A stretch of 64,000 nt of DNA from Candidatus Fervidifonticultor secundus (GCA_031459385.1 JAVKIP010000013.1:1-64000); one strand, 5' to 3'; positions 1 through 64,000 are shown, counted from the first letter of the stretch. Notes: generated from the letters alone by a model not told the origin. Numbers and translations are program-made.

Positions 1-156
1 TTCGGCACCGACTCCACCTGGTGGTCGGGCTACCGGGGGCAGATCGTCGCCGAACAGGTCGAGGTGCTCCGCCGGCTGGACCTGAGCGACGCCGACCGGG
101 ACGCGATCCTGGCCGGGAACGCCCGGCGGATCTTCGGCATCCCGGCGCCGGCCTAG
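1..156 (+). CDS. Amidohydrolase-family protein, C-terminal fragment (truncated by window edge)
   Basis: Frame 1 reads FGTDSTWWSGYRGQ...LDLSDADRDAILAGNARRIFGIPAPA*; FGTD...I.G.NA..F is the typical amidohydrolase_2 C-terminus. Confidence 0.75.
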   Translation, partial: FGTDSTWWSGYRGQIVAEQVEVLRRLDLSDADRDAILAGNARRIFGIPAPA

Positions 157-355
157 CCTGCCCGCCGCCCAGCAGGCGCGCAGCGCGCCGGCGTGCAGGG
201 CGCGCGCGCCTGCCGGTGATTTGGCCGGTGCATCAGGCGCGAATCCCGCCTGATTTTTGCCCGGTTCGGGCACTATCCTCTCCGGAAGCCGTGGGCGCGT
301 CAGGCGCCGGACCGACGTGCGCGGCCCGACACCCTTCAACCGGAGCGTGCTGCTC

Positions 356-1507
356 ATGGCGCAGACTCCCCACCCCGTGTCCGGCGCGCCCGGGCCGCGC
401 CGGGGGCCGGTCCTCTACCACCTGGCCGACGTTCGATTGGGCGGGACGTTTCCGTTCCTCGGCGAGGCCGGCGCCGCGCACCGGCGGCAGATCCGCGAGA
501 CGTTCGTCAGAGCCGTGGACGCGGGCGTGGACCTGCGCCCGACCGTCGTCCTCATCACCGGCAACCTGTTCGGCACGCCCGTGCCCTCGCGCGAGCTCAT
601 CGAGTTCGCCCGCGCGCAGGTCGGACGCTTCACGAGCCAGGGGATCCCGGTCCTGATCGCGGCGGGCCCCTTCGATCCCCTCCATGAGCGCAGCTACGCG
701 CTGGGCGCGTTCACGGGTCTCGAGCACGTGACGGTCTTCCCCGCCGCGCCCAGGGCTGTCGACGTTGCCGACGGCGCCGTGCGCGTCGTGGGAATCTCGT
801 GGAGCGGCGCCCCGGTCTCGGTCGACTTCCTCACCGCGCTGGCGCGCCACCCGCGGCGGCCCTACCTGGTAGGCGCGGGATGCCTGGCGCTGCCCGACGG
901 CGAGGAGGGGCTGGCGGCGCTGCGCCGGCTCGTAGATGGCTCCGGCGCGCACTACCTGGCACTGGGCCACTCCCCCGTGCGCCGCGACGTCGGTTCAGAG
1001 CGCGTCACCGCCCTCTTCCCCGGGGCCCCGGAGCTCGTCGCGCCTGTCGAGGGCGAGGGGTCGCCGGTGCTGGTGGAGTTCCAGGGCGACCGCGCACGAC
1101 CCACATTCGTACCCGTGGGACGCCGCCGCTTCCAGCGCCTGGACGTGAACGCGGCCGCGTGCGCCGGCACCGACGACCTCGCCGCTGCCATCCGGGCGCT
1201 GGGGAGCCCGGACCTGGCAGCCGTCGTGCGCCTGACCGGCACGCTGCGCCTGGATCAACACTTCGATCTCGACCACGTCCTGGCGCGCGCCCGCGACGCG
1301 TTCCTGGCGCTGGAGCTGGAGGACGAAACGGTCATGGCCGCTGCGGAACTGGCCGCAGCCCGGTTTCCGGACCTGTCGGCTGCGGGCGCCTTCGTAACCG
1401 TGGCGCGGCAGGAGCTGGACCGCGCCCAGAGCCCCGACGCGCGCCGGATCGCTGGTGCCGCGCTGCGGCTCGGGCTGGCACTGCTGGAAGGACGGCGGGT
1501 CCCGTGA
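356..1507 (+). CDS. Mre11/SbcD/YhaO-like metallophosphoesterase-fold protein with degenerate metal-binding motifs
   Basis: HLADVRLG, ITGNLFG, AAGPFD, LALGHSP, FPGAPE and RLTG follow the SbcD motif order; stop overlaps the next start (GTGA); ATG 356 chosen over TTG 257. Confidence 0.85.
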   Translation: MAQTPHPVSGAPGPRRGPVLYHLADVRLGGTFPFLGEAGAAHRRQIRETFVRAVDAGVDLRPTVVLITGNLFGTPVPSRELIEFARAQVGRFTSQGIPVLIAAGPFDPLHERSYALGAFTGLEHVTVFPAAPRAVDVADGAVRVVGISWSGAPVSVDFLTALARHPRRPYLVGAGCLALPDGEEGLAALRRLVDGSGAHYLALGHSPVRRDVGSERVTALFPGAPELVAPVEGEGSPVLVEFQGDRARPTFVPVGRRRFQRLDVNAAACAGTDDLAAAIRALGSPDLAAVVRLTGTLRLDQHFDLDHVLARARDAFLALELEDETVMAAAELAAARFPDLSAAGAFVTVARQELDRAQSPDARRIAGAALRLGLALLEGRRVP

Positions 1508-3642
1508 AGATCACCCAGCTGCGCCTGAGGCGGTTCAAGCGGTTCGCGGACTACAACGCGGCCTTCGCGCCCGGGCTCACGGTCGTGCGCGGGCCCAACG
1601 GCGCGGGCAAGACCACGCTGCTGGAGGCGGTCTTCGAAGGGCTGTTCGGCGGCCCGGCCCGGCCGGAGGACGCCGCGCGGCTGCGACCGTGGGGCGAGGA
1701 CCGGCTCGGCGAGGTCACTATGGATCTGGACGTCGACGGCGGGCGGTGGCTGCTGCGTCGCGACCTGGAGGCCGGCACGATCCTGCTCCAGCGCGCCGAT
1801 GGGGGAGAGCGCGTCGAGGCCCCGCGCGACGTGCACCGGCGGCTGCTGGACTGGCTGGGGCTCGCCTCCGAGGGCGCGTATCGCACAGCGGCGTTCGTGG
1901 GCCATGCCGACCTGGCGCGCATCACCGACGACCGCCGGCTGCTGGCCACCCACCTCTCCCGGGTCCTGAGCGGCGCGGGCATCGAGCGCTTGCAGGAGGC
2001 CCTGCAGGTGCTGGGGGAGCGGCGGACCCATCTGACCGCCGCGCTGCAGGGGCCGCGCAGCGCTCCCCACCGGATCGCGGACCTGCGCGCGCAACAGGCC
2101 GCCCTGCGCCAGCGGGACGAGCGCCTCCAGCGTCACCACCTCGAGCTCGACGAGCTGGTGCAGCGGGCCGCGGCCGTCGAGCGCGAGCTGGAGGCCCGGG
2201 CCGCGCTGCTGCGCGAGATCCGCCGCGCCGCGGACCTGCGGGAGCGCCAGGAGGCGCTGGCCAGCGAGGAAGCCGGGCTGCGCGAGCAACTGACACGCGT
2301 GGAGGAGCAGCTCCGGCGCCTGGCCGAGCTCGATGAAGCCCTGGCCGCGTTCTCGTCGCACCAGGAAGCCCTGGTCGCCGGCCTGTTCCAGGCGCGCCGG
2401 CAGTACCTCCAGGTGCAGCAGCAGCTGGCGGCCGCCCGGGACCAGGCGGCCCGCGAGGAACGGGCGCTCGAGCGGCTGGCCACCGCACACCACGCGGTCC
2501 GGCAGCTGGGACCCAAGGGGTGGACGCTGGCGACGGCGGGGGCGATCGGCGTCGCCGCCGGCGCTGGCATCGTCACCATACTGCAGCACTGGCTGGGATG
2601 GATCGTGCTGGCGGCCGGTGGCGGCGTCACGGTGGTGGGGATGCGCTACCGCGGCCGCATCATCGAGGCCAGCGCCGACTACCGGCAGCAGGAGCAGCGG
2701 GTCCTCGAGCTCCGGCGCCGCGTGGGCGAACTGCAAGAGCAGCTCGCCCATGCCGAGGCGGCGGTGACGACGCGGCTGCAGGCCATGGGGAGCGCCAGCC
2801 TGGAGGATGTCGAACGCCGCTTCTCCAGCTACATGGACCAACTGCGCGAGCGCGAGGAGCTGCGGGCAGCCCTGCGCACGGTCTGGGGCCCGGACCCCAG
2901 GACCGTGCTGGAGCACCGGCTGCAGGCGCTGGCCGATGAGCTGGCGAGCCTGCGCGCGGCACTGGAGGAGATCCCGCGCACCGCGCGCGGGCCGGCTGCG
3001 GATCAGGACGAGATCGAGCAGCAGGTGCGGCAGCTCACAGCCGAACTCCACGAGCTGCGCGAGCGGCGGGCGCGGCTGGAAGCCGCCGCCGAAGAGCTGC
3101 GCGACCGCGGCGACGAGGTCGCACACCTGGAGGAAGAGATTGCTACCCTGGAGGCACGCGCGGCGCGCGACCGGCAGGCCCTGCAGGTCACGGACCTGGC
3201 GCTCCGCATGCTGGACGCTGCCCGCTCGCTCTCGGTCTACCCCGCACGCCGGCTGCTGGAACGCCGCGCGTCAGAGTACCTGGCCACGGCCACCGGCGGC
3301 GTCCACACGAGGATCACGCTGGACGAGCGGACCCTCCGCCCCCTCGTGGGCTCCTCCGCGGGCGGCTGGCGGGAGGCTGCAGACCTTGGCCAGGGCACGG
3401 CTGACCAGCTCTACTTCTGCCTGCGACTGGCGCTGCTGGACGTGATGGCGGGTGACCGGCGGCCGCCGCTGTTCCTCGACGAGCCGTTCGCGCACCTGGA
3501 CGAGACGCGCCGGGCGGCCATGCTACCGCTGCTGGTGGCCGCCGCCAGGGAGCGGCAGGTGGTCCTGAGCACGGCCTGGCCGCACTTCGACGCCGTGGCG
3601 GATCGCATCATCCTGCTCGAGCACGCCCCGGCGCCCGCTTAG
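1504..3642 (+). CDS. Rad50/SbcC/YhaN-like SMC-family ATPase with coiled coil and central transmembrane hairpin
   Basis: MKITQLRLRRFKRF start, Walker A GPNGAGKTT, long heptad coiled coils, two hydrophobic segments (WTLATAGAIGVAAGAGIVTIL, WLGWIVLAAGGGVTVVGM), LGQGTADQLYFCLRLAL, Walker B LFLDEPFAHLD. Confidence 0.9.
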   Translation: MKITQLRLRRFKRFADYNAAFAPGLTVVRGPNGAGKTTLLEAVFEGLFGGPARPEDAARLRPWGEDRLGEVTMDLDVDGGRWLLRRDLEAGTILLQRADGGERVEAPRDVHRRLLDWLGLASEGAYRTAAFVGHADLARITDDRRLLATHLSRVLSGAGIERLQEALQVLGERRTHLTAALQGPRSAPHRIADLRAQQAALRQRDERLQRHHLELDELVQRAAAVERELEARAALLREIRRAADLRERQEALASEEAGLREQLTRVEEQLRRLAELDEALAAFSSHQEALVAGLFQARRQYLQVQQQLAAARDQAAREERALERLATAHHAVRQLGPKGWTLATAGAIGVAAGAGIVTILQHWLGWIVLAAGGGVTVVGMRYRGRIIEASADYRQQEQRVLELRRRVGELQEQLAHAEAAVTTRLQAMGSASLEDVERRFSSYMDQLREREELRAALRTVWGPDPRTVLEHRLQALADELASLRAALEEIPRTARGPAADQDEIEQQVRQLTAELHELRERRARLEAAAEELRDRGDEVAHLEEEIATLEARAARDRQALQVTDLALRMLDAARSLSVYPARRLLERRASEYLATATGGVHTRITLDERTLRPLVGSSAGGWREAADLGQGTADQLYFCLRLALLDVMAGDRRPPLFLDEPFAHLDETRRAAMLPLLVAAARERQVVLSTAWPHFDAVADRIILLEHAPAPA

Positions 3643-4599
3643 ACGGGTAGCGTGATGGTGAACCGGCTGCCTTCGCCGGGAGTGCTGGCGGCGCTGACGG
3701 TGCCGCCGTGCGCTTCGGCCAGGGCTCTGACGATCGCCAGCCCCAGGCCGCTGCCTCCCGTCGCCCTGGCACGAGAGGCGTCCAGCCGGTAGAAGCGGTC
3801 AAAGATGCGCTCGAGCTCATCGGGCGGGATGCCGGGGCCGGTATCCTGCACCCAGAGACGGACGACGCCCGGTCCGGTCTCCACGCCCACCGTGACGCGC
3901 CCGCCGCGCGGCGTGTGGCGGATGGCGTTGTCCAGCAGGTTGTGGACCATCTGGAGCACGCGCTCGCGGTCGACCCGCACCCGCGGCGGGGAGTCGGCCG
4001 CCCGGTACTCCACCTGTACCTGCTTCTCATCGGCCGCGGCGGCCACCGCGGCCACTGCTTCCGTCACCAGCGCGGCCAGATCCATCGGCCGCCGGTCCAG
4101 CGGCAGCCGGCCGGCCTGCGCCAGCGACAGGTCGCGCAGGTCGTCCACGAGCCGCGAGAGCAGGCGGACCTGCCCGTGCAGGGCCGCCAGCCGCTCGGGC
4201 TATGCCGCGACGACGCCGTCGAGCATGCCTTCCAGGTTCGCCTGCAGCACCGACAGCGGCGTGCGGAGTTCGTGGGCGATGTCGGCCCCGAGCTGCCGCC
4301 GGGCGTCTTCCAGGCGCTGGAGGTCCGCCGCCATGGTGTTGAAAGCGCGCGCCAGCGCACCGAGTTCATCGTCGGAGGGCACGGCCACCTGCTGCGCCAG
4401 ATCCCCGCGGCCGATCCGGCTGGCGGCCTCGGCCATCTGGCGCAGCGGCGCGGTCAGGTAGCGCGTCACGGCGATGCCCACCAGCACCGCAGCCAGCACG
4501 CCGGCCAGCGCTGCCAGCCACGTGGCCCGCCGCAGCGCCCCCAGGAACCGCAGCTCGGGCGCCCCCATCATGCGCCGCATCATGGCCGACATGCCGGCG

Positions 4600-5454
<855 letters not shown>

Positions 5455-5456
5455 GG

Positions 5457-5840
5457 TCAGGGCGACGTCACTTCCCTCTTGAGGGTCTCGTACTCCTCAC
5501 GAGTGATCTCGCCGCTGGCCAGCCGGCGCTTGAGGATCTCGAGCGGCGTCTCCCGGCCGCCCGGCCCAGCGCCCGCCGCGGTCCCCGCCGGCTCCGCGCC
5601 GGCACCCGCCGCCGGCCGCCGCACCAGCGCGGCCACCGCCAGGGCGATGCCGACTACGATCAGCCCCCAGAAGACCAGCCCTACGGCCGGGATCCCCCAT
5701 CCGCCTCCCCAGCGGCCATCCCAGCCCATCATGCCATGGCCCATCCAGCCGCCCATCACACCAACCATTCCCAGCGCGGGCAGCAGGACGAGGACACCAA
5801 GCACCACGAGCACCACGATCGCCACGTCTCGACCCGTCAT
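5457..5840 (-). CDS. SHOCT-domain small membrane protein, Met/Gly/Trp-rich
   Basis: GMVGVMGGWMGHGMMGW, two hydrophobic helices, C-terminal PLEILKRRLASGEITREEYE; AGGAGG RBS. Confidence 0.85.
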   Translation of the reverse strand: MTGRDVAIVVLVVLGVLVLLPALGMVGVMGGWMGHGMMGWDGRWGGGWGIPAVGLVFWGLIVVGIALAVAALVRRPAAGAGAEPAGTAAGAGPGGRETPLEILKRRLASGEITREEYETLKREVTSP

Positions 5841-5917
5841 CGCACGCCCCTCCTGGACCCCGCGGGTCCCACCGCGCAGGCAGGCCCAACGGAAAGCGTA
5901 ACAGGCCCCTCATGTCT

Positions 5918-5972
5918 ATGATAGGAGCGGCCGGTGCACGCGGTGTGAACCGCCCGTGAATCTTCCGTGAAC
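5918..5972 (-). promoter_or_regulatory. Promoter of the SHOCT-RR-HK operon with four 11-bp-spaced direct repeats (candidate OmpR-type boxes)
   Basis: GTG(C/A)A at 5934, 5945, 5956 and 5967 (period 11); TATCAT -10 on the minus strand at 5923-5918. Confidence 0.65.
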
Positions 5973-6013
5973 GGCGCAGCCCCCAGGGCAGCGCTGGTAC
6001 AATTCAAGTGGAG

Positions 6014-7093
6014 ATGTCCACGACCGCCCTTCCTGCTGTCGCCACGGGGCTTGCGGCGATCCTCGACACCCGCACGGCCGAGGGTGCCCTGGTGGAGCGC
6101 CTGGCCGGCGGCAAGGTGCGGTGCGTGGCTTGCGGCCACCGGTGCGTAATCTTCCCCGGGCACCGCGGCATCTGCAAGGTGCGCTTCAACGACGGCGGCA
6201 CCCTCCGTGTGCCGTGGGGGTACGTGGCCGCGCTACAGTGCGACCCCACGGAGAAGAAGCCGTTCTTCCACGTGCTGCCCGGGTCGCGGACGCTGACGTT
6301 CGGCATGCTGGGGTGCGACTACCACTGCCCGGGATGCCAGAACTGGATCACCTCGCAGGCGCTGCGCGACCCTGCGTCCGGCGTCGAGCCGCTGGACGTC
6401 GCGCCCGACGACCTGGTCCACCTGGCTCGCCACCACGGCGCACGCCTGGTGGGCAGCTCGTACAATGAGCCGTTGATCACCGCGGAGTGGGCCGTGGCCG
6501 TCTTCCAGCGGGCCCGCGCCGCGGGGCTGCGCCCCTGCTTCGTGAGCAACGGCAACGCCACCCGCGAGGCGCTGGACTACCTGCGCCCCTGGTGCGACTG
6601 CTACAAGGTCGACCTGAAGGCGATGCGCCAGGACCACTACCGACAGCTCGGCGGCGTCCTCGACCACGTGCTGGAGACGATCCGCATGGTCTGGGCCATG
6701 GGCTTCTGGCTCGAGGTCGTGACGCTCGTGATCCCGGGGTGGAACGATGCCGACGAGGACCTGGCGGCGGCCGCCCGGTTCATCGCGTCGGTGTCCCAAG
6801 ACATCCCCTGGCACGTGACGGCGTTCCACCCGGACTACCGCATGACCGATCGCGGCTGCACGCCGCCGGCAACGCTGGTGCGGGCCGCCCGCATCGGCCA
6901 GGCCACAGGGCTGCGCTACGTGTACGCGGGGAACCTCCCGGGCCAGGTCGGACGATACGAGCACACCTGGTGCCCGTCGTGTGGCGCGCTGCTGGTGGAA
7001 CGCACCGGCTTCCTGGTGGGACAGAACCGGCTGGCCGCCACCGGCGGAGCGTGTCCCGACTGCGGGACGCGCATCCCCGGCATCTGGATCTGA
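6014..7093 (+). CDS. amrS: AmmeMemoRadiSam-system radical SAM enzyme
   Basis: CVACGHRC...GICKVR, DPTEKKPFFH, CDYHCPGCQNW (CxxxCxxC), SYNEP, C-terminal CPSCG and CPDCG; TGGTACAAT extended -10 just upstream. Confidence 0.9.
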   Translation: MSTTALPAVATGLAAILDTRTAEGALVERLAGGKVRCVACGHRCVIFPGHRGICKVRFNDGGTLRVPWGYVAALQCDPTEKKPFFHVLPGSRTLTFGMLGCDYHCPGCQNWITSQALRDPASGVEPLDVAPDDLVHLARHHGARLVGSSYNEPLITAEWAVAVFQRARAAGLRPCFVSNGNATREALDYLRPWCDCYKVDLKAMRQDHYRQLGGVLDHVLETIRMVWAMGFWLEVVTLVIPGWNDADEDLAAAARFIASVSQDIPWHVTAFHPDYRMTDRGCTPPATLVRAARIGQATGLRYVYAGNLPGQVGRYEHTWCPSCGALLVERTGFLVGQNRLAATGGACPDCGTRIPGIWI

Positions 7094-7154
7094 GCCGACG
7101 CGCCCTCCTGCGCCCCCGTCCCGGCAGGCATCTCTGGCCCCTGTCGCGGCGGCG

Positions 7155-8435
7155 TCACGGGCCGCCGTGCTCGTGTGCAGGCAGGGCGTTCGCCTTTGCG
7201 ATGGCGGCGTAGAGAGCGGCGCTGGGCCGCGGTGCACGCGCCTGCGTGCGCTCGTCGAGGGCGTACAGGCCGAAGCGCAGGCTCCACCCGTCGTTCCACT
7301 CGAAGTTGTCGACGATCGACCAGTGGTAGTACCCTCGCACCGGGCAGCCCTCGGCGATGGCGTGCGCCACGCGTCGCACGTGCTCGATGATGAACCGCGG
7401 CCGGAGCCGGTCGTTGGCGTCGGGCAGGCCGTTTTCGGTCACGTATAGCGGGACGCCGTAGCCGCGCGCCCGGCGCAGCACCGCCAGCAACCCGTCGGGA
7501 TGCACCTCCGCGAATCCCCGGTCGGAGAGGGCCGCGCTCCCGGGCGGGCCGGCGCGCACGAACAGGGTGTGGGGCCGGAGTGGATCCAGCCGCACCCGCG
7601 TGCGCGTGTAGTAGTTGATGCCCAGGAAGTCCAGGGTCCCCGCCCCACCGTCGATGCGCAGGCGCAGACCGCCCGGACCTGCCAGATCACCGCTGCGCAC
7701 CGCATCGAGGTACAGCCAGTTGAGCGCGTAGTCCAGACGCGCCGCCAGGGCGGCCTCGAGGCCCCGCCCCCGCGCGGGCTCCACCGGCCGCAGGTACGCA
7801 GCCAGGCCCACCTGCGCGTCGGCCTGGGCAGCGTGCACGGCCCGGTACGCCGCGGCGTGGGCCTGCAACGAGTGGCGCAGCGCGCGCACAAAGGCCACAG
7901 GGTTCGCACGTCCCGGAGGGAACTGGCCCAGCAGGTAGCCGCTCAGCAGGTAGCCCATGGGCTCGTTGAGCGTGATCCAGCGGGTGACCAGCTGGCCGGC
8001 GGCGTGCACGACCCTGGCGGTGAACCCTGCGAACGCGCCGACGATCCCCCTCCAGGCCCATCCACCGCGCGCCGCCACCCACTGCGGCAACGTGAAGTGG
8101 TTGAGCGTCACCATCGGCTCAAGCCCGCGGTCGCGCAGGCCCCGCAGCATCTCCAGATAGCGATCCATCGCCGCATCGTCCCAGCCGCCGGGTGCGGGCT
8201 CCAGGCGGCTCCACTCCAGGGAGAGGCGCACCGCGTTGAGGTTGAGGCCGGCGATCAGGTCGAAGTCGCGCTCGGCGGCGCGCCACCAGTCGCACGCCCG
8301 GCCTGAACGGCTGCCGTCGCGGATGCGGCCCCGCGCTTCCCAGGCCCACCAGTCGGCGGCGGTGTTGTCGCCCTCGAACTGGTAGGCGCTGGTGGCCACG
8401 CCCCACCGGAACCCCTGGGGAAAGGTCGCTGCCAC
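7155..8435 (-). CDS. Glycoside hydrolase family 1 (beta-glucosidase)
   Basis: FPQGFRWGVATSAYQFEG, TLNEP acid/base, VTENG nucleophile, DNFEW; GGAGG RBS before GTG 8435. Confidence 0.95.
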   Translation of the reverse strand: MAATFPQGFRWGVATSAYQFEGDNTAADWWAWEARGRIRDGSRSGRACDWWRAAERDFDLIAGLNLNAVRLSLEWSRLEPAPGGWDDAAMDRYLEMLRGLRDRGLEPMVTLNHFTLPQWVAARGGWAWRGIVGAFAGFTARVVHAAGQLVTRWITLNEPMGYLLSGYLLGQFPPGRANPVAFVRALRHSLQAHAAAYRAVHAAQADAQVGLAAYLRPVEPARGRGLEAALAARLDYALNWLYLDAVRSGDLAGPGGLRLRIDGGAGTLDFLGINYYTRTRVRLDPLRPHTLFVRAGPPGSAALSDRGFAEVHPDGLLAVLRRARGYGVPLYVTENGLPDANDRLRPRFIIEHVRRVAHAIAEGCPVRGYYHWSIVDNFEWNDGWSLRFGLYALDERTQARAPRPSAALYAAIAKANALPAHEHGGP

Positions 8436-8549
8436 AGGGACGCCTCCCTCGCGCGTGGAATCGGCCCTGGCGGTCGCTTTCCGGCGGTGCCGGGCCCCCT
8501 CCTGCAGCGAGCCGGGTACGCCGGACGGGCTCCAAACAGGCGGGCAGCC

Positions 8550-9323
8550 ATGTCGAGCCACTTCCACGCGGTGGGGTTCCCGGTGCGCGAGATGCGCGAG
8601 TACTGGCGGCTGGGCCAGCGAGCCGTCGCCGCCGGCGAGCGCCTGGGAACCGCCCTGGGACACGGCCTCTTCCGCTGGGCGCCCGGGGGTGGCCCGGAGA
8701 TCTGGGCGCTGGCGGATGCGGCCGGCGAGGTGGTGAGCGCGACGCCGTTCTTTGCCACGGACGACACGTACCGGCTGGCCGTCACCGGCAGCGGCGCCTC
8801 CGACGAGCAGGGCCTGGAGGGCTGGGTAGACGGCTGGCTCAACCCCACCGACGGCGACGAGCCCTTCTCGGGCGCCTTCCCCTTGCGCGTGGACGTGGTG
8901 AACTACGCGCTGGTGGCGCAGCGGCTGCAGAAGGGTGCGGTCGTACCGGTGCGCCTCGTCCTGCTCCTCCACGAGGCCACCCTGTATCCGACCGAGGGCG
9001 CCTACGCGGCGATCAGGGAGCGCGAGTACCGCCCGCCGCTGCCCTCGGTGTCGTCCAGCGCCCACTTCGACGTGGAAGAGGCCGGGGAGGAGGCGGAAGC
9101 CACGGCCCTGGTAGTGGGCCATATCGTCGAGGCCCTGGAGCTCATCAACACGGCCACCGAGGCCGCCTTCTGGTGGATGCGGCTGGGCGTGGCGCCGGAC
9201 CTCACCCTGCCCGCGGCCACGGACCGCGAGGTGTTGCCGGTCGAGCCGCGCGTGGGCAACGTCGTGGCAGCCAGCGGGTGGGTGCTGGGCGAAGTGCTGG
9301 AACCCGCGGCGCGGAGCGGGTGA
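8550..9323 (+). CDS. Hypothetical protein (weak resemblance to DUF3881 family)
   Basis: Open 257-aa ORF with protein-like composition; MSSHFHAVGF start and C-terminal NT.T...FW...L...P.VG..V....W pattern; family call tentative. Confidence 0.65.
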   Translation: MSSHFHAVGFPVREMREYWRLGQRAVAAGERLGTALGHGLFRWAPGGGPEIWALADAAGEVVSATPFFATDDTYRLAVTGSGASDEQGLEGWVDGWLNPTDGDEPFSGAFPLRVDVVNYALVAQRLQKGAVVPVRLVLLLHEATLYPTEGAYAAIREREYRPPLPSVSSSAHFDVEEAGEEAEATALVVGHIVEALELINTATEAAFWWMRLGVAPDLTLPAATDREVLPVEPRVGNVVAASGWVLGEVLEPAARSG

Positions 9324-9386
9324 CCCGCAGGACGCCCCAGTGCCCCACGGGCCGCAGCGCAGCCGCGGGTGACAGCGCCCCGCTCT

Positions 9387-9980
9387 CTATCCCAGGATCA
9401 GTTCCTCGTCGACGCGGCGATAGTCGTGCAGTTCCGTCGGGGTGAACCACAGCCCGACCTCGAATGCCGCCTCCTCCAGCGATCCCGAGGCATGGATGAG
9501 GTTGCGCACCGGGCGCTTCTGGAGGTTGGCGACTGTCGGGGAGTCCGCCGAGTAGTCCCCGCGGATCGTTCCCGGCGCGGCCCGGTAGGGCAGCGTGTCG
9601 CCGACGATCTTGCGAACCACGGACACCGCGTGCGTACCCTCGAGCACCATGGCCACCACGGGGCCGGATCCCACGAAGTCGACCAGCCACTGACGCACAC
9701 GGCGGCCGATCTCGAGCGGGTCGTCGGTGCCTGCCTCGCGGCGCACGTCGAGGCCCGCCGCCTCGAACGCCTCGCGGGTCTTGCCCCCGATGGTGAGCAG
9801 GAAGCCTTCGTCGGCGGGATAGTGCCGCTCGAGGAGCTCGCGCGACGCGCGCAGCATCTTGAGCCCGACGATCCGTAGCCCGACCCGCTCGAACCGCCGC
9901 AGCACCTCGCCCACCAGCCCGCGGCACACGCCATCCGGCTTGAGGAAGACGAGGGTGCGCTCCGTGCGTGCCGTGGTCAT
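9387..9980 (-). CDS. ndk: Nucleoside-diphosphate kinase (long form with internal insertion)
   Basis: ERTLVFLKPDGV, SGPVVAMVLEG, PGTIRGDY, NLIHAS; GGAGG RBS. Confidence 0.95.
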   Translation of the reverse strand: MTTARTERTLVFLKPDGVCRGLVGEVLRRFERVGLRIVGLKMLRASRELLERHYPADEGFLLTIGGKTREAFEAAGLDVRREAGTDDPLEIGRRVRQWLVDFVGSGPVVAMVLEGTHAVSVVRKIVGDTLPYRAAPGTIRGDYSADSPTVANLQKRPVRNLIHASGSLEEAAFEVGLWFTPTELHDYRRVDEELILG

Positions 9981-10021
9981 GCTCCACCTCCTGGATCGTG
10001 CCGCTATAATGGTACTCACCG

Positions 10022-11047
10022 ATGCGCGCGAGACAACGCTGGATCGCCGTCAGCGCGGTCGTGGCTGCCCTGGCGGCTGCGGCCATCGCAGTCGTCGCCG
10101 TCGCGATCTGGCTCACCGCGCCACGATGGGACATCCGTGTGGAGCTGCGCGAGCCGTCGCTGCCCGTGCCCAGGGCACGTGAGACGTTCTGGCCGGGCGA
10201 AGACGGCCAGGCCCCGCTGCTGGTCGTCATCGACAACGCGCCGCAGGCCAGGCCCCAGGCGGGCCTGGCCGAGGCGTGCCTCGTTTATGCCATGCCCACC
10301 GAAGCGCTCATCACGCGCTTCCTGGCCGCGTTCTGCGACGCGTCGCCGGCGGCGGTCGGGCCGGTCCGCAGCGTACGGGCCTACATGCTGGACCTGGCTG
10401 CCGACATCGGCGCGGTCACGGTGCACGCCGGCTACAGCGCCGAGGCACGCGCGCGCATCCTGCGCGAACGCCTCCCGGTCATCAACGAGTTCTGGACGAG
10501 CAGCCCGTTTTGGCGAGACCCCGGCCGCCAGGCCCCACACAACCTTTACGCCAGTCTCGATCCCCTGCACAAGGTCGCGCGGCAGCGCCGCCCGGACGTG
10601 CGGCCCCGCGGCGTGCCCTACCGGTTCGGTGACGTGCCGCCGGAGGCTGGCCTTGACGCGGCGGTCGTCACGCTCGACTACGCCCCGCACTACGCTGTCA
10701 CCTACCGGTACGACCGGGCCCGTGGGGTCTACTTCCGCGAGCAGGACGGGCAGCCCCACGTGGACGCCGACGGCCAGCCCGTGGCGCCGGTGTCGGTCAT
10801 CGTCGCGTTCGTCCGCTGGTGGCAGGTGGAGGAAAACGGCGGTCCCAGCGGCCGCCTCGACCTGACCGGCGGCGGCCGCTTGACGGTGATCACCCGGGGC
10901 CGCCTCCAGGAGGGCGCCTGGAGCCGGACCGCGGCAGGCCCCCTGAGCTTCTCGCTGGCCGGCGGCGCGCCAGTGGTCGTACCCCGGGGACCGGTCTGGA
11001 TGGAGTTCCTGCCCGTCGGGAGGCCGTTCGAGGTCCGGCGCCTATAG
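10022..11047 (+). CDS. DUF3048 (YerB-like) membrane-anchored protein
   Basis: N-terminal TM, VVIDNAPQARPQAGL, ITRFLA, GPVRSVR, APHNLY. Confidence 0.85.
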   Translation: MRARQRWIAVSAVVAALAAAAIAVVAVAIWLTAPRWDIRVELREPSLPVPRARETFWPGEDGQAPLLVVIDNAPQARPQAGLAEACLVYAMPTEALITRFLAAFCDASPAAVGPVRSVRAYMLDLAADIGAVTVHAGYSAEARARILRERLPVINEFWTSSPFWRDPGRQAPHNLYASLDPLHKVARQRRPDVRPRGVPYRFGDVPPEAGLDAAVVTLDYAPHYAVTYRYDRARGVYFREQDGQPHVDADGQPVAPVSVIVAFVRWWQVEENGGPSGRLDLTGGGRLTVITRGRLQEGAWSRTAAGPLSFSLAGGAPVVVPRGPVWMEFLPVGRPFEVRRL

Positions 11048-12658
11048 CCCGATGGCGCACCCGTCCACGCGAGGGTCGGAGGCGCCCGTGTAGATGCCGC
11101 GCGCACGGTCGGCGATGATGGCCTGCGCGCCCCCGCCGCCTTCCATCTCGCCCATGGGCTTGAGCCGGTGGCCCCGGCGCGTCAGTTCGGCCAACGTTTC
11201 GGCCGGGTAGCCCTCTTCGATGCGCAGCTCGAACGCCTGGTCGACCGTGGCCGGGTCTGTGCCGGGGAAGCTGTGCCAGCGCGGCGCCTCGATCGCCGCC
11301 TGGAGATCCATGCCCGCGTCCACCAGATTCTGGAAGATCTGGAGGTTCCACTGCGGCTGCGCATCGCCGCCGGGCGTACCCCAGGCCAGCCACGGCAGGC
11401 CGTCGCGGGTCGCCAGGTACGGGCTCAGCGTGTGCATCGTCCGCTTGCCGGGCGCGATGCAGTTGGGGTGACCCGCCTCGAGCGAGAAGCCCCGGCCGGC
11501 CCGGTTGTTGAGCATGATGCCCGTGCCCTCGACGATCTCACCGCACCCGAACGACGCCGACAGGCTCGTGATGTACGCCACCATGTTGCCCTCGACATCG
11601 GCGGTGCAGAAGAACGTCGTGTCGCCGGTCACCTCGGTCAGGCCACCCGCAGGCATCTCGGCAGCCTTGCCCATGTCCAGGGCGCGGCGTCGCCGCGCGG
11701 CGTAGGTCTTGTCGAGAAGCGTGCCGAGGGGGTTGCGGACGAAGCGCGGATCCCCGACGTACGCCAGGCGGTCGGCGAAAGCGAGCTTCTTGGCTTCCAC
11801 GCCGCGATGGACCCAGTCGGCCGATCCCCACGGCGCGGGCGGCATCTCCTCCAGGACGTTGAGCATCTCCAGCAGCAGGAAGCCCTGCGAGGGCGGCGGC
11901 GTGGTGTGCACCGTGATCCCGCGGTAGGTCGTCGAGACTGGCTCGGCCACCTCGACGTCGTAGCCTGCCAGGTCATCCGCCGAGAGCAGGCCGCCGTGCT
12001 CCTGGCTGTAGGCACCGATCGCCCGGGCGATGGACCCCCTGTAGAACGCCTCGGCGCCGCCGTCGGCGATCTGGCGCAGGGTGGCCGCCAGGTCGCGCTG
12101 CACCAGGACGTCGCCCTCCACCGGCGGTCGGCCGCCCGGGAGGAAGATCCTTGCGGAGGAGGGGTACTGCGTCAGCACCGGCTCGGCCTCGCGGATCCAG
12201 TGGGCGACCTTGCGCGCCACCGGCACGCCCTCCTCGGCGTACCGGATCGCTGGCTCCAGGAGTTTACCAAGAGTGAATCTTCCGCTTCCCCACCGCTGCA
12301 GGGACACCTGCATCGCCTTGACTGCGCCAGGCACCGAAGGCGACAGCATGCCGCGCAGCGGCATCTTCGTGTAACCGCGCGCGGTGAAGAAGTCGCGCGT
12401 AGCCCCGGCGGGCGCCGGCCCGCTGCCGTTCACCGCCCACACCCTGCCCTCCCGCCTGCTGAAGACGACCATGAACGTGTCGCCGCCGAGGCCGCTCATC
12501 ATGGGCTGGGCCACGCCCAGTACGCCGGCGACCGCGATGGCGGCGTCAACGGCGTTACCGCCGCCTACAAGCACCTCCAGGCCTGCGGCCGTGGCCAGCG
12601 GATGACCCGAGGCCACCATCGCCCGGCGTGCGATGACCATCGAACGGCTGTACGGCAT
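11042..12658 (-). CDS. ggt: Gamma-glutamyltransferase family (cytoplasmic, no signal peptide)
   Basis: GGNAVDAAIA, GLGGD, PPSQG, catalytic DTT, TPGGDAQPQ, GASDPRVDG. Confidence 0.93.
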   Translation of the reverse strand: MPYSRSMVIARRAMVASGHPLATAAGLEVLVGGGNAVDAAIAVAGVLGVAQPMMSGLGGDTFMVVFSRREGRVWAVNGSGPAPAGATRDFFTARGYTKMPLRGMLSPSVPGAVKAMQVSLQRWGSGRFTLGKLLEPAIRYAEEGVPVARKVAHWIREAEPVLTQYPSSARIFLPGGRPPVEGDVLVQRDLAATLRQIADGGAEAFYRGSIARAIGAYSQEHGGLLSADDLAGYDVEVAEPVSTTYRGITVHTTPPPSQGFLLLEMLNVLEEMPPAPWGSADWVHRGVEAKKLAFADRLAYVGDPRFVRNPLGTLLDKTYAARRRRALDMGKAAEMPAGGLTEVTGDTTFFCTADVEGNMVAYITSLSASFGCGEIVEGTGIMLNNRAGRGFSLEAGHPNCIAPGKRTMHTLSPYLATRDGLPWLAWGTPGGDAQPQWNLQIFQNLVDAGMDLQAAIEAPRWHSFPGTDPATVDQAFELRIEEGYPAETLAELTRRGHRLKPMGEMEGGGGAQAIIADRARGIYTGASDPRVDGCAIGL

Positions 12659-12775
12659 CGTGGACTCACCTCGCGCAGGAGGTCTGGGAGGGCTTCACCC
12701 CGGTCCGAGGCGGCTCCTGCGGGACAGAGTGTAGTACAATGCAAAAGAGGTTACCACGACGAAGGGAGGCCGGCC

Positions 12776-13129
12776 ATGGCAAAGACGTATTGCCAGTGGG
12801 TTGGAATCATCCTGATCGTCCTGGGGGTACTGGGATTCCTGATTCCGGGTGGCTTCCTCACCCTGACGTTCACCCCCGTGCACAACCTCATCCATCTGGT
12901 CAGCGGCGTCGTCTTGGCCTACCTCGGGTTCACCGACACGTCGGTGAAGACCGGGGCGCAGGTGTTTGGCGTCATCTACACGCTGGTAGGACTGCTGGGC
13001 TTCGTGAGCAGTGGAACCCTCCAGGCCATGGGCATCTCGACCAGCGTCCTCTACAACCTGATCCACCTGGTCATCGGCGTGATCGGCCTGTGGGTTGGGT
13101 TCGGCCAGAAGGAGATGGCGAAGGCCTGA
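12776..13129 (+). CDS. DUF4383-like four-TM membrane protein
   Basis: HNLIHLVSG and YNLIHLVIG repeated, four hydrophobic helices; GGGAGG RBS. Confidence 0.8.
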   Translation: MAKTYCQWVGIILIVLGVLGFLIPGGFLTLTFTPVHNLIHLVSGVVLAYLGFTDTSVKTGAQVFGVIYTLVGLLGFVSSGTLQAMGISTSVLYNLIHLVIGVIGLWVGFGQKEMAKA

Positions 13130-13183
13130 GCGGTCGGCTGCAACGAGGCGGGCCCCCGGCGGCCGCCGGAGCCCGCCTCGATT

Positions 13184-14089
13184 TTGCGCCTCGAGTCGCC
13201 GCTGCCAGCGCCACGGGCCGCTCCAGCGCCGATACCCCGACCTGTGCGACCGCCTCACCCCGCACCGCGACGTCTGCCAGCGCTCCGCCTCCGCCGGGCC
13301 TTCGTCCGCCGGCTGCTGCGCTGGTATCGCTCCAACAGGCGCGACCTGCCCTGGCGGCGCACGCGCGATCCCTACCGGGTCCTCGTCTCAGAGATCATGC
13401 TGCAGCAGACGCAGGTGCCGCGTGTCATCCCCAAATACCGGGAGTTCCTGCGCGCCTACCCGTCAATCCGGGCGCTGGCGGCGGCCTCGGTCGACCAGGT
13501 GCGCGAGACGTGGTACCCGCTGGGCTACAATATCCGCCCGGTATGGTTGCATGCCATCGCTCGCGAGGTCGTCACCCGCTTCGGCGGGAGGATCCCGGGC
13601 GACCGCAAGACCCTGCTGGGCCTGAAGGGCATCGGGCCGTACACTGCGGCTGCAGTCCTGGCGTTTGCCCACGAGCGCCGGGTACCGCTGGTCGACGTGA
13701 ACGTGCGCAGGGTGCTGCAGCGGGTCTTCTACGGGCTGACGCCACTGCGGGACGGCTGGCTGTGGCAGGTGGCCGGCGCCCTGCTCCCCCGTCGAGCGGC
13801 CTACGACTTCAACCAGGCGCTCATGGACCTGGGCGCGACCGTGTGCGTGGCCCGGACGCCACACTGCCCGGCCTGCCCGATGCGGATGATCTGCCGGGCC
13901 TACCCTCTGCTGGCGCAGCCGCCCGGGCTGTCGCGCGGGCGGACGGCCGGACGGCCCGGCGGCCGGCGGCGGGCACGGCCGGGGGGCCGACGGAGGCGGC
14001 AGCAGGCGCCCGGCCCCCTGCGCGCCGCGAGCGGGCGTCCATCCACGGTGGCCGGCCACCGTACGGCGCCGAGGGGCACAGACGCCTGA
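13184..14089 (+). CDS. MutY-like A/G-specific adenine glycosylase, short form without C-terminal NUDIX-like domain (start uncertain)
   Basis: RDLPWRRTRDPYRVLVSEIMLQQTQV, LKGIGPYTA HhH, VDVNVRRV, FCL motif CVARTPHCPACPMRMIC. Confidence 0.9.
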   Translation: MRLESPLPAPRAAPAPIPRPVRPPHPAPRRLPALRLRRAFVRRLLRWYRSNRRDLPWRRTRDPYRVLVSEIMLQQTQVPRVIPKYREFLRAYPSIRALAAASVDQVRETWYPLGYNIRPVWLHAIAREVVTRFGGRIPGDRKTLLGLKGIGPYTAAAVLAFAHERRVPLVDVNVRRVLQRVFYGLTPLRDGWLWQVAGALLPRRAAYDFNQALMDLGATVCVARTPHCPACPMRMICRAYPLLAQPPGLSRGRTAGRPGGRRRARPGGRRRRQQAPGPLRAASGRPSTVAGHRTAPRGTDA

Positions 14090-14795
14090 GCGGGCACGCT
14101 GGACACCGAGGTGCCCGGGCGCTGCAGACTTCCCGGCCAAAGTAGATCACCCGCAGCGAGAAGTCGGACCACTCGGTGGGATCGAGTAGCGCCATCAGGT
14201 CGCGCTCGATCTTCGCGGGGTCGTCGTGGGCCGTCAGGCCCCAGCGCCGGCTAATGCGTCGCACGTGCGTGTCGACCACCATCCCCGGCTGGCCGAAGGC
14301 CGCGCCCAAGATGACGTTGGCGGTCTTGCGGCCGACCCCCGGGAGCTGCAGGAGGTCCTCCATGGTGCCCGGCACCTCGCCGCCGAATCTGGCCAGCAGG
14401 ACGCGCGCCATGTTCACGATGGCCCGGGCCTTCTGACGGTAGAAACCGGTGGAGCGGATGTAGGACTCGAGCTCGGGCAGGCTGGCCGAGGCGAACTCCT
14501 CAGCCGTGCGGTACCGGGCGAACAGCGCCGGGGTAATTTTGTTCACCTGGGCGTCGGTGCACTGTGCCGAGAGGATCGTCGCCACCAGCAGCTGCAGCGG
14601 CGTGCGGTGCCTGAGGGGTACCCGCGTGATCGGATACCGCTGCGCCAGCGCCCTGGCGATCCTGGCCGCCCGGCGGCGCGCCTGCACCGGTGTCTCGCCT
14701 GTGGGCAGCGGCGGCGCGGGCGCCGGACGGGGGGAGCGTGCCGGCGCGGATCGGGCGGCGCGAGCGATCGTCGGCCGAACGCGTGGCGCAGACAT
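13821..14795 (-). CDS. nth: Endonuclease III
   Basis: LVATILSAQCTD, LPGVGRKTANV, VDTHV, CSARAPRCPACPLRRLC. Confidence 0.93.
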   Translation of the reverse strand: MSAPRVRPTIARAARSAPARSPRPAPAPPLPTGETPVQARRRAARIARALAQRYPITRVPLRHRTPLQLLVATILSAQCTDAQVNKITPALFARYRTAEEFASASLPELESYIRSTGFYRQKARAIVNMARVLLARFGGEVPGTMEDLLQLPGVGRKTANVILGAAFGQPGMVVDTHVRRISRRWGLTAHDDPAKIERDLMALLDPTEWSDFSLRVIYFGREVCSARAPRCPACPLRRLCPSAPYGGRPPWMDARSRRAGGRAPAAASVGPPAVPAAGRRAVRPSARATARAAAPAEGRPGRSSASGRPGSVASGPRTRSRPGP

Positions 14796-14856
14796 CGGGC
14801 GCCCGCATTCGCCGGGCCGCACGGGGCCTCCTCCCCCCGCGGTCCGCACGGCCCCG

Positions 14857-15786
14857 TCAGCGCCGGAGCAGGTTCCGCAACAGGAACAGCACGTTGGCCG
14901 GACGCTCGGCCAGCCGGCGCATCAGGTAAGGATACCACTCGGTGCCATACGGGGTCGCGACCAGCACGGTGAACCCCCGGCGCACGAGGTCGAGCTGCAG
15001 CTGGGGCCGCACCCCGTAGAGCATCTGGAACTCGAACCGGTCGGTGGCGATGCCGCGCTCGCGCGCGAACCGGATCGTGTGCTCGATGACCCGCTCGTCG
15101 TGGGTGGCGACGGCCGTATAGCGGTCGCCAGTCAGCGCGAGCTCGATGAGGCGGATGAAGTTGCGATCCACGTCGGCCTTGCGGGGAAACGCGACGGCGG
15201 CCGGCTCGAGGTACGCGCCCTTGACCAGGCGCAGGTTGGGGCGCAGCGGCAGCAGCGCCCGCAGGTCGGCCTCGGAGCGGTACAGGTACGCCTGCAGCAC
15301 GACGCCGACGTTGTCGAACCCCCGGGCCCGCAGCCGCCGGTAGATGGCCAGCGTCGCGTCCACCCGGCAGGACTCCTCCATGTCGATGCGCACGAAGTTC
15401 CCGAGGTCGGCGGCCCGGGCGACGAGCCGCTCCAGCGTGGCGTACGCCAGGTCCTCCGAGATCTCCAGGCCCAGGTGCGTCAGCTTCACCGAGAGGTTGG
15501 TGCGCAGGTGCTCCTGTTTCACGCGATCGAGCACGCGCAGGTACTCGGCCGCCACCTCCTGCACCGTCCCCTCGTCGCGCACGGCCTCGCCTAGCAACGT
15601 CGTGTTGGTCTTGAAGCCCTGGCTCTGGAGGCGTCGCAGGACCGCCACGCACTCGTCCAGCGTCTCGCCCGCCACGAACCGGGCCGCGCCCAGGCGCATG
15701 CCGTAGCGCCGCATCCACCGGGCGAGCCGCGCGCTCCGCGATGCCGCCAGGATCGATCGGCGCAGGACGAGGCTGACCGAGACCAC
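14857..15786 (-). CDS. Monofunctional proline dehydrogenase
   Basis: RFVAGET, SVKLTHLG, IDMEES, RLVKGAY, ATHD, FQMLYG, YLMRRLAERPAN; GGGAGG RBS. Confidence 0.93.
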   Translation of the reverse strand: MVSVSLVLRRSILAASRSARLARWMRRYGMRLGAARFVAGETLDECVAVLRRLQSQGFKTNTTLLGEAVRDEGTVQEVAAEYLRVLDRVKQEHLRTNLSVKLTHLGLEISEDLAYATLERLVARAADLGNFVRIDMEESCRVDATLAIYRRLRARGFDNVGVVLQAYLYRSEADLRALLPLRPNLRLVKGAYLEPAAVAFPRKADVDRNFIRLIELALTGDRYTAVATHDERVIEHTIRFARERGIATDRFEFQMLYGVRPQLQLDLVRRGFTVLVATPYGTEWYPYLMRRLAERPANVLFLLRNLLRR

Positions 15787-15958
15787 CGTTTCCTCCCGTC
15801 GCGCGCACTCCCTGCCCCATCCTATCGGCCGCCGGGGTGTCCCGCCAGAGCCCGTGCGCGCGCAGGCCCGGCGGGTCTGCGCAGGGAGACCCTGCGGCGG
15901 AGCGCGAAACACTTGGAAGCCACCGAGGGGCTCCATTCGGTGCACGCCAGGAGGCTTG

Positions 15959-17044
15959 ATGAAACACGCTGACCGGGTCGCGCGTGTACGCGCGCAGATG
16001 AAGCAGACGGGGGTGGACCTGCTGGCCCTGCCGCCGTCCGACGACCTGTTCTACCTCCTGGGCTACTCGCCGCACGCTGACGAGCGTCCCTGCTACCTGT
16101 TCCTCACGCAGGGGGAGGTACTCTTCGTCGTCCCCGAACTGAACGCCGGGCAGGCGCGCGCTCACGTCGATCTGCCCCTGCTGGTCTACGGGGACGCGGA
16201 AGGACCCGGCGACGCGCTCCGCCGCGCGGCCGACCTGCTGGGGCCCGTGGAGCGGTTGTGCGTGAGCGACACGATGCGCGCCGACTTCCTGCTGCTGCTC
16301 CAGGCGCGCTGGCCCCGGGCCACGGTCGTGCCCGGTGCCGACGTGATGGCTCCGGTGCGGATCATCAAGAGCCCCGAGGAGATCGAGGCGATGCGGCGCT
16401 CGGCGGCCACGGCGGACGTCGCCACCGACGCCGCATTCGCCGCGTGCCGGCCCGGCGTGACCGAGATCGCCGTGGCGGCTGCGATCAGAGAGGCATTCGG
16501 CGCGCAGAACGTGCCGGAGGTGCTGTTTGCCACGGTGGGCGGCGGGCCGCACTCGGCCTTCCCCCACCATGCGGTGACCGATCGGCCGCTGCGTGCCGGG
16601 GAGCCCGTGCTCGTCGACCTCGGCGGCCGGCTGGGTGGGTACGCCTCCGACATCACGCGCATGGCCTTCCTGGGCGAGCCGTCTCCACGCTACCGCCAGA
16701 TCCACGACACGGTGGAGCACGCGGTGCGGGCCGCGCTCGACGCCATTCGCCCCGGCGTGCCCCTGGCGGCCGTGGACCGGGCCGCCCGCGGCGTGATCGA
16801 GGCTGCGGGCTACGGCGGGTACTTCACGCACCGCACCGGCCACGGCATCGGCATCGCCGGCCACGAGCCGCCGTCGGTGACGCACACGAACCAGATGCCG
16901 ATCCAGGCAGGCATGGTCTTCAGCGTCGAGCCGGGGATCTACCTGGAGGGCGAGTTCGGGGTGCGGCTCGAGGAGGTCGTGGTCGTGACCGCGTCGGGGC
17001 CCGAGCGCTTCAGCCGCCTGCCGCGGGAGGTGCGGGTGCTGTAG
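15959..17044 (+). CDS. Xaa-Pro peptidase family (M24B)
   Basis: KSPEEI, YASDITR, HRTGHGIG, HEPP, SVEPGIY, GVRLEE; AGGAGG RBS. Confidence 0.93.
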   Translation: MKHADRVARVRAQMKQTGVDLLALPPSDDLFYLLGYSPHADERPCYLFLTQGEVLFVVPELNAGQARAHVDLPLLVYGDAEGPGDALRRAADLLGPVERLCVSDTMRADFLLLLQARWPRATVVPGADVMAPVRIIKSPEEIEAMRRSAATADVATDAAFAACRPGVTEIAVAAAIREAFGAQNVPEVLFATVGGGPHSAFPHHAVTDRPLRAGEPVLVDLGGRLGGYASDITRMAFLGEPSPRYRQIHDTVEHAVRAALDAIRPGVPLAAVDRAARGVIEAAGYGGYFTHRTGHGIGIAGHEPPSVTHTNQMPIQAGMVFSVEPGIYLEGEFGVRLEEVVVVTASGPERFSRLPREVRVL

Positions 17045-17148
17045 ACCCGGCGCGGCGGGCACGGCCGCCCGGGGCGGGCGGACCGCGCGGGGCGGGCGCG
17101 GAGCGCGTGGGGCGGGCGCGGACCGCGCCCGGTGGGGTGGAGGCCGCG

Positions 17149-17589
17149 ATGCCTGCAGACCCGTTGGTGACCCGGCGCTGGCTGGTTGCCCTGGGGCTGG
17201 GCGCGTGCGTTTCGCTCGCGGTCCTGGCCGTCCAGGCAGGCATCGCCTGCTGGCGCCCCTCGTCCCGCGAGGTCGAGCGGGCGGTGATGGCCTACGTGGC
17301 ACAGCTGACTGCCAGCTGGGAGTGGCGGTCCGGGCGGGAGTTCGCACGCGTCGCCACCCAGGCGCACACGCGCATGCTGGAGCACCCTGGGATGCCCGCG
17401 CGGGCCATCTTCTCGCCCTACCTGCAACAGGCACGCTTCGAGCGGATCGAGCCGCGGTGCCGCGGCGCGGCGGTGGAGATGACGGTCTGGACAGGGTACA
17501 AACCCACGTTCATCGTACCGCAGCGCGTCACGCTGCACCTGGTACACGAGGGCGGGCGCCTGAAGGTGGCCGCGGTGATGGGCCACTGA
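17149..17589 (+). CDS. Hypothetical membrane-anchored protein, possibly NTF2-like
   Basis: GGAGG RBS, N-terminal TM, C-terminal LHLVHEGGRLKV strand pattern. Confidence 0.6.
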   Translation: MPADPLVTRRWLVALGLGACVSLAVLAVQAGIACWRPSSREVERAVMAYVAQLTASWEWRSGREFARVATQAHTRMLEHPGMPARAIFSPYLQQARFERIEPRCRGAAVEMTVWTGYKPTFIVPQRVTLHLVHEGGRLKVAAVMGH

Positions 17590-17595
17590 CCCCCG

Positions 17596-18375
17596 TCAGG
17601 GCTTCGTCGCCATGTGCAGCACCGCGATACCGCGGGTCAGCCGACGGTAGCGCACGTCCGCAAAACCTACCTCGCGGATCAGGTCGCTCAGCCGTTCCGG
17701 ATCCGGCCACTGGCGGATGGAATCGTGCAGGTAGCGGTACGCGTCCGGTCGTCCGGAGAGCCAGCCGCCGAGGCGGGGAATGACCGCGCGCGAGAAGAGG
17801 TCGTAGAGCGCACGGAACCAGGCCGGGTGGGGCTGCCCGAACTCCAGCACGACCAGGCGGCCGCCCGGGCGCAAGACCCGGTGCATCTCGCGCAACGCCT
17901 GCGCGGGGTGCGGCACGTTGCGCAGGCCAAAGGCGATCGTGGCGGCGTCCAGGGTGCGGTCGCGCAGCGGCAGGGTCTCGGCGTCGCCCAGCAGCACCGC
18001 AGCGCCGGCCAGCCGCTCGCGCGCCAGACGCCGGTGCGCGGCAGCCGCCATGCCCCAGGCAAAGTCGACGCCCACGACCCGACCGTCCTTCCCGCCGGCC
18101 CGCGCGAGCCCCGCCAGCAGATCTCCGGTGCCACAGCACACATCCACCGCACGGCCACCGGGCCCAAGGCCCGCGGCGCGCACCGCCGCCCGCTTCCACA
18201 GGAGATGCAGGCCGCCGCTCAACAGGTGGTTGAGGAGGTCGTAGCGTCCAGCGATGGCGTGGAAGGCATCCCGGACCCAGGTGCGGCGCACGAGGGGCGG
18301 CGCCCCCAGGTCGGGCACGCTGGCATCGCCCTGCGGGCCCCCGCCAGGACGTGTGGCGCCCTGCTCCGATCTCAT
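17596..18375 (-). CDS. menG: Demethylmenaquinone methyltransferase (UbiE/MenG)
   Basis: IAGRYDLLNHLLS, VDVCCGTGD, FGLRNV, YLHDSI; ATGA overlap with menE. Confidence 0.93.
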   Translation of the reverse strand: MRSEQGATRPGGGPQGDASVPDLGAPPLVRRTWVRDAFHAIAGRYDLLNHLLSGGLHLLWKRAAVRAAGLGPGGRAVDVCCGTGDLLAGLARAGGKDGRVVGVDFAWGMAAAAHRRLARERLAGAAVLLGDAETLPLRDRTLDAATIAFGLRNVPHPAQALREMHRVLRPGGRLVVLEFGQPHPAWFRALYDLFSRAVIPRLGGWLSGRPDAYRYLHDSIRQWPDPERLSDLIREVGFADVRYRRLTRGIAVLHMATKP

Positions 18376-19913
18376 GGCGAGGGACCCTCCCCGGCGCCTC
18401 CTGTCCGGTCTCCTGCCGCGTTCGCGGCGTCGGTCCGGTGGAGGCCCACAGCATCGGCCGGGCACCCGCCAGGGAATCGCGCCTGCAGTGCCCAGCGCAG
18501 CAGCTTGCCTCCGGTCGAGCGCGGAAGGTCGGCCACGAACCAGATGCACCGCGGCACCTTGTAGCGGGCGAGCCGCGCCGCGCAGAACGCCGCCAGCGCC
18601 GCGCGGTCGACCCGGGCTCCCGGCCGCGCCACGACCGCTGCCCCGACGGTCTGGCCCCAGACGGGATCGGGCAGCCCGAAGACACCGGCATCGGCCACCG
18701 CGGGGTGCGCGCGCAGAACCGCCTCGACCTCGGAGGGGTAGATGTTCTCGCCGCCGCTGATGATCAGGTCGTCGCGCCGGTCCACGACGAACAGGTCCCC
18801 CGCCGCGTCGAGGTAGCCGAGGTCGCCGGTGTGCAGCCAGCCGTCGCGAAGGGCGCGAGCCGTCTCGTCAGGCCGGTTCCAGTACCCGGCCATCACGGTC
18901 GGACCGCGCACCAGGATCTCGCCGACGTCGCCGGGCGCCGCGTCGATGCGCAGTTCCACTGGGAAGAGCGGCCGGCCGGCTGCCCCGATCTTCCGGGGAA
19001 ACTCCTCGGGCGGCAGCGTGGCGACCTGCGAGGCCGCCTCCGTGAGGCCGTACGTCGGCGCCACCGGCACGCCCAGGGCCGCGCAGTGGTCGAGCAAGTC
19101 GCGATCGGCCGGGCCGCCGCCGAGCAGCACGCAGCGCAGCGTGGGCGGGAACGGCCGATAGCCGCGGGCATCGAGCATGCGCTGGAGCATGGTGGCCACC
19201 ACCGAGACCGTCGTCACCTCGCCGGCGTCGATGGCCCGGTTGGCGGCGTCCGGGTCGAATGTCTCGTGCACGACCACGGGAATGCCGTACAGCACGCCGC
19301 GCCAGAATAGGGCCAGGCCGCCAATATGGAAGAAAGGCAGTACCGCCAGCCAGGCATCGTCGCGGCGCACGCCCAGGTGCAGCGCCGAGGCCGCGGCATT
19401 CCACCAGTGGTTCCCGAACGTGAGCTGCGCGCCCTTGGGCCGGCCGGATGTAGCCGAGGTGTAGACGATGCCCTGCACCTGCGACAGGTCGAAGCGGTCG
19501 GCGAGAGGCGCCTGGCCCTCCGGGTGTCGGGCGAGTTCCTCGATGACGACCACCCGCGGGCCTGGCGTCGCCCCTCGCGCCTGCTCCGCCGTGCGCTCCT
19601 CGCAGATCAGCCACCGTGCGCCGCTGTCTGCCAGTTGCCAGGCGAGCTCGGGTGCGGCCAGGCGCGTGTTGAGGGGCACCAGCACCGCGCGCAGGCGCGC
19701 CAGGCCGAACACGACCGCCGCGTAGGCCGACCCGTTGCGCAGCAGGACCGCTACGTGGTCGCCCGCCGCCACGCCCAGACGCCGCAGCCGCAGCGCCAGG
19801 CCTGAGGCGCGGCGGTCGAGGTCCGCGAACGTGAGCCGCTCGGCGCCGGCGGCCACGGCCAGGCGCCCCCCAAAGACTGCGGCGCGGTGGGCCAGCCAGT
19901 CAGGCGTCAGCAT
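18372..19913 (-). CDS. menE: o-succinylbenzoate-CoA ligase
   Basis: YTSATSGRPKG, YGLTEAASQ, GWLHTGDLG, SGGENIYP; men-cluster context. Confidence 0.92.
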   Translation of the reverse strand: MLTPDWLAHRAAVFGGRLAVAAGAERLTFADLDRRASGLALRLRRLGVAAGDHVAVLLRNGSAYAAVVFGLARLRAVLVPLNTRLAAPELAWQLADSGARWLICEERTAEQARGATPGPRVVVIEELARHPEGQAPLADRFDLSQVQGIVYTSATSGRPKGAQLTFGNHWWNAAASALHLGVRRDDAWLAVLPFFHIGGLALFWRGVLYGIPVVVHETFDPDAANRAIDAGEVTTVSVVATMLQRMLDARGYRPFPPTLRCVLLGGGPADRDLLDHCAALGVPVAPTYGLTEAASQVATLPPEEFPRKIGAAGRPLFPVELRIDAAPGDVGEILVRGPTVMAGYWNRPDETARALRDGWLHTGDLGYLDAAGDLFVVDRRDDLIISGGENIYPSEVEAVLRAHPAVADAGVFGLPDPVWGQTVGAAVVARPGARVDRAALAAFCAARLARYKVPRCIWFVADLPRSTGGKLLRWALQARFPGGCPADAVGLHRTDAANAAGDRTGGAGEGPSP

Positions 19914-19986
19914 AGTCGCGCCGCTCCGGCCACCAGCGACCGCACGGCGGTCCTCCGCGCCGTGGCGGGGCCCTCACGACGGGTTC

Positions 19987-20937
19987 TCACGGCAGGCTCG
20001 CGCCCAGCAGGGCGCCGTAGACCAGATGCAGCCTGGCGGTGCGCTTCAGCACCGCCACCAGTGCGGGCGCGTCGCGACGCCGCCACACCAGGTGCCCCAG
20101 GGTCAGGAACTCGGGTAGCGCCAGCCACGGCAGCCAGAACCAGCGGCCGGCCAACCCGGCCTGGCGCAGCGCCAGCGGCGCGGCCACCGCCGCCAGCAAC
20201 AGCACCTGGTAGAGCACGCGCGTTGGCGCCGTGCCAAGGCGTACCGCGAGCGTGCGCTTGCCCGCCGCCGCGTCCGTGGCGGCATCCCGCAGGTTGTTGG
20301 CCACCAGGATCGCCGCGCACAGCAGGCCGACGGGTACCGCGGCGGCGAGCGCCACCGGGCTGATCCGTCCCAGCTGGACGAAGGCGGTGCCGGTGACCGC
20401 CACGACCCCGAAGAAGAGGAACACGAAGACCTCGCCCAGGCCGTGGTACCCGAGCGGCCAGGGCCCAGCGGTGTAGGCCACGCCCGCCAGGATCGAGAGC
20501 GCGCCAGCGACCAGTACCGGCCAGCCCCACCGCCACACGAAGGCCAGCCCCACGAGCCCGGCCACGCCGAAGCTGGTGTAGGCACCCGCCAGGACGGTGC
20601 GCGCGGGCAGCCACCCGGCCTGGGTGACGCGCGGCGGCCCCTGGCGCGTCGGCGTATCGGCGCCTCGCAGGAAGTCGGCGGCGTCGTTGTGCAGATTCGT
20701 GCCGACCTGAATAGCGAGCGCGACGACCAGCGCGCCCAGCGCCGCCGGCAGGGCGAAGCCGCCCTCGGCCGCAGCCGCGCCGCTTCCCACTAGCACCGGC
20801 GCCACGGCCGCCGGCAGCGTCGGGATGCGGGCCGCCAGCACCCAGGCCCGCCACAGGGACGCCGGAGCAGGCACGGTGGCGCCGCCGGCTGTGGCCGCGC
20901 CGGCGGCGGACCCGGGCGCCATCTCCCGATCCGTCAC
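19987..20937 (-). CDS. menA: 1,4-dihydroxy-2-naphthoate polyprenyltransferase
   Basis: [32 protein letters not shown]; multi-TM. Confidence 0.93.
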
Positions 20938-21752
20938 GGATACCGCTGGAACTTGGTGAAGTCGGGCCGGCGCTTCTGGAGGAACGCGTCGCGGCCTTCC
21001 TTCGCCTCGTCAGTCAGGTAGTACAGCAGCGTGGCATCGCCGCCCAGCTGCTGAATGCCGGCGAGCCCGTCGGTGTCGGCGTTGAACGCCGCCTTGAGCA
21101 GGCGGATGGCCAGCGGGCTCTTCTCGAGGATCTCCCGCGCCCACTGGATGCCCTCTTCCTCCAGCTGCGCCAGGGGCACGACGGCGTTGACCAGACCCAT
21201 CTCCAGGGCCTGCTGCGCCGTGTACTGGCGACACAGGTACCAGATCTCGCGGGCCTTCTTGTGCCCGACGATGCGCGCCAGGTACGTGGACCCGTACCCG
21301 GCGTCGAACGAGCCGACCTTCGGCCCGGTCTGGCCGAAGATGGCGTTGTCGGCGGCGATGGTCAGGTCGCAGACGGTGGCCAGCACGTTGCCGCCGCCGA
21401 TGGCGTAGCCCGCCACCAGCGCGATCACGGGCTTGGGGATCACACGGATCAGCCGCTGGAGGTCGAGCACGTTGAGGCGCGGGACTCCCTCCTGGTCGAC
21501 GTAGCCGGCATCGCCGCGCACGCGCTGATCGCCGCCGGAGCAAAACGCCTCACCTCCGGCGCCGGTGAACAGGATGACGCCCACTGTCGGATCCTCGCGC
21601 GCGTGCGCGAAGGCGTCGATCAGTTCGAAGACCGTCTGCGGGCGAAAGGCGTTGCGCACCTCGGGCCGGTTGATGGTGATCTTCGCCATCCCCTCGGCGC
21701 GCTCGTACAGGATATCCGTATAGTCGCGCACCCTCTTCCAGTCCACAGGCAT
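20934..21752 (-). CDS. menB: 1,4-dihydroxy-2-naphthoyl-CoA synthase
   Basis: [40 protein letters not shown]. Confidence 0.97.
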
Positions 21753-21759
21753 CCTCCGG

Positions 21760-23610
21760 TCACCTCATCGACAGGCCGGCGCCGAGAGCCTCGGCCGCAG
21801 CGGCCCAGATCTCCTGATGCAGGCGAACGTTGCGGGAACGGTTGGTGCGCACCTCGACGATCGACAGCCCCGTCCCCGCCAGGCCCGCCCGCACCTGCGC
21901 GCCGAACACGTCCCAGCCCTCGAACACCGCGTGCGCCGCGCCGTACAACGCGGCCGCGTGGCGGAACTCCAGCCCGTGCGGCATGCCGAAGAGCGTCTCG
22001 AAGTAGGCGGGATACGCCGCCTGGGGCATGAAGTTGAAGATCCCGCCGCCGTCGTTGTTCAGCAGCACGATCGTCGCTGCCACGCGGTGCAGTCTGGCCG
22101 CCAGCAGGCCGTTCATGTCGTGATAGAACGCCAGGTCGCCCAGCACCGCCACGACCGGCCCGACGGCCGCGGCGGCCGCGCCCAGCGCGGTCGACACGAG
22201 GCCGTCGATGCCGCTGGCACCGCGGTTGCCCAGCACACGCAGGCGCGTGGCGACTGACGGCAGAAACGTATCGGCATCGCGCACGGGCATGCTGTTGCCG
22301 ACCACGAGCAGCGCCCCCTCAGGCAGGAGCGCGGCCAGCTCGGCGAACACCCTGCCCTCGAACGGCTCGGTGATCTCCTGCAAGCGGCGCTGAGCAGCCT
22401 GGCGCGCGGCGCGATCCAGGTCCAGCCAGCGGTCCGCCCACGCCACCTGTGCCGGGGCCGGCCGGTGGCCGGCCAGGGCCGCCGTCAGCGCGTCGCACAG
22501 CAGGTGCGGGTCGGCTGCCACCACCTGGGCCGCCGCCCGCAGCGGATCGCTCCACCGCGCACCGTCGGCCACGATCTGCCGGGCCCGGCCGTGGCGCGCT
22601 AGGTACTGCTGGAGCGGCCGCGACGCCGGCAGAGCGCCGAAGCGCACGACGACATCGGGCGCCAGGGCGGCCGCGGCACCCTCGGCGCGCAGCACGAGGT
22701 CGTAGGCGTCCACCACGAGGCTGCGGTCGTGGGGACCGCACCGGACGCCGGACAGCGGGTCGGCCAGCACCGGGAAGCGCACGGCGGATGCCAGCCGGCT
22801 CACCGCGCCGGCGAACGCCGGGTCGTCCTGAGGCCCGCAGACGATCAGCCCGCGCCGCGCCGCACCCAGCGCCGCCACCAGCGCCTCCACGGTCTCCCCA
22901 TCCGGCGCACGCACACCGTGCGCTGTGGCCGTGTAGGGCTGCCCGTCCGGTCGGCCAGCCCACGCCGGTCCGGCGCGGTCCTCGTCCGGCGGCAGTTCTG
23001 CGGGTGAGGGGACGGGCACGAGCGGCTCGCGGAAGGGGAAGTTAAGGTGCACCGGGCCCGCAGGGGCCTCCACCGCCTGGAACACCGCCTGGGCCGCCAG
23101 CTGGCGCGCGTAGCCCAGCATGCTCTCGCTGGCCGCCGGCGGTGCCATGTCTGCAAACCACTTGACGTGCACCCCGAAGAGCCGGATCTGGTCGATCGTC
23201 TGGTTGGCCCCGGCGTCGCGCAACTCGTGCGGACGGTCGGCAGTCAGCACCACCAGGGGCACGCGGCCGAAGCGCGCTTCCACCACCGCCGGCAAGAAGT
23301 TGGCCGCCGCGGTCCCGGACGTGGACAGTACCGCCACCGGCGCGCGCAGGACCCGGGCGAGGCCCAGCGCGAAGAACGCGGCCGCGCGCTCGTCGATGTG
23401 GGTCCAGACCTTCAGTCCTGCCTGCCGGGCCGATGCGATCGCCAGCGGGGTCGAGCGCGAACCCGGACACAGGCACAGGTGGCCCACGCCGGCCCGGACC
23501 AGCTCGTCGACGAACGCGCCGACGAAGGCGTAGGTGGCGTTCTCGGGCCCGGCGGATGGCGGTCCCGCCGCGCGGGCCTTACCAGCACCCACGGAGCGCG
23601 CCGGGCACAT
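21760..23610 (-). CDS. menD: SEPHCHC synthase
   Basis: [53 protein letters not shown]. Confidence 0.96.
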
Positions 23611-25051
23611 CCAACGCCTCGGCCAGCGGGCGCAGCTTCAGGCACGACTCCACGTACTCGGCCTGCGGATCGGAGTCGGCGACGATGCCGCACCCCGCGA
23701 ACAGCGTGGCCTGCCAGCCGTGCACCAGGGCGGACCGAATGGCCACCGACAGCTCCCCGTCGCCAGCGGCGTCCAGCCACCCGATGACACCCGCGTACCA
23801 GCCGCGCTCAAACCCCTCGTGGCGGGCGATCCACGCCATGGCCGCGTCCTGCGGGACGCCGCCCACGGCCGGCGTGGGGTGCAGACGGCCGGCCAGGTCC
23901 AGCAACGCCAGCGGGTCGCGCAGGCGCCCCTGTACCGGCGTGTACAGGTGCTGCACGTTGGAGACGCGCACGAGCACCGGTGCTGCAGCGGTTACCACAT
24001 CGTCGCACGCCGTCACCATCGCCTCGCGGACCGCCTCGACCACCAGCCCGTGCTCGACACGGTTCTTGGCGCTGGCCAGCAGCGCCTCGCCCAGGCGACA
24101 ATCCTCCTCCGCCGTCGCGCCACGAGGCGCCGAGCCGGCCAGGGCGCCGGTCTGCACCATCCCAGCGCGCACGCGCAGCAGGCGCTCGGGTGTCGCGCCC
24201 AGGAAGTACTGTCCGTCGCGGGCCACTGCAAACAGCGCACACTGCGGATAGGCGGCTCGCAGGCGCTGCAGGGCCGTCCGGGGGGAGGTCCTTATCCCCG
24301 CGACGCTCACCGCGCGCGCCAGCACCACTTTGCGCAGCGCGCCGCCACGCACGGCCGCTGCGGCCTCGGCCACGAGCGCCTTCCAGCGCCCCGTGGAGGG
24401 GATCTCCTCTGCCGGCGCCGCAGCCGACCTCGGGCGCCACACCGGATCCGGTGTGGCGCCCGCAGGCCCGGGACAGTCGGGCTCGTCCTCCGGCTCCAGC
24501 AGCGCGGCCAAATGCCTCACATCCCCTGCAGGGGCATCGGCACCGGCCGGCACCGTAGCGCTGAGCACCGCCTCCACGCCGGCGCCGGTGGTACGCACCG
24601 CAAGCGCCGGCACCACCAACCAGCCAGCCGGCCACGCGCCCCATACAGACCGGGGATCCACGGTAGACGCAAAGGCACATCCGACCAACGCCACCGGACC
24701 GACCCCGCGGCCGGTTCCCACCGCCTCGGCTGCACATCGGTGCCAGGCGTCGTGCAGCGCGCCAAATCGCGTCGGGCCCTCCGCACGGGCCTCCCAGGCG
24801 GCCCCGATCCCGACGACGCTTTCCCCATCGGCCGGCCGTACCCACAGCACCCTGGGCGTGCCCAACCGCCCCGCCCGCGTGAAGAGCGCCACCGGATCGA
24901 CCGCAGGGATGGCGGCCGATGCCCATACCACCACCGGACGGCCCAGGCGCGCAGCCGCCTGCCGCCCCGCCGCCGCAGCAACCCGGAAATGGTCGACCAG
25001 CATGGCTGCCGGACCCTCGAGGCGCGAGGCACTGCGTAGGAGCCGCGTCAC
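23579..25051 (-). CDS. menF: Isochorismate synthase
   Basis: KVVLAR, GATPERL, LAGSAPRG, KNRVEH, LHPTPAVGG, RGWYAG, AGCGIV. Confidence 0.93.
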   Translation of the reverse strand: MTRLLRSASRLEGPAAMLVDHFRVAAAAGRQAAARLGRPVVVWASAAIPAVDPVALFTRAGRLGTPRVLWVRPADGESVVGIGAAWEARAEGPTRFGALHDAWHRCAAEAVGTGRGVGPVALVGCAFASTVDPRSVWGAWPAGWLVVPALAVRTTGAGVEAVLSATVPAGADAPAGDVRHLAALLEPEDEPDCPGPAGATPDPVWRPRSAAAPAEEIPSTGRWKALVAEAAAAVRGGALRKVVLARAVSVAGIRTSPRTALQRLRAAYPQCALFAVARDGQYFLGATPERLLRVRAGMVQTGALAGSAPRGATAEEDCRLGEALLASAKNRVEHGLVVEAVREAMVTACDDVVTAAAPVLVRVSNVQHLYTPVQGRLRDPLALLDLAGRLHPTPAVGGVPQDAAMAWIARHEGFERGWYAGVIGWLDAAGDGELSVAIRSALVHGWQATLFAGCGIVADSDPQAEYVESCLKLRPLAEALDVPGALRGCW

Positions 25052-25668
25052 CGCTCGTCCCCACGGGCTGCGGCGCCGATACTGCGCAGCAGCACGGTGC
25101 GCAGCCCTGGCAGCAGCGCCTGCAGATCGCCGCCAGCAGCCAGCTCTTGCGTGAGCACCTCGTTGATGGCGCCGATCCAGGCCCTGGCTGCGGTCTGCGT
25201 GTCCTGCGCGGGAATGCTGCCTTCTGCCACTGCCCGGTCGAGGTGGCGCTGGATCAGCGCGGCGAAGCGCCGGTGGATGCCAAGCCGGCTCTCCTCGAAC
25301 TCCGGCCCCAGCGCCGCCGCCTCAATCAGCAGGATCCGTGCCAGCTCGTGGTGTGCGCCGGCCACCTCCAGCACCACCCGGAGGGCTGCTTCGACTTTGG
25401 CCAGAGCGCCGTGCTCCTGCGCGATCGCTGCCTCAACGCCCGCTTCCACGATGCCGGCCAGGCGATCCAGCAGCCGGAGAAAGATCCCCTGTTTGCTGGG
25501 GAAATGGTGGTAGAACGCCCCTTTGGAGGTCCCGGACGCCGCCACGATATCGTCTACGGTAGTACCGTGGTATCCTCTGGCGGCGAACACGTCGAGGGCT
25601 GCCTGGAGCAGGCGCTCCCGCGTCGTCATCTCGCCCGGGTCACCTCGCGCTGTGCGCGTGGCCGTCAA
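25048..25668 (-). CDS. TetR/AcrR-family regulator heading the men operon
   Basis: RERLLQAALDVFAARGYHGTTVDDIV...SKGAFYHHFPSK; GTGA overlap with menF; AGGAGGAG RBS before TTG. Confidence 0.93.
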   Translation of the reverse strand: MTATRTARGDPGEMTTRERLLQAALDVFAARGYHGTTVDDIVAASGTSKGAFYHHFPSKQGIFLRLLDRLAGIVEAGVEAAIAQEHGALAKVEAALRVVLEVAGAHHELARILLIEAAALGPEFEESRLGIHRRFAALIQRHLDRAVAEGSIPAQDTQTAARAWIGAINEVLTQELAAGGDLQALLPGLRTVLLRSIGAAARGDER

Positions 25669-25749
25669 ATCCGCCGCTCCTCCTTCCGTCGCAGGAGAAC
25701 TATCAAAACATGATTAATAACGAAACATACATAGCTGCCAGTTCAGGCC

Positions 25750-25771
25750 ATAGACCGACGCGTCGGTCTAT
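25750..25771. promoter_or_regulatory. Perfect 22-bp palindrome, candidate TetR operator
   Basis: ATAGACCGACGCGTCGGTCTAT is its own reverse complement; lies next to the AT-rich stretch upstream of tetR. Confidence 0.75.
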
Positions 25772-25869
25772 CGCGATCCGACAGTACCAAAAGGGCGAAG
25801 TGTGCGCAAGCCGGCAGGCATCCGAGATGCGGACGGCCAAGAAGACACCGACCTCAGGCGGAGGGGTCC

Positions 25870-27195
25870 ATGCGCCCTTCAAGGTCCACATCTCCCGGTC
25901 ACGAGGGGAGGCCGTGGGCACACCGCGTCGCGACTGCCTATGCCGCCGAGGTGCGGGCGGTGCAGACCCTCTACCTGGTCACCCTGCTGCTGGTAGGCGG
26001 AGCCTTCCTGCTGGTAGTGCGGCCCTGGCTGCACCTGACGCGGTCGGTACAGGCGATGGAGGCGACCCTGGCTGCCGTCGAGGATCGCCGCCGGCAGGCC
26101 GCCGTAGAGCAGAAACTGGCGCATGGCGCCGCGGAAGCCCTGGCCGCAGCCCAGCGCGAGATCGCCGAAGGCCAGGCGGCGCTGCGCCGCAAGATCGAGC
26201 GCCTGGTAGACCAGGGGCAAGCAGCGGACCCTCAGGACCGCTACGGGGCCCTGGTCACGCTCCGTCCGGACGCAGGTGGGTCGGGCAACGGCGACCGCAT
26301 GCCGGTGCGGGAAGCGGTGCGTCGGGAGATCGGGCGCCATGCAGAGGGCGTGGCGCTGGCCGCGGAGCAGGCCCTGGCAGCGATCCTGACGCGGAGCGAC
26401 CTGTCGCCGATGCTGCGCACCGTGCTGGAGGAAGCGCAGACCGTCGTAGGTCGGGAGTCTGTGGCACTGAACGAGGCGCTGGGCGCAACCTTTGCCCGCG
26501 ATCCGGAGTTCTGGCGGCGCTGGCCAGACGGGCCCGTACCGTATGCTGGCGTCTCACCTCAGGTCGATGCCGTGGCTCGCCGCATCGACGCCGCACTGCG
26601 CACCGCGCAGCGGCGCCTGGCTCGGGCGGCGGCGGCAGCAGCCAACCTCGAGCGCCAGCAGCGAGAGCGGCACGACGCCCTGCGCGCCCGCCGCGACCAG
26701 CTGGCTGCGCAGCTACGCGCCCTGCAGGAGGGCACGCCGTGGGCGCCGCTGGGCGCTCACGACGCCGCGCGGCTTTACCCCCTGCTGGCCGGGATGCTGA
26801 CGGTCACGCTCTACTACCGCCTGCGGCGAGCTGTAGCCCTGCGCGCTGCCCTGGACGGCGTGGACCCCGATCTCCTGGCACCATCGTGGCTTCTGGGTGG
26901 GGGCAGGATGCCGGGGCGGTGGTGGACGGCGGTTTTGCTGAGTGCACCGCTGGCGCTCGTCGTGTACGCTGCTGCCCTGCTTCTCGCCGACCCGGCCGGC
27001 TTCGCCGCACCGGAGGGTGAGCCCAGTCCGATCGTGAGGCTCGGCTACGGCGCGCTCTATGGGGCACTCAGCGTGGCAGGCGCGGTGCAGTGGGTGGCGG
27101 TCGTGCGCAAGGGGGGCGAGGGCACGTGGGGGGAAGGCACCGCCCGGCCCCCCGACCCCGGTCAGGCGCCCAACGCTGCCAGCAGGGCGTCATGA
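25870..27195 (+). CDS. Hypothetical membrane protein (TM, long helical/coiled-coil region, three TM)
   Basis: Open 441-aa ORF; hydrophobic LYLVTLLLVGGAFLLVV, heptad-rich middle, three C-terminal hydrophobic helices. Confidence 0.7.
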   Translation: MRPSRSTSPGHEGRPWAHRVATAYAAEVRAVQTLYLVTLLLVGGAFLLVVRPWLHLTRSVQAMEATLAAVEDRRRQAAVEQKLAHGAAEALAAAQREIAEGQAALRRKIERLVDQGQAADPQDRYGALVTLRPDAGGSGNGDRMPVREAVRREIGRHAEGVALAAEQALAAILTRSDLSPMLRTVLEEAQTVVGRESVALNEALGATFARDPEFWRRWPDGPVPYAGVSPQVDAVARRIDAALRTAQRRLARAAAAAANLERQQRERHDALRARRDQLAAQLRALQEGTPWAPLGAHDAARLYPLLAGMLTVTLYYRLRRAVALRAALDGVDPDLLAPSWLLGGGRMPGRWWTAVLLSAPLALVVYAAALLLADPAGFAAPEGEPSPIVRLGYGALYGALSVAGAVQWVAVVRKGGEGTWGEGTARPPDPGQAPNAASRAS

Positions 27196-28016
27196 ATCCG
27201 GCCGTTGGTCGCCACAACGTCGCCCCAGAGGCCCTGCAGTGGCCGTCCCGCCAGATCTGTCACCATGCCCCCGGCCTCCTCCACCAGCACAACACCCGCC
27301 GCCACGTCCCAGGCGTGCAACTGGGGCTCCCAGAACGCCTCCAGCCGCCCGGCGGCCACGTAGGCCATGTGAATCGCTGCCGCGCCCATGATGCGGACCT
27401 CCTGCGTCCGGCGCATCACTGCGGGGATGCTGGCGATGTGCCAGCTGCGGGCGGGCTCGCCCGGAAGCCCGGTGGCCACCAGCGCATCGTCCAGCGCGGC
27501 CACCTCCGACACAGCCAGGCGCACGGGTGGCTGGTCGGCGGTCAACAGGAAGGCGCCGCGGCTGCGTTCGGCCACGAAGTACTCTCCCAGCGGCGGCACC
27601 GCCACCACGCCGCCCTGCACGCGTCCTGCAACCTCCAGCCCCAGCGCGATGGCGAACCAGGGCAGTCCGTGGGCGAAGTTGGTCGTGCCGTCGACCGGAT
27701 CCACGAGCCACCGCGCCCCGCCGGTCGCACCAGCGTCCGACGCAGCGCCCTGCTCCCAGCCGGTGGTCTCCTCTCCCACCAGCGCGTGGCCTGGAAAAGC
27801 CTCGCGCAACCGCCGCACGATGAGCGCTTCGGCCTCGCGGTCTGCACGGGTCACCAGATCCGCCGGTCCTTTCAACCGCACGTCCTTGACGGCCGCCGAC
27901 TCGGGAAGGATACGCATCACCAGCGCGGCGGCCTCCTGCGCGATCTCCAGGGCGGTGCGAACGGTCTCGGAAATGGTCGGGGGCACGGGCAGGGGCACGG
28001 CAGTGGGCGACGTCAT
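27162..28016 (-). CDS. Inositol monophosphatase family (SuhB-like)
   Basis: DLVTRAD, GEE, WLVDPVDGTTNF, WDVAAG. Confidence 0.93.
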   Translation of the reverse strand: MTSPTAVPLPVPPTISETVRTALEIAQEAAALVMRILPESAAVKDVRLKGPADLVTRADREAEALIVRRLREAFPGHALVGEETTGWEQGAASDAGATGGARWLVDPVDGTTNFAHGLPWFAIALGLEVAGRVQGGVVAVPPLGEYFVAERSRGAFLLTADQPPVRLAVSEVAALDDALVATGLPGEPARSWHIASIPAVMRRTQEVRIMGAAAIHMAYVAAGRLEAFWEPQLHAWDVAAGVVLVEEAGGMVTDLAGRPLQGLWGDVVATNGRIHDALLAALGA

Positions 28017-28061
28017 GCATGAAGGTTCGACACGCCGTCGGCGGAGGGCCTGCTGAGCCGC

Positions 28062-28934
28062 GTGCAGGACGAAACGCGCCTGCGTGCCCTCGAAGCCCGC
28101 ATCGACGCCCTGGAACGCCGTCTGAGCCTGGGCGGGCTGTCGGTCGAAGCCGCCCTGCGCCGGCGGGGATGGCGCGTGAGCGCCGCCTGCGCCACCGCTC
28201 ACGTACTGCTGCCGCGGGGGGCCGACGCCGGCCAGCTGGATCGGTTCTACCAGGACCTCCACCGCTATCACTTCCGGCGCCTGCTGCAAGAAGTGGCCGA
28301 GCTGGGGGGGGTGAGCGGAGAGGAGGTGGCGCGCCTGGAGGCCAGGTGGGGCGCGCAGACGGTGCACCGGACGTTCGCACGACTCGCGGCTTATGGGCTG
28401 CTGGAGCGCCGCGGCCAACAGTTCGCCCTGACCGTGGCGCTCAGGACCTTCGGCGGGACGCTGGAATGGTTCGTCGCCCAGGTGCTGCAGCGCGACTTCC
28501 TGGCGCCGGCGGCGTGGGACGTGCGCATCCGCGAGATCCGGGGCGGCGGCGACTTCGACGTCCTGGCCGTGCTGGACGGGCGCCTGGCGTACATGGAGTG
28601 CAAGGGCAGCCCGCCCTACAACGTGCCGGCGGACGCCCTGGCGGAGTTCGTGGGCCGCATCCGCCGCCTGGGCCCCGACCTGGCGGCATTGGTGCTGGAC
28701 ACCACGCTCCAGATCGACCGCAACATCATCGCCAACCTGCGGCCGCTCCTGGCCAGCGCACCGGGCGCAGCGCCCGAGATCGCCCGGGTGGCGGCCGGGC
28801 TGTACGAGGTGCGCGGTGGCGCGCCCCTCTTCGTCATCACCAGCCGCCGCAGCCTGGTGGCCAACCTCGGCCGCTGCCTGCGGCGCTTCCATGCGCTCAC
28901 GACGCTGTCGAGAGAAGGTGGCGGTTTCCGATGA
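28062..28934 (+). CDS. Putative PD-(D/E)xK nuclease with N-terminal helical/winged-helix-like region
   Basis: GGTLEWFV...GGDFDVLAVLDGRLAYMECKG fits E...D-x(11)-ExK. Confidence 0.7.
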   Translation: MQDETRLRALEARIDALERRLSLGGLSVEAALRRRGWRVSAACATAHVLLPRGADAGQLDRFYQDLHRYHFRRLLQEVAELGGVSGEEVARLEARWGAQTVHRTFARLAAYGLLERRGQQFALTVALRTFGGTLEWFVAQVLQRDFLAPAAWDVRIREIRGGGDFDVLAVLDGRLAYMECKGSPPYNVPADALAEFVGRIRRLGPDLAALVLDTTLQIDRNIIANLRPLLASAPGAAPEIARVAAGLYEVRGGAPLFVITSRRSLVANLGRCLRRFHALTTLSREGGGFR

Positions 28935-29108
28935 AGACGCGGGTGAGCCCGGCTGCCCACGCGGCTGCCTCGGCCTCGTGGGCGTGGCCGACGGACGTGC
29001 AGGGCAGGTCGGGCAGGAAGAAGTTGGCGGCGGGGTCACCTGATCGCGGCAGGCCCCCTGGCCCCTGGGCCCGACCTCGTCGGGCAACGCACGTGTGAGC
29101 TGGGACGT

Positions 29109-30374
29109 CTACGTCAGGAACGGCACGCGCTCGAACTCTCCGCCGAGGATCTGGTTCGGATCCGCGCCCAGCCACCGGTCCAGCAGCGTGGCGTAGACCG
29201 CGCGGAAGTCGACGTGGTGCTTGAGGTCGCCGTCGACCAGGTCGGTCAGGCCGGGGTGGCGGCCGTGCAGCCCCGGCCGGATCCGCCGGCCGAAAACGAA
29301 CACGGGCGCGGCCGTGCCGTGGTCGGTGCCCGCGCTGCCGTTTTCGGCCACACGCCGGCCGAACTCGGAGAAGGCCATGACCACCACGCGCTCGGCGTTG
29401 CCCTGCGCCTCCAGGTCGCGGTAGAACGCGTCGATGCCGGTGCTGAGCTGCTCCAGCAGTAGATCGTGGGCGCCTTGCTGGTTCGCGTGCGTGTCGAACC
29501 CGGTCATGTGGGCGTAGTAGACCCTGGTGGGCAGGCCGCCGGCGATCATCTGCGCGATCAGGCGCAGCTGGGCCGCAAACCGGTGGTTGGGGTAATCGAT
29601 GCCGCCCTTGTACCTGCGCACGGCATCGCGCACCCGCTCACTGGCCAGCACGGCGTTCATGGCGGTGTGCCGGAGGAAGTCGATCGTCCCCGGCTCATTG
29701 GGCGCCGGCGCGTTCAGCGCGCGGAACAGCGCCAGTTCCTCGCGGGCGCCCGTGCCCTCCAGCGACGGCATCCATTGGAACGTCTCAGGTGTCTCCAGCG
29801 TCACGCCCTGGCCGCCGGCGGCCCGCATGGCCAGCGGGAGCGATGGGCCGATGTTGACCCCTGCCGTAGGCTGCTCGCAGACGGGGCAGGCACTGTCGAA
29901 GTAGCGGCCGATCCAGCCCACGCGGATCGCGCGGCCGTCGGGGTCAGCCGTGTGCCAGATCTCCATAGACCGGAAGTGCGAGCGGCTGGGGTTCGGGTAG
30001 CCGACACCCTGGACAATGGCGACCGCGCCCCGATCGTAGAGCTCCTTGAACCTGGTCATCCGCGGGTGGAGCCCCACCTCGTCGTTCAGGCGGATGACCT
30101 GCTCGCGGGGAATCGCCAGACGGGGCCGCGCCCGGTAGTACGCGTCGTCACCGAAGGGCACAACGGTGTTCAGGCCGTCGTTGCCGCCGCCCATCTGCAC
30201 CACGACCAGCACGTGGTCGTCCGGCACGCCGGGCGCGCTGGCCACCAGCGGTGTGTCCCACGGGTTGGTCATGGCCAGGGCGGTGCGCGTCAGGAACGAC
30301 GGCGCGGTGGCCGTGGTGGCCACGATGGTGAGTCCCCTGTGGATGAACTCGCGGCGGGTCATGCCCTGGCTCAT
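29109..30374 (-). CDS. DUF1501 family protein with Tat-like signal
   Basis: MTRREFI, GGNDGLNTVVP, SRSHFRS, GFDTHANQ, SEFGRR, GTDHG. Confidence 0.92.
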   Translation of the reverse strand: MSQGMTRREFIHRGLTIVATTATAPSFLTRTALAMTNPWDTPLVASAPGVPDDHVLVVVQMGGGNDGLNTVVPFGDDAYYRARPRLAIPREQVIRLNDEVGLHPRMTRFKELYDRGAVAIVQGVGYPNPSRSHFRSMEIWHTADPDGRAIRVGWIGRYFDSACPVCEQPTAGVNIGPSLPLAMRAAGGQGVTLETPETFQWMPSLEGTGAREELALFRALNAPAPNEPGTIDFLRHTAMNAVLASERVRDAVRRYKGGIDYPNHRFAAQLRLIAQMIAGGLPTRVYYAHMTGFDTHANQQGAHDLLLEQLSTGIDAFYRDLEAQGNAERVVVMAFSEFGRRVAENGSAGTDHGTAAPVFVFGRRIRPGLHGRHPGLTDLVDGDLKHHVDFRAVYATLLDRWLGADPNQILGGEFERVPFLT

Positions 30375-30385
30375 GGATGTGCTCC

Positions 30386-31858
30386 TCACGCAAGCTGGTA
30401 CTCGGCACTGCTCATGAGCAGGTGCAGGGCGCTGCGCAGCCGCATCCCGCTGTCGGGCGCCCCGACGTCGAACGGCGCCTGCGGGTCCGACGCGCCCAGC
30501 GCCCGCACCAGCGCGGCCCGGCGCCCGGCGTCGAGCCCGCCGACCAGGGCACCGGCCAGGCGGTCGACCACCTCGCTGGCGGTGCGCGCCCCCTCCACCA
30601 GGCGCATAACTGCTGCCGGCACCGGGGGGAGGTCGCGCTGACGCCGGGCGATGCCCGGCGCCCCGCCGGTCAGCACCAGCGCCGAGAAGTTGTACCGCTG
30701 AAGGATGGTGGACGTGGTGATCCAGCGCTCGCCCTGCGGCCAGCCGCCCACGTTGGGCGGGGCGAAGAGCGCCTGCCCCATCAGGTCCATGGCGCGCAGC
30801 AGCTGCGGCGCGCGCGCGGGCTCGATCTCCAGCAGCCGGGCCGTGCCCACGACCAGCTGTGCCGGGCTCTTGACCTGGGTGCGCATCGCCCGCGGCGAGT
30901 AGAACGCCTGCGAGGTCAGGATCGCCCGCACCAGCGGGCGGACCTCGAACGCGCTGCGGCGGAACAGATCGGCCATCTCCTCCACCAGGTGCTCCTCGGG
31001 CCGCAGGTAGCCGAAGTACTCGAACAGCCGGGTGGGCAGGCGCCGGGCGGTGGCCGGCTGCTCGAAGATGACATCGATGATGTCGGTGCCGTCGAGGTTG
31101 CCGGTGCGGCCCAGGAACGTCTTGGGGCCGTCGTCGTGCCAGGCGGGGTTGAAGACGAATTCGGGGAGGTACCCGCGGTGGGTCCAGCCCGTGAACGCCC
31201 GCGCCGCTTCCCTGACGTCCTGCTCGGTATAGTGGCCGATGCCCATCGTGAACAGCTCCAGCAGCTCGCGGGCGTAGTTCTCGTTGGGCCTGCCCTTGCG
31301 GTTGCTGTCGTTGTCGAGGTACTGCAGCATGGCCGGGTCCCGGCTGATGGCCAGGACCAACGCCTTGAAGTTGCCCAGCGCCATGCGCCGGAACAGCTCG
31401 TTCTGCACGTAGAGGAACTCGGCGATGCGCGCGTCGGGATAGCCCGAGACGAGGAACCCGTGCCAGAACAGCACCATCTTCTCCTGCAGGGGCCGGCGCG
31501 TCTGGATCATGCGTGCCAGCCACCAGGCCCGCAGCTCCTGCAGCTTCTGCACGTTGGCGCGCAGCGCTGCCTGGAATGCCTGGCGGCGCTCGGCCTCGGG
31601 CGCGCGACCGGCGCGCAAGCGAGCGACCTCCTCGAACAGCGCCCGCACGTCCGAGAAGTTCGGCGGCGGAAACTCCTCGGGGATCCGGTCGTAGTTCAGC
31701 AGTTCCTCCACCGCGGCCTCGGGACCCAGGCGGAGGACGTGGTCGACCTCTTCGGGGCGGCCGCCGAAGCCCGCGCGGTTGAGCAGGTGGGCCGCCTTGG
31801 CGCGGTCCCACCGATGCGACGTCGAGGGGACGAACCTGGCCAGGCTGTGCTCTGCCAT
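30386..31858 (-). CDS. DUF1800 family protein
   Basis: HLLNRAGFG, EKMVLFWH, YLDN, NENYARELLELFTMG, PPNVGGW. Confidence 0.92.
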   Translation of the reverse strand: MAEHSLARFVPSTSHRWDRAKAAHLLNRAGFGGRPEEVDHVLRLGPEAAVEELLNYDRIPEEFPPPNFSDVRALFEEVARLRAGRAPEAERRQAFQAALRANVQKLQELRAWWLARMIQTRRPLQEKMVLFWHGFLVSGYPDARIAEFLYVQNELFRRMALGNFKALVLAISRDPAMLQYLDNDSNRKGRPNENYARELLELFTMGIGHYTEQDVREAARAFTGWTHRGYLPEFVFNPAWHDDGPKTFLGRTGNLDGTDIIDVIFEQPATARRLPTRLFEYFGYLRPEEHLVEEMADLFRRSAFEVRPLVRAILTSQAFYSPRAMRTQVKSPAQLVVGTARLLEIEPARAPQLLRAMDLMGQALFAPPNVGGWPQGERWITTSTILQRYNFSALVLTGGAPGIARRQRDLPPVPAAVMRLVEGARTASEVVDRLAGALVGGLDAGRRAALVRALGASDPQAPFDVGAPDSGMRLRSALHLLMSSAEYQLA

Positions 31859-32099
31859 CCCGCTCACCGCGGCCGACGACTCCCGGCAGGGGTGCATCCT
31901 GTGCCCATCCAGCTTGACGGTCTGGCCGAGAGCACGGTTTAGCGTCGCAGTGACGCACGGCGCCGCCGGCGGCTAGGGCACGTCCTCCCAGCGCGCCGGC
32001 TGGCTGCGTCTTGGAGATACGCCTGCACCTGCGCGAACTCCCGGGCCGTGTACAGGCTGTCGCGCTTGCCGGCCAGGTCCGCGTCCCCCACGTAGGCGC

Positions 32100-32570
32100 C
32101 TGCGCCCAGAGCACGCCCCGGCCCGCGGTGGAGGCCCACCTGCATACCTGCGCCATACCGGGCAGAGCTTGCCGAGATGCGCGAGCCGCGGCTGCTTCGC
32201 CGGGGGCCGTCGCGCAGACGGCGTCGCCGCCGGGCCTGCGCGCGCGTGCCGGAGGCGGTGCGGACCGAGGCGCCCCGCCTCGCGCCGCAGCGTGGCCGGC
32301 CTGCCTGGCCGCCCAGGAGCGGGTCATGGCCCTGCTGGCCGCCCCGAAGGCCAGGAGCGCGGCGCTGACAGGTCAGGTACAGGCGAGCGCGCACTTTATG
32401 TACGATCCGTCTTCCGGCCGCGGTGCGCTGATCGTGAGCGGCGCCCGCTGATCACGCCGGTGACCGCAGACTCCGGGCGCTGCCAGGCCGTGGCCATCAG
32501 CGTCGAACAGGGGCCTCGGGGCGCGCCGCAGCCAGCGTCGTCGTCTGTCCTGGGGGGCTCGCTGAAGCCG
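32100..32570 (+). pseudogene. Decayed RskA-like zinc-binding anti-sigma factor
   Basis: Across shifting frames: VEAHLHTCAI[C]RAELAEM, PPGLRARV, ALLAAP...YDPSSGRGALIVSG, AVAISVEQGPRGAPQP. Confidence 0.65.
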
Positions 32571-32894
32571 CGCGCCCCTGCCAGAACGCCAGGGCGACCG
32601 CGCCCAAGCCCAGGGCCACCAGGAACAGACACAGGAAAATGCCGAAGTACACCGGCGACCACCGCGTCTGACCCTATGGGCCCGTGCAGCTCCACGACGC
32701 CGCCGACGGCGCGGCCCGCGCCGGAGCCGCGGTCCACAGCCCGAGGGACAGCGCGCGGCTCACCACGGTCACGGCGCGAGCGGCTCTGCTCATCGTGGCA
32801 CCTCCTGCTCCGGCCCCACCTTAGCACGCCAGTGGGGTGCCTGGCCGGCGCAGGAGTCGGCGGGCCGCAGCCGAAGGCTTCACAGGAACCGGTC

Positions 32895-33404
32895 ATGGCT
32901 ACCACCCGCGCGCGTCCCGACCTCACGCCGCTGGACTGCGAGATCCGTCCCGCAACCGTCCGCGACGTGTCCGAGATCGTGGCTCTCTGGGGCGAACTCG
33001 CGCGCCTCCACGCCGGCCTGGACCCGGCATTCGCTCCGTCGGCACAGTGGCAGGACGAGTACCGCTACTTTCTCCGGTCGCTGTTGGGACGCGACGATGC
33101 CCTGGCGGTGGTCGCCGTCCGGGAGGCGCGCCTGATCGGCTATGCCGTCGGGCGCCTGACGGTGCTGCCCGGCTTCTTCGAGGAGCGGCGGCGCGGGTAC
33201 ATCCACGACGTGGTGACACGCCACGCGTACCGGCGGCGCGGTGTGGGACGTCGGCTCGTCCAGGCGCTGCTGGACTGGATGGCCGAGGCAGGTGTCCCTA
33301 CCGTGGAGCTCACCGTCGCGGTGGGCAACGACGAGGCGATGGCATTCTGGGAGCGAATGGGATTCTCGCCCTACATGTTGCACTACAAGCGCGACCTGCG
33401 CTGA
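32895..33404 (+). CDS. GNAT-family N-acetyltransferase
   Basis: IRPAT, YRRRGVGRRL, NDEAMAFWERMGF. Confidence 0.9.
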   Translation: MATTRARPDLTPLDCEIRPATVRDVSEIVALWGELARLHAGLDPAFAPSAQWQDEYRYFLRSLLGRDDALAVVAVREARLIGYAVGRLTVLPGFFEERRRGYIHDVVTRHAYRRRGVGRRLVQALLDWMAEAGVPTVELTVAVGNDEAMAFWERMGFSPYMLHYKRDLR

Positions 33405-33483
33405 CACAGGACCGCACCAGCGCGCCATGCGCACGCCATATCCCCACGAGGTCGACGCCCCGGGCGCCGGAGTCTGACCTGCG

Positions 33484-34071
33484 GTGTCCGCCCTCGGCTT
33501 CCTGCCCGCCCGCACGCGCCTGGTCCTCCTGTGCCGCGGCGCCATGGACTGGGCGCAGGCCGCCGGGGGCGAGCCGCCGCTGTCGGCCGCAGGTCTGGCC
33601 GCCGTCGAGCAGGCGGCTGCGACGCTGCCAGGGTTCGGGCAGATCGTCGCCAGCGCGCAGCGCGCCGCGCGGGAGACCGCGGAGGCACTCAGCGCCATCC
33701 GTGGCGTGCCCGTGTGGTGGCGCGACGATCTGGACGAGCTCCGCGCCACGCCTCCCCTCACCGACGCTGCCGCCTACGCGCAGTGGGTGGACAGCCTGTT
33801 CGACGCGGACGCGCCCGGCGGGGAGTCGCTCAGCGACGGCGCGCAGCGCCTGACGCAGGCGCTCGTGGCGATCGGCGATCGCTTCTACGGCCGCTCCACC
33901 CTGGTGGTCAGCCATCCGGTGGTGCTGGCGGCCTTCCAGGCCGTCCGGCGGGGCGCGATGCCGGCCCGGGAAGACGTCACAGCGCTGCCCGACCTGGGCG
34001 CGGCGATCGTGGAGTACCTGGAGGGGCGCTTCTACTTGGTGCAGGACTTCCCGGTCCGGCGGAGAGCCTGA
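33484..34071 (+). CDS. Histidine-phosphatase-fold protein lacking the RHG catalytic motif
   Basis: LVLLCRGAMDW, ARETA, DLDE, GGES and VVSH in canonical order. Confidence 0.75.
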   Translation: MSALGFLPARTRLVLLCRGAMDWAQAAGGEPPLSAAGLAAVEQAAATLPGFGQIVASAQRAARETAEALSAIRGVPVWWRDDLDELRATPPLTDAAAYAQWVDSLFDADAPGGESLSDGAQRLTQALVAIGDRFYGRSTLVVSHPVVLAAFQAVRRGAMPAREDVTALPDLGAAIVEYLEGRFYLVQDFPVRRRA

Positions 34072-34082
34072 GGGTTCTCGTG

Positions 34083-35075
34083 ATGGAGCTTCGAACGCCG
34101 ACGGTAGCCGACGTGCTCGACGCCCGCCGGGCCATCGCCCCGCACCTGCGGCGCACGCCTGTCGTTACCTCGTCGCTGCTGGATCGGGTGCTGGGGTGTC
34201 ACGCCTTCGTCAAGTGCGAGAGCGCCAACCCCACGCGCGCGTTCAAGGTACGGGGCGGGATCAACCTGATCTCGCGCCTGACAGACGACGAGCGGCGGCG
34301 CGGCGTGATCGCCTCTTCGACGGGCAACCACGGCCAGTCCGTCGCCTACGCAGCACGGCTGTTCGGCGTACCCGCCATCATCGGCGTCCCGCGCAATGCC
34401 AACCCCGTCAAGCTGGCGGCGATGCGCGACCTGGGTGCCGAGGTCGTCGAGGTCGGACGCGACTTCGACGAGGCACGCGAGTGGGTCGAGCGCACCGCCG
34501 CCGCCGAGGGCTACCGCTACATCCACTCGGCCAACGAGCCGCTCCTGATCGCCGGTGTGGCCACCATCAGCCTGGAGTTCCTGGAAGACGTTCCCGACCT
34601 GGACGTCATCGTGGTCCCCGTGGGCGCGGGCTCGGGCGCCTGCGGGCACTGCATCGTCGCCAAGACGCTCAATCCCCAAATCGAGGTGATCGGCGTCCAG
34701 GCCACCGGCGCCCCGGCGGTGGCCCGGTCGTGGCGGGAGCGCCGGATGATTCCGACGGACGAGATCGCCACGAGGGCCGAAGGCCTGGCCAGCCGCGTCC
34801 CCTTCGAGCTGACGCTGCGCATCCTGTGGGAACGGCTGGACGACATGCTCCTGGTGACCGACGAGGAGATGGAGGAGGGGATTCGAATTCTCCTCGAAAC
34901 GACCCGCCAGGTGGCCGAGCACGCCGGCGCGGCGCCCGTCGCGGCCGCCAGGCGCCTGCGGGATCGCCTCGCTGGCCGGAAGGTCGGGCTGATTCTCAGT
35001 GGCGCGAACATCACCCTGGACGCGCTGCGCGCGGTCCTCGCCTCGGCGTCGGACGCGACGGCGCGGGCGCCGTGA
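34083..35075 (+). CDS. PLP-dependent threonine/serine dehydratase family
   Basis: KCES..PTRAFKVRG, SSTGNHGQ, PVGAGSG, LSGAN. Confidence 0.92.
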   Translation: MELRTPTVADVLDARRAIAPHLRRTPVVTSSLLDRVLGCHAFVKCESANPTRAFKVRGGINLISRLTDDERRRGVIASSTGNHGQSVAYAARLFGVPAIIGVPRNANPVKLAAMRDLGAEVVEVGRDFDEAREWVERTAAAEGYRYIHSANEPLLIAGVATISLEFLEDVPDLDVIVVPVGAGSGACGHCIVAKTLNPQIEVIGVQATGAPAVARSWRERRMIPTDEIATRAEGLASRVPFELTLRILWERLDDMLLVTDEEMEEGIRILLETTRQVAEHAGAAPVAAARRLRDRLAGRKVGLILSGANITLDALRAVLASASDATARAP

Positions 35076-35105
35076 GATGTCGTGCAGGGAAAGGAGAGGA
35101 GATCG

Positions 35106-36089
35106 GTGACGAAGCGCGAGCGGGTGTATGCTGCGATCGACGGGAAGCCGGTCGACCGCCCCCCCGTGGCGCTGTGGCGGCACTTCCCGCAGGAGGACCA
35201 CAAACCCGACCTGCTGGCGCAGGCCCACGTGGCCTTCTTCAAGGCCTACGACTGGGACTTCCTGAAGATCACGCCGGCCTCGTCGTTCTACGGCGACGAC
35301 TGGGGGCTGCGGTCAGTCTACCGCCCCAACCGCGAGGGCGTGCGCCACTACACCGACCGGCCCATCAAGAAGGAGACCGACTGGCCCAAGCTCAAGCGGC
35401 TGGACGTGACCGCGGGCGCCCACGGCCGCGAGCTGCAGACGATCCGGCTGCTCCGCAGGGCGCTGCCCGACGAGATCTTGCTGGCCTCGGTGTTCAGCCC
35501 GCTGACCATCGCCCGCAGCCTGGCCGGCGAGACCGCGCTGCTGCGCTACCTGCGCGAGACCCCCGACGAGATGCACGAGGGGCTCGACATCATCGCCGAG
35601 GCCACCGGCCGGTTCGCCGAGGAGTGTCTGGCGGCCGGCGCCGACGGCATCTTCTTCGCCACCCAGTGCGCCTCCACAGGCTACATGACCATCGAGGAGT
35701 ACGAGGAGTTCGGCCGGCCCTACGACCTGCGGGTGCTGGATGCAGCGCGGCACGCCGAGATCATCCTGCTCCACATCCACGGCGAGCGGATCATGTTCGA
35801 GCAACTCACCGACTACCCGGTGAACGTCATCAACTGGCACGACCGCAAGACGCACCCGACGCTGGCCGAGGCCCGCGAACTCTACTCGGGCACCATCGCC
35901 GGTGGCGTCGACAGCATGGAGACGATCGGCGGCGCCGCGCCGGAGAAGGTCGCCGCCGAGGTCAAAGACGCCATCGCCCAGACCAGGGGGCACCGCCACA
36001 TCGTCACCGCGGGATGCGTGATCCCCATCGACGCGCCCGAGGCCAACCTGCGGGCGGTGCGCCAGGCGGTGGAGGTCGTCCAGGCGTAG
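35106..36089 (+). CDS. Uroporphyrinogen decarboxylase/MtaA-superfamily protein (not canonical HemE)
   Basis: RERVYAAI...DRPPV, GADGIF, LHIHG, TAGCVIP; lacks the HemE WxMRQAGR motif. Confidence 0.85.
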   Translation: MTKRERVYAAIDGKPVDRPPVALWRHFPQEDHKPDLLAQAHVAFFKAYDWDFLKITPASSFYGDDWGLRSVYRPNREGVRHYTDRPIKKETDWPKLKRLDVTAGAHGRELQTIRLLRRALPDEILLASVFSPLTIARSLAGETALLRYLRETPDEMHEGLDIIAEATGRFAEECLAAGADGIFFATQCASTGYMTIEEYEEFGRPYDLRVLDAARHAEIILLHIHGERIMFEQLTDYPVNVINWHDRKTHPTLAEARELYSGTIAGGVDSMETIGGAAPEKVAAEVKDAIAQTRGHRHIVTAGCVIPIDAPEANLRAVRQAVEVVQA

Positions 36090-36287
36090 GCGCCGCCCCG
36101 GCACCATCGGTCCGCCCGACGGCCCGGCCCCCACTCGCCACCCCTGGGCGTTCGTCGCAGGTGGCGCCGCGCCCCAGGCATCCCGGCAGGAGTCGGCCTG
36201 GCTCCCGTGAACAAGCCGTCGATACCATCGTCAGCGCGCGCAGGCTGCTGGACCGGCGAACTGAGCACCGTCGAAGGGGGGAGGGGG

Positions 36288-37877
36288 ATGTCGCAGGTCA
36301 ATCGGCTCGCTGTGGATTTCTGGACCGGCAAGCTGTCGCGTCGGGCGTTCCTGGCCAGGGCCGCGGCCCTGGGCCTGTCGACCGGGGTCGTCGCCGAGGT
36401 GCTGGCGGGACGGCTGCCGCGCGCTGCGGCCGGGGCCGTGGAACCCCGACGCGGCGGCACGCTGCGCGTGGCCCTCGACGGAGAGATCGACACCATCGAC
36501 CCGCACAAGTCGGTCACCATCGTCGGCTTCCAGGTCTACACGCAGATCTACGAGGGGCTGGTGCGGGCCAACCCGACGCTCGACGGCATGGTGCCGCTCC
36601 TGGCCGAACGCTGGGAGCAACCCAACCCGACGACGTACGTCTTCCACCTCCGCCGCGGCGTCCGGTTCCACAACGGCAAGGAGTTCAAGGCCGAGGACGT
36701 GGCGTTCACCTTCGAACGGGTGATGGACCAGCGTTTCGCCTCGCCGCGCCGGCCTGACTTCCTGCCGGTCAAGGCCCTCGAGGTGGTGAACGACTACGCG
36801 GTGCGCTTCGTCATGTCGGCCCCGTTTTCGCCGTTCATCTCCAAGCTCGAGACGCTGCGCATCGTGCCGAAGCTGCCGGGCCACGACTTCGTCCGCCAGC
36901 CGATCGGCACCGGGCCGTTCCAGTTCGTCGAGTGGGTCTCGGGCCAGCATATCACGCTGCGACGCAACAACGCCTACTGGCAGGAGAGCCTGCCCTACCT
37001 GGCCGGCGTCCAGTTCCGGCCGATCCCCGAGCCCGCCACGCGGGTGGTGGCGTTGCGCACCGGCGACGTAGACGTGCTCAACGCGGTGCCTTTGAAGGAT
37101 GTCAGTACCCTGGAGCGCGACCCGAAGATCAAAGTCCACCGGCAGATGGGCGTGGTACGCGACCACCTGGGCTTCCACATGCAGCGGCCGCCGTTCCAGA
37201 ACAACCCCAACCTGCGTCTGGCCCTGGCCTGGGCCGTCGACCGCAAGACCATCGTGGACGACATCCTCTTCGGCCACGCGAAGCCCGCGATGGTGCCCAT
37301 CCCGGAGAGCCACTGGGCGTTCAACCCCAAGGTGCGCGGGGCCCACGGCTACGACCTGGACCGGGCCCGCCGCTACCTGGCCGAGGCCAACCCCAGGCCC
37401 AGCGAGATCAGCATCAAGGTCTCGCCGACCTATCCCGACCAGATCAAGATGGCCGAGCTGCTACAGGCCTCCCTGGCGCAGTTGGGCGTACGGCTCAACA
37501 TCATCCAGCTCGAGTGGTCCACCTGGATCCGCGAGGTCGTCTCGCAGGGTAACTACGAGGCGGAGATCGTGTTGATCTCCGGGGGCATCGATCCCGACGA
37601 CTTCTTCTACCAGTGGCTGAAGTCGGGCCAGGTCTTCAACATCTGGCGCTACGCGGACCCGCGGATGGACGACCTGCTGGACCGGGCACGCCTGGCCACC
37701 AGCCAGCGCGAACGGCAGGCGCTCTACCACCAGATTCAGGAGAAGCTGGTGGCCGATGCGCCCATGTCGCACATCGTCTACCGCGAGTCGGTGATGCCCG
37801 TGACGGCCGACCTGCGCGACTTCGTCATGACGGGCCGCTACGACATGGACTTCCGGCGCGTCTGGCTGGCCCGCTGA
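36288..37877 (+). CDS. ABC transporter substrate-binding protein, family 5, Tat-like signal
   Basis: LSRRAFL, LRRGVRFHNG, GTGPF. Confidence 0.93.
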   Translation: MSQVNRLAVDFWTGKLSRRAFLARAAALGLSTGVVAEVLAGRLPRAAAGAVEPRRGGTLRVALDGEIDTIDPHKSVTIVGFQVYTQIYEGLVRANPTLDGMVPLLAERWEQPNPTTYVFHLRRGVRFHNGKEFKAEDVAFTFERVMDQRFASPRRPDFLPVKALEVVNDYAVRFVMSAPFSPFISKLETLRIVPKLPGHDFVRQPIGTGPFQFVEWVSGQHITLRRNNAYWQESLPYLAGVQFRPIPEPATRVVALRTGDVDVLNAVPLKDVSTLERDPKIKVHRQMGVVRDHLGFHMQRPPFQNNPNLRLALAWAVDRKTIVDDILFGHAKPAMVPIPESHWAFNPKVRGAHGYDLDRARRYLAEANPRPSEISIKVSPTYPDQIKMAELLQASLAQLGVRLNIIQLEWSTWIREVVSQGNYEAEIVLISGGIDPDDFFYQWLKSGQVFNIWRYADPRMDDLLDRARLATSQRERQALYHQIQEKLVADAPMSHIVYRESVMPVTADLRDFVMTGRYDMDFRRVWLAR

Positions 37878-37898
37878 TGGCCTGCCGGCGCTGATCCG

Positions 37899-37927
37899 GG
37901 GGAGGAGGCCGCCGCGGCCTCCTCCCC
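37899..37927 (+). other. 13-bp intercistronic hairpin between SBP and permease (possible mRNA-stabilising element)
   Basis: GGGGAGGAGGCCG-CCG-CGGCCTCCTCCCC; no U-tract. Confidence 0.6.
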
Positions 37928-37930
37928 GCG

Positions 37931-38893
37931 GTGCCTGTCGTGAGCCGCTACCTGGCGGGGCGCCTCTTCCACATGGTCCTGGTGCTGTTCGGGATCTCGG
38001 TGGTGGTCTTCGTCATGCTCAAGCTCACCCCCGGCGATCCCGCGGCCACCTTGCTCGGCGTGCAGGCCACACCCGAGGAGCTGGCCCGGGTGCGCCGCGC
38101 CATGGGCCTCGACCGGCCGTGGCTCGTCCAGTTCGGCCTGTGGCTGGGCCGGGTGCTCCAGGGCGACCTGGGGGTATCGTACATCAGCCGCAAGCCCGTC
38201 GCCGAGCTGATCCTCACCCGGTTTCCCGTCACCCTGGAGCTGACGGTGGTGGCCATGGTGCTGGCCGCGGCCATCGGCATTCCGGCCGGCGTGATCTCGG
38301 CGAGCCGGCGGTACACCGGCCTGGACTACTCCATCACCTCGCTGGCCCTGTTCGGCGTCAGCATGCCGTCGTTCTGGTTCGGCATCCTGCTCATCCTCCT
38401 GTTCTCGCTCTACCTGGGCTGGCTGCCGGCGTCGGGCTACGCGCCCGTCGCCCGCGGCCTCGGCGAGCACGTCAGGCACCTGGTGATGCCGGCGCTGTCG
38501 CTGGGCCTGTTTCTCTCCGGCAGCCTGGCGCGCTTCACCCGGTCGTCGATGGTGGAGACGCTGGCCCAGGACTACATCCGCACCGGAAGGGCCAAGGGGC
38601 TCGCCGAGCGCGTCGTGGTCTACCGGCACGCGCTGAAGAATGCCCTGATCCCCACGGCCACGGTCCTGGGACTGCAGTTCGGCTTCCTCATGGGCGGCGC
38701 CGTGATCATCGAGCAGGTCTTCGCGTACCCGGGCGTGGGCTGGCTGGTGCTCATCGCGGTCGCCCAGCGGGACTACCCCGTCGTGCAGGGCGTGGTGCTG
38801 GTCGTGGCCGCGGTCTTCGCGCTGGCGAACCTGCTCGTGGACATCGCCTATACCTGGCTGAACCCCAAGATCCGGTACGGGAGCGAGGGGTAG
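37931..38893 (+). CDS. ABC permease, DppB/OppB-like
   Basis: PGDPA, DYIRTGRAKG, RDYPVVQG, NPKIR. Confidence 0.95.
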   Translation: MPVVSRYLAGRLFHMVLVLFGISVVVFVMLKLTPGDPAATLLGVQATPEELARVRRAMGLDRPWLVQFGLWLGRVLQGDLGVSYISRKPVAELILTRFPVTLELTVVAMVLAAAIGIPAGVISASRRYTGLDYSITSLALFGVSMPSFWFGILLILLFSLYLGWLPASGYAPVARGLGEHVRHLVMPALSLGLFLSGSLARFTRSSMVETLAQDYIRTGRAKGLAERVVVYRHALKNALIPTATVLGLQFGFLMGGAVIIEQVFAYPGVGWLVLIAVAQRDYPVVQGVVLVVAAVFALANLLVDIAYTWLNPKIRYGSEG

Positions 38894-38898
38894 CGACG

Positions 38899-39801
38899 AT
38901 GGCCCGGGAGCTCGCGACGCGGGAGCGGGTGGCCCCGGCGCGGCGGCCCGCCTACCAGCCGGCCGGCACGCTGGTGCAGGTGTGGAGGATGCTGCGGCGC
39001 CACCGGCTGGCGGCGGTCGGCCTGGTCGTCGCCGGGCTGCTGGTGGGCGCGGCGATCTTCGCCGACCTGGTGGCGCCGTACCCGCCGTTGCAGATCGCCA
39101 TGCCCGAGCGCCTGCAGCCGCCGTCGCCACGGCACCTGCTGGGCACCGACGACTTCGGCCGCGACGTCCTCTCCCGCATCATCCACGGCAGTCGCGTCTC
39201 GCTCCAGGTCGGCGCGATCGCGGTGGGAATCGCCCTGACCGTGGGCGTCGTGCTGGGCATCGCCGCCGGCTACCTGGGCGGCCGGACCGACAGCGTCATC
39301 ATGCGTGCTATGGACATCGTCCTGGCGTTTCCCGCGATCCTGCTCGCCATCGCCATCATGGCGATCCTCGGCCCCGGCACGGTCAACGTCATGATCGCCA
39401 TCGGCATCGTCTACGTCCCCATCTTCGCGCGCGTCGTGCGCGCCAGCACCCTGCAGGTCAAGGCCAACGAGTACATCGAGGCCGCGCGGGCCCTGGGCGC
39501 ATCGGATGCCCGCATCGTCCTCCGCCACGTTCTGCCGGGGACGGTGGACACGGCGGTCGTGCAGGCGTCGCTGTCGCTGGCCTTCGCCATTCTGGCCGAG
39601 GCCGCGCTCTCGTTCCTGGGGCTGGGCACGCAACCGCCGACACCGTCGTGGGGCTCGATGCTGGCCCAGGGCCGCGAGTGGATCGAGCGCGCCCCCTGGC
39701 TCACGCTCTTCCCGGGCGCCGCCATCTTCGTCACGGTGCTGGCGCTGAACGTCATCGGCGACGGCCTGCGCGACGCGCTGGACCCCCGACTCCGCGTCTA
39801 G
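38899..39801 (+). CDS. ABC permease, DppC/OppC-like
   Basis: LGTDDFGRD, EYIEAARALG, GDGLRDALDP. Confidence 0.95.
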   Translation: MARELATRERVAPARRPAYQPAGTLVQVWRMLRRHRLAAVGLVVAGLLVGAAIFADLVAPYPPLQIAMPERLQPPSPRHLLGTDDFGRDVLSRIIHGSRVSLQVGAIAVGIALTVGVVLGIAAGYLGGRTDSVIMRAMDIVLAFPAILLAIAIMAILGPGTVNVMIAIGIVYVPIFARVVRASTLQVKANEYIEAARALGASDARIVLRHVLPGTVDTAVVQASLSLAFAILAEAALSFLGLGTQPPTPSWGSMLAQGREWIERAPWLTLFPGAAIFVTVLALNVIGDGLRDALDPRLRV

Positions 39802-39966
39802 CCTCGGCGCGCACCGGGGGACCATCTGTTCCTCGGCCCGCGCTCGCCGTCGCAGCCCCGCGCCCGGCGCCGAGGGGAACCCTCCCGCCCGTCGAATCAC
39901 CAGGGCCGGCATCTTCAGAGCGCGCGGCTGGCGGCCGTGCGGGGATGCCGTGCGGGGGGACATTCC

Positions 39967-41373
39967 GTGGCTCGACAGTGGATGAGCGGGGTCGTGGTGG
40001 GGCTGCTGGCGGGGCTGGCGCTGGCACAGGCACGCCCGTGGACGCCGGCGGCGGGCGGCGCGCCCGCAGAGGTGCAGCCGCCCCCGCGGACGATGCTGCC
40101 AGGCGGGCAGGTGCGCGACTTCCGCCTCGTGGCGCGACCCGGCAAGTGGGAGATCGCGCCGGGCACGACCGTCGACGCCTGGACGTACAACGGCCAGGTC
40201 CCGGGACCCGAGCTGCGCGTGCGCGAAGGCGACCTGGTGCGGGTGATCGTCAAGAACGGGCTGCCGGTGCCCACGACGATCCACTGGCACGGGGTGGACC
40301 TCGACTGGCGCATGGACGGGCCGCCCTTCACCAACCAGGAACCCATCCAGCCGGGGAAGGAGTTCCGCTACGAGTTCGTGGCCACCCCCGCCGGGACCCG
40401 GATCTACCATTCGCACTTCGACCCCGAACACCAGATGGAACTGGGGCTCTACGGCGCCCTGATCGTCGAGCCCCGCGAGCCCGAACCCGTGCGCTACGAC
40501 CGCGAGTACACGTTGATTCTGGACGAGCTGGCGTTGGACTTCACGCCGCGGGTGGCGCTGGGCCGGGACCGCCTGCCCATGGCCGAGTTCGGGAACGGCC
40601 GCGGCGGTGCGCTCCAGTACGACCTGTTCCTGATCAACGGCAGAGCCGGCAGCGCCATCCCGCCGCTCGTCCTGAAGGAACGCGAGCGGGTGCGCGTGCG
40701 GCTGATCAACGTGGGTGCACTGCCCCACGCGATGCACACCCACGGTCACATCTTCAAGATCGTCGCCACCGACGGCAACCCCGTGCCGCCGGCGGGGCAG
40801 TGGCGCAAGGACACGGTGCTGATCGGGCCCGGCGAGCGCTACGACCTTGAACTGGTGGGGTACAACCCCGGCGTCTGGCTGTTCCACTGCCACATGCCCA
40901 ACCACGGGGCCAACGGCATGATGACCTCGATCGTCTACGAGGGCTTCCGGCCGGTGATGGCCCATCCCGACCTCCCCCTGCCCGGGGAGCACCGTCCCCG
41001 GGCACCGGCATCCTCGGCAGGCTCGACACCGCCGCCCCCGCCCGGGAGCGGGGGCGCCGCTCCGGCCCAGTTCCGGGGCGAGGCGGCACCGCCGACCCAG
41101 CCGCGGAGCGAGGTGGGGGTCCGGATGCTCGACAACCGGTTCGAGCCCGCCACCCTGAGCGTTCCGGCCGGGACGCGCGTGGTCTGGGTCAACCGGGGCA
41201 TCAACGCCCACACCACGACGGGTATCGACATCCCCTGGGACAGCCCGAACGTCCTCGCCGGGCGGCGCTTCGCCTTCCTCTTCGCGAAGCCCGGCACGTA
41301 CCGGTACGTGTGCCGCCAGCACCTGCTGAACGGGATGATCGGCACCGTCGAGGTGACGGCAGGAAGGAGGTAG
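39967..41373 (+). CDS. Two-domain multicopper oxidase with an extra C-terminal cupredoxin domain
   Basis: Signal peptide, HWHG, YHSH, HAMHTHGH, HCHMPNH...M, Pro-rich linker, then H...CRQH...M; start uncertain. Confidence 0.9.
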   Translation: MARQWMSGVVVGLLAGLALAQARPWTPAAGGAPAEVQPPPRTMLPGGQVRDFRLVARPGKWEIAPGTTVDAWTYNGQVPGPELRVREGDLVRVIVKNGLPVPTTIHWHGVDLDWRMDGPPFTNQEPIQPGKEFRYEFVATPAGTRIYHSHFDPEHQMELGLYGALIVEPREPEPVRYDREYTLILDELALDFTPRVALGRDRLPMAEFGNGRGGALQYDLFLINGRAGSAIPPLVLKERERVRVRLINVGALPHAMHTHGHIFKIVATDGNPVPPAGQWRKDTVLIGPGERYDLELVGYNPGVWLFHCHMPNHGANGMMTSIVYEGFRPVMAHPDLPLPGEHRPRAPASSAGSTPPPPPGSGGAAPAQFRGEAAPPTQPRSEVGVRMLDNRFEPATLSVPAGTRVVWVNRGINAHTTTGIDIPWDSPNVLAGRRFAFLFAKPGTYRYVCRQHLLNGMIGTVEVTAGRR

Positions 41374-41378
41374 GCGGG

Positions 41379-41947
41379 ATGAGCGTGCGGTATCGTCTGG
41401 CGGCCCTCGCCGCCGTTGCCGCCGCGCTGGGGGCGCAGGCGGTCCCGGCGGGGGCTGCCCAGCAAGCGCCGGATTTCTCGCTCGTCAACCAGGACGGCCG
41501 CCGCGTCACGCTGCGGCAGTTCCGGGGCCGCGTCGTGCTCATGAATTCATCTACACGCACTGCACCGACGTCTGCCCGCTGGCCACCCTCAAGCTCGCCC
41601 AGGTGCAGCGCGAACTGACCGCCCGCGGCTGGTCCGGGACGCGGGTCGTGTTGCTGTCGGTCAGCTTCGATCCCGCCAGGGACACCCCGGCCGTGCTGCG
41701 GGCGTATGCCAAGCGCTTCAGGGCCGACACCACGACCTGGCACTTCCTGACGGGTCCGGCGGCGGTCGTCGACAGGGTGATCAAGGCGTATGGGATCCCG
41801 GTGAAGCCGGCGGCGAAGCAGGGGCTGGTCGATCACGCCCTGCCGACTCTGGTCATCGACCAACGGGGCGCGCTGCTGGGGCACTACGAACCGGACTTCA
41901 CGCCAGGTGACGTCGTGAGCGACCTGACGAAACTGCTGGGCCCCTGA
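41379..41947 (+). pseudogene. SCO1/SenC copper chaperone with a one-base deletion near 41545
   Basis: APDFSLVNQDG...VVLMN then FIYTHCTDVCP, SFDPARD and VDHA in the next frame; span is 569 nt (3n+2). Confidence 0.85.
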
Positions 41948-41958
41948 GGCCGTCACGT

Positions 41959-42010
41959 CAGCCAGATCCACGCCGAGGAACAGATGAAGGGCACCGTCGT
42001 GGTGGAGTGG
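41959..42010 (+). pseudogene. Orphan C-terminal cupredoxin fragment
   Basis: SQIHAEEQMKGTVVVE resembles CxxH-x4-MxGxxxV with Cys replaced by Ser; no upstream part. Confidence 0.45.
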
Positions 42011-42186
42011 GCTCGCAGACGGCGGCGGCAGGGGGAGGGTGCGTCCGCCCCGTCCGTCCGCGCCGTCGCAGGGCCCCGACCTGGCGGCCGCCGCGACGCG
42101 GCAGGAGAATGCCCGCGCACCTGTGAAGCACACCCGCTGAACCGGTGCGGCTGCCGGCGAGCGCTCTGGAGATGCCGGGGGCGACC

Positions 42187-42525
42187 ATGCTGTGGGACAT
42201 CGGACGCTGGGTGGTCACCGGGCTCCTCCTGCTCCTCTTCGCGAGCGTGGCGCTCTTCGAGGTGCTGAACCTGCCGCCCGACGACCCGCTGTTCCAGATG
42301 ATGGGGAATCCCGCCTGGGTGAAGGACCTGCGCGCCATCCGTCAGGCCGCAGATTCCCGCCAGCCGTACTGGAAGCAGTACCTCGTCTGGCTCAGCCGGT
42401 TCACGACCTACCTGTGGGGTCGTCTCCGCCGCGTCAGCCTGCCGGCGGATGCAGCCCGACACGCCGGCACGGCCCGCGCGGCACGCGCTTTTGCAGGCGC
42501 ATTCGCCCCGACCTCCCGCGCCTAG
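42187..42525 (+). CDS. Stand-alone N-terminal part of a DppB-like permease (fragment or small protein)
   Basis: TM helix, LPPDDP, then QPYWKQYLVWL matching DppB N-termini; the rest of the permease is absent. Confidence 0.55.
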   Translation: MLWDIGRWVVTGLLLLLFASVALFEVLNLPPDDPLFQMMGNPAWVKDLRAIRQAADSRQPYWKQYLVWLSRFTTYLWGRLRRVSLPADAARHAGTARAARAFAGAFAPTSRA

Positions 42526-43415
42526 CGCCGCAGCTCAGCGTACTCGCGAACGTCCAGGAGATCCCGCAGGCCGTCTCCCACGAAGTTGATGCTGAGGACG
42601 ATGAGCATGATCGCCAGACCGGGGAAGATGCCCAGCCACCACGCGCTCACGAAGAAGGGCCGGGCGTCGTTGAGGATCAGCCCCCAGGTCGGCGTCGTCG
42701 GCTTCACCCCGAGCCCCAGGAAGGACAACCCGGCCTCCGCCAGGATCGCGTACGAGACGCTCACGGTGGCCTGAACGATGATGGGCGAGGCGACGTTGGG
42801 CAGGACGTGGCGCAGCATGACACGGCCGTCGGAGGCGCCCTGGGCCCGGGCGGCGGTCACGAACTCCTCCTCTCGAACCGCCAGCACCGAGCCGCGGGTG
42901 ATGCGGGCGAAGTCGTCCAGGAAGGCCAGCGTCACGGCGACGATGACGTTCTCCAGCCCCGTGCCGAAGACAGCCACGAGCGCCACCGCGATGATGAAGT
43001 TGGGGAAGGCCCACTGGAGGTCGATGTAGCGCATGACGAGCATGTCGATCCAGCGCCCGTAGTACCCGGATACCAGCCCCAGTCCGACGCCGACCACCGT
43101 CGCCAGCGCGACGGTCACCACGCCGACGAACAGCGAGATCCGCGCCCCGTGAATGATGCGGCTGGCGAGATCCCGGCCGAGGTCGTCGGTCCCCAACCAG
43201 TGGCGCCTCCCCGGCGGCTGCAGCAGTTCCTGCGACTGCGCGTTGGGGTCGTAGGGCGCGACGGCCGGTGCCGAGACGGCGGCCGCCACGGCCAGCGCCA
43301 GCACCAGCAGGCCCAGGCTGGCGCGTCGGTCCCGCCACAGCCGTGCCAGCACCACGCGGACGCCGCGCCGCGAAGCCAGGCGCGGCAGCTCGACGACGGT
43401 GACGGAGGCACTCAC
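42522..43415 (-). CDS. ABC permease, DppC-like
   Basis: LGTDDLGRD, EEFVTAARAQG, GDGLRD; start uncertain. Confidence 0.93.
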   Translation of the reverse strand: MSASVTVVELPRLASRRGVRVVLARLWRDRRASLGLLVLALAVAAAVSAPAVAPYDPNAQSQELLQPPGRRHWLGTDDLGRDLASRIIHGARISLFVGVVTVALATVVGVGLGLVSGYYGRWIDMLVMRYIDLQWAFPNFIIAVALVAVFGTGLENVIVAVTLAFLDDFARITRGSVLAVREEEFVTAARAQGASDGRVMLRHVLPNVASPIIVQATVSVSYAILAEAGLSFLGLGVKPTTPTWGLILNDARPFFVSAWWLGIFPGLAIMLIVLSINFVGDGLRDLLDVREYAELRR

Positions 43416-43419
43416 GGGC

Positions 43420-44367
43420 TCAGCTTGCGTAACGGATCTTGGGGTTGACAAGGGCGTAGAGCAGGTCCACCGCCAGGTTCATGGCCACGAAGACGGCAGC
43501 GATGACCAGGATCGTCCCCTGGACCACCGGGAAATCGCGGTTCAGGATGGCCTCGATGAGGAGCCTGCCCACCCCTTTGATGGCGAAGACGTTCTCGGCG
43601 ATCACGGCCCCGGCCAGCAGGAGCGCGAAGGCGATGCCCATGACGGTGATGACGGGGATGAGGCCGTTGCGCAGCGCATGGCGCAGGACGACCGCGCGCT
43701 CCCCGAGCCCCTTGGCCCGCGCCGTCCGCACGTAGTCTTCCCGCAGCACCTCCAGCAGCGCCGACCGGGTCATGCGGGTCAGGATGGCGGCGAACGAGGT
43801 ACCCGTGGTGATCGCCGGGAGCACGAGATGCGAGAGCCATGGCCAGAGGCCGGTAGCCAGGGGCTCGTACCCGAATGCCGGCAGCAGCTGCCAGCGCACC
43901 GAGAACACGATGATGAGCACGATGCCGACCCAGAAGTCCGGCATGGCCAGGCCCAGGAACGCGAAGCCGGTCAGCGCATGGTCGTAGACGGAGTACTTGC
44001 GCACGGCCGAGACGATGCCCGCGGGCAGTGCAATCGCCACCGCCACGAGGAACGACAGCAGAGCCAGTGACAGCGTGCGCGGCAGGGCGTCCCGAAGCAG
44101 CACGGCTACGCGCTGCCGGTTCCAGATCGAGTGGCCCAGGTCGCCTCGGGCCACGCGGGCCAGCCAGCGCACGTACTGCACGGGAACCGGGCGGTCGAGC
44201 CCAAGTTGCCGCCGGATGAGCTCGACCGCCTGCGGATCCCCTTCGAAGCCGACCAGCGCGCGCACCGGATCGCCGGGAATGGCCCGCATCATCACGAACA
44301 CCAGCGTGGCCACGGCCCACATGACCAGGGCCGCATAGACGATCCGGCGGAGGATGTACTCCCGCAC
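43420..44367 (-). CDS. ABC permease, DppB-like
   Basis: PGDPV, DYVRTARAKG, RDFPVVQG. Confidence 0.95.
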   Translation of the reverse strand: MREYILRRIVYAALVMWAVATLVFVMMRAIPGDPVRALVGFEGDPQAVELIRRQLGLDRPVPVQYVRWLARVARGDLGHSIWNRQRVAVLLRDALPRTLSLALLSFLVAVAIALPAGIVSAVRKYSVYDHALTGFAFLGLAMPDFWVGIVLIIVFSVRWQLLPAFGYEPLATGLWPWLSHLVLPAITTGTSFAAILTRMTRSALLEVLREDYVRTARAKGLGERAVVLRHALRNGLIPVITVMGIAFALLLAGAVIAENVFAIKGVGRLLIEAILNRDFPVVQGTILVIAAVFVAMNLAVDLLYALVNPKIRYAS

Positions 44368-44386
44368 AGCGGGATGCCCCGCCCGG

Positions 44387-46075
44387 CTACCGAACGGTAA
44401 TCGTGTCCAGGTCCCGGAGGCCCGGGATGTGCAGCACCCCCCGTACGTGCTTGCGGTACGCCAGTTCGTCCATGGGGTGGAACAGGAAGACGCAGGGCGC
44501 GTCCTTGGCGATGAGGTCCACGGCCGCCTGCACCCAGCGGACCCGCTTGGTGACGTCGGCCGTCTCGCGCTGGGCGTCGTTCAGCGCGTCGACCTGCGGG
44601 TTGTTGTACCCGAAGGTGTTGAACTTCGCACCGCTCCAGAACCAGTCGTCGATGGAGTCGTCAGGGTCGGGGTCGCCACCGCTGCCGATCTGCACCAGCT
44701 CGTACTGTCCCTGATTGAGGCGCTGCACCTGCACGGGGAAGTCCACTACCTCCAGCTCGATGTCCAGCCGGAGCGTGCGCTTGTAGATGTCAGCGATGAC
44801 CTCGCCGCGGCGGCGCACGAGGGGCGTGACCAGCATCTTGATCTTGAAGCCATTGGGGTACCCGGCCTCAGCCAGCAGCCGGCGCGCCTCGTCCGGGTCG
44901 AACCGCTGGGCGCTCGTCGCGCCCAGATCGCGGAAGTACTGCTTCTGCGCCCGGGGAATGGGGCCGTAGGCCGGCACGCCGCGCCCGAACAGGGCGCGGC
45001 GGATCAGGTCGTCTCGATCCATGCCCTTGGCCATGGCCAGCCGCACCTTCTGGTCGTCGGTGGGCAACCGGTCCCGGCCGATCCGCTGGGCCTTGTCCCG
45101 CCGCAGGTTGAAGAAGATGGCCTGGAAGCCCGGATCGTCGGCGGAGGAGATGGTGACCTGGGGGTTGCCGGCCAGCCGAGGCCGCAGGGCCTCCGGAACG
45201 GCATTGATGTACTCCACCTGCCCAGACTCGATGGCCGAGACCAGCGTCGCCGGCTCCTCGATGTTGAAGATCGTCACCCGGTCGACCAGGGGGCGGCCGC
45301 TGACGTGGTAGTCGGGGAACTTTTCCAGCACCAGCCGCTCGCCCAGCCGGTGTTCGACGATGCGGAACGGCCCGGTGCCCACCGGCCGTCGGGTGTGCCC
45401 TTCGCGTCCCAGCTGCTGGATGGCCCGCCGGTTCACGATGGTCAGGGCCCGGCCACTGCTGCGCTCGGTGATCTTGATCAGGAACGACGCCCGGGGCTCC
45501 TTCATGTGGAAGCGAACCGTGAAGTCGTCGAGCTTCTCCAGCCGCTCGATGGGGTCGAGGATCGAGCGGTGGAGCGACTGCGTGGCGGGATCGCGGGTCC
45601 GGTTGAAGGTGAAGACGACGTCGTCGGCCGTGAACCGGTCGCCGTTGTGCCAGCGCACGCCCCGGCGGAGCCGGAAGGTCCAGGTGAGCCCGTCGCTGGA
45701 CACCTCCCAGCCCTCGGCCAGGTCGGGGCGCGGGATGAGCCCGGCATCGATGTGCGTCAGGCCACCCAGCACGTTGCTCGTGACCTGGAACTGCACGACC
45801 TGGTTGATGTAGGCCGGGTCCAGGTTGGTGAACTCACGCACCGCCCAGGCAGCCTTCAGTTCGCCGCCGGGCTGGCCCTGCGCGAAGGCCGGGGCAGGGG
45901 CGAAGAGCGGCACCAGGTAGTGCAGGGCGCCGCTGGCGAGGACCAGCCTGAGCATCGTCCGCCGCGTCAGGCGGTCGCTGCTCAGGTCTTCCCAGTCGAG
46001 GCCGAGGCGGGGATCCCGGGGGTCGAAGTCCGCCGCCCACGCGAGGTCTTCCAGGACGCGCGCTCTCTCCTCCAT
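44387..46075 (-). CDS. ABC substrate-binding protein, family 5
   Basis: LTRRTML Tat-like motif after an acidic extension, LRRGVRWHNG, GTGPF; AGGAGG RBS. Confidence 0.93.
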   Translation of the reverse strand: MEERARVLEDLAWAADFDPRDPRLGLDWEDLSSDRLTRRTMLRLVLASGALHYLVPLFAPAPAFAQGQPGGELKAAWAVREFTNLDPAYINQVVQFQVTSNVLGGLTHIDAGLIPRPDLAEGWEVSSDGLTWTFRLRRGVRWHNGDRFTADDVVFTFNRTRDPATQSLHRSILDPIERLEKLDDFTVRFHMKEPRASFLIKITERSSGRALTIVNRRAIQQLGREGHTRRPVGTGPFRIVEHRLGERLVLEKFPDYHVSGRPLVDRVTIFNIEEPATLVSAIESGQVEYINAVPEALRPRLAGNPQVTISSADDPGFQAIFFNLRRDKAQRIGRDRLPTDDQKVRLAMAKGMDRDDLIRRALFGRGVPAYGPIPRAQKQYFRDLGATSAQRFDPDEARRLLAEAGYPNGFKIKMLVTPLVRRRGEVIADIYKRTLRLDIELEVVDFPVQVQRLNQGQYELVQIGSGGDPDPDDSIDDWFWSGAKFNTFGYNNPQVDALNDAQRETADVTKRVRWVQAAVDLIAKDAPCVFLFHPMDELAYRKHVRGVLHIPGLRDLDTITVR

Positions 46076-46161
46076 GTCGGCCCTCCTGGCGGGTTATCGT
46101 CCTGCGCGATCGTGAGCATCGTGCCGCGGCGGCGAAGCCCCGCAGCCACCATAGCCGATCT

Positions 46162-46863
46162 TCACGCTCGCAACGACGCCTCGATTAGGTCGAAGTGCCG
46201 ATCCATGGCGCGTACCGCCTGGTCCCTCTGGCCAGCGGCCAGGGCCCGATAGATGTCAGCGTGCGCCTCGTACATCGTGGTAAAGAACGCGCTGTCCGGC
46301 GCGTACTCGCGACGCCGCATCTCCAGCGCCAGCTGGCGCTGCATGATCTCCAGCAGAGGACGGACGGCCCGCACGAGCAGGTCGTTGCCGGTCAGGCGGA
46401 GGATCGCCACGTGAAATGCCACGTTGGCGGCACCGAAGCGGTCGTAGTCCCGGGCTGCCGCCGCAGTACCCATCTCGTCGAGCGCCTGCTCGACGTCCTC
46501 GAGCCCGCCAGCCAGGGCTCGCTCGGCCGCGACCTCGACCACGGCCCGCTCGAGGACACGCCGGGCCTCGAGGGCCTCGACGGGGCTTTCCTCCTCTTCG
46601 AGCAGCGAGAGCGCGACTTCCCGGTGCTCGGGCACCCGGACGACGTAGGTGCCTTCACCCGCCCGGCTTTCCAGGATCCCCACCACCTGGAGCGCGCTGA
46701 GCGCCTCGCGCACCGAGGGCCGGCTGACGCCCATCTGCTCGCCGATCACCCGCTCCGACGGCAGCCTGTCGCCGACGTTATAGTCTCCCCGCCGAATCGC
46801 GTCGATGATCTGCTCGGCGACGTACGTACTCTTGCGCTTTGTGGCGATACGTTGAAAGGTCAT
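46162..46863 (-). CDS. GntR/FadR-family regulator
   Basis: GDRLPSER, GVSRPSVREAL, FCD-like FH...GN...H...H. Confidence 0.93.
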   Translation of the reverse strand: MTFQRIATKRKSTYVAEQIIDAIRRGDYNVGDRLPSERVIGEQMGVSRPSVREALSALQVVGILESRAGEGTYVVRVPEHREVALSLLEEEESPVEALEARRVLERAVVEVAAERALAGGLEDVEQALDEMGTAAAARDYDRFGAANVAFHVAILRLTGNDLLVRAVRPLLEIMQRQLALEMRRREYAPDSAFFTTMYEAHADIYRALAAGQRDQAVRAMDRHFDLIEASLRA

Positions 46864-46876
46864 CGCAGTTGCCCAA

Positions 46877-46905
46877 ATCCTAAGGACGGCCTGTCAGGTT
46901 GTCAA
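46877..46905 (-). promoter_or_regulatory. Sigma70-type promoter for gntR
   Basis: TTGACA (46905-46900), 17-bp spacer containing CCTGACAGG, TAGGAT (46882-46877). Confidence 0.75.
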
Positions 46906-48249
46906 GCGGTATGACCAATGGCGACCGACGAGGGCATGCAGCACGAAGGCCATGGCGAAACTCGGCAGCGACGCGCCCATCCCCGGCGCCAGACCCTTGA
47001 CGCCGAGTGCCGGTAGCCCGGCGATGGCCAGGTACGTGATCACTCCGGCGGCCCAGACCGCGATCGCAGGCCAGTTCGTCCCGCCCCCGTACCAGTACAT
47101 GCCGCCGGCCCGCAGCAGCTCGGCGGGCTCGTAGCGCCAGCGGCGCACCACGACGTAGTCGGCGGCCAGCACGCCGAGCAGCGGCACGAACGCCGACCCG
47201 ATGAGCAGCAGGAAGCTCTCGTACTGTGTCAGCGGCACGGTCCACGCGATGGCCAGGACGACGACGCCGATCCCCAGAATCAGCCGTCGCTGGGAAGCCG
47301 CGGGAACGAGGTTCTGAATCGAGACGGCCGTCGAGTAGATGTTGGCGAACGCCTCGTCGGTCTCGTCCACCAGGATCACCAGCAGCGCAAGCCACCCGGC
47401 CGTCAGGCCGGCGATGGCCGCCAGCAGCGGCGCGATGGGCGCCTGCGGGTCGAACGCCACGCCGGCCGCCAGGACCAGTGCGGCGCCCAGCGCATAGAAC
47501 CACACATGGGGAATGAAGTAGCCCACAGCCGTGCCCCAGAACGCGTCGCGCCGCGACCGCGCAAACCGGCTGTAGTCCGCCACCAGCGGGAACCACGAGA
47601 TCGGCATGGCGACCACCAGGTCCACGGCCAGCCAGAATGACATCTCGCCGGTACCCGGCCGCGCCACCAGCGCCCGGAGGTCGTAGGCGCCCAGCAGCGC
47701 CACGGTGATCCACAGCGTGGACGCCGCGACCGCCCATACGGCGAACTTCTCCAGCCACCGCTTCACGACCACCACCGGCCCGCCCAGCGCCATGATGACC
47801 GTGAGCACGGTGAAAACCAGCGCCCACAGCCGGTAGGCCGACGGCAGCCCCATGAACCGCACCATCAGCATGTCCACGGCCTGGGCCATCACGATGACCT
47901 CGAACGCCGCCCATCCCAGCAACTGGAGGACGTTGAGCACCGTGGGGGCGTACGACCCGCGCACGCCCAGGGGCGCCCGCAGGAGCACCATGGTGGGCAC
48001 GCCAGCGTCGCTGCCGATGGCCGCGGCGACCCCCAGGAGCAGGTTGCCGATCACGGCGCCAACGACGATCGCCAGCAGTGCCTGGCCGAGCCCCAGCCCC
48101 GGCACCAGGAACATGCCGACCACCATCACCAGGAAACTCACGCCGAGGTCGGCCCACAGCACGAAGGTGTCCCACAACCCCAGCGCCCGGCGCTGAGCCG
48201 GGACCGGCTCGATGCCCGCGTGGGCAGCATGCTGCGCAAGCGTTGCCAC
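46894..48249 (-). CDS. NCS1/CytX-like thiamine-precursor (HMP) permease
   Basis: Multi-TM, SWFPLVADYSRF, ANIYS; downstream of a TPP riboswitch; GGAGG RBS. Confidence 0.85.
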   Translation of the reverse strand: MATLAQHAAHAGIEPVPAQRRALGLWDTFVLWADLGVSFLVMVVGMFLVPGLGLGQALLAIVVGAVIGNLLLGVAAAIGSDAGVPTMVLLRAPLGVRGSYAPTVLNVLQLLGWAAFEVIVMAQAVDMLMVRFMGLPSAYRLWALVFTVLTVIMALGGPVVVVKRWLEKFAVWAVAASTLWITVALLGAYDLRALVARPGTGEMSFWLAVDLVVAMPISWFPLVADYSRFARSRRDAFWGTAVGYFIPHVWFYALGAALVLAAGVAFDPQAPIAPLLAAIAGLTAGWLALLVILVDETDEAFANIYSTAVSIQNLVPAASQRRLILGIGVVVLAIAWTVPLTQYESFLLLIGSAFVPLLGVLAADYVVVRRWRYEPAELLRAGGMYWYGGGTNWPAIAVWAAGVITYLAIAGLPALGVKGLAPGMGASLPSFAMAFVLHALVGRHWSYRLTT

Positions 48250-48266
48250 GGATCGCCTCCGGGAAC

Positions 48267-48296
48267 GCAAAGAGCCGCCGGTGAACCGGCGGCTCT
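48267..48296 (-). terminator. Riboswitch expression-platform hairpin (probable terminator)
   Basis: AGAGCCGCCGG-TTCA-CCGGCGGCTCT followed by a short T-rich tail (TTGCGTT). Confidence 0.7.
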
Positions 48297-48302
48297 GACG
48301 CA

Positions 48303-48392
48303 TCCAACTCCCTCCGCTGGTATTACCCAGCTCAGGTTCAGACGGTCGGTGGCGGGACGGCCACCCTCTCAGCCCGGCTCCCCGAGCTCCCG
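48303..48392 (-). promoter_or_regulatory. TPP riboswitch
   Basis: GGGGAGCC..GGCTGAGAG...TGAACCTGAGCTGGGTAATACCAGCGGAGGGAG on the minus strand; P1 AGCUC/GAGUU. Confidence 0.95.
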
Positions 48393-48534
48393 CGTACTAT
48401 GGGTCTATGGACTCTAGCCTACGGCCGGCCGCGAGATCTGGCAAGGGGCCCGGCGTACTGGCCCTGGCGAGGGCGCGTGAGCTCTCGGTACAATGAGGCC
48501 GGTAGCCAACCCCCGCAGGGAGGAGGGATTTGCC

Positions 48535-49518
48535 TTGACGTACCGTCCCGGAGGATTGCTCGCGGTCGTCGCGCTGCTGGCGGCGCTGGTGCTCCCCGCC
48601 GCCCAGCCGCCGGCGGTCGCAGCACCCACGATTCGGCTCTCGATCGCGACCGGTACGACCGGCGGAGTCTACTTCCCGCTTGGCGGCGGGCTGGCATCGC
48701 TGATCTCCAAGGAACTGCCCGGTATCACGGCCACCGCCGAGGTCACCCCCGCGTCGGTGGACAACATGCGGTTGATCCAGGCCAAGCGGGCCGACCTCGC
48801 GTTCACGCTCGCTGACACCGCCTACGACGCGTTCAAAGGGCTCGAAGCCTTTCGCGGCGCACCGGTGCCGATCCGCACGCTGGCCCCGCTGTACAACAAC
48901 TTCAACCACCTGGTGACCGTGGAGGGTACCGGCATCAGCACCATCGCCGACCTGCGGGGCAAGCCCGTCTCGGTCGGGCCGCCGGGCAGCGGCACCGAGC
49001 TCACGGCGCTGCGCATCCTCGAGGCCGCGGGGCTGAACCCGGACCGGGACATCCGCAAGGAGCGTCTGGGGCCGGCACCGTCGGCGGACGCTCTCAAGGA
49101 CCGCAAGATCGTAGCCTTCTTCTGGAGCGGCGGCCTGCCCACGCCCAGTGTGCTCGACCTGGCCGTCTCGCCCGGCGTGCGCATCAAACTGGTACCGCTC
49201 GACTCCCTGTTGCCCGCCATGCAGAAGAAGTGGGGTAACCTCTACTTCCGCTCTGTCATCCAGAAGGAGTTCTACCCGGGCATGGCGGCCGATGTGCCCA
49301 CGATTGGCGTGGCGAATCTCCTGGTGGTCCACCAGGACTTCAGCGCCGATCTGGCGTACCGCATCACGAAGCTCCTGTTCGAGAAGCGCGACGACCTGGC
49401 GCGGGTGCACAAGGAGGCCGCCAACATCACCCTGATCGGTGCCGCGGGCCGCTCCCCCGTGCCCTTCCACCCCGGCGCCATCCGGTACTTCAAGGAGCGC
49501 GGCGTCGAAGGGTTCTAG
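48535..49518 (+). CDS. TAXI-family TRAP solute receptor
   Basis: IATGTTGGVYFPLG, SVDN, GPPGSGT, PFHPGA; GGAGGAGG RBS before TTG. Confidence 0.93.
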   Translation: MTYRPGGLLAVVALLAALVLPAAQPPAVAAPTIRLSIATGTTGGVYFPLGGGLASLISKELPGITATAEVTPASVDNMRLIQAKRADLAFTLADTAYDAFKGLEAFRGAPVPIRTLAPLYNNFNHLVTVEGTGISTIADLRGKPVSVGPPGSGTELTALRILEAAGLNPDRDIRKERLGPAPSADALKDRKIVAFFWSGGLPTPSVLDLAVSPGVRIKLVPLDSLLPAMQKKWGNLYFRSVIQKEFYPGMAADVPTIGVANLLVVHQDFSADLAYRITKLLFEKRDDLARVHKEAANITLIGAAGRSPVPFHPGAIRYFKERGVEGF

Positions 49519-49531
49519 GCGCGCGCCGTGG

Positions 49532-50023
49532 GTGCCGGGCGCTGCGGCGGGGACGCTCGTCCTCGCCGCAGCCGTGCTGCTGGCGCCCGTGCCCGTGCTC
49601 GAGGTGACCCACGAGAGCACCGGCCGGGTGCTGTGGCGCGTCCCCCTGCGCCAGGGCTCGGTGGTGGAACTGCGCTACACCAGCTCGCTCTTTCGGGTGC
49701 CGGTCGTCGAGCGCTTCACGGTCGAGGGTGGGAGGCTGCGGCTCGTCGAAGTCCTCTCCCCCGCGGACGCGGTCTTCGAGTACCTGCGCATGGACCCACC
49801 CTATGTGCGGCGCGGTCCGTGGCTGGCGGCGACGCCGCAGCAGCCGGTGGAGTTGCCGGCGGTGGTCACCCGCATCGGGCAGACCGGCCAGCAGCGCCTG
49901 CGCGTCGACGGCGCCGAACTGGCGCTCTTTCGCGTCGGCACCGGCGAGGCCGTGCGGATCGCCGTGGAACGCCGGGCCCGCGGGTTCGCGCTGTGGGGGC
50001 GGCAGGCCCTGCCGCAGGAGTAG
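49532..50023 (+). CDS. DUF1850-like protein
   Basis: N-terminal TM, YTSSLFRVPVVERF; usual position between TAXI receptor and permease. Confidence 0.75.
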   Translation: MPGAAAGTLVLAAAVLLAPVPVLEVTHESTGRVLWRVPLRQGSVVELRYTSSLFRVPVVERFTVEGGRLRLVEVLSPADAVFEYLRMDPPYVRRGPWLAATPQQPVELPAVVTRIGQTGQQRLRVDGAELALFRVGTGEAVRIAVERRARGFALWGRQALPQE

Positions 50024-50026
50024 CCG

Positions 50027-52186
50027 ATGACGCCACCTGACGAACTCGAGCCGGCCCTTGCTCGATCCGAGGAAGAGCTCAAGGAGATCGTCGAGGAGTA
50101 CGAGGGCAAGACCCGGCGCCTGACCGGCTGGTGGGGCGCGCTGGTGGTCGCCGTGGGCGTCGCCATGGCCCTCTACCACCTCTACGCCGCGACGGTCCCG
50201 TTCGTCCGCCAGATCCACCTCGTGCGGCACCTGATGTTCGTGCTGTTCTTGAGCTTCCTGCTCTACCCCGGCACGCGGCGGTCCCTGGCACGGACCGCGC
50301 CGACCTGGTGGGACGTGGCGCTGGCCGCGGCGGCCCTGGTGTCTCTGGGCTACATTCTGGTAGACTTCGAAGCCTTCATCTACCGCGCGTACATCCCGAC
50401 CCGGCTGGACATGGTCTTCGGCATCGTCACCATTCTGCTGGTGCTGGAGGCGACGCGGCGCACCGTAGGCAACGCCCTGCTGCTGGTCGTGATCGCCTTC
50501 CTCATCTACGCCTTCATGGGCCCCTGGCTGCCCGAGCCGTGGACGCACCGGGGCTACGACCTCGTCCGCGTCGTGGGCCAGCTCTACATCACGCTCGAGG
50601 GCATCTTCGGCGTACCGCTGGAGGTCTCGGCGACGTTCATCATCCTCTTCACGATCTACGGGGCGGTGCTCGAAGCCTCGGGGGCGGGCAGGTTCTTCGT
50701 GGACCTGGCGCTGGCCCTGACGCGCGGCCGGCGCACCGCACCCGGCCAGGCTACGACGATCGCGTCGTTCCTGCTGGGCGGCCCCTCGGGCAGCGGCGTC
50801 GCCACGACGGTCACCGTGGGCGCCATCACCTACCCGCTGCTGAAGCGGGCCGGCTACAGCCCCGAGTCGGCGGGGGGGCTGCTGTCGGCCGGCGGTATCG
50901 GGGCGGTCATCTCGCCGCCGATCCTGGGGGCGGCGGCGTTCATCATCGCCGAGATCCTCAAGATCTCGTACCTCCAGGTGCTGGTGATGACGATCGTTCC
51001 CACCGTCCTGTACTACTTCTCGATCATGCTGATGATCGAGTTCGACGCACGACGCATGGCGCTGCGGGCGGTGGAGATTCAGGCCGGCGAGGCGCGGGCG
51101 CTGGTGCTGCGGTACTGGTACCTGCTGGCGTCGCTGGTGGTCATTCCGCTGTTTATGGTCATCGGCTTCACAGCCATCAAGGCGGTCACATGGGCGATCG
51201 GGCTGGCCGTGCTCACCAGCTTCCTGCGGCCCGAGACGACGCTGGTGCGCTGGCGGCCGGCCGAGCCGGGTGGGAGCAGCCCGGCCGTCGCAGATCGGCG
51301 CGACCGACCGGCCCGCGGGGCCCGCCGCGGCGGCGTGCCGGCCAGCGGTTGGCTCGCCGGCAAGGTGCTGCGCGCCGGCGCGGCGGGTAGGAGGCTCGGC
51401 AGTGGGGTGCTGCGCGGCGGCCTGCGCCTGGGCAGTCGGGTGTTCGACCCGCGGGGGCTCATCGGCGCGCTGGATGCCGGCAGCCGCCAGGTGCTCAGCG
51501 TGGCCGTCACGTGCGCGGCCGCCGGACTCATCGTGGGCGTCGTGAACCTGACCGGCCTGGGCCTGAAGGTCTCGGACATCATCATCGCCTATGCCGGCGG
51601 CCGCCTGCTGCCGACGCTGATCTACGCCGCCCTGGCGCTGTGGGTGCTGGGCCTGGCCCTCCCGATCACGGCCACGTACATCATCGCGGCGGTGATCGTG
51701 GCGCCCGCCATGACCAAGCTCGGCGTCCCCGAGCTCGCCGCCCACATGTTCATCTTCTACTATGCCATCCTCTCCGAGGTCTCGCCGCCGGTGGGCCTGT
51801 CGCCGCTCGCCGCAGCGGCGTTGACGGGCGGCCGGCCGTTTCGGACGATGATGATGGCGTGGAAGTACACGCTGCCGGCGTTCGTGGTGCCGTTCATGTT
51901 CACGATCCATCGCGACGGCCTGGGCCTGCTCCTCCAGGCACCGTGGCCGGTAGTCGCCCAGGTCACGGTGACGGCGGCTTTCGGCCTGACGGCGCTGGCC
52001 GGCGCGCTGGCGGGCTGGTTCCTCCGGCAGGCCACGGTACCGGAACGGCTGGTGCTGGCAGCGGCCGGCCTCGTGCTGATCTACCCTGCCGGCGCGCAGG
52101 ATCTGGTGGCGATCGCGGCCGTGCTGGCGGTTGGGATCGTGCAGTGGGTGACGCGCACCCGGCAGGTGGCGGTCACGCGGGGGTGA
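50027..52186 (+). CDS. TRAP fused 4TM/12TM permease
   Basis: EATRR, EGIFGVPL, SGSGVA, PPILGAAAF, VSPPV. Confidence 0.93.
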   Translation: MTPPDELEPALARSEEELKEIVEEYEGKTRRLTGWWGALVVAVGVAMALYHLYAATVPFVRQIHLVRHLMFVLFLSFLLYPGTRRSLARTAPTWWDVALAAAALVSLGYILVDFEAFIYRAYIPTRLDMVFGIVTILLVLEATRRTVGNALLLVVIAFLIYAFMGPWLPEPWTHRGYDLVRVVGQLYITLEGIFGVPLEVSATFIILFTIYGAVLEASGAGRFFVDLALALTRGRRTAPGQATTIASFLLGGPSGSGVATTVTVGAITYPLLKRAGYSPESAGGLLSAGGIGAVISPPILGAAAFIIAEILKISYLQVLVMTIVPTVLYYFSIMLMIEFDARRMALRAVEIQAGEARALVLRYWYLLASLVVIPLFMVIGFTAIKAVTWAIGLAVLTSFLRPETTLVRWRPAEPGGSSPAVADRRDRPARGARRGGVPASGWLAGKVLRAGAAGRRLGSGVLRGGLRLGSRVFDPRGLIGALDAGSRQVLSVAVTCAAAGLIVGVVNLTGLGLKVSDIIIAYAGGRLLPTLIYAALALWVLGLALPITATYIIAAVIVAPAMTKLGVPELAAHMFIFYYAILSEVSPPVGLSPLAAAALTGGRPFRTMMMAWKYTLPAFVVPFMFTIHRDGLGLLLQAPWPVVAQVTVTAAFGLTALAGALAGWFLRQATVPERLVLAAAGLVLIYPAGAQDLVAIAAVLAVGIVQWVTRTRQVAVTRG

Positions 52187-52191
52187 GAGCG

Positions 52192-52578
52192 ATGCCGGAA
52201 GAGGATCGGAGCGCGGCGGCGGGCCAGACTGCAGCGGCCGGTCAGACCGGCGCAGAGGCGGGCGCGGCGGCGGGCCAGACTGCAGCGGCCGGTCAGACCG
52301 GCGCAGAGGCGGGCCCGGCCCCGCCTGTGCTGGACGTCGTGCAGACGTTCCTCAGCGTGCTGGCTGCCCGCGCCTGGCAGCACATGGGTCTGGTGCCCGA
52401 CCCCGGGAGCGGCAAGGTCGAGCGCAGGCTCGACGAGGCGCAGGTGGCCATCGATGCGGCCGCGGCCCTGGCCGAGGTGCTGCGCCCGCGGGTAGAAGAG
52501 CGCGACCGGCGCGAGATCGAGACCCTCATCACCAATCTGCGCCTGAACTTCGTCGAGCAGAAGAGCCGGGCGCAGTAA
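52192..52578 (+). CDS. DUF1844-like protein
   Basis: AWQHMGLVPDP, LDEAQVAID, LRLNFVE. Confidence 0.8.
   Translation: MPEEDRSAAAGQTAAAGQTGAEAGAAAGQTAAAGQTGAEAGPAPPVLDVVQTFLSVLAARAWQHMGLVPDPGSGKVERRLDEAQVAIDAAAALAEVLRPRVEERDRREIETLITNLRLNFVEQKSRAQ
52211..52312 (+). repeat. Perfect 51-bp tandem duplication, in frame
   Basis: 52211-52261 is identical to 52262-52312; encodes AAAGQTAAAGQTGAEAG twice. Confidence 0.9.
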
Positions 52579-52619
52579 GGGCAGCCGGTGGCCGCGTACG
52601 CCGAGGTGGCCGCGGACAC

Positions 52620-53357
52620 GTGCACGTGATCCCCGCCGCATCCTACGTGCGGCTCAAGCATGCGCTGAGCGCGCTGGCGCTGGACGCGGTGCGCGGACGG
52701 CCGGCCGCGCGCGCGGCCGCACGGCGGCTGGAGGCGTTCTGGCTCGCGGAGGGGACTCCAGACGGCCTGCGCGCCGCCCCGGGCGGCCCCGGCCTCCACG
52801 CGGTCCCCGGCGGCCGCGGGAACGCTGGCCGCGGTGACGCCGGCCTCCGCCGTCTGCTGCGTGACGGGCTGCTCGAGCGCAGCGGCGGCTCGCTCGCCTT
52901 CCCCGAGGGCTACCGGCCCCACGCGGCCTACGCCCGCCGCCAGGCGCTGCGGCTGGCCGGCGCCCTGCGCGCGCTGGACGCCCGACCGCGCCGACGCGGT
53001 CATCGTGCCGCGGTCGCCCGGGGTGCGGCGCTGTTCGACGCGGGCCTCTTCTTCGAGTGCCACGAGTTCTTCGAAGAGATCTGGCGGCGCGCACTGCCGG
53101 CCGACCGTGCATTCTACCAGGGCATCATCCTGGTCGCGGCCGCCTTCTATCACTATGAGAAGGGCACCGCGCACGGGGCACGGGTGAAGCTGGCCGAAGG
53201 GATGAAGCGACTGCGCCGCTGCCCGCCGGTGCACCGGGGCGTGCGCGTCGACGCCTGGCTCGAGCGGCTGGAGCCGTGGATGGTCCGCGTGGCAGGCGGC
53301 GAGGCGGGGCGGGCACTGGCCGCGCACGAGATCCCGACGATCCCGCTGGCAGACTGA
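52620..53357 (+). CDS. DUF309-domain protein with N-terminal extension
   Basis: LFDAGLFFECHEFFEEIW, YQGII. Confidence 0.85.
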   Translation: MHVIPAASYVRLKHALSALALDAVRGRPAARAAARRLEAFWLAEGTPDGLRAAPGGPGLHAVPGGRGNAGRGDAGLRRLLRDGLLERSGGSLAFPEGYRPHAAYARRQALRLAGALRALDARPRRRGHRAAVARGAALFDAGLFFECHEFFEEIWRRALPADRAFYQGIILVAAAFYHYEKGTAHGARVKLAEGMKRLRRCPPVHRGVRVDAWLERLEPWMVRVAGGEAGRALAAHEIPTIPLAD

Positions 53358-53412
53358 CCGGGGCGATCGTGGCCCCGCAGACGCCGACGCCCGCATGACC
53401 GGGGCTGGCCCT

Positions 53413-54474
53413 CTACGCCGGCGGCGCCATGCCCAACGCCGCGGCGACCTTCTCCACTTCCGCCACCACGTGCGGCGGCAGCGGGATGCCCGCGGCCGCG
53501 TACTCCACCGCGCGGGTGTGCTCGATCTCGCCGGGCAGGTACACGCGATCGACGCCGTCGGCCGCCGGCAGCGCACGCACACTGCGGATCAGGGCGTCCA
53601 CCCGCGTCGTGAACTGCTCGAAGGGCACGAACGCCTCCACCGCGATGGCGATGCAGAGATGGCCCAAGCCCTGGGCACGGTCCAGCTCGTCGTAGAGCGA
53701 CGCGATCTCCGGCCCCGAGCGCGCGCCCGTGAGCAGTCCGGCCAGAATGTCCGCGGCGAGCGCCAGCCCCGACCCCTTTGGCCCGCCCAGCGGCAACAGT
53801 GCGCCCGTCAGCGCCGCCACCGGGTCGGTGGTGGGCCGGCCGTCGCGGTCGAGGGCCCAGCCCAGGGGAATCGCCTCGCCGCGCGCCGCCGCGGCCTGGA
53901 TGCGGCTGTGCGGTACGACGCTCGTGGCCATGTCGAGGACCACCGGCGGCTCGTGGCCCGCAGGCACCGCGATCGCCAGGGGATTGGTGCCGAGGAATGC
54001 CGCCCGCGTGCCCCATGGCGCCACCTGCGCGTCGGCGTTGGTCAGCACCACGCCGATCGCGCCACGGGCCACCGCCCGCAGCGCCGGATAGGCCAGCATC
54101 CCGCAGTGGCTGCTGTTGCGGACACCAACGGCAGCGATGCCGTGACGGGCCGCCCGGTCCAGCGTCAGGTCCATCGCGCGCACGACCGCCGGAATGCCGA
54201 GCCCGGCGCCCGCGTCCAGCAGCACCGCCGCACCCCCGTCGCGCACGACCGACAGGACGGCGTCAGGGTCGAACGAGCGGCGCCGCAGGCGCGCCACGTA
54301 GACGCCCAGCCGCACCACGCCGTGCGTGTGGACGCCCCGCAGGTCGGCGGCTACCAGACCGTCGGCGGTGATGCGGGCGTCCTCGGGCCGGGCGCCCGCC
54401 AGTCCCAGCGCGCGCCCGGCGAACGCGCGGAGCACGTCGGCTTTGTACCGCCTGGTGCGCGCGTCCATCCCCAC
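53413..54474 (-). CDS. Ldh_2 family NAD(P)-dependent oxidoreductase (AllD/ComC-like)
   Basis: DLRGVHTHG, NSSHCG, GTNPLA, DMATS, GPKGSG, YLPGE. Confidence 0.92.
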   Translation of the reverse strand: MGMDARTRRYKADVLRAFAGRALGLAGARPEDARITADGLVAADLRGVHTHGVVRLGVYVARLRRRSFDPDAVLSVVRDGGAAVLLDAGAGLGIPAVVRAMDLTLDRAARHGIAAVGVRNSSHCGMLAYPALRAVARGAIGVVLTNADAQVAPWGTRAAFLGTNPLAIAVPAGHEPPVVLDMATSVVPHSRIQAAAARGEAIPLGWALDRDGRPTTDPVAALTGALLPLGGPKGSGLALAADILAGLLTGARSGPEIASLYDELDRAQGLGHLCIAIAVEAFVPFEQFTTRVDALIRSVRALPAADGVDRVYLPGEIEHTRAVEYAAAGIPLPPHVVAEVEKVAAALGMAPPA

Positions 54475-54550
54475 GGCTTCCTCCAGACTCTCCAGAACGT
54501 CTTCCTACGGCTTCCACCTGAGCCCCACGCGCCCTGCTCGTTGCGGTGGC

Positions 54551-54620
54551 CCCCGGGGCTCCCTGAGCAATCCCCGGAGCTACCTGGGTATTCCCGGGGC
54601 CACCTGGGTGATCCCAGAGG
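54551..54620. repeat. Degenerate 20-bp tandem repeat (10-bp sub-period) upstream of the tRNA promoter
   Basis: CCCCGGGGCTCCCTGAGCAAT / CCCCGGAGCTACCTGGGTAT / TCCCGGGGCCACCTGGGTGA / TCCCAGAGG. Confidence 0.6.
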
Positions 54621-54638
54621 CTGCTCCCGGGCTGCGCC

Positions 54639-54666
54639 TTGACAGGTCCCCGGGCTGTGTTACGCT
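54639..54666 (+). promoter_or_regulatory. Sigma70-type promoter of tRNA-Ser
   Basis: TTGACA, 16-bp spacer, TACGCT. Confidence 0.65.
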
Positions 54667-54722
54667 AGGCTCGCCGGTGCGGTGATTTCGTCCGACGTCC
54701 TAATCGCGCGGAGTTGCGTCGC

Positions 54723-54817
54723 GGAGGAGTACGGTAGCCCGGTAACCGGCCCGCCTGCTAAGCGGGTGGGCGAGTGTTGAGCTCGCCTCGCGGGTTCAAA
54801 TCCCGCCTCCTCCGCCA
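54723..54817 (+). tRNA. tRNA-Ser(GCT)
   Basis: Acceptor GGAGGAG/CTCCTCC, anticodon arm CCCGC-CTGCTAA-GCGGG, long variable arm, T-loop TTCAAAT, G discriminator, encoded CCA. Confidence 0.95.
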
Positions 54818-55001
54818 TTCCAGGGTCGACAGCCCGGAGACGCGGAGAGCGGCAGCATCAACGGCGGCCCGATGAAGTGGCCCATGCCAGGCCGAGCGAC
54901 CGCCGTAGCCGGTCGACCGGGCAGCTGGTAGAATGAAGCCATCAATCGGCGCGGGGCTGGTCCCGATCCCAGACGGGAGGTTGGAGCCGGTTCCGGAACG
55001 C

Positions 55002-55077
55002 GCGCCCGTAGCTCAGCGGATAGAGCGTTGGCCTGCGGAGCCAAAGGTCGTGGGTTCAAGTCCCGCCGGGCGCGCCA
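55002..55077 (+). tRNA. tRNA-Arg(GCG)
   Basis: Acceptor GCGCCCG/CGGGCGC, D-arm GCTC/GAGC, anticodon arm TTGGC-CTGCGGA-GCCAA, T-loop TTCAAGT, encoded CCA. Confidence 0.95.
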
Positions 55078-55099
55078 ATCCAGTCCCGGGGCGCTCATA

Positions 55100-55410
55100 G
55101 ATTCTCCGCTGCGGGGCTTTACCATGCGGACCCCGAGACACCCCCCCGACGTGCCCACCGAGGAGGAGCTGCGTGCGGTGCTCGCGGCCTGTCCCGAGAC
55201 GCTGGAAGGTGTGCGCAACCGCACCATGGTCCTGGTGCTCGCTGACAGCGCCCTGCGCGCCGGCGAGTTCTACACTGCTGATCGAGGATTGGCGGCCGGC
55301 TGATCGCGGCCTGTTCGTGCGGGCCGGGAAGGGCCGCAAGACCGGGTGGCGTTTGTCGGGCCAATGGCCGCACGGGCGCTGAAGACGTGGCTGGCGCTCC
55401 ACCCTGCGCT
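55100..55410 (+). pseudogene. Tyrosine recombinase/integrase remnant (frameshifted, truncated)
   Basis: PDVPTEEELRAVLAAC...RNRTMVLVLADSALRAGE / LLIED...VRAGKGRK / VAFVG..AARALKTWL in three frames; no HxxR or Tyr part. Confidence 0.8.
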
Positions 55411-55556
55411 TTCCCAGAATTGGGTGGATGCTGTCGTATGGAATCGCCTACGCGCCGCGCTGCGGCGCGAGCTCGAGCAGTTGCTCGCCGCCATCCGCAG
55501 CCGCGACGGGGAACAGGCGCCGAATGACGCGTCAGGCGGCCGACCACTGTGGCGCG

Positions 55557-58202
55557 TCAGCGTAGGGAATCGGATGACGGTGTCCCGCCGGGGGTGTCGG
55601 CCAAGCCTCGGCCCGCGCTCGTGAGGCCGAGGCGGTAGGCAGCGGCCACAGCTTCGGTGCGCGTGTGCACGTTGAGCTTCCTGAGGACAGCCGAAACGTG
55701 GTGGTCCACGGTCTTGAGCGAGAGGAACAGGCGGGTGGCGATCCCCGCGTTCGGTAGGCCTTCCGCCAACAGCGCCAGGACCTCGAGCTCGCGGGCGGTG
55801 AGGCCTGCCGGATTACCCCGCGTGGCCATCCGAGAGCCGCGGGGAATGCCACGGACGCCCCGGGCGCGCATGACGCGCCGCAGCAGGTCGATCGCCGGCC
55901 TGGCGTCCAGTTCCTCGAAGATCTCCAGCGCAGAGCGCTGCGCGGCCTCATCGCCCTCGGAGAGGGCCATCGCCTGCTCGTAGGGACATCCCAGCCGCGC
56001 CCACGCGTCGGCCGCCGCGCGCCACTCACCGCGGATCTGCATCGCGAACGGTTGGGCGCTCTGCTCGGGGAGCGCCGACAGCGCTCCCGCCTTCCAGAGC
56101 CAGTACGCCAATTCGCCGACGGCCCAGCGGCTGCCGAGACGCCGCGCCAGAGTGAGGGTCGGCTCGACGAGGGCCGGGATGCGGTCGGCCTGTCCTGAGA
56201 GCCAGGCGAACTCGGCCCGCCCGGCCGCGGCGGGCCACAGGCGCTGGAGGTCGCCGGTCACCTCGGCCAGGCGCCAGGCTTCGTCGAGGGCCTCGGCGGC
56301 CTGCGGGTCGCCGCGTCGCGCCCGGATGCGCCCGAGGACCGTGAACGCCACGATTGGGGTGATGGGCCAGACGCCCGGCTTCGACGCCACCTGCGCGGCC
56401 AGCTCGCCGGCCTCCGCCCACCGGCCCTGCTCGAACCGCACGCGCGCGAGCCAGGCCGTGGCGTAGTGCACCTGCGCGTCCAGGTCCCGCTGCGACGAGA
56501 ACGCGATCGTCTCCTCCAGGTAGCGAATTGCGGTCGGGTAGTCGCGGATCTCGCCGGACGCGCTGCCCAGGTTGCCGAGGGCGCCGGAGGCAGCGATGTC
56601 GAGACCCGCCTCCTTCGCGACGCGGAAGCTCTCTTCGAGCCTCGCGATCCCCTCGCGGCGTTCCAGCAGCACGATCTCCGTAGACCCGACCGCGTTCAGG
56701 GCCCGCGCCAGGGCCTGGGTCGCGCCGATGCGGCGGGCCAGCTCGATCGCCTTCGTCCCCCACTCGATGACGGCGCGGGCATCGCGGGCGAGCATGCCAA
56801 GGGAGCTGCGCGTGGCGTAGGCCGTCGCGAGCTCGGGCCCGTGCGGCAGAGGCTCCAGCAGGTCGATCGCCTCCTGCGCGTGCGCCGCGGCCTCGGCGCT
56901 ACGCCATGCGCTCCACAGGATCATCGCATACTCCGCCAGGGCCGCACCCTCGCGCACCCGGTCGCCCATCCGGCGCCGGATCTCCAGCACCTGCGCGCGC
57001 GCCTCCAGCGCCTCGGGGATGTGGTCGGTCGCCCGGGCTTCGACCGCATAGCCTTCGTACAGCGCGGCCAGCGCCTCCGGCTCGAGCCGCGCAGCGAAGC
57101 GTAGCGCCCGCGCGTACTGCTCGAAGGCCTGGCGGTGCGCGCCGCGGGCCGCCGCGTCGTGCGCGGCCGCGGCGGCGTGCCGGAGCACCGCCTCCCCGTC
57201 GCCCGCCACCTCGGCGTGGTACGCGAGCCGTGCTGGATCGGCGCCCGCCTCCCGCTCGAGCGCGGCCAGGGCGCGAGCGTGGAGGCGGCGCCGCTCGTCC
57301 GGCGGCACGGTGTCCTCGACGGCCAGGCGGGTGAGTTCGTGCCGAAACCGGAGGGTGTGGCCCTCGTCCACCAGGACCCCGGTGCCCAGGCACTCGGCGA
57401 CGGCGTCGTCGGGGGCGTGCGTCATCTGGGCCAGCAGCCGACGCTCCACGCGGCCCGGCACGACCGCGGCGGCCTCTGCCACCCGTCGCGCGGCCGCGGA
57501 GAGCCGCGAGGTGCGCGCGAGCACCGCGTCGCGGACTGTGACCGGGAGGCCTCGCGCCGGGCTCGCCAGGATCTCGGTGACGTAGAACGGATTGCCGCCG
57601 GTGACCGCGTAGAGTCCTTCGGCGGACCGGCCGGCGCGTCGCGCCAGCGCGGCGACCGCGGCTTCCGAGAGGGGCGGGAGCCACACCCGCGTCACGCTGG
57701 CTGCCGGGAGGTCGCCCAGCACGCGCCGGAGCGGGTGGCTGGCGGTCACCTCGTCGTCGCGATACGTGAGGATCAGCATCGCCCGCGTCCGGTGGATTCG
57801 CCGTCCCACGAACTTAACCAAGTCGAGGGTGGCTTCGTCGGCCCAGTGGACGTCCTCGAACACGACGAGGGTGGGCCGCGTGGCCGCGCGGAGGTCGTTG
57901 AGGAAGGCCGTGAAGATGGCGGTCCGAGGGGCCTGGGTCTCGAGGAGCGAGAGCAGGTTCGACCGCTCCTGCAGGGCGATGTCGTGCAGCGGGCCTAGCG
58001 GCCGCGGGGTGAACAGCGCCTCGCACCCGCCCCAGAGCGCGCGCACGGCGTCGCGGTGTGCCGAGACGAAGTGCTCGACGAGGACGCTCTTGCCGATGCC
58101 GGCCTCGCCGAACACCAACGCCACGCGGCCCTCGCCGCCGGCCGTGACGCTGAAGGCCCGGCCGAGATCGGCGAGCTGGGCACCCCGCTCGAGTAGCTCC
58201 AT
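55557..58202 (-). CDS. Large ATP-binding LuxR-family (MalT-like STAND) regulator
   Basis: LLER start, Walker A GEAGIGKS, FEDVHWAD, TGGNPF, FRHEL, TPR-like helices, LTARELEVL...KTVDHHVS HTH. Confidence 0.93.
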   Translation of the reverse strand: MELLERGAQLADLGRAFSVTAGGEGRVALVFGEAGIGKSVLVEHFVSAHRDAVRALWGGCEALFTPRPLGPLHDIALQERSNLLSLLETQAPRTAIFTAFLNDLRAATRPTLVVFEDVHWADEATLDLVKFVGRRIHRTRAMLILTYRDDEVTASHPLRRVLGDLPAASVTRVWLPPLSEAAVAALARRAGRSAEGLYAVTGGNPFYVTEILASPARGLPVTVRDAVLARTSRLSAAARRVAEAAAVVPGRVERRLLAQMTHAPDDAVAECLGTGVLVDEGHTLRFRHELTRLAVEDTVPPDERRRLHARALAALEREAGADPARLAYHAEVAGDGEAVLRHAAAAAHDAAARGAHRQAFEQYARALRFAARLEPEALAALYEGYAVEARATDHIPEALEARAQVLEIRRRMGDRVREGAALAEYAMILWSAWRSAEAAAHAQEAIDLLEPLPHGPELATAYATRSSLGMLARDARAVIEWGTKAIELARRIGATQALARALNAVGSTEIVLLERREGIARLEESFRVAKEAGLDIAASGALGNLGSASGEIRDYPTAIRYLEETIAFSSQRDLDAQVHYATAWLARVRFEQGRWAEAGELAAQVASKPGVWPITPIVAFTVLGRIRARRGDPQAAEALDEAWRLAEVTGDLQRLWPAAAGRAEFAWLSGQADRIPALVEPTLTLARRLGSRWAVGELAYWLWKAGALSALPEQSAQPFAMQIRGEWRAAADAWARLGCPYEQAMALSEGDEAAQRSALEIFEELDARPAIDLLRRVMRARGVRGIPRGSRMATRGNPAGLTARELEVLALLAEGLPNAGIATRLFLSLKTVDHHVSAVLRKLNVHTRTEAVAAAYRLGLTSAGRGLADTPGGTPSSDSLR

Positions 58203-58304
58203 GGGACTCCCCGCCACGCGGTTTGCCGCCGGACGCGTCTGTGCCTCCATCCTCGGCCGGTGAGCGCGGACCCTCGCGCGACGCCGGCCGCCTCGCGCGC
58301 CGGC

Positions 58305-58350
58305 AAAGATAGGGAGCCGCGCCCGCCAATCTGGGGAGCCTTCCCGATGC
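58305..58350 (+). promoter_or_regulatory. Direct repeats with 22-bp spacing, candidate binding sites for the STAND-LuxR regulator
   Basis: AAAGATAGGGAGCC (58305-58318) and CAATCTGGGGAGCC (58327-58340). Confidence 0.5.
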
Positions 58351-58411
58351 GGCCGATCCTGGTGGGCGGCTATCCTCGCGGCAGACATCGATCCGCAGGA
58401 GGAGGGAGAAC

Positions 58412-58684
58412 ATGCCGCGCTACCTGGTGGAGCGCACGTTTTCCGACGGCCTGGCCATCCCGATGACCGAGGAGGGTACGGCCGTCTGCCGGACCGTCGT
58501 AGCCAACAACGCCGAGGACCTGGTCACCTGGGTGCACTCGTACGTGACCCCCGACAAGACGAAGACCTTCTGCATCTACGACGGTCCCTCGCCGGAGGCG
58601 ATCCGGCGTGCCGCGCGCCGGAACAACCTGCCGGTCGACCGGATCACCGAGGTCAGCGTGCTCGATCCCTACTTCTACCGGTAA
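58412..58684 (+). CDS. DUF4242 (SCO4226-like) protein
   Basis: MPRYLVERTF, WVHSYV, KTFCIYDGPSPEAIR, LPVDRITEV; AGGAGG RBS. Confidence 0.9.
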   Translation: MPRYLVERTFSDGLAIPMTEEGTAVCRTVVANNAEDLVTWVHSYVTPDKTKTFCIYDGPSPEAIRRAARRNNLPVDRITEVSVLDPYFYR

Positions 58685-58717
58685 GCGATCCGCAAGACCG
58701 TCGAGGAGGTGGAACAG

Positions 58718-59323
58718 ATGACGAAGGTGCGTACGGGCGTCCTCATCGCCGCGCTCGTCCTGGCCCTGGCAGGCCTGCACGCCCAGGCAGGCACGCAGCG
58801 CCGGATGGCAGTACAGCCGGCTGCCCAGACGGTGCATCCGGACGTCGTGAACAAGATCGCTGCCGCGCGGATGGCGACCGCGAAGTACGTCAACGACCTC
58901 GAGCGCGCGAAAGCCGACGGCTACACGATCATCACGCCGATGATCCCCAACATGGGGTACCACTTCCTGAACCCGAAGATCGAGGGGTTCGACGTCACGA
59001 GGCCGCCGATTCTGGTCTACGTACGCAAGGGCGGCGCCTGGCAGCTCGTGGCCATCGAGTGGGTGTTCCCGCGTCGCCCCGCGACCCCGCCGCTGCAGGG
59101 GGCGCAGTACGGCTCGTTCGGCGCGGCGTGCCACTACGCCGACGGCTCGTTCATCGAAGCCGCTGCGGAGGCCAGGTGCGGGAGGACCAACCCGCAGACC
59201 GGGGCCGCGTTCAGCTTCTGGCACGGCCCGCTGGTGACCCTGCACCTGTGGATCTGGTACCCGAACCCCAACGGCATCTTCGGGGAGTTCAACCCGCTGC
59301 TGACGCCGTTCAACAACGAGTAG
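58718..59323 (+). CDS. Secreted hypothetical protein with His motifs
   Basis: Signal peptide ending AQA, MGYHFLNP, PPILVY, LVAIEW, TLHLWIWYPNPNGIF..FNP. Confidence 0.85.
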   Translation: MTKVRTGVLIAALVLALAGLHAQAGTQRRMAVQPAAQTVHPDVVNKIAAARMATAKYVNDLERAKADGYTIITPMIPNMGYHFLNPKIEGFDVTRPPILVYVRKGGAWQLVAIEWVFPRRPATPPLQGAQYGSFGAACHYADGSFIEAAAEARCGRTNPQTGAAFSFWHGPLVTLHLWIWYPNPNGIFGEFNPLLTPFNNE

Positions 59324-59621
59324 ATGCGCTGGATGTTGCTCGTGCTGGCCTCGGCGTTGGCCGCCTGGTCGCCTCGGCCGGCCGATGCCGAGGCGGCTCG
59401 CGCCACCGCAGCTCGAGGCGGACTACCTCCGGGTGGTGGCGGTCCAGCTCGTCACCGAGGCGGTCTACGTGGACGCGCCCGGACTCGGCGTTGTCCGCCT
59501 GAACCTCGGAGGTTCGGCGAGGCTCGACTTCCTGCCCAGGCGCCGGGGGCGCTTTCCTTTCGCCTGCACCATCGAGGGTCACCGCGAGGCTGGCATGACG
59601 GGCCTCCTGGAGGTGCGCTAA
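59324..59621 (+). pseudogene. Cupredoxin-domain protein, frameshifted or internally deleted
   Basis: Signal peptide MRWMLLVLASAL in one frame; GRFPFACTIEGHREAGMTGLLEV* in another. Confidence 0.7.
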
Positions 59622-59656
59622 ATTCGCCTGCCGAGCGCAGGACCATCGACGAGGCG

Positions 59657-60670
59657 CTACCCGCTGACGCAGGAGGCGGCCAGCTCCCGGGCCGGATCTG
59701 CTTCCTCGTACACGATCCGATAGATCGCCCGGAGGAGGGGCAGGCGGTCCGCGACGGCGTGATCCTGCGCGAACCGCCAGCACCAGTGGATGGCGGCGTA
59801 CCCTTCGGTCAACTCGCCCCGCGCCTTGAGCCGCTCAACCACCAGCGCCGTGGGCAGCCCGCTGCCCCGCATCTCGCCAAACGTTCGGTTGCGGCCGGCG
59901 ACAGCGGTGACGAAGAGGTCTCCGACCCCGCCCAGGCCGTAGAAGGTTTGCGGCTGGATATCCACGTGCCGGCCCAGGGTCTCCATTTCCTCAATGGCGC
60001 GGGAGAACAGGGCGGCCTTGAGGTTGTAGAGGGCTTCCGCCCGTCCCGCGGCCACCAGACCGTCGCAGAGGCCCACGGCGATGGCGTAGACGTTCTTCAG
60101 GGCGGAGCACAGTTCTAGCCCCTGCTGATCGGTGCTCTCATGGACGCAGTAGTACGGTGTCTCCATCCACCGGCGAGCCTGCTGTCGTATCTGTGCGTCC
60201 GGAGAAGCGTACGTGACCTCGGTAGGCACCCGTCTGGCGAGCTCCACGGCCTTGCTGGGGCCACCGATGGTGACAGTGCGCGCCGTCCACCTGGCATAGA
60301 TGGCCGTCGAGAGCGTCAAGACCTGCCCGTCGAGCGGCACCAATCCCTTGGAGGCCACCGGCAAAGGGGTCCCGGGCCGCATCAGCCCATGGGCGCGTTC
60401 CAGCACCGGCAGCGCCCCCTCGGACGTCACGGCCAGGATGACCAGGTCGGCGCCCTCCAGCGCCGCTGCCAGCTCTGCCGATGCGAACGGGGTGACCGAT
60501 GCGGGCAAGGGGAGCTTGAGCTTGGGATGGGCCTCGCCCGCACGCAGGGCTTCAATGATGTGGTCATCCAGGTGGGTCCCCCACAGGGCAACGGTGTGCC
60601 CGTTGTCGCTGGCGGGCACACTCAGCGCAGAGCCCATGAACCCCGCACCCAGAATCGCAATCCGGCCCAC
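59657..60670 (-). CDS. NAD(P)H-dependent glycerol-3-phosphate dehydrogenase family (GpsA-like)
   Basis: GAGFMG, ASKG, GGPS, ALKNVYAI, GVGDL, GRNR. Confidence 0.88.
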   Translation of the reverse strand: MGRIAILGAGFMGSALSVPASDNGHTVALWGTHLDDHIIEALRAGEAHPKLKLPLPASVTPFASAELAAALEGADLVILAVTSEGALPVLERAHGLMRPGTPLPVASKGLVPLDGQVLTLSTAIYARWTARTVTIGGPSKAVELARRVPTEVTYASPDAQIRQQARRWMETPYYCVHESTDQQGLELCSALKNVYAIAVGLCDGLVAAGRAEALYNLKAALFSRAIEEMETLGRHVDIQPQTFYGLGGVGDLFVTAVAGRNRTFGEMRGSGLPTALVVERLKARGELTEGYAAIHWCWRFAQDHAVADRLPLLRAIYRIVYEEADPARELAASCVSG

Positions 60671-60715
60671 TGTCCCAGTGCCTCCTCTACCGACACCGAC
60701 GTGGCGGCAGTCTGT

Positions 60716-61480
60716 CTAGATCTCGTACGTCTCGGTCTCGACCACCGCCTCCACCGGCCCGTCGAATTCTGCGGCCGCCGCGTCCACTTCCTCGACGGGA
60801 TCGGTACATGGGAAAAAATGCGTCAACAGCAACCGGCGCGCGCCCGCCCGGGCTGCCAGACGCCCGGCTGTCAGGCCCGAAAGGTGCACAAACGCCGCGC
60901 CGATCTCCTGCAGGCGCTCTGAGAACGTCGCCTCCGCCAGCAGCAGGTCGGCCCCCCGCGCGAGGCGCTCGATGCCCTCACACACGCCGGTATCGCCGGT
61001 GTAGACTAGCGACTTCCCGTCCCGCTCCAGACGCAAGGCATACGCCTCGACGGCATGGTGTACTCGCTCCCACCGAATGGTGAACCCGAGCAGCTGCATG
61101 TTGCCGCTGCCAGTCATGACGTGGAAGTCGAAATCGCCCACGATGCGGATCCCTTCACCCTCTGGGCCAAATGCTATGAGGTGCTCGCGGGCACCGCCAG
61201 GAGCGAGGACCGGTGGTCGCGCGATCCAGCGTCGCGGAGGGAAGGGAGCGTACTCCAACGCCAGTTGGAAGGCCGGGAAGTCGGCTACGTGATCCGGGTG
61301 CAGATGCGACAGCATCACGGCGCCGATGGATCGCGGGTCCCAGCGTGCCAGGAGTCGAGAGACCACCCCGTAGCCTACGTCGAGAAGCAGCCGGGCATCT
61401 CCCCCCTCCACCAGGTACCCGGCGCACGCCTCCCCCGGCCTGGGATATCCTCCGGAGCGCCCCAACACGGTCAGACGCAT
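60716..61480 (-). CDS. MBL-fold metallohydrolase (RNase Z/phosphodiesterase-like)
   Basis: SHLHPDH, YTGDT, AEATF, LLTH. Confidence 0.9.
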   Translation of the reverse strand: MRLTVLGRSGGYPRPGEACAGYLVEGGDARLLLDVGYGVVSRLLARWDPRSIGAVMLSHLHPDHVADFPAFQLALEYAPFPPRRWIARPPVLAPGGAREHLIAFGPEGEGIRIVGDFDFHVMTGSGNMQLLGFTIRWERVHHAVEAYALRLERDGKSLVYTGDTGVCEGIERLARGADLLLAEATFSERLQEIGAAFVHLSGLTAGRLAARAGARRLLLTHFFPCTDPVEEVDAAAAEFDGPVEAVVETETYEI

Positions 61481-61490
61481 GGCTCGCCCC

Positions 61491-62297
61491 TTAGCCTTTC
61501 AAGCCGCCGGCTGTCAGGCCGGAAACGAAGTATTTCTGACCCGCCAGCACCGCCACCACGATGGGCAGCACGATCAGGGCTGCCGACGCAAAGACCCCAC
61601 CGAGTTTGAGCTCCTCGAAAGTCATGAAACTGTACACCACGACCGGCAGCGTCTTCGTCCGATCCTCGGCGAGAATCAACGGGAACAGAAAGTGATTCCA
61701 GGTGAACACCAGTCCCAGCATGGACGCTGAGAGCACCCCGGGGCGCACCAGGGGTAATGCCACACGCAGAAACACCCCCAAGGGCGAGCACCCGTCGATC
61801 CGCGCTGCCTCCTCGACCTCCACAGGGACCTCCTCGAAGAACGCCAACATCACCCACGTGATCAGTGGCACGGTGATCACCAGGTGCGCGGCCACCAGGC
61901 CCGTGTACGTATCCAGCAGCCCCAGCACCCGGTACGCCACGAACCAGGGCACGAGGAACGAGATGCCGGGGAACATGCGCCAGACCAGCACCCACACCGC
62001 GAGCCCACCACGGCCGCTGCGGGCGATCCCGTACGCCGCCGGCAGGCCCAGCACCAGGCCCAGCAGCACCGCTCCTGCCGTGACCACCACGCTGTTGGCC
62101 GTGTAGCGGAGAAACGGGGTCTCCTTGAAAACGGTCCGGAAGTTCTCCAGCGTCAGCCGGGCGGTCAGGGTCGGGGGGTACGTGTAAATGTCCGCCGTGG
62201 CCCTGAAGCTGTTGAAGATCATCCACACGTAGGGGAACACGAAGATGGCTAGCAGAAGCGCCAGCATCACGTAGAAGATGAGACTAGGCCGCTTCAC
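61491..62297 (-). CDS. Carbohydrate ABC permease (MalG-like)
   Basis: EEAARIDG, WNHFL, GLTAGGLKG. Confidence 0.93.
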   Translation of the reverse strand: MKRPSLIFYVMLALLLAIFVFPYVWMIFNSFRATADIYTYPPTLTARLTLENFRTVFKETPFLRYTANSVVVTAGAVLLGLVLGLPAAYGIARSGRGGLAVWVLVWRMFPGISFLVPWFVAYRVLGLLDTYTGLVAAHLVITVPLITWVMLAFFEEVPVEVEEAARIDGCSPLGVFLRVALPLVRPGVLSASMLGLVFTWNHFLFPLILAEDRTKTLPVVVYSFMTFEELKLGGVFASAALIVLPIVVAVLAGQKYFVSGLTAGGLKG

Positions 62298-63177
62298 CCC
62301 GGGCCCCCTTGCGCCACCGGATCAGCAGCATGTTGCTGCCCAGGATCACCGCCACCAGGACCATGATCAGGGCGCTGGCATATCCGAAGTTGAAGTACCG
62401 GAACGCCTGGTCGAAGATGTAGAGGACCAGGGTCTGCGACGCCGTCCCCGGCCCTCCCTGGGTGGTGATGAAGATCTGGTCGAATGTCTTGAGCGCATCG
62501 ATCAGCCGCAGGATGGCCGCCGCAACGACCGAGGGTCGCACCATGGGCAGCGTCACCGTCCAGAAGACCTGCCAGGGACTGGCACCGTCCACGATGGCGG
62601 CTTCCAGCGGATCGGTGGGCAGCGCCATCATGGCCGTCAACACGATGAGGGCCACAAAGGGCGTCCACTGCCAGACGTCCATGAGGATCAAAGACGGCAG
62701 GACCGACTGCGGCCCAAAGAGCCAGCGCTGGGGCGGCAATCCGACACTCACGAGAAACCAGTTGAGAATGCCGTACGAAGGGTTGTACATGTTTCGCCAG
62801 ACCAGCGCCAGGGCGGCGGGCGTGCCGGCCACCGGGAGCAGCAAGAGCGTCTGCACCAACCCCTTGGCTGCGAACGGTCGGTTGAGGAACTGGGCGAGCG
62901 CCACCCCTAAGATGACCTCGGCGGTCACCGCCACGCCGGAAAAGTACCCGGTAACCAAGAGAGCGTGCCAGAATCGCGCGTCACCCAAGGTGATCTGCAC
63001 GTAGTTGGCCGCGCCGGCCCACTCGGGTTCGTGGAGCGAGGACGCTGACCAGCGCGTCAGACTCATCACGGCGGTGTAGACCACCGGGAAGACCACCGTG
63101 ACCGCCAGAATCGCAAGCGCGGGTAGGACGAAACTCCATCCTACCCGCCGGTCCTGCCCTGGCATCGCTCCCGTCAC
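62284..63177 (-). CDS. Carbohydrate ABC permease (MalF-like)
   Basis: DVWQWTPF, EAAIVDGA, TQGGPG, GYASA. Confidence 0.93.
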   Translation of the reverse strand: MTGAMPGQDRRVGWSFVLPALAILAVTVVFPVVYTAVMSLTRWSASSLHEPEWAGAANYVQITLGDARFWHALLVTGYFSGVAVTAEVILGVALAQFLNRPFAAKGLVQTLLLLPVAGTPAALALVWRNMYNPSYGILNWFLVSVGLPPQRWLFGPQSVLPSLILMDVWQWTPFVALIVLTAMMALPTDPLEAAIVDGASPWQVFWTVTLPMVRPSVVAAAILRLIDALKTFDQIFITTQGGPGTASQTLVLYIFDQAFRYFNFGYASALIMVLVAVILGSNMLLIRWRKGARGEAA

Positions 63178-64000
63178 CTGCGCTTGGGTTCAGTCCTCTC
63201 CAGCACGTCGTTGATCCGACGGGACGCCGCCTCCAGCTCTGCGCGGGCGTCCCGTCCGGCCAGCGCGCCGCTGATGGCTGTGCCTACCAGGTCCACCACC
63301 TCGGCGGTCGCCACGACGGGCGGGTGCCCGATGGGTCTGGCGGTCCGCAGCTGCATCAACATCGTATCCAGCCACGTGGGCTCCATGGTGGTGCGCCATG
63401 CCGGCTCGGCCCACAGCGAGCTGCGGGGCATAAGGAACCCTCGGGCGTGGAGGATGCGCTGCATCTCCTTGCTGGTCGCCCACTGGATGAAGAGCCACCC
63501 GGCCCGCTTTTTCTCCGAGAAAGGCGACAGCGCCAGGCTCCAGGCCCACAGCTCGTACGTCGCGCCCGCAGGGCCCGCAGGAGCCGGTGCCACCGCCCAC
63601 CGGCCGAACACGCGCGAACGGTTCGGGTCTCCGAAGATCCCGGCCCAGGAGCCGGCGTCCAGGATCATAGCGGCGCGCCCCTGGGCGAACAGCGTCTGGA
63701 CCTCGATGGGCCCCGCATCCAGCACGCCCGGATCGCCGAAGTTCCGCAGGATGCGCGCGTACTGCGTCACCGCCGCCACGGCCGCGGGTGATGCCACACC
63801 AGCCCTGCCGTCGGCCGCGATCCAGGTACCGCCGTGCGCGTACAGGAAATGGGCCCAACTATAAGGCGCCTGGGTCTTCCGGCCGCGCGACACGAAGCCG
63901 TAGACGTCGGGCGGCCGGTGGAGTCGCCTGGCGGCCTCTTCCAGTTCGTCCAGCGTTCGGGGTGGGCGCAGCCCGGCTGCGTCAAACAGATCCTTGCGGT
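63174..64000 (-). CDS. Sugar ABC substrate-binding protein, family 1 (5' part outside window)
   Basis: RKDLFDAAGL..PRTLDEL near the window edge, FAQGRAAM, AGWLFIQWATS; upstream of two sugar permeases. Confidence 0.88.
   Translation of the reverse strand, partial: RKDLFDAAGLRPPRTLDELEEAARRLHRPPDVYGFVSRGRKTQAPYSWAHFLYAHGGTWIAADGRAGVASPAAVAAVTQYARILRNFGDPGVLDAGPIEVQTLFAQGRAAMILDAGSWAGIFGDPNRSRVFGRWAVAPAPAGPAGATYELWAWSLALSPFSEKKRAGWLFIQWATSKEMQRILHARGFLMPRSSLWAEPAWRTTMEPTWLDTMLMQLRTARPIGHPPVVATAEVVDLVGTAISGALAGRDARAELEAASRRINDVLERTEPKRR

Follow-up and report, generated by a model that had tools for sequence, protein, structure and literature searches.

A conserved Mre11/SbcD-like protein lacking most metal ligands, coupled to a hookless Rad50-like ATPase in Candidatus Fervidifonticultor secundus

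What is left for a Mre11-Rad50-like gene pair to do once its nuclease subunit has lost most of its metal ligands? The question is raised by a locus of the hot-spring bacterium Candidatus Fervidifonticultor secundus (74% G+C). The window, that is, the whole stretch of 64,000 nucleotides that was analysed, opens with the 3' end of an Amidohydro_2-type gene (1..156; the final 51 codons plus stop, truncated by the contig start; its frame +1 translation stops at 153), followed by the two genes of interest, all on the plus strand. Gene A (P0001; 356..1507) encodes a predicted nuclease-dead Mre11/SbcD of the YhaO/SbcF type (383 aa; assigned by profiles, Foldseek and AF2), and gene B (P0002; 1504..3642) an SMC-like ATPase of the SbcE(YhaN)/Rad50 type (712 aa; assigned by Pfam, NCBIfam, PDB and AF2). 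The start of B overlaps the stop of A in a GTGA (1504..1507), as described in the first-pass annotation, which had also pointed to the two frames being full length and unbroken. This is true but uninformative at 74% G+C: the antisense strand of gene B carries an open frame of 623 aa, and the argument therefore rests on conservation and dN/dS.

The Mre11 fold of gene A and its former metal site

The AF2 model of A (pLDDT 87.1) has Mre11/SbcD structures as its top Foldseek matches, with E-values ranging from 6.8e-13 for the best, 3av0_A, to 1e-8. The alignments span approximately 400 columns and include the full-length Rad50-bound chains 3av0_A, 3qg5_C, 3tho_B and 7yzo_A, and both parts of the Mre11 fold, the phosphoesterase core and the capping domain, are present. 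A search of the PDB with the family profile returns M. jannaschii Mre11 (3auz, E 4.9e-12). Family models do not see the protein: the Pfam scan gives no family at E≤1, Metallophos included, the best NCBIfam match reaches 17.5 bits where the cut-off is 600, and a TIGR00619 search of the genome yields nothing at E≤0.1; an active-type relative matches PF00149 at 6.2e-11 and TIGR00619 at 3.4e-15. This failure of the family models is why A-type proteins are labelled hypothetical in some sources, while in others they appear as 'DNA repair exonuclease SbcCD nuclease subunit', a label that dead proteins of this type easily attract in error.

The first-pass annotation had described an SbcD-like protein that keeps fold landmarks (LALGH, FPGAPE and RLTG, which A does hold) and has lost most metal ligands, with motifs reading DVR, GNLFG, GPFD and GHSP and no motif IV His. 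The motifs lie where it placed them, and their assignment goes beyond the eye, since the profile alignment sets them against HIADNHLG, SGDLFN, AGNHE and LGHIHKR of M. jannaschii Mre11 3auz and against HTADVHLG, GDLFD, GNHD, H and GDWHS of 35 fully liganded relatives from the same phylum. In former motif I (HLADVRLG, 419..442) Asp25 is retained and the ligand His has become Arg27; in former motif II (TGNLFG, 557..574) the bridging Asp is Asn70; in former motif III (AAGPFD, 659..676) Asn-His is replaced by Pro105-Phe106, with Asp107 retained; and in former motif V (LGHSPV, 962..979) the second His is Pro207. The motif IV position of the window's A holds no His. Two of the seven metal ligands remain, Asp25 and His205; the latter, the first His of motif V, is retained by the window's genome only, and the clade consensus keeps Asp25 alone. 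The full set of five motifs and seven ligands with a catalytic motif III His is absent from A (R27, N70, P105, F106, P207), and the sequence supports a loss of two-metal catalysis.

The substitutions are common to all 16 loci of one monophyletic clade, hereafter the dead clade. Among its 65 database representatives, where the mean top-residue frequency is 0.74, Arg27 and Asn70 are each found in 64; motif III has Pro105 in 57, Leu106 in 62 (Phe in the window) and Asp107 in all 65; motif V has Gly205 in 61 and Pro207 in 52. The motif IV position is variable (H 21, Y 21, C 13 and A 5 of 65), and 61 positions of A are at least 97% conserved.

Could A still be a hydrolase, with a rebuilt single-metal or metal-free site made of Asp25, Asn70, Asp107, Arg27 and, here, His205, and perhaps a new substrate? 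Its former active-site residues are indeed conserved above the protein average, Asp25 and Asp107 persist, and the half-eroded sister lineage retains His in motif I and the last His of motif V. However, Pro, Leu/Phe, Gly and Pro, residues that neither bind metal nor act in catalysis, stand in place of the catalytic motif III His and four ligands, and no phosphoesterase-superfamily profile recognises A. Yeast Mre11 is instructive here, if, as we presume, its D56 is the motif II Asp and its H125 the motif III His. A single D to N or H to N change in the yeast protein abolishes the endonuclease activity in vitro, according to passages of PMC2625443. We regard a residual hydrolase as quite improbable.

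The C-terminus has fared differently from the metal site. Residues 340-383 (1373..1504) form a helix-loop-helix, the predicted Rad50-binding domain, with helices at 342-356 and 360-377 in the AF2 model, and the C-terminal LRLGLALLEGR block is invariant and common to active relatives.

Gene B, its apex hairpin and the modelled complex

Gene B scores above the Pfam cut-offs for AAA_23 and AAA_27, the YhaN-type AAA domain PF13514 being matched over residues 2-204 (39.3 bits, cut-off 22; E 6.9e-10). It matches the NCBIfam Rad50 model at E 2.6e-22, with 78.7 bits where the cut-off is 700, and M. jannaschii Rad50 (3aux) at E 1.7e-32. The alignment to Rad50 confirms the positions of all the motifs that had been picked out from the sequence (GPNGAGKTT, FVGH, LGQG, DEPFAHLD and STAW). 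Walker A (GPNGAGKTT, 1591..1617), Walker B and the D-loop (LFLDEPFAHLD, 3469..3501) are present; His134 occupies the position of the Q-loop Gln (1903..1905), LGQG that of LSGG (3385..3396), and the T-A of STAW (3568..3579) that of the H-loop T-H, without the His. The Q-loop Gln, LSGG, H-loop His and zinc hook that characterise Rad50/SbcC are not found in B.

The AF2 model (pLDDT 83.1) and a Kyte-Doolittle scan place at the coiled-coil apex a hydrophobic helical hairpin, residues 336-385 (2509..2658) followed by RYRGR, with helices at 336-360 and from 364 onward joined by a 3-residue turn; we predict it to be a membrane anchor. Sixty B proteins were examined and none has a CxxC hook at its apex, the lone CxxC sitting in a head domain; the two hydrophobic helices that the earlier reading put in place of the zinc hook, and took for transmembrane ones, are present. 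Lack of a hook together with a hydrophobic central domain is what marks SbcE/YhaN.

It does not follow that B has decayed along with A. The first-pass annotation had proposed that both subunits lost catalysis in a coordinated way, but 55 of the 56 relatives in the phylum have the hairpin, including some whose partner nuclease is fully liganded, and the H-loop His is missing across the whole B family. The His at the Q-loop, likewise taken for a sign of degeneracy, is within the phylum confined to the window's genus, but eight of ten Chloroflexota B proteins with an intact nuclease partner have it. The case for a degenerate B was overstated, and one element of it holds: the Ser to Gly change in the signature is nearly limited to the window's genus, Gly being shared by a single further cluster representative, P0128. 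Other dead-clade B proteins retain the Q-loop Gln and LSQG/LSQA, and Walker B has the canonical D-E in the dead lineage and D-D in the active type. In Rad50, a signature Ser to Gly change would weaken ATP-driven head engagement, and the Gly in the window's genus counts against an ATP-gated reading of the pair.

A has Rad50-binding helices and an adjacent gene for a Rad50-like ATPase, and the two proteins are modelled as a complex with a score of 0.77 (0.77, 0.77 and 0.78 in three runs), the best control reaching 0.47. That mark was attained for 116 of the 157 solved complexes and for 2 of the 215 mismatched pairs. At least 94% of contacts recur between runs, with a partner pLDDT of at least 84, and the interface joins A 340-382 to B 536-578 and 158-216; the lowest-error contacts of the helix-loop-helix of A are with B 562-573. 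Since similar Mre11-Rad50 complexes have already been solved, the score may reflect likeness or memory only.

Selection on the pair and its history

A pair of open frames at 74% G+C could be a disappearing relic that only base composition and recent common descent have kept open: at this G+C chance yields long open frames, five of the 25 genomes of dead-clade genera lack the pair (one of these being 98% complete), so that it is dispensable, and one dead copy, in G028, appears split. The evidence of expression is a single exact 204-nt contig in an RNA library, a type of library that can contain DNA. Substitution rates speak otherwise. Between the window and a sister genome dN/dS is 0.29 for A (CI 0.22-0.37) and 0.28 for B (CI 0.23-0.35), equal to that of the neighbouring enzymes (0.255 and 0.286 for two genes in the same comparison); it is 0.24-0.33 for other close dead pairs and mostly 0.7-1.6 in the wrong frames. 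The expectation that orthologues would share the substitutions with dN/dS well below 1 is thus borne out. Approximately 55% identity is maintained over eight genera, the Rad50-binding helices are conserved, and the 4-nt A/B overlap is kept at 14 of 16 dead loci, as it is at 6/7 intermediate and 21/33 active-type ones. Both genes are under purifying selection and are not decaying. The closest active-type pairs have a dN/dS of 0.085-0.17, below that of dead A, which indicates somewhat relaxed constraint on the latter; a relic is nevertheless largely refuted, and we give it scarcely any probability.

The dead pair is a paralogue, eroded stepwise inside one family of a small phylum. Sister genera carry a half-eroded copy alongside an active pair, the latter at an ancestral locus of the order recA-recX-helicase/nuclease-RNase Y (rny). 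In two sister genomes the slot between the helicase-nuclease gene and rny measures 3.7-4.1 kb and holds the active pair; in all five dead-clade genomes examined it measures 384-1321 bp, the ancestral active pair having been cleanly deleted. Profile searches of the window's genome find no active paralogous pair. The suggestion that the window's pair is the inactive half of a heteromeric complex, with an active pair encoded elsewhere, is therefore refuted for this genome.

Across the phylum A and B stay together at 57 of the 60 loci fetched, A being unrecovered at the other three for reasons that include no match and a short contig. The surroundings have changed. In the dead lineage the order is Amidohydro_2, A, B, downstream of an amino-acid ABC transporter operon: the window's Amidohydro_2-type fragment gives a tblastx match 5' of gene A at five of five dead-clade loci, and the complete copies there match PF04909. 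Of the two loci examined in the half-eroded lineage, both have the transporter upstream and one has the amidohydrolase gene. Next to the pair lie the transporter and amidohydrolase genes, galT/galK and a two-component system. Both the dead and the half-eroded pairs have moved out of the DNA-repair context, and the neighbourhood lends a DNA role no support.

One could therefore suppose that the pair has left DNA metabolism altogether and become a membrane-bound ABC/SMC-type mechanochemical device, acting, for instance, with the transporter and amidohydrolase or in the organisation of membrane or envelope, with A merely as a dimerising lid for the ATPase heads. The conserved order, the lost recA context and the dispensability of the pair in some genomes would all suit such a device. 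Gene order within a single family may, however, be inherited rather than functional; in the window 200 nt separate A from the upstream gene, and family-model scans detect no resemblance to transporter parts in A or B. Moreover, the nearest relatives of tested function act on DNA, as reported in the excerpt of PMC2811018. We consider this alternative unlikely.

The same patchy presence, with membrane anchoring that suits sites of DNA entry, is compatible with an SMC-like module of anti-phage or anti-plasmid defence that senses foreign DNA at the membrane and has its effector elsewhere, and B matches the PADLOC models mad3 (1.1e-21) and LmuB (4.1e-19). What these matches cover is the head and coiled coil generic to ABC/SMC proteins, PADLOC finds nothing in A, and a Lamassu LmuB or MADS mad3 system, that is, a model match accompanied by partner genes, is not found. 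There are no other defence genes nearby, and the locus is syntenic and vertically inherited over genera instead of lying in a variable island. A defence role seems to us very improbable.

A non-nucleolytic reading and its relation to known systems

With two-metal catalysis apparently lost and the coupled pair kept by purifying selection, a repurposed non-nucleolytic scaffold, as put forward in the first-pass annotation, is the best reading of the locus. We think it reasonably probable that A is a conserved pseudo-nuclease in an SbcF/SbcE (YhaO/YhaN)-type complex that acts as a membrane-anchored, ATP-gated scaffold; clade-wide retention of a pair without its metal site suggests that it holds rather than cuts DNA. 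The proteins would assemble as A2B2 in the manner of Mre11-Rad50, with the apex hairpin anchoring the complex in the cytoplasmic membrane and the heads in the cytoplasm, where it would bind ATP and clamp DNA, probably at ends, without cleavage. It may thus serve as an ATP-gated tether, scaffold or sensor, and resection would fall to separate enzymes, for example the recA-linked UvrD-helicase/PD-(D/E)XK nuclease. The conserved former active-site surface may now bind the B head or a phosphate group, with Arg27 possibly substituting for the charge of a metal. A precedent for ATP-dependent function without cleavage is ATM activation, for which Rad50 ATP binding, and not the Mre11 nuclease, is required (PMC3642328, abstract).

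Comparable ligand loss, including H to R and D to N, has occurred independently in Chloroflexota and in a third lineage. A broader and doubtful extension of the scaffold reading is that SbcEF-type machines have repeatedly, at least three times in at least two phyla, become a non-nucleolytic class of membrane-hung, ATP-gated tethers or end sensors, in which Arg and Asn would take the place of the motif I and motif II Mn2+ ligands and create a metal-free pocket for phosphate or DNA ends. If so, the window's clade shows that the non-nucleolytic state can wholly replace the active complex, and the core job of the family would be structural.

What Mre11-Rad50 does apart from its nuclease activity has been learnt chiefly from engineered point mutants. 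The dead clade is a natural experiment: it took the nuclease site apart, gave up the active copy and held on to the complex; sister genera preserve graded intermediates, and Chloroflexota took the same route independently. Comparison of dead, half-eroded and active pairs should reveal the job of the complex apart from cutting, whether it is indeed bound to the membrane, and whether Arg and Asn make a metal-free pocket.

With Mre11-Rad50 and SbcCD (3av0, 3qg5, 3tho, 6s6v, 7yzo) the pair shares the fold of both subunits, the architecture of heads and coiled coils, the docking of the Mre11 C-terminal helix-loop-helix on the coiled-coil base and the operon order. It differs in the missing two-metal site of A and, in B, in the hydrophobic hairpin in place of the zinc hook, the absent H-loop His, the His at the Q-loop and LGQG instead of LSGG. 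Inactivated calcineurin-like phosphoesterases are known as scaffolds in the B subunits of eukaryotic replicative polymerases, kin of the Mre11-like archaeal PolD DP1, and in Vps29. There too the superfamily fold outlived its metal ligands as a module for structure or binding, but these proteins are eukaryotic, belong to another branch of the superfamily and have other partners; to our knowledge, none is an Mre11 with a Rad50-like ATPase as its partner.

The closest likeness, by family model (AAA_27, YhaN) and by protein-atlas clusters, those nearest A being Bacillota metallophosphoesterase families, is to SbcE-SbcF, although YhaN, at 963 aa, is longer than the 712 aa of B. SbcE-SbcF is YhaN-YhaO of Bacillus subtilis (Krishnamurthy et al. 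2009, PMC2811018); as that paper describes it, the sbcD-like gene lies directly 5' of the gene for the SMC-like ATPase, which has no CxxC hook and carries between two heptad-repeat arms a unique central domain, the first half of which is hydrophobic. In contrast to SbcF, the window's nuclease subunit is without five of seven metal ligands, and its organism belongs to another phylum and places the pair in a genomic context other than DNA repair. Finally, in the yeast mutants mre11-D56N and mre11-H125N a change in a phosphodiesterase motif removes the endonuclease activity, the complex with Rad50 still forms, and another helicase/nuclease, where present, compensates in repair (PMC2625443, passages). 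Asn70 in A reflects an Asp to Asn change like that of D56N; the yeast alleles, however, are engineered point mutants, whereas the window's lineage has naturally fixed at least five changes over eight genera and discarded its active copy.

The gene pair and the lost metal site of A

Gene A encodes a natural, clade-wide and selected pseudo-nuclease of the Mre11 fold, and it is coupled to gene B, which encodes a motif-bearing SbcE (YhaN)-type ATPase with a hydrophobic apex. A (window 356-1507, + strand, 383 aa) and B (GTG at 1504 to 3642, + strand, 712 aa) overlap in their coding sequences by GTGA. The window, with a G+C content of 74%, opens contig C5 of a 3.3 Mb genome that is 97.6% complete. 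Upstream of A lie the final 51 codons of an Amidohydro_2-type gene (1-153), and convergent with B, on the - strand (3639-5840), are genes for a histidine kinase (HAMP/HisKA/HATPase_c), an OmpR-type response regulator and a small Gly-rich membrane protein with a SHOCT-like tail. Two related loci, L114 and L116, have a cupredoxin gene between the response regulator and the SHOCT gene. A scan of positions 1-4200 for promoter and terminator consensus sequences gave nothing beyond shuffle expectation.

A 623-aa open frame antisense to B (1255-3126, - strand; G+C by codon position 0.87/0.53/0.84) was considered as a gene and rejected as a high-G+C artefact, homology assigning the gene to the + strand. 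Our gene caller, a crude one based on G+C by codon position, preferred this antisense frame over B and missed several amidohydrolase genes; its output was used solely for choosing frames in Pfam scans. Five sequencing runs contain the stretch or part of it, three of which may be where this DNA came from. One of the five is an RNA library, with one exact 204-nt contig within B and one within the neighbouring kinase gene, which is no more than a hint of transcription of B, because contigs cannot show transcription and the library may contain DNA.

The Pfam scan of A gave no match at E ≤ 1, and NCBIfam-type Mre11/SbcD equivalogs matched it at E ~1e-3 only. The first-pass annotation had listed losses in the phosphoesterase motifs of A, and these are borne out by the family alignment, a 63-row motif table and a profile alignment to M. 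jannaschii Mre11 (3auz, E 4.9e-12), with which the motifs were placed. Where active forms have D-x-H in motif I, A reads D-V-R; motif II G-D has become G-N and motif III G-N-H-D has become G-P-F-D; the motif IV His is absent, and motif V G-H-x-H reads G-H-S-P. The AlphaFold model of A, built on the alignment, is confident (pLDDT 87.1) and matches Mre11/SbcD structures over the full length of the protein, with the capping domain and C-terminal helices included (3av0_A, E 6.8e-13).

Conservation and ancestry of the dead form

About 70 proteins with 50-88% identity to A came out of a word-indexed search. No Pfam domain is present in any of them, and the named ones come from 'Armatimonadota bacterium' MAGs; the next relatives drop to 26-31% identity and carry PF00149. 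Within the window's phylum, 83 of the 94 genomes searched (all one order) hold a relative of A. We fetched 60 of these loci, and in 57 of them a B gene lies directly downstream of A. A was not recovered in three of the 60, L078 (no tblastn match at E ≤ 1e-5), L098 (a 1770-base contig) and L107 (A extraction failed), which were left out of the A motif table and tree. Three grades can be told apart among the A proteins. The active type (35 rows) has all ligands: DVHLG, GDLFD, GNHD, the motif IV His and GDWHS. In the intermediate, half-eroded grade (seven rows) motif III is G-E-A/S/N-D, the His of motif I is kept in 6/7, the Asp of motif II in 5/7 and the His of motif IV in 2/7, while in motif V the first ligand is gone and the last His retained in 7/7. 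The dead grade, to which the window's copy belongs, comprises 16 rows that read DVRLG, GNLFG, AG(P/A/H)(L/F/M)D and GGSP.

The replacing residues are themselves nearly fixed in the dead clade. Among 65 database representatives, R27 (numbered as in the window's A) is found in 64, N70 in 64, L106 in 62, G205 in 61, P105 in 57 and P207 in 52, with a mean top-residue frequency of 0.74 in the same set. These representatives also share, almost without exception, a new FPFLG loop following motif I, and motif IV is the only former motif position that drifts. Between the window and its sister genome G001, dN/dS is 0.29 (0.22-0.37) for A and 0.28 (0.23-0.35) for B, in the same range as two neighbouring genes (0.255 and 0.286); wrong frames mostly give 0.7-1.6, and other close dead-clade pairs 0.24-0.33. 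Since A of the closest active-type pairs shows 0.085-0.17, the dead form is genuinely constrained, though somewhat less tightly. Low dN/dS cannot by itself pick the strand, because it is low, too, in an antisense frame across the kinase gene that shares its third positions with the sense frame; it is homology that does so. Dead A is thus a conserved state and not decay. The dead-type A of genome G028 matches as two segments, residues 14-251 and 252-381, with about 100 bases between them (contig C144, 18519-19727, locus L042), which may reflect an insertion or a frameshift.

The dead pair descends from a paralogue that eroded step by step. The 16 dead rows group as a single clade (support 100) in the maximum-likelihood tree, which holds 61 A proteins. 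With the half-eroded rows they make up a larger clade of 23 (support 100), whose stem has a length of 0.86 changes per site. All 23 belong to a single family of the phylum, f1, whose active-type copies form their own clade amid other active rows. Most genomes that hold a half-eroded copy hold an active one besides, namely G009, G010, G014, G015 and G016; in G012, which is 68% complete and has a half-eroded copy, the second match is weak and partial. A second full-length relative accompanies the dead copy in just one of 20 genomes, G022 (59% complete). This copy, L071, on a separate contig (C128), is half-eroded and long-branched, with DIHLG, GDLFA, GESD and GGSHQ. The second match in G023 is a weak fragment, and the two in G028 are pieces of one gene.

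Gene order tells the two lineages apart as well. In 4/5 active-type loci the order is recA, recX, a fusion of UvrD helicase and PD-(D/E)XK nuclease (~1010-1045 aa), A, B and RNase Y; upstream in the fifth, only the helicase-nuclease gene is visible. An amino-acid ABC transporter precedes the dead and half-eroded A-B pairs; in the dead lineage, as in one of two half-eroded loci inspected, an amidohydrolase gene separates it from A. The window's genome has kept its recA cluster intact on contig C12 (158414-165759), in the order recA, recX, helicase/PD-(D/E)XK nuclease, RNase Y (rny) and TIGR00282-type metallophosphoesterase, an arrangement reminiscent of the recA-rny-ymdB neighbourhood of Bacillus. 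There the gap between helicase-nuclease gene and rny is ~500 bp, and in G001, G006, G026 and G030 it measures 384, 1302, 1321 and 1271 bp, whereas in G016 and G009 the same slot is occupied by the active pair and spans 3.7 and 4.1 kb, respectively. The ancestral slot has therefore lost its active pair by deletion, and across the phylum the position after the helicase-nuclease gene is either the seat or the deletion site of an active Mre11-Rad50-like pair. Two of these loci have peculiarities of their own. In G009 (locus L120, 9463-11918) the active-type B is apparently interrupted, a 581-aa frame being followed by the C-terminal third in another frame; this may be a frameshift or an assembly error, and G009 also holds a half-eroded pair. 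In G016 (locus L119, 16460-18613, - strand) recA encodes 717 aa with a LAGLIDADG_2 domain between the RecA halves, an insertion that looks like an intein.

The dead pair is now the sole complex of its kind in these genomes. A TIGR00619 search of the window's genome gave no match, its five Metallophos proteins are two YfcE-like, one TIGR00282-type beside rny and two plain, and a search for B paralogues matched only SMC and RecF; judged by these searches, the genome lacks any other Mre11/SbcD.

Degenerate forms of A have arisen elsewhere too. Searched with a profile, 1.84 billion cluster representatives yielded 12,524 matches, of which the best 150 were tabulated: 143 are full length, and 120 keep all ligands scored under our own rule. 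Degenerate A proteins outside the window's clade, among these best 150, include P0342 (D-R-N-S-R-G-P), P0274 (D-R-N-D-R-H-T), P0298 (D-L-N-D-A-S-G; one member of its cluster is named as a Chloroflexota MAG protein) and P0242 (D-R-D-H-H-G-P). Such forms are 23-30% identical to A as against 31-52% to their fully liganded neighbours. On a 41-row tree the D-R-N state takes three changes, and well-supported branches force three. Forcing the window's dead and half-eroded rows into one group with four of the degenerate rows of Chloroflexota type lowers the log-likelihood by 98 units (p-AU 3.5e-6), a test weakened because the group was chosen after seeing a tree. A scan of species genomes gave 80 loci, mostly Chloroflexota, seven of which were left out of the table with A outside 300-480 aa. 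A is degenerate in 9 of the 73 tabulated, each time with a B of 711-730 aa and in 6/9 with a 4-nt overlap; no second full copy of this type was found in those nine genomes at E ≤ 1e-10, weaker partial matches being present. In G103, a Chloroflexia MAG, a broken A-type gene lies in three pieces with two in-frame TGA codons (contig C9, 793206-794246, loci L222/L227); an intact, fully liganded pair is found elsewhere in that genome.

The ATPase partner and its hydrophobic hairpin

B exceeds the Pfam cut-offs for AAA_23 and AAA_27 (the YhaN domain) and falls slightly below those for SMC_N (38.2 bits vs 40) and SbcC_Walker_B (21.8 vs 27); Rad50 models match it at scores far under their cut-offs. 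The alignment to M. jannaschii Rad50 (3aux, E 1.7e-32) places H134 of B where Rad50 has the Q-loop Gln, and LGQG, with G629, opposite LSGG; Walker B and the D-loop are intact, and the H-loop His is missing. In the model (pLDDT 83.1), B has two lobes in the head, long helices and, at 336-360 and 364 onward, a tight helical hairpin, which is the most hydrophobic stretch of the protein.

The features that the first-pass annotation had read as degeneracy are present, but degeneracy in step with A did not hold up. The hydrophobic hairpin is found, irrespective of the grade of A, in 55 of 56 complete B proteins from the phylum, and in all 19 sampled Chloroflexota relatives; the hydrophobic character of the central segment was already noted for B. 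subtilis SbcE in 2009 (PMC2811018). The H-loop His is absent throughout the family members examined, in the phylum and in Chloroflexota. His at the Q-loop is a variant of the family and not a lesion, being found in 8/10 sampled Chloroflexota B proteins with a fully liganded nuclease partner. In the dead clade outside the window's genus, the Q-loop Gln is kept in every B readable by motif patterns, and all readable signatures are LSQG or LSQA except that of P0128 (LGQA). Since the other oddities of B are family-wide or recurrent, this leaves the signature Ser-to-Gly substitution as the only change that is almost specific to the window's genus. Walker B is D-E in 22/22 dead and half-eroded rows as against D-D in 34/34 active-type rows and throughout the sampled Chloroflexota relatives. 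The ATPase was altered along with the erosion of the nuclease, yet toward the canonical Walker B form.

Predicted assembly and comparison with known systems

Predicted together with the two head halves of B, A scored 0.77 (runs 0.77, 0.77 and 0.78) against 0.47 for the best control. Of 157 solved complexes 116 reach that mark, as do 2 of 215 mismatched pairs. The runs share at least 94% of their contacts, with a partner pLDDT of at least 84. The pass is to be read as likeness to Mre11-Rad50 and not as proof that this copy binds, because Mre11-Rad50 complexes are already solved. The lowest-error contacts join A 345-373 to B 562-573 at the coiled-coil base. The C-terminal block of A ending LRLGLALLEGR is among its best conserved regions and is common to active relatives.

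We propose that A and B would assemble like Mre11-Rad50 into a complex hung from the membrane, which may bind DNA instead of cutting it, resection being left to the recA-linked helicase-nuclease. Against a role on DNA, the pair has left the repair neighbourhood, and 5 of the 25 genomes from dead-clade genera lack it, including one that is 98% complete. In the literature searched, neither a naturally nuclease-dead homologue of Mre11/SbcD nor a Rad50-like protein anchored in the membrane was described. For the mammalian complex, PMC3642328 describes ATM activation as requiring Rad50 ATP binding and not the nuclease. The proposed binding without cutting by A-B would mirror yeast mre11-D56N and mre11-H125N, which, according to PMC2625443, lose endonuclease activity and still form the complex, their defect being covered by another helicase/nuclease, Dna2.
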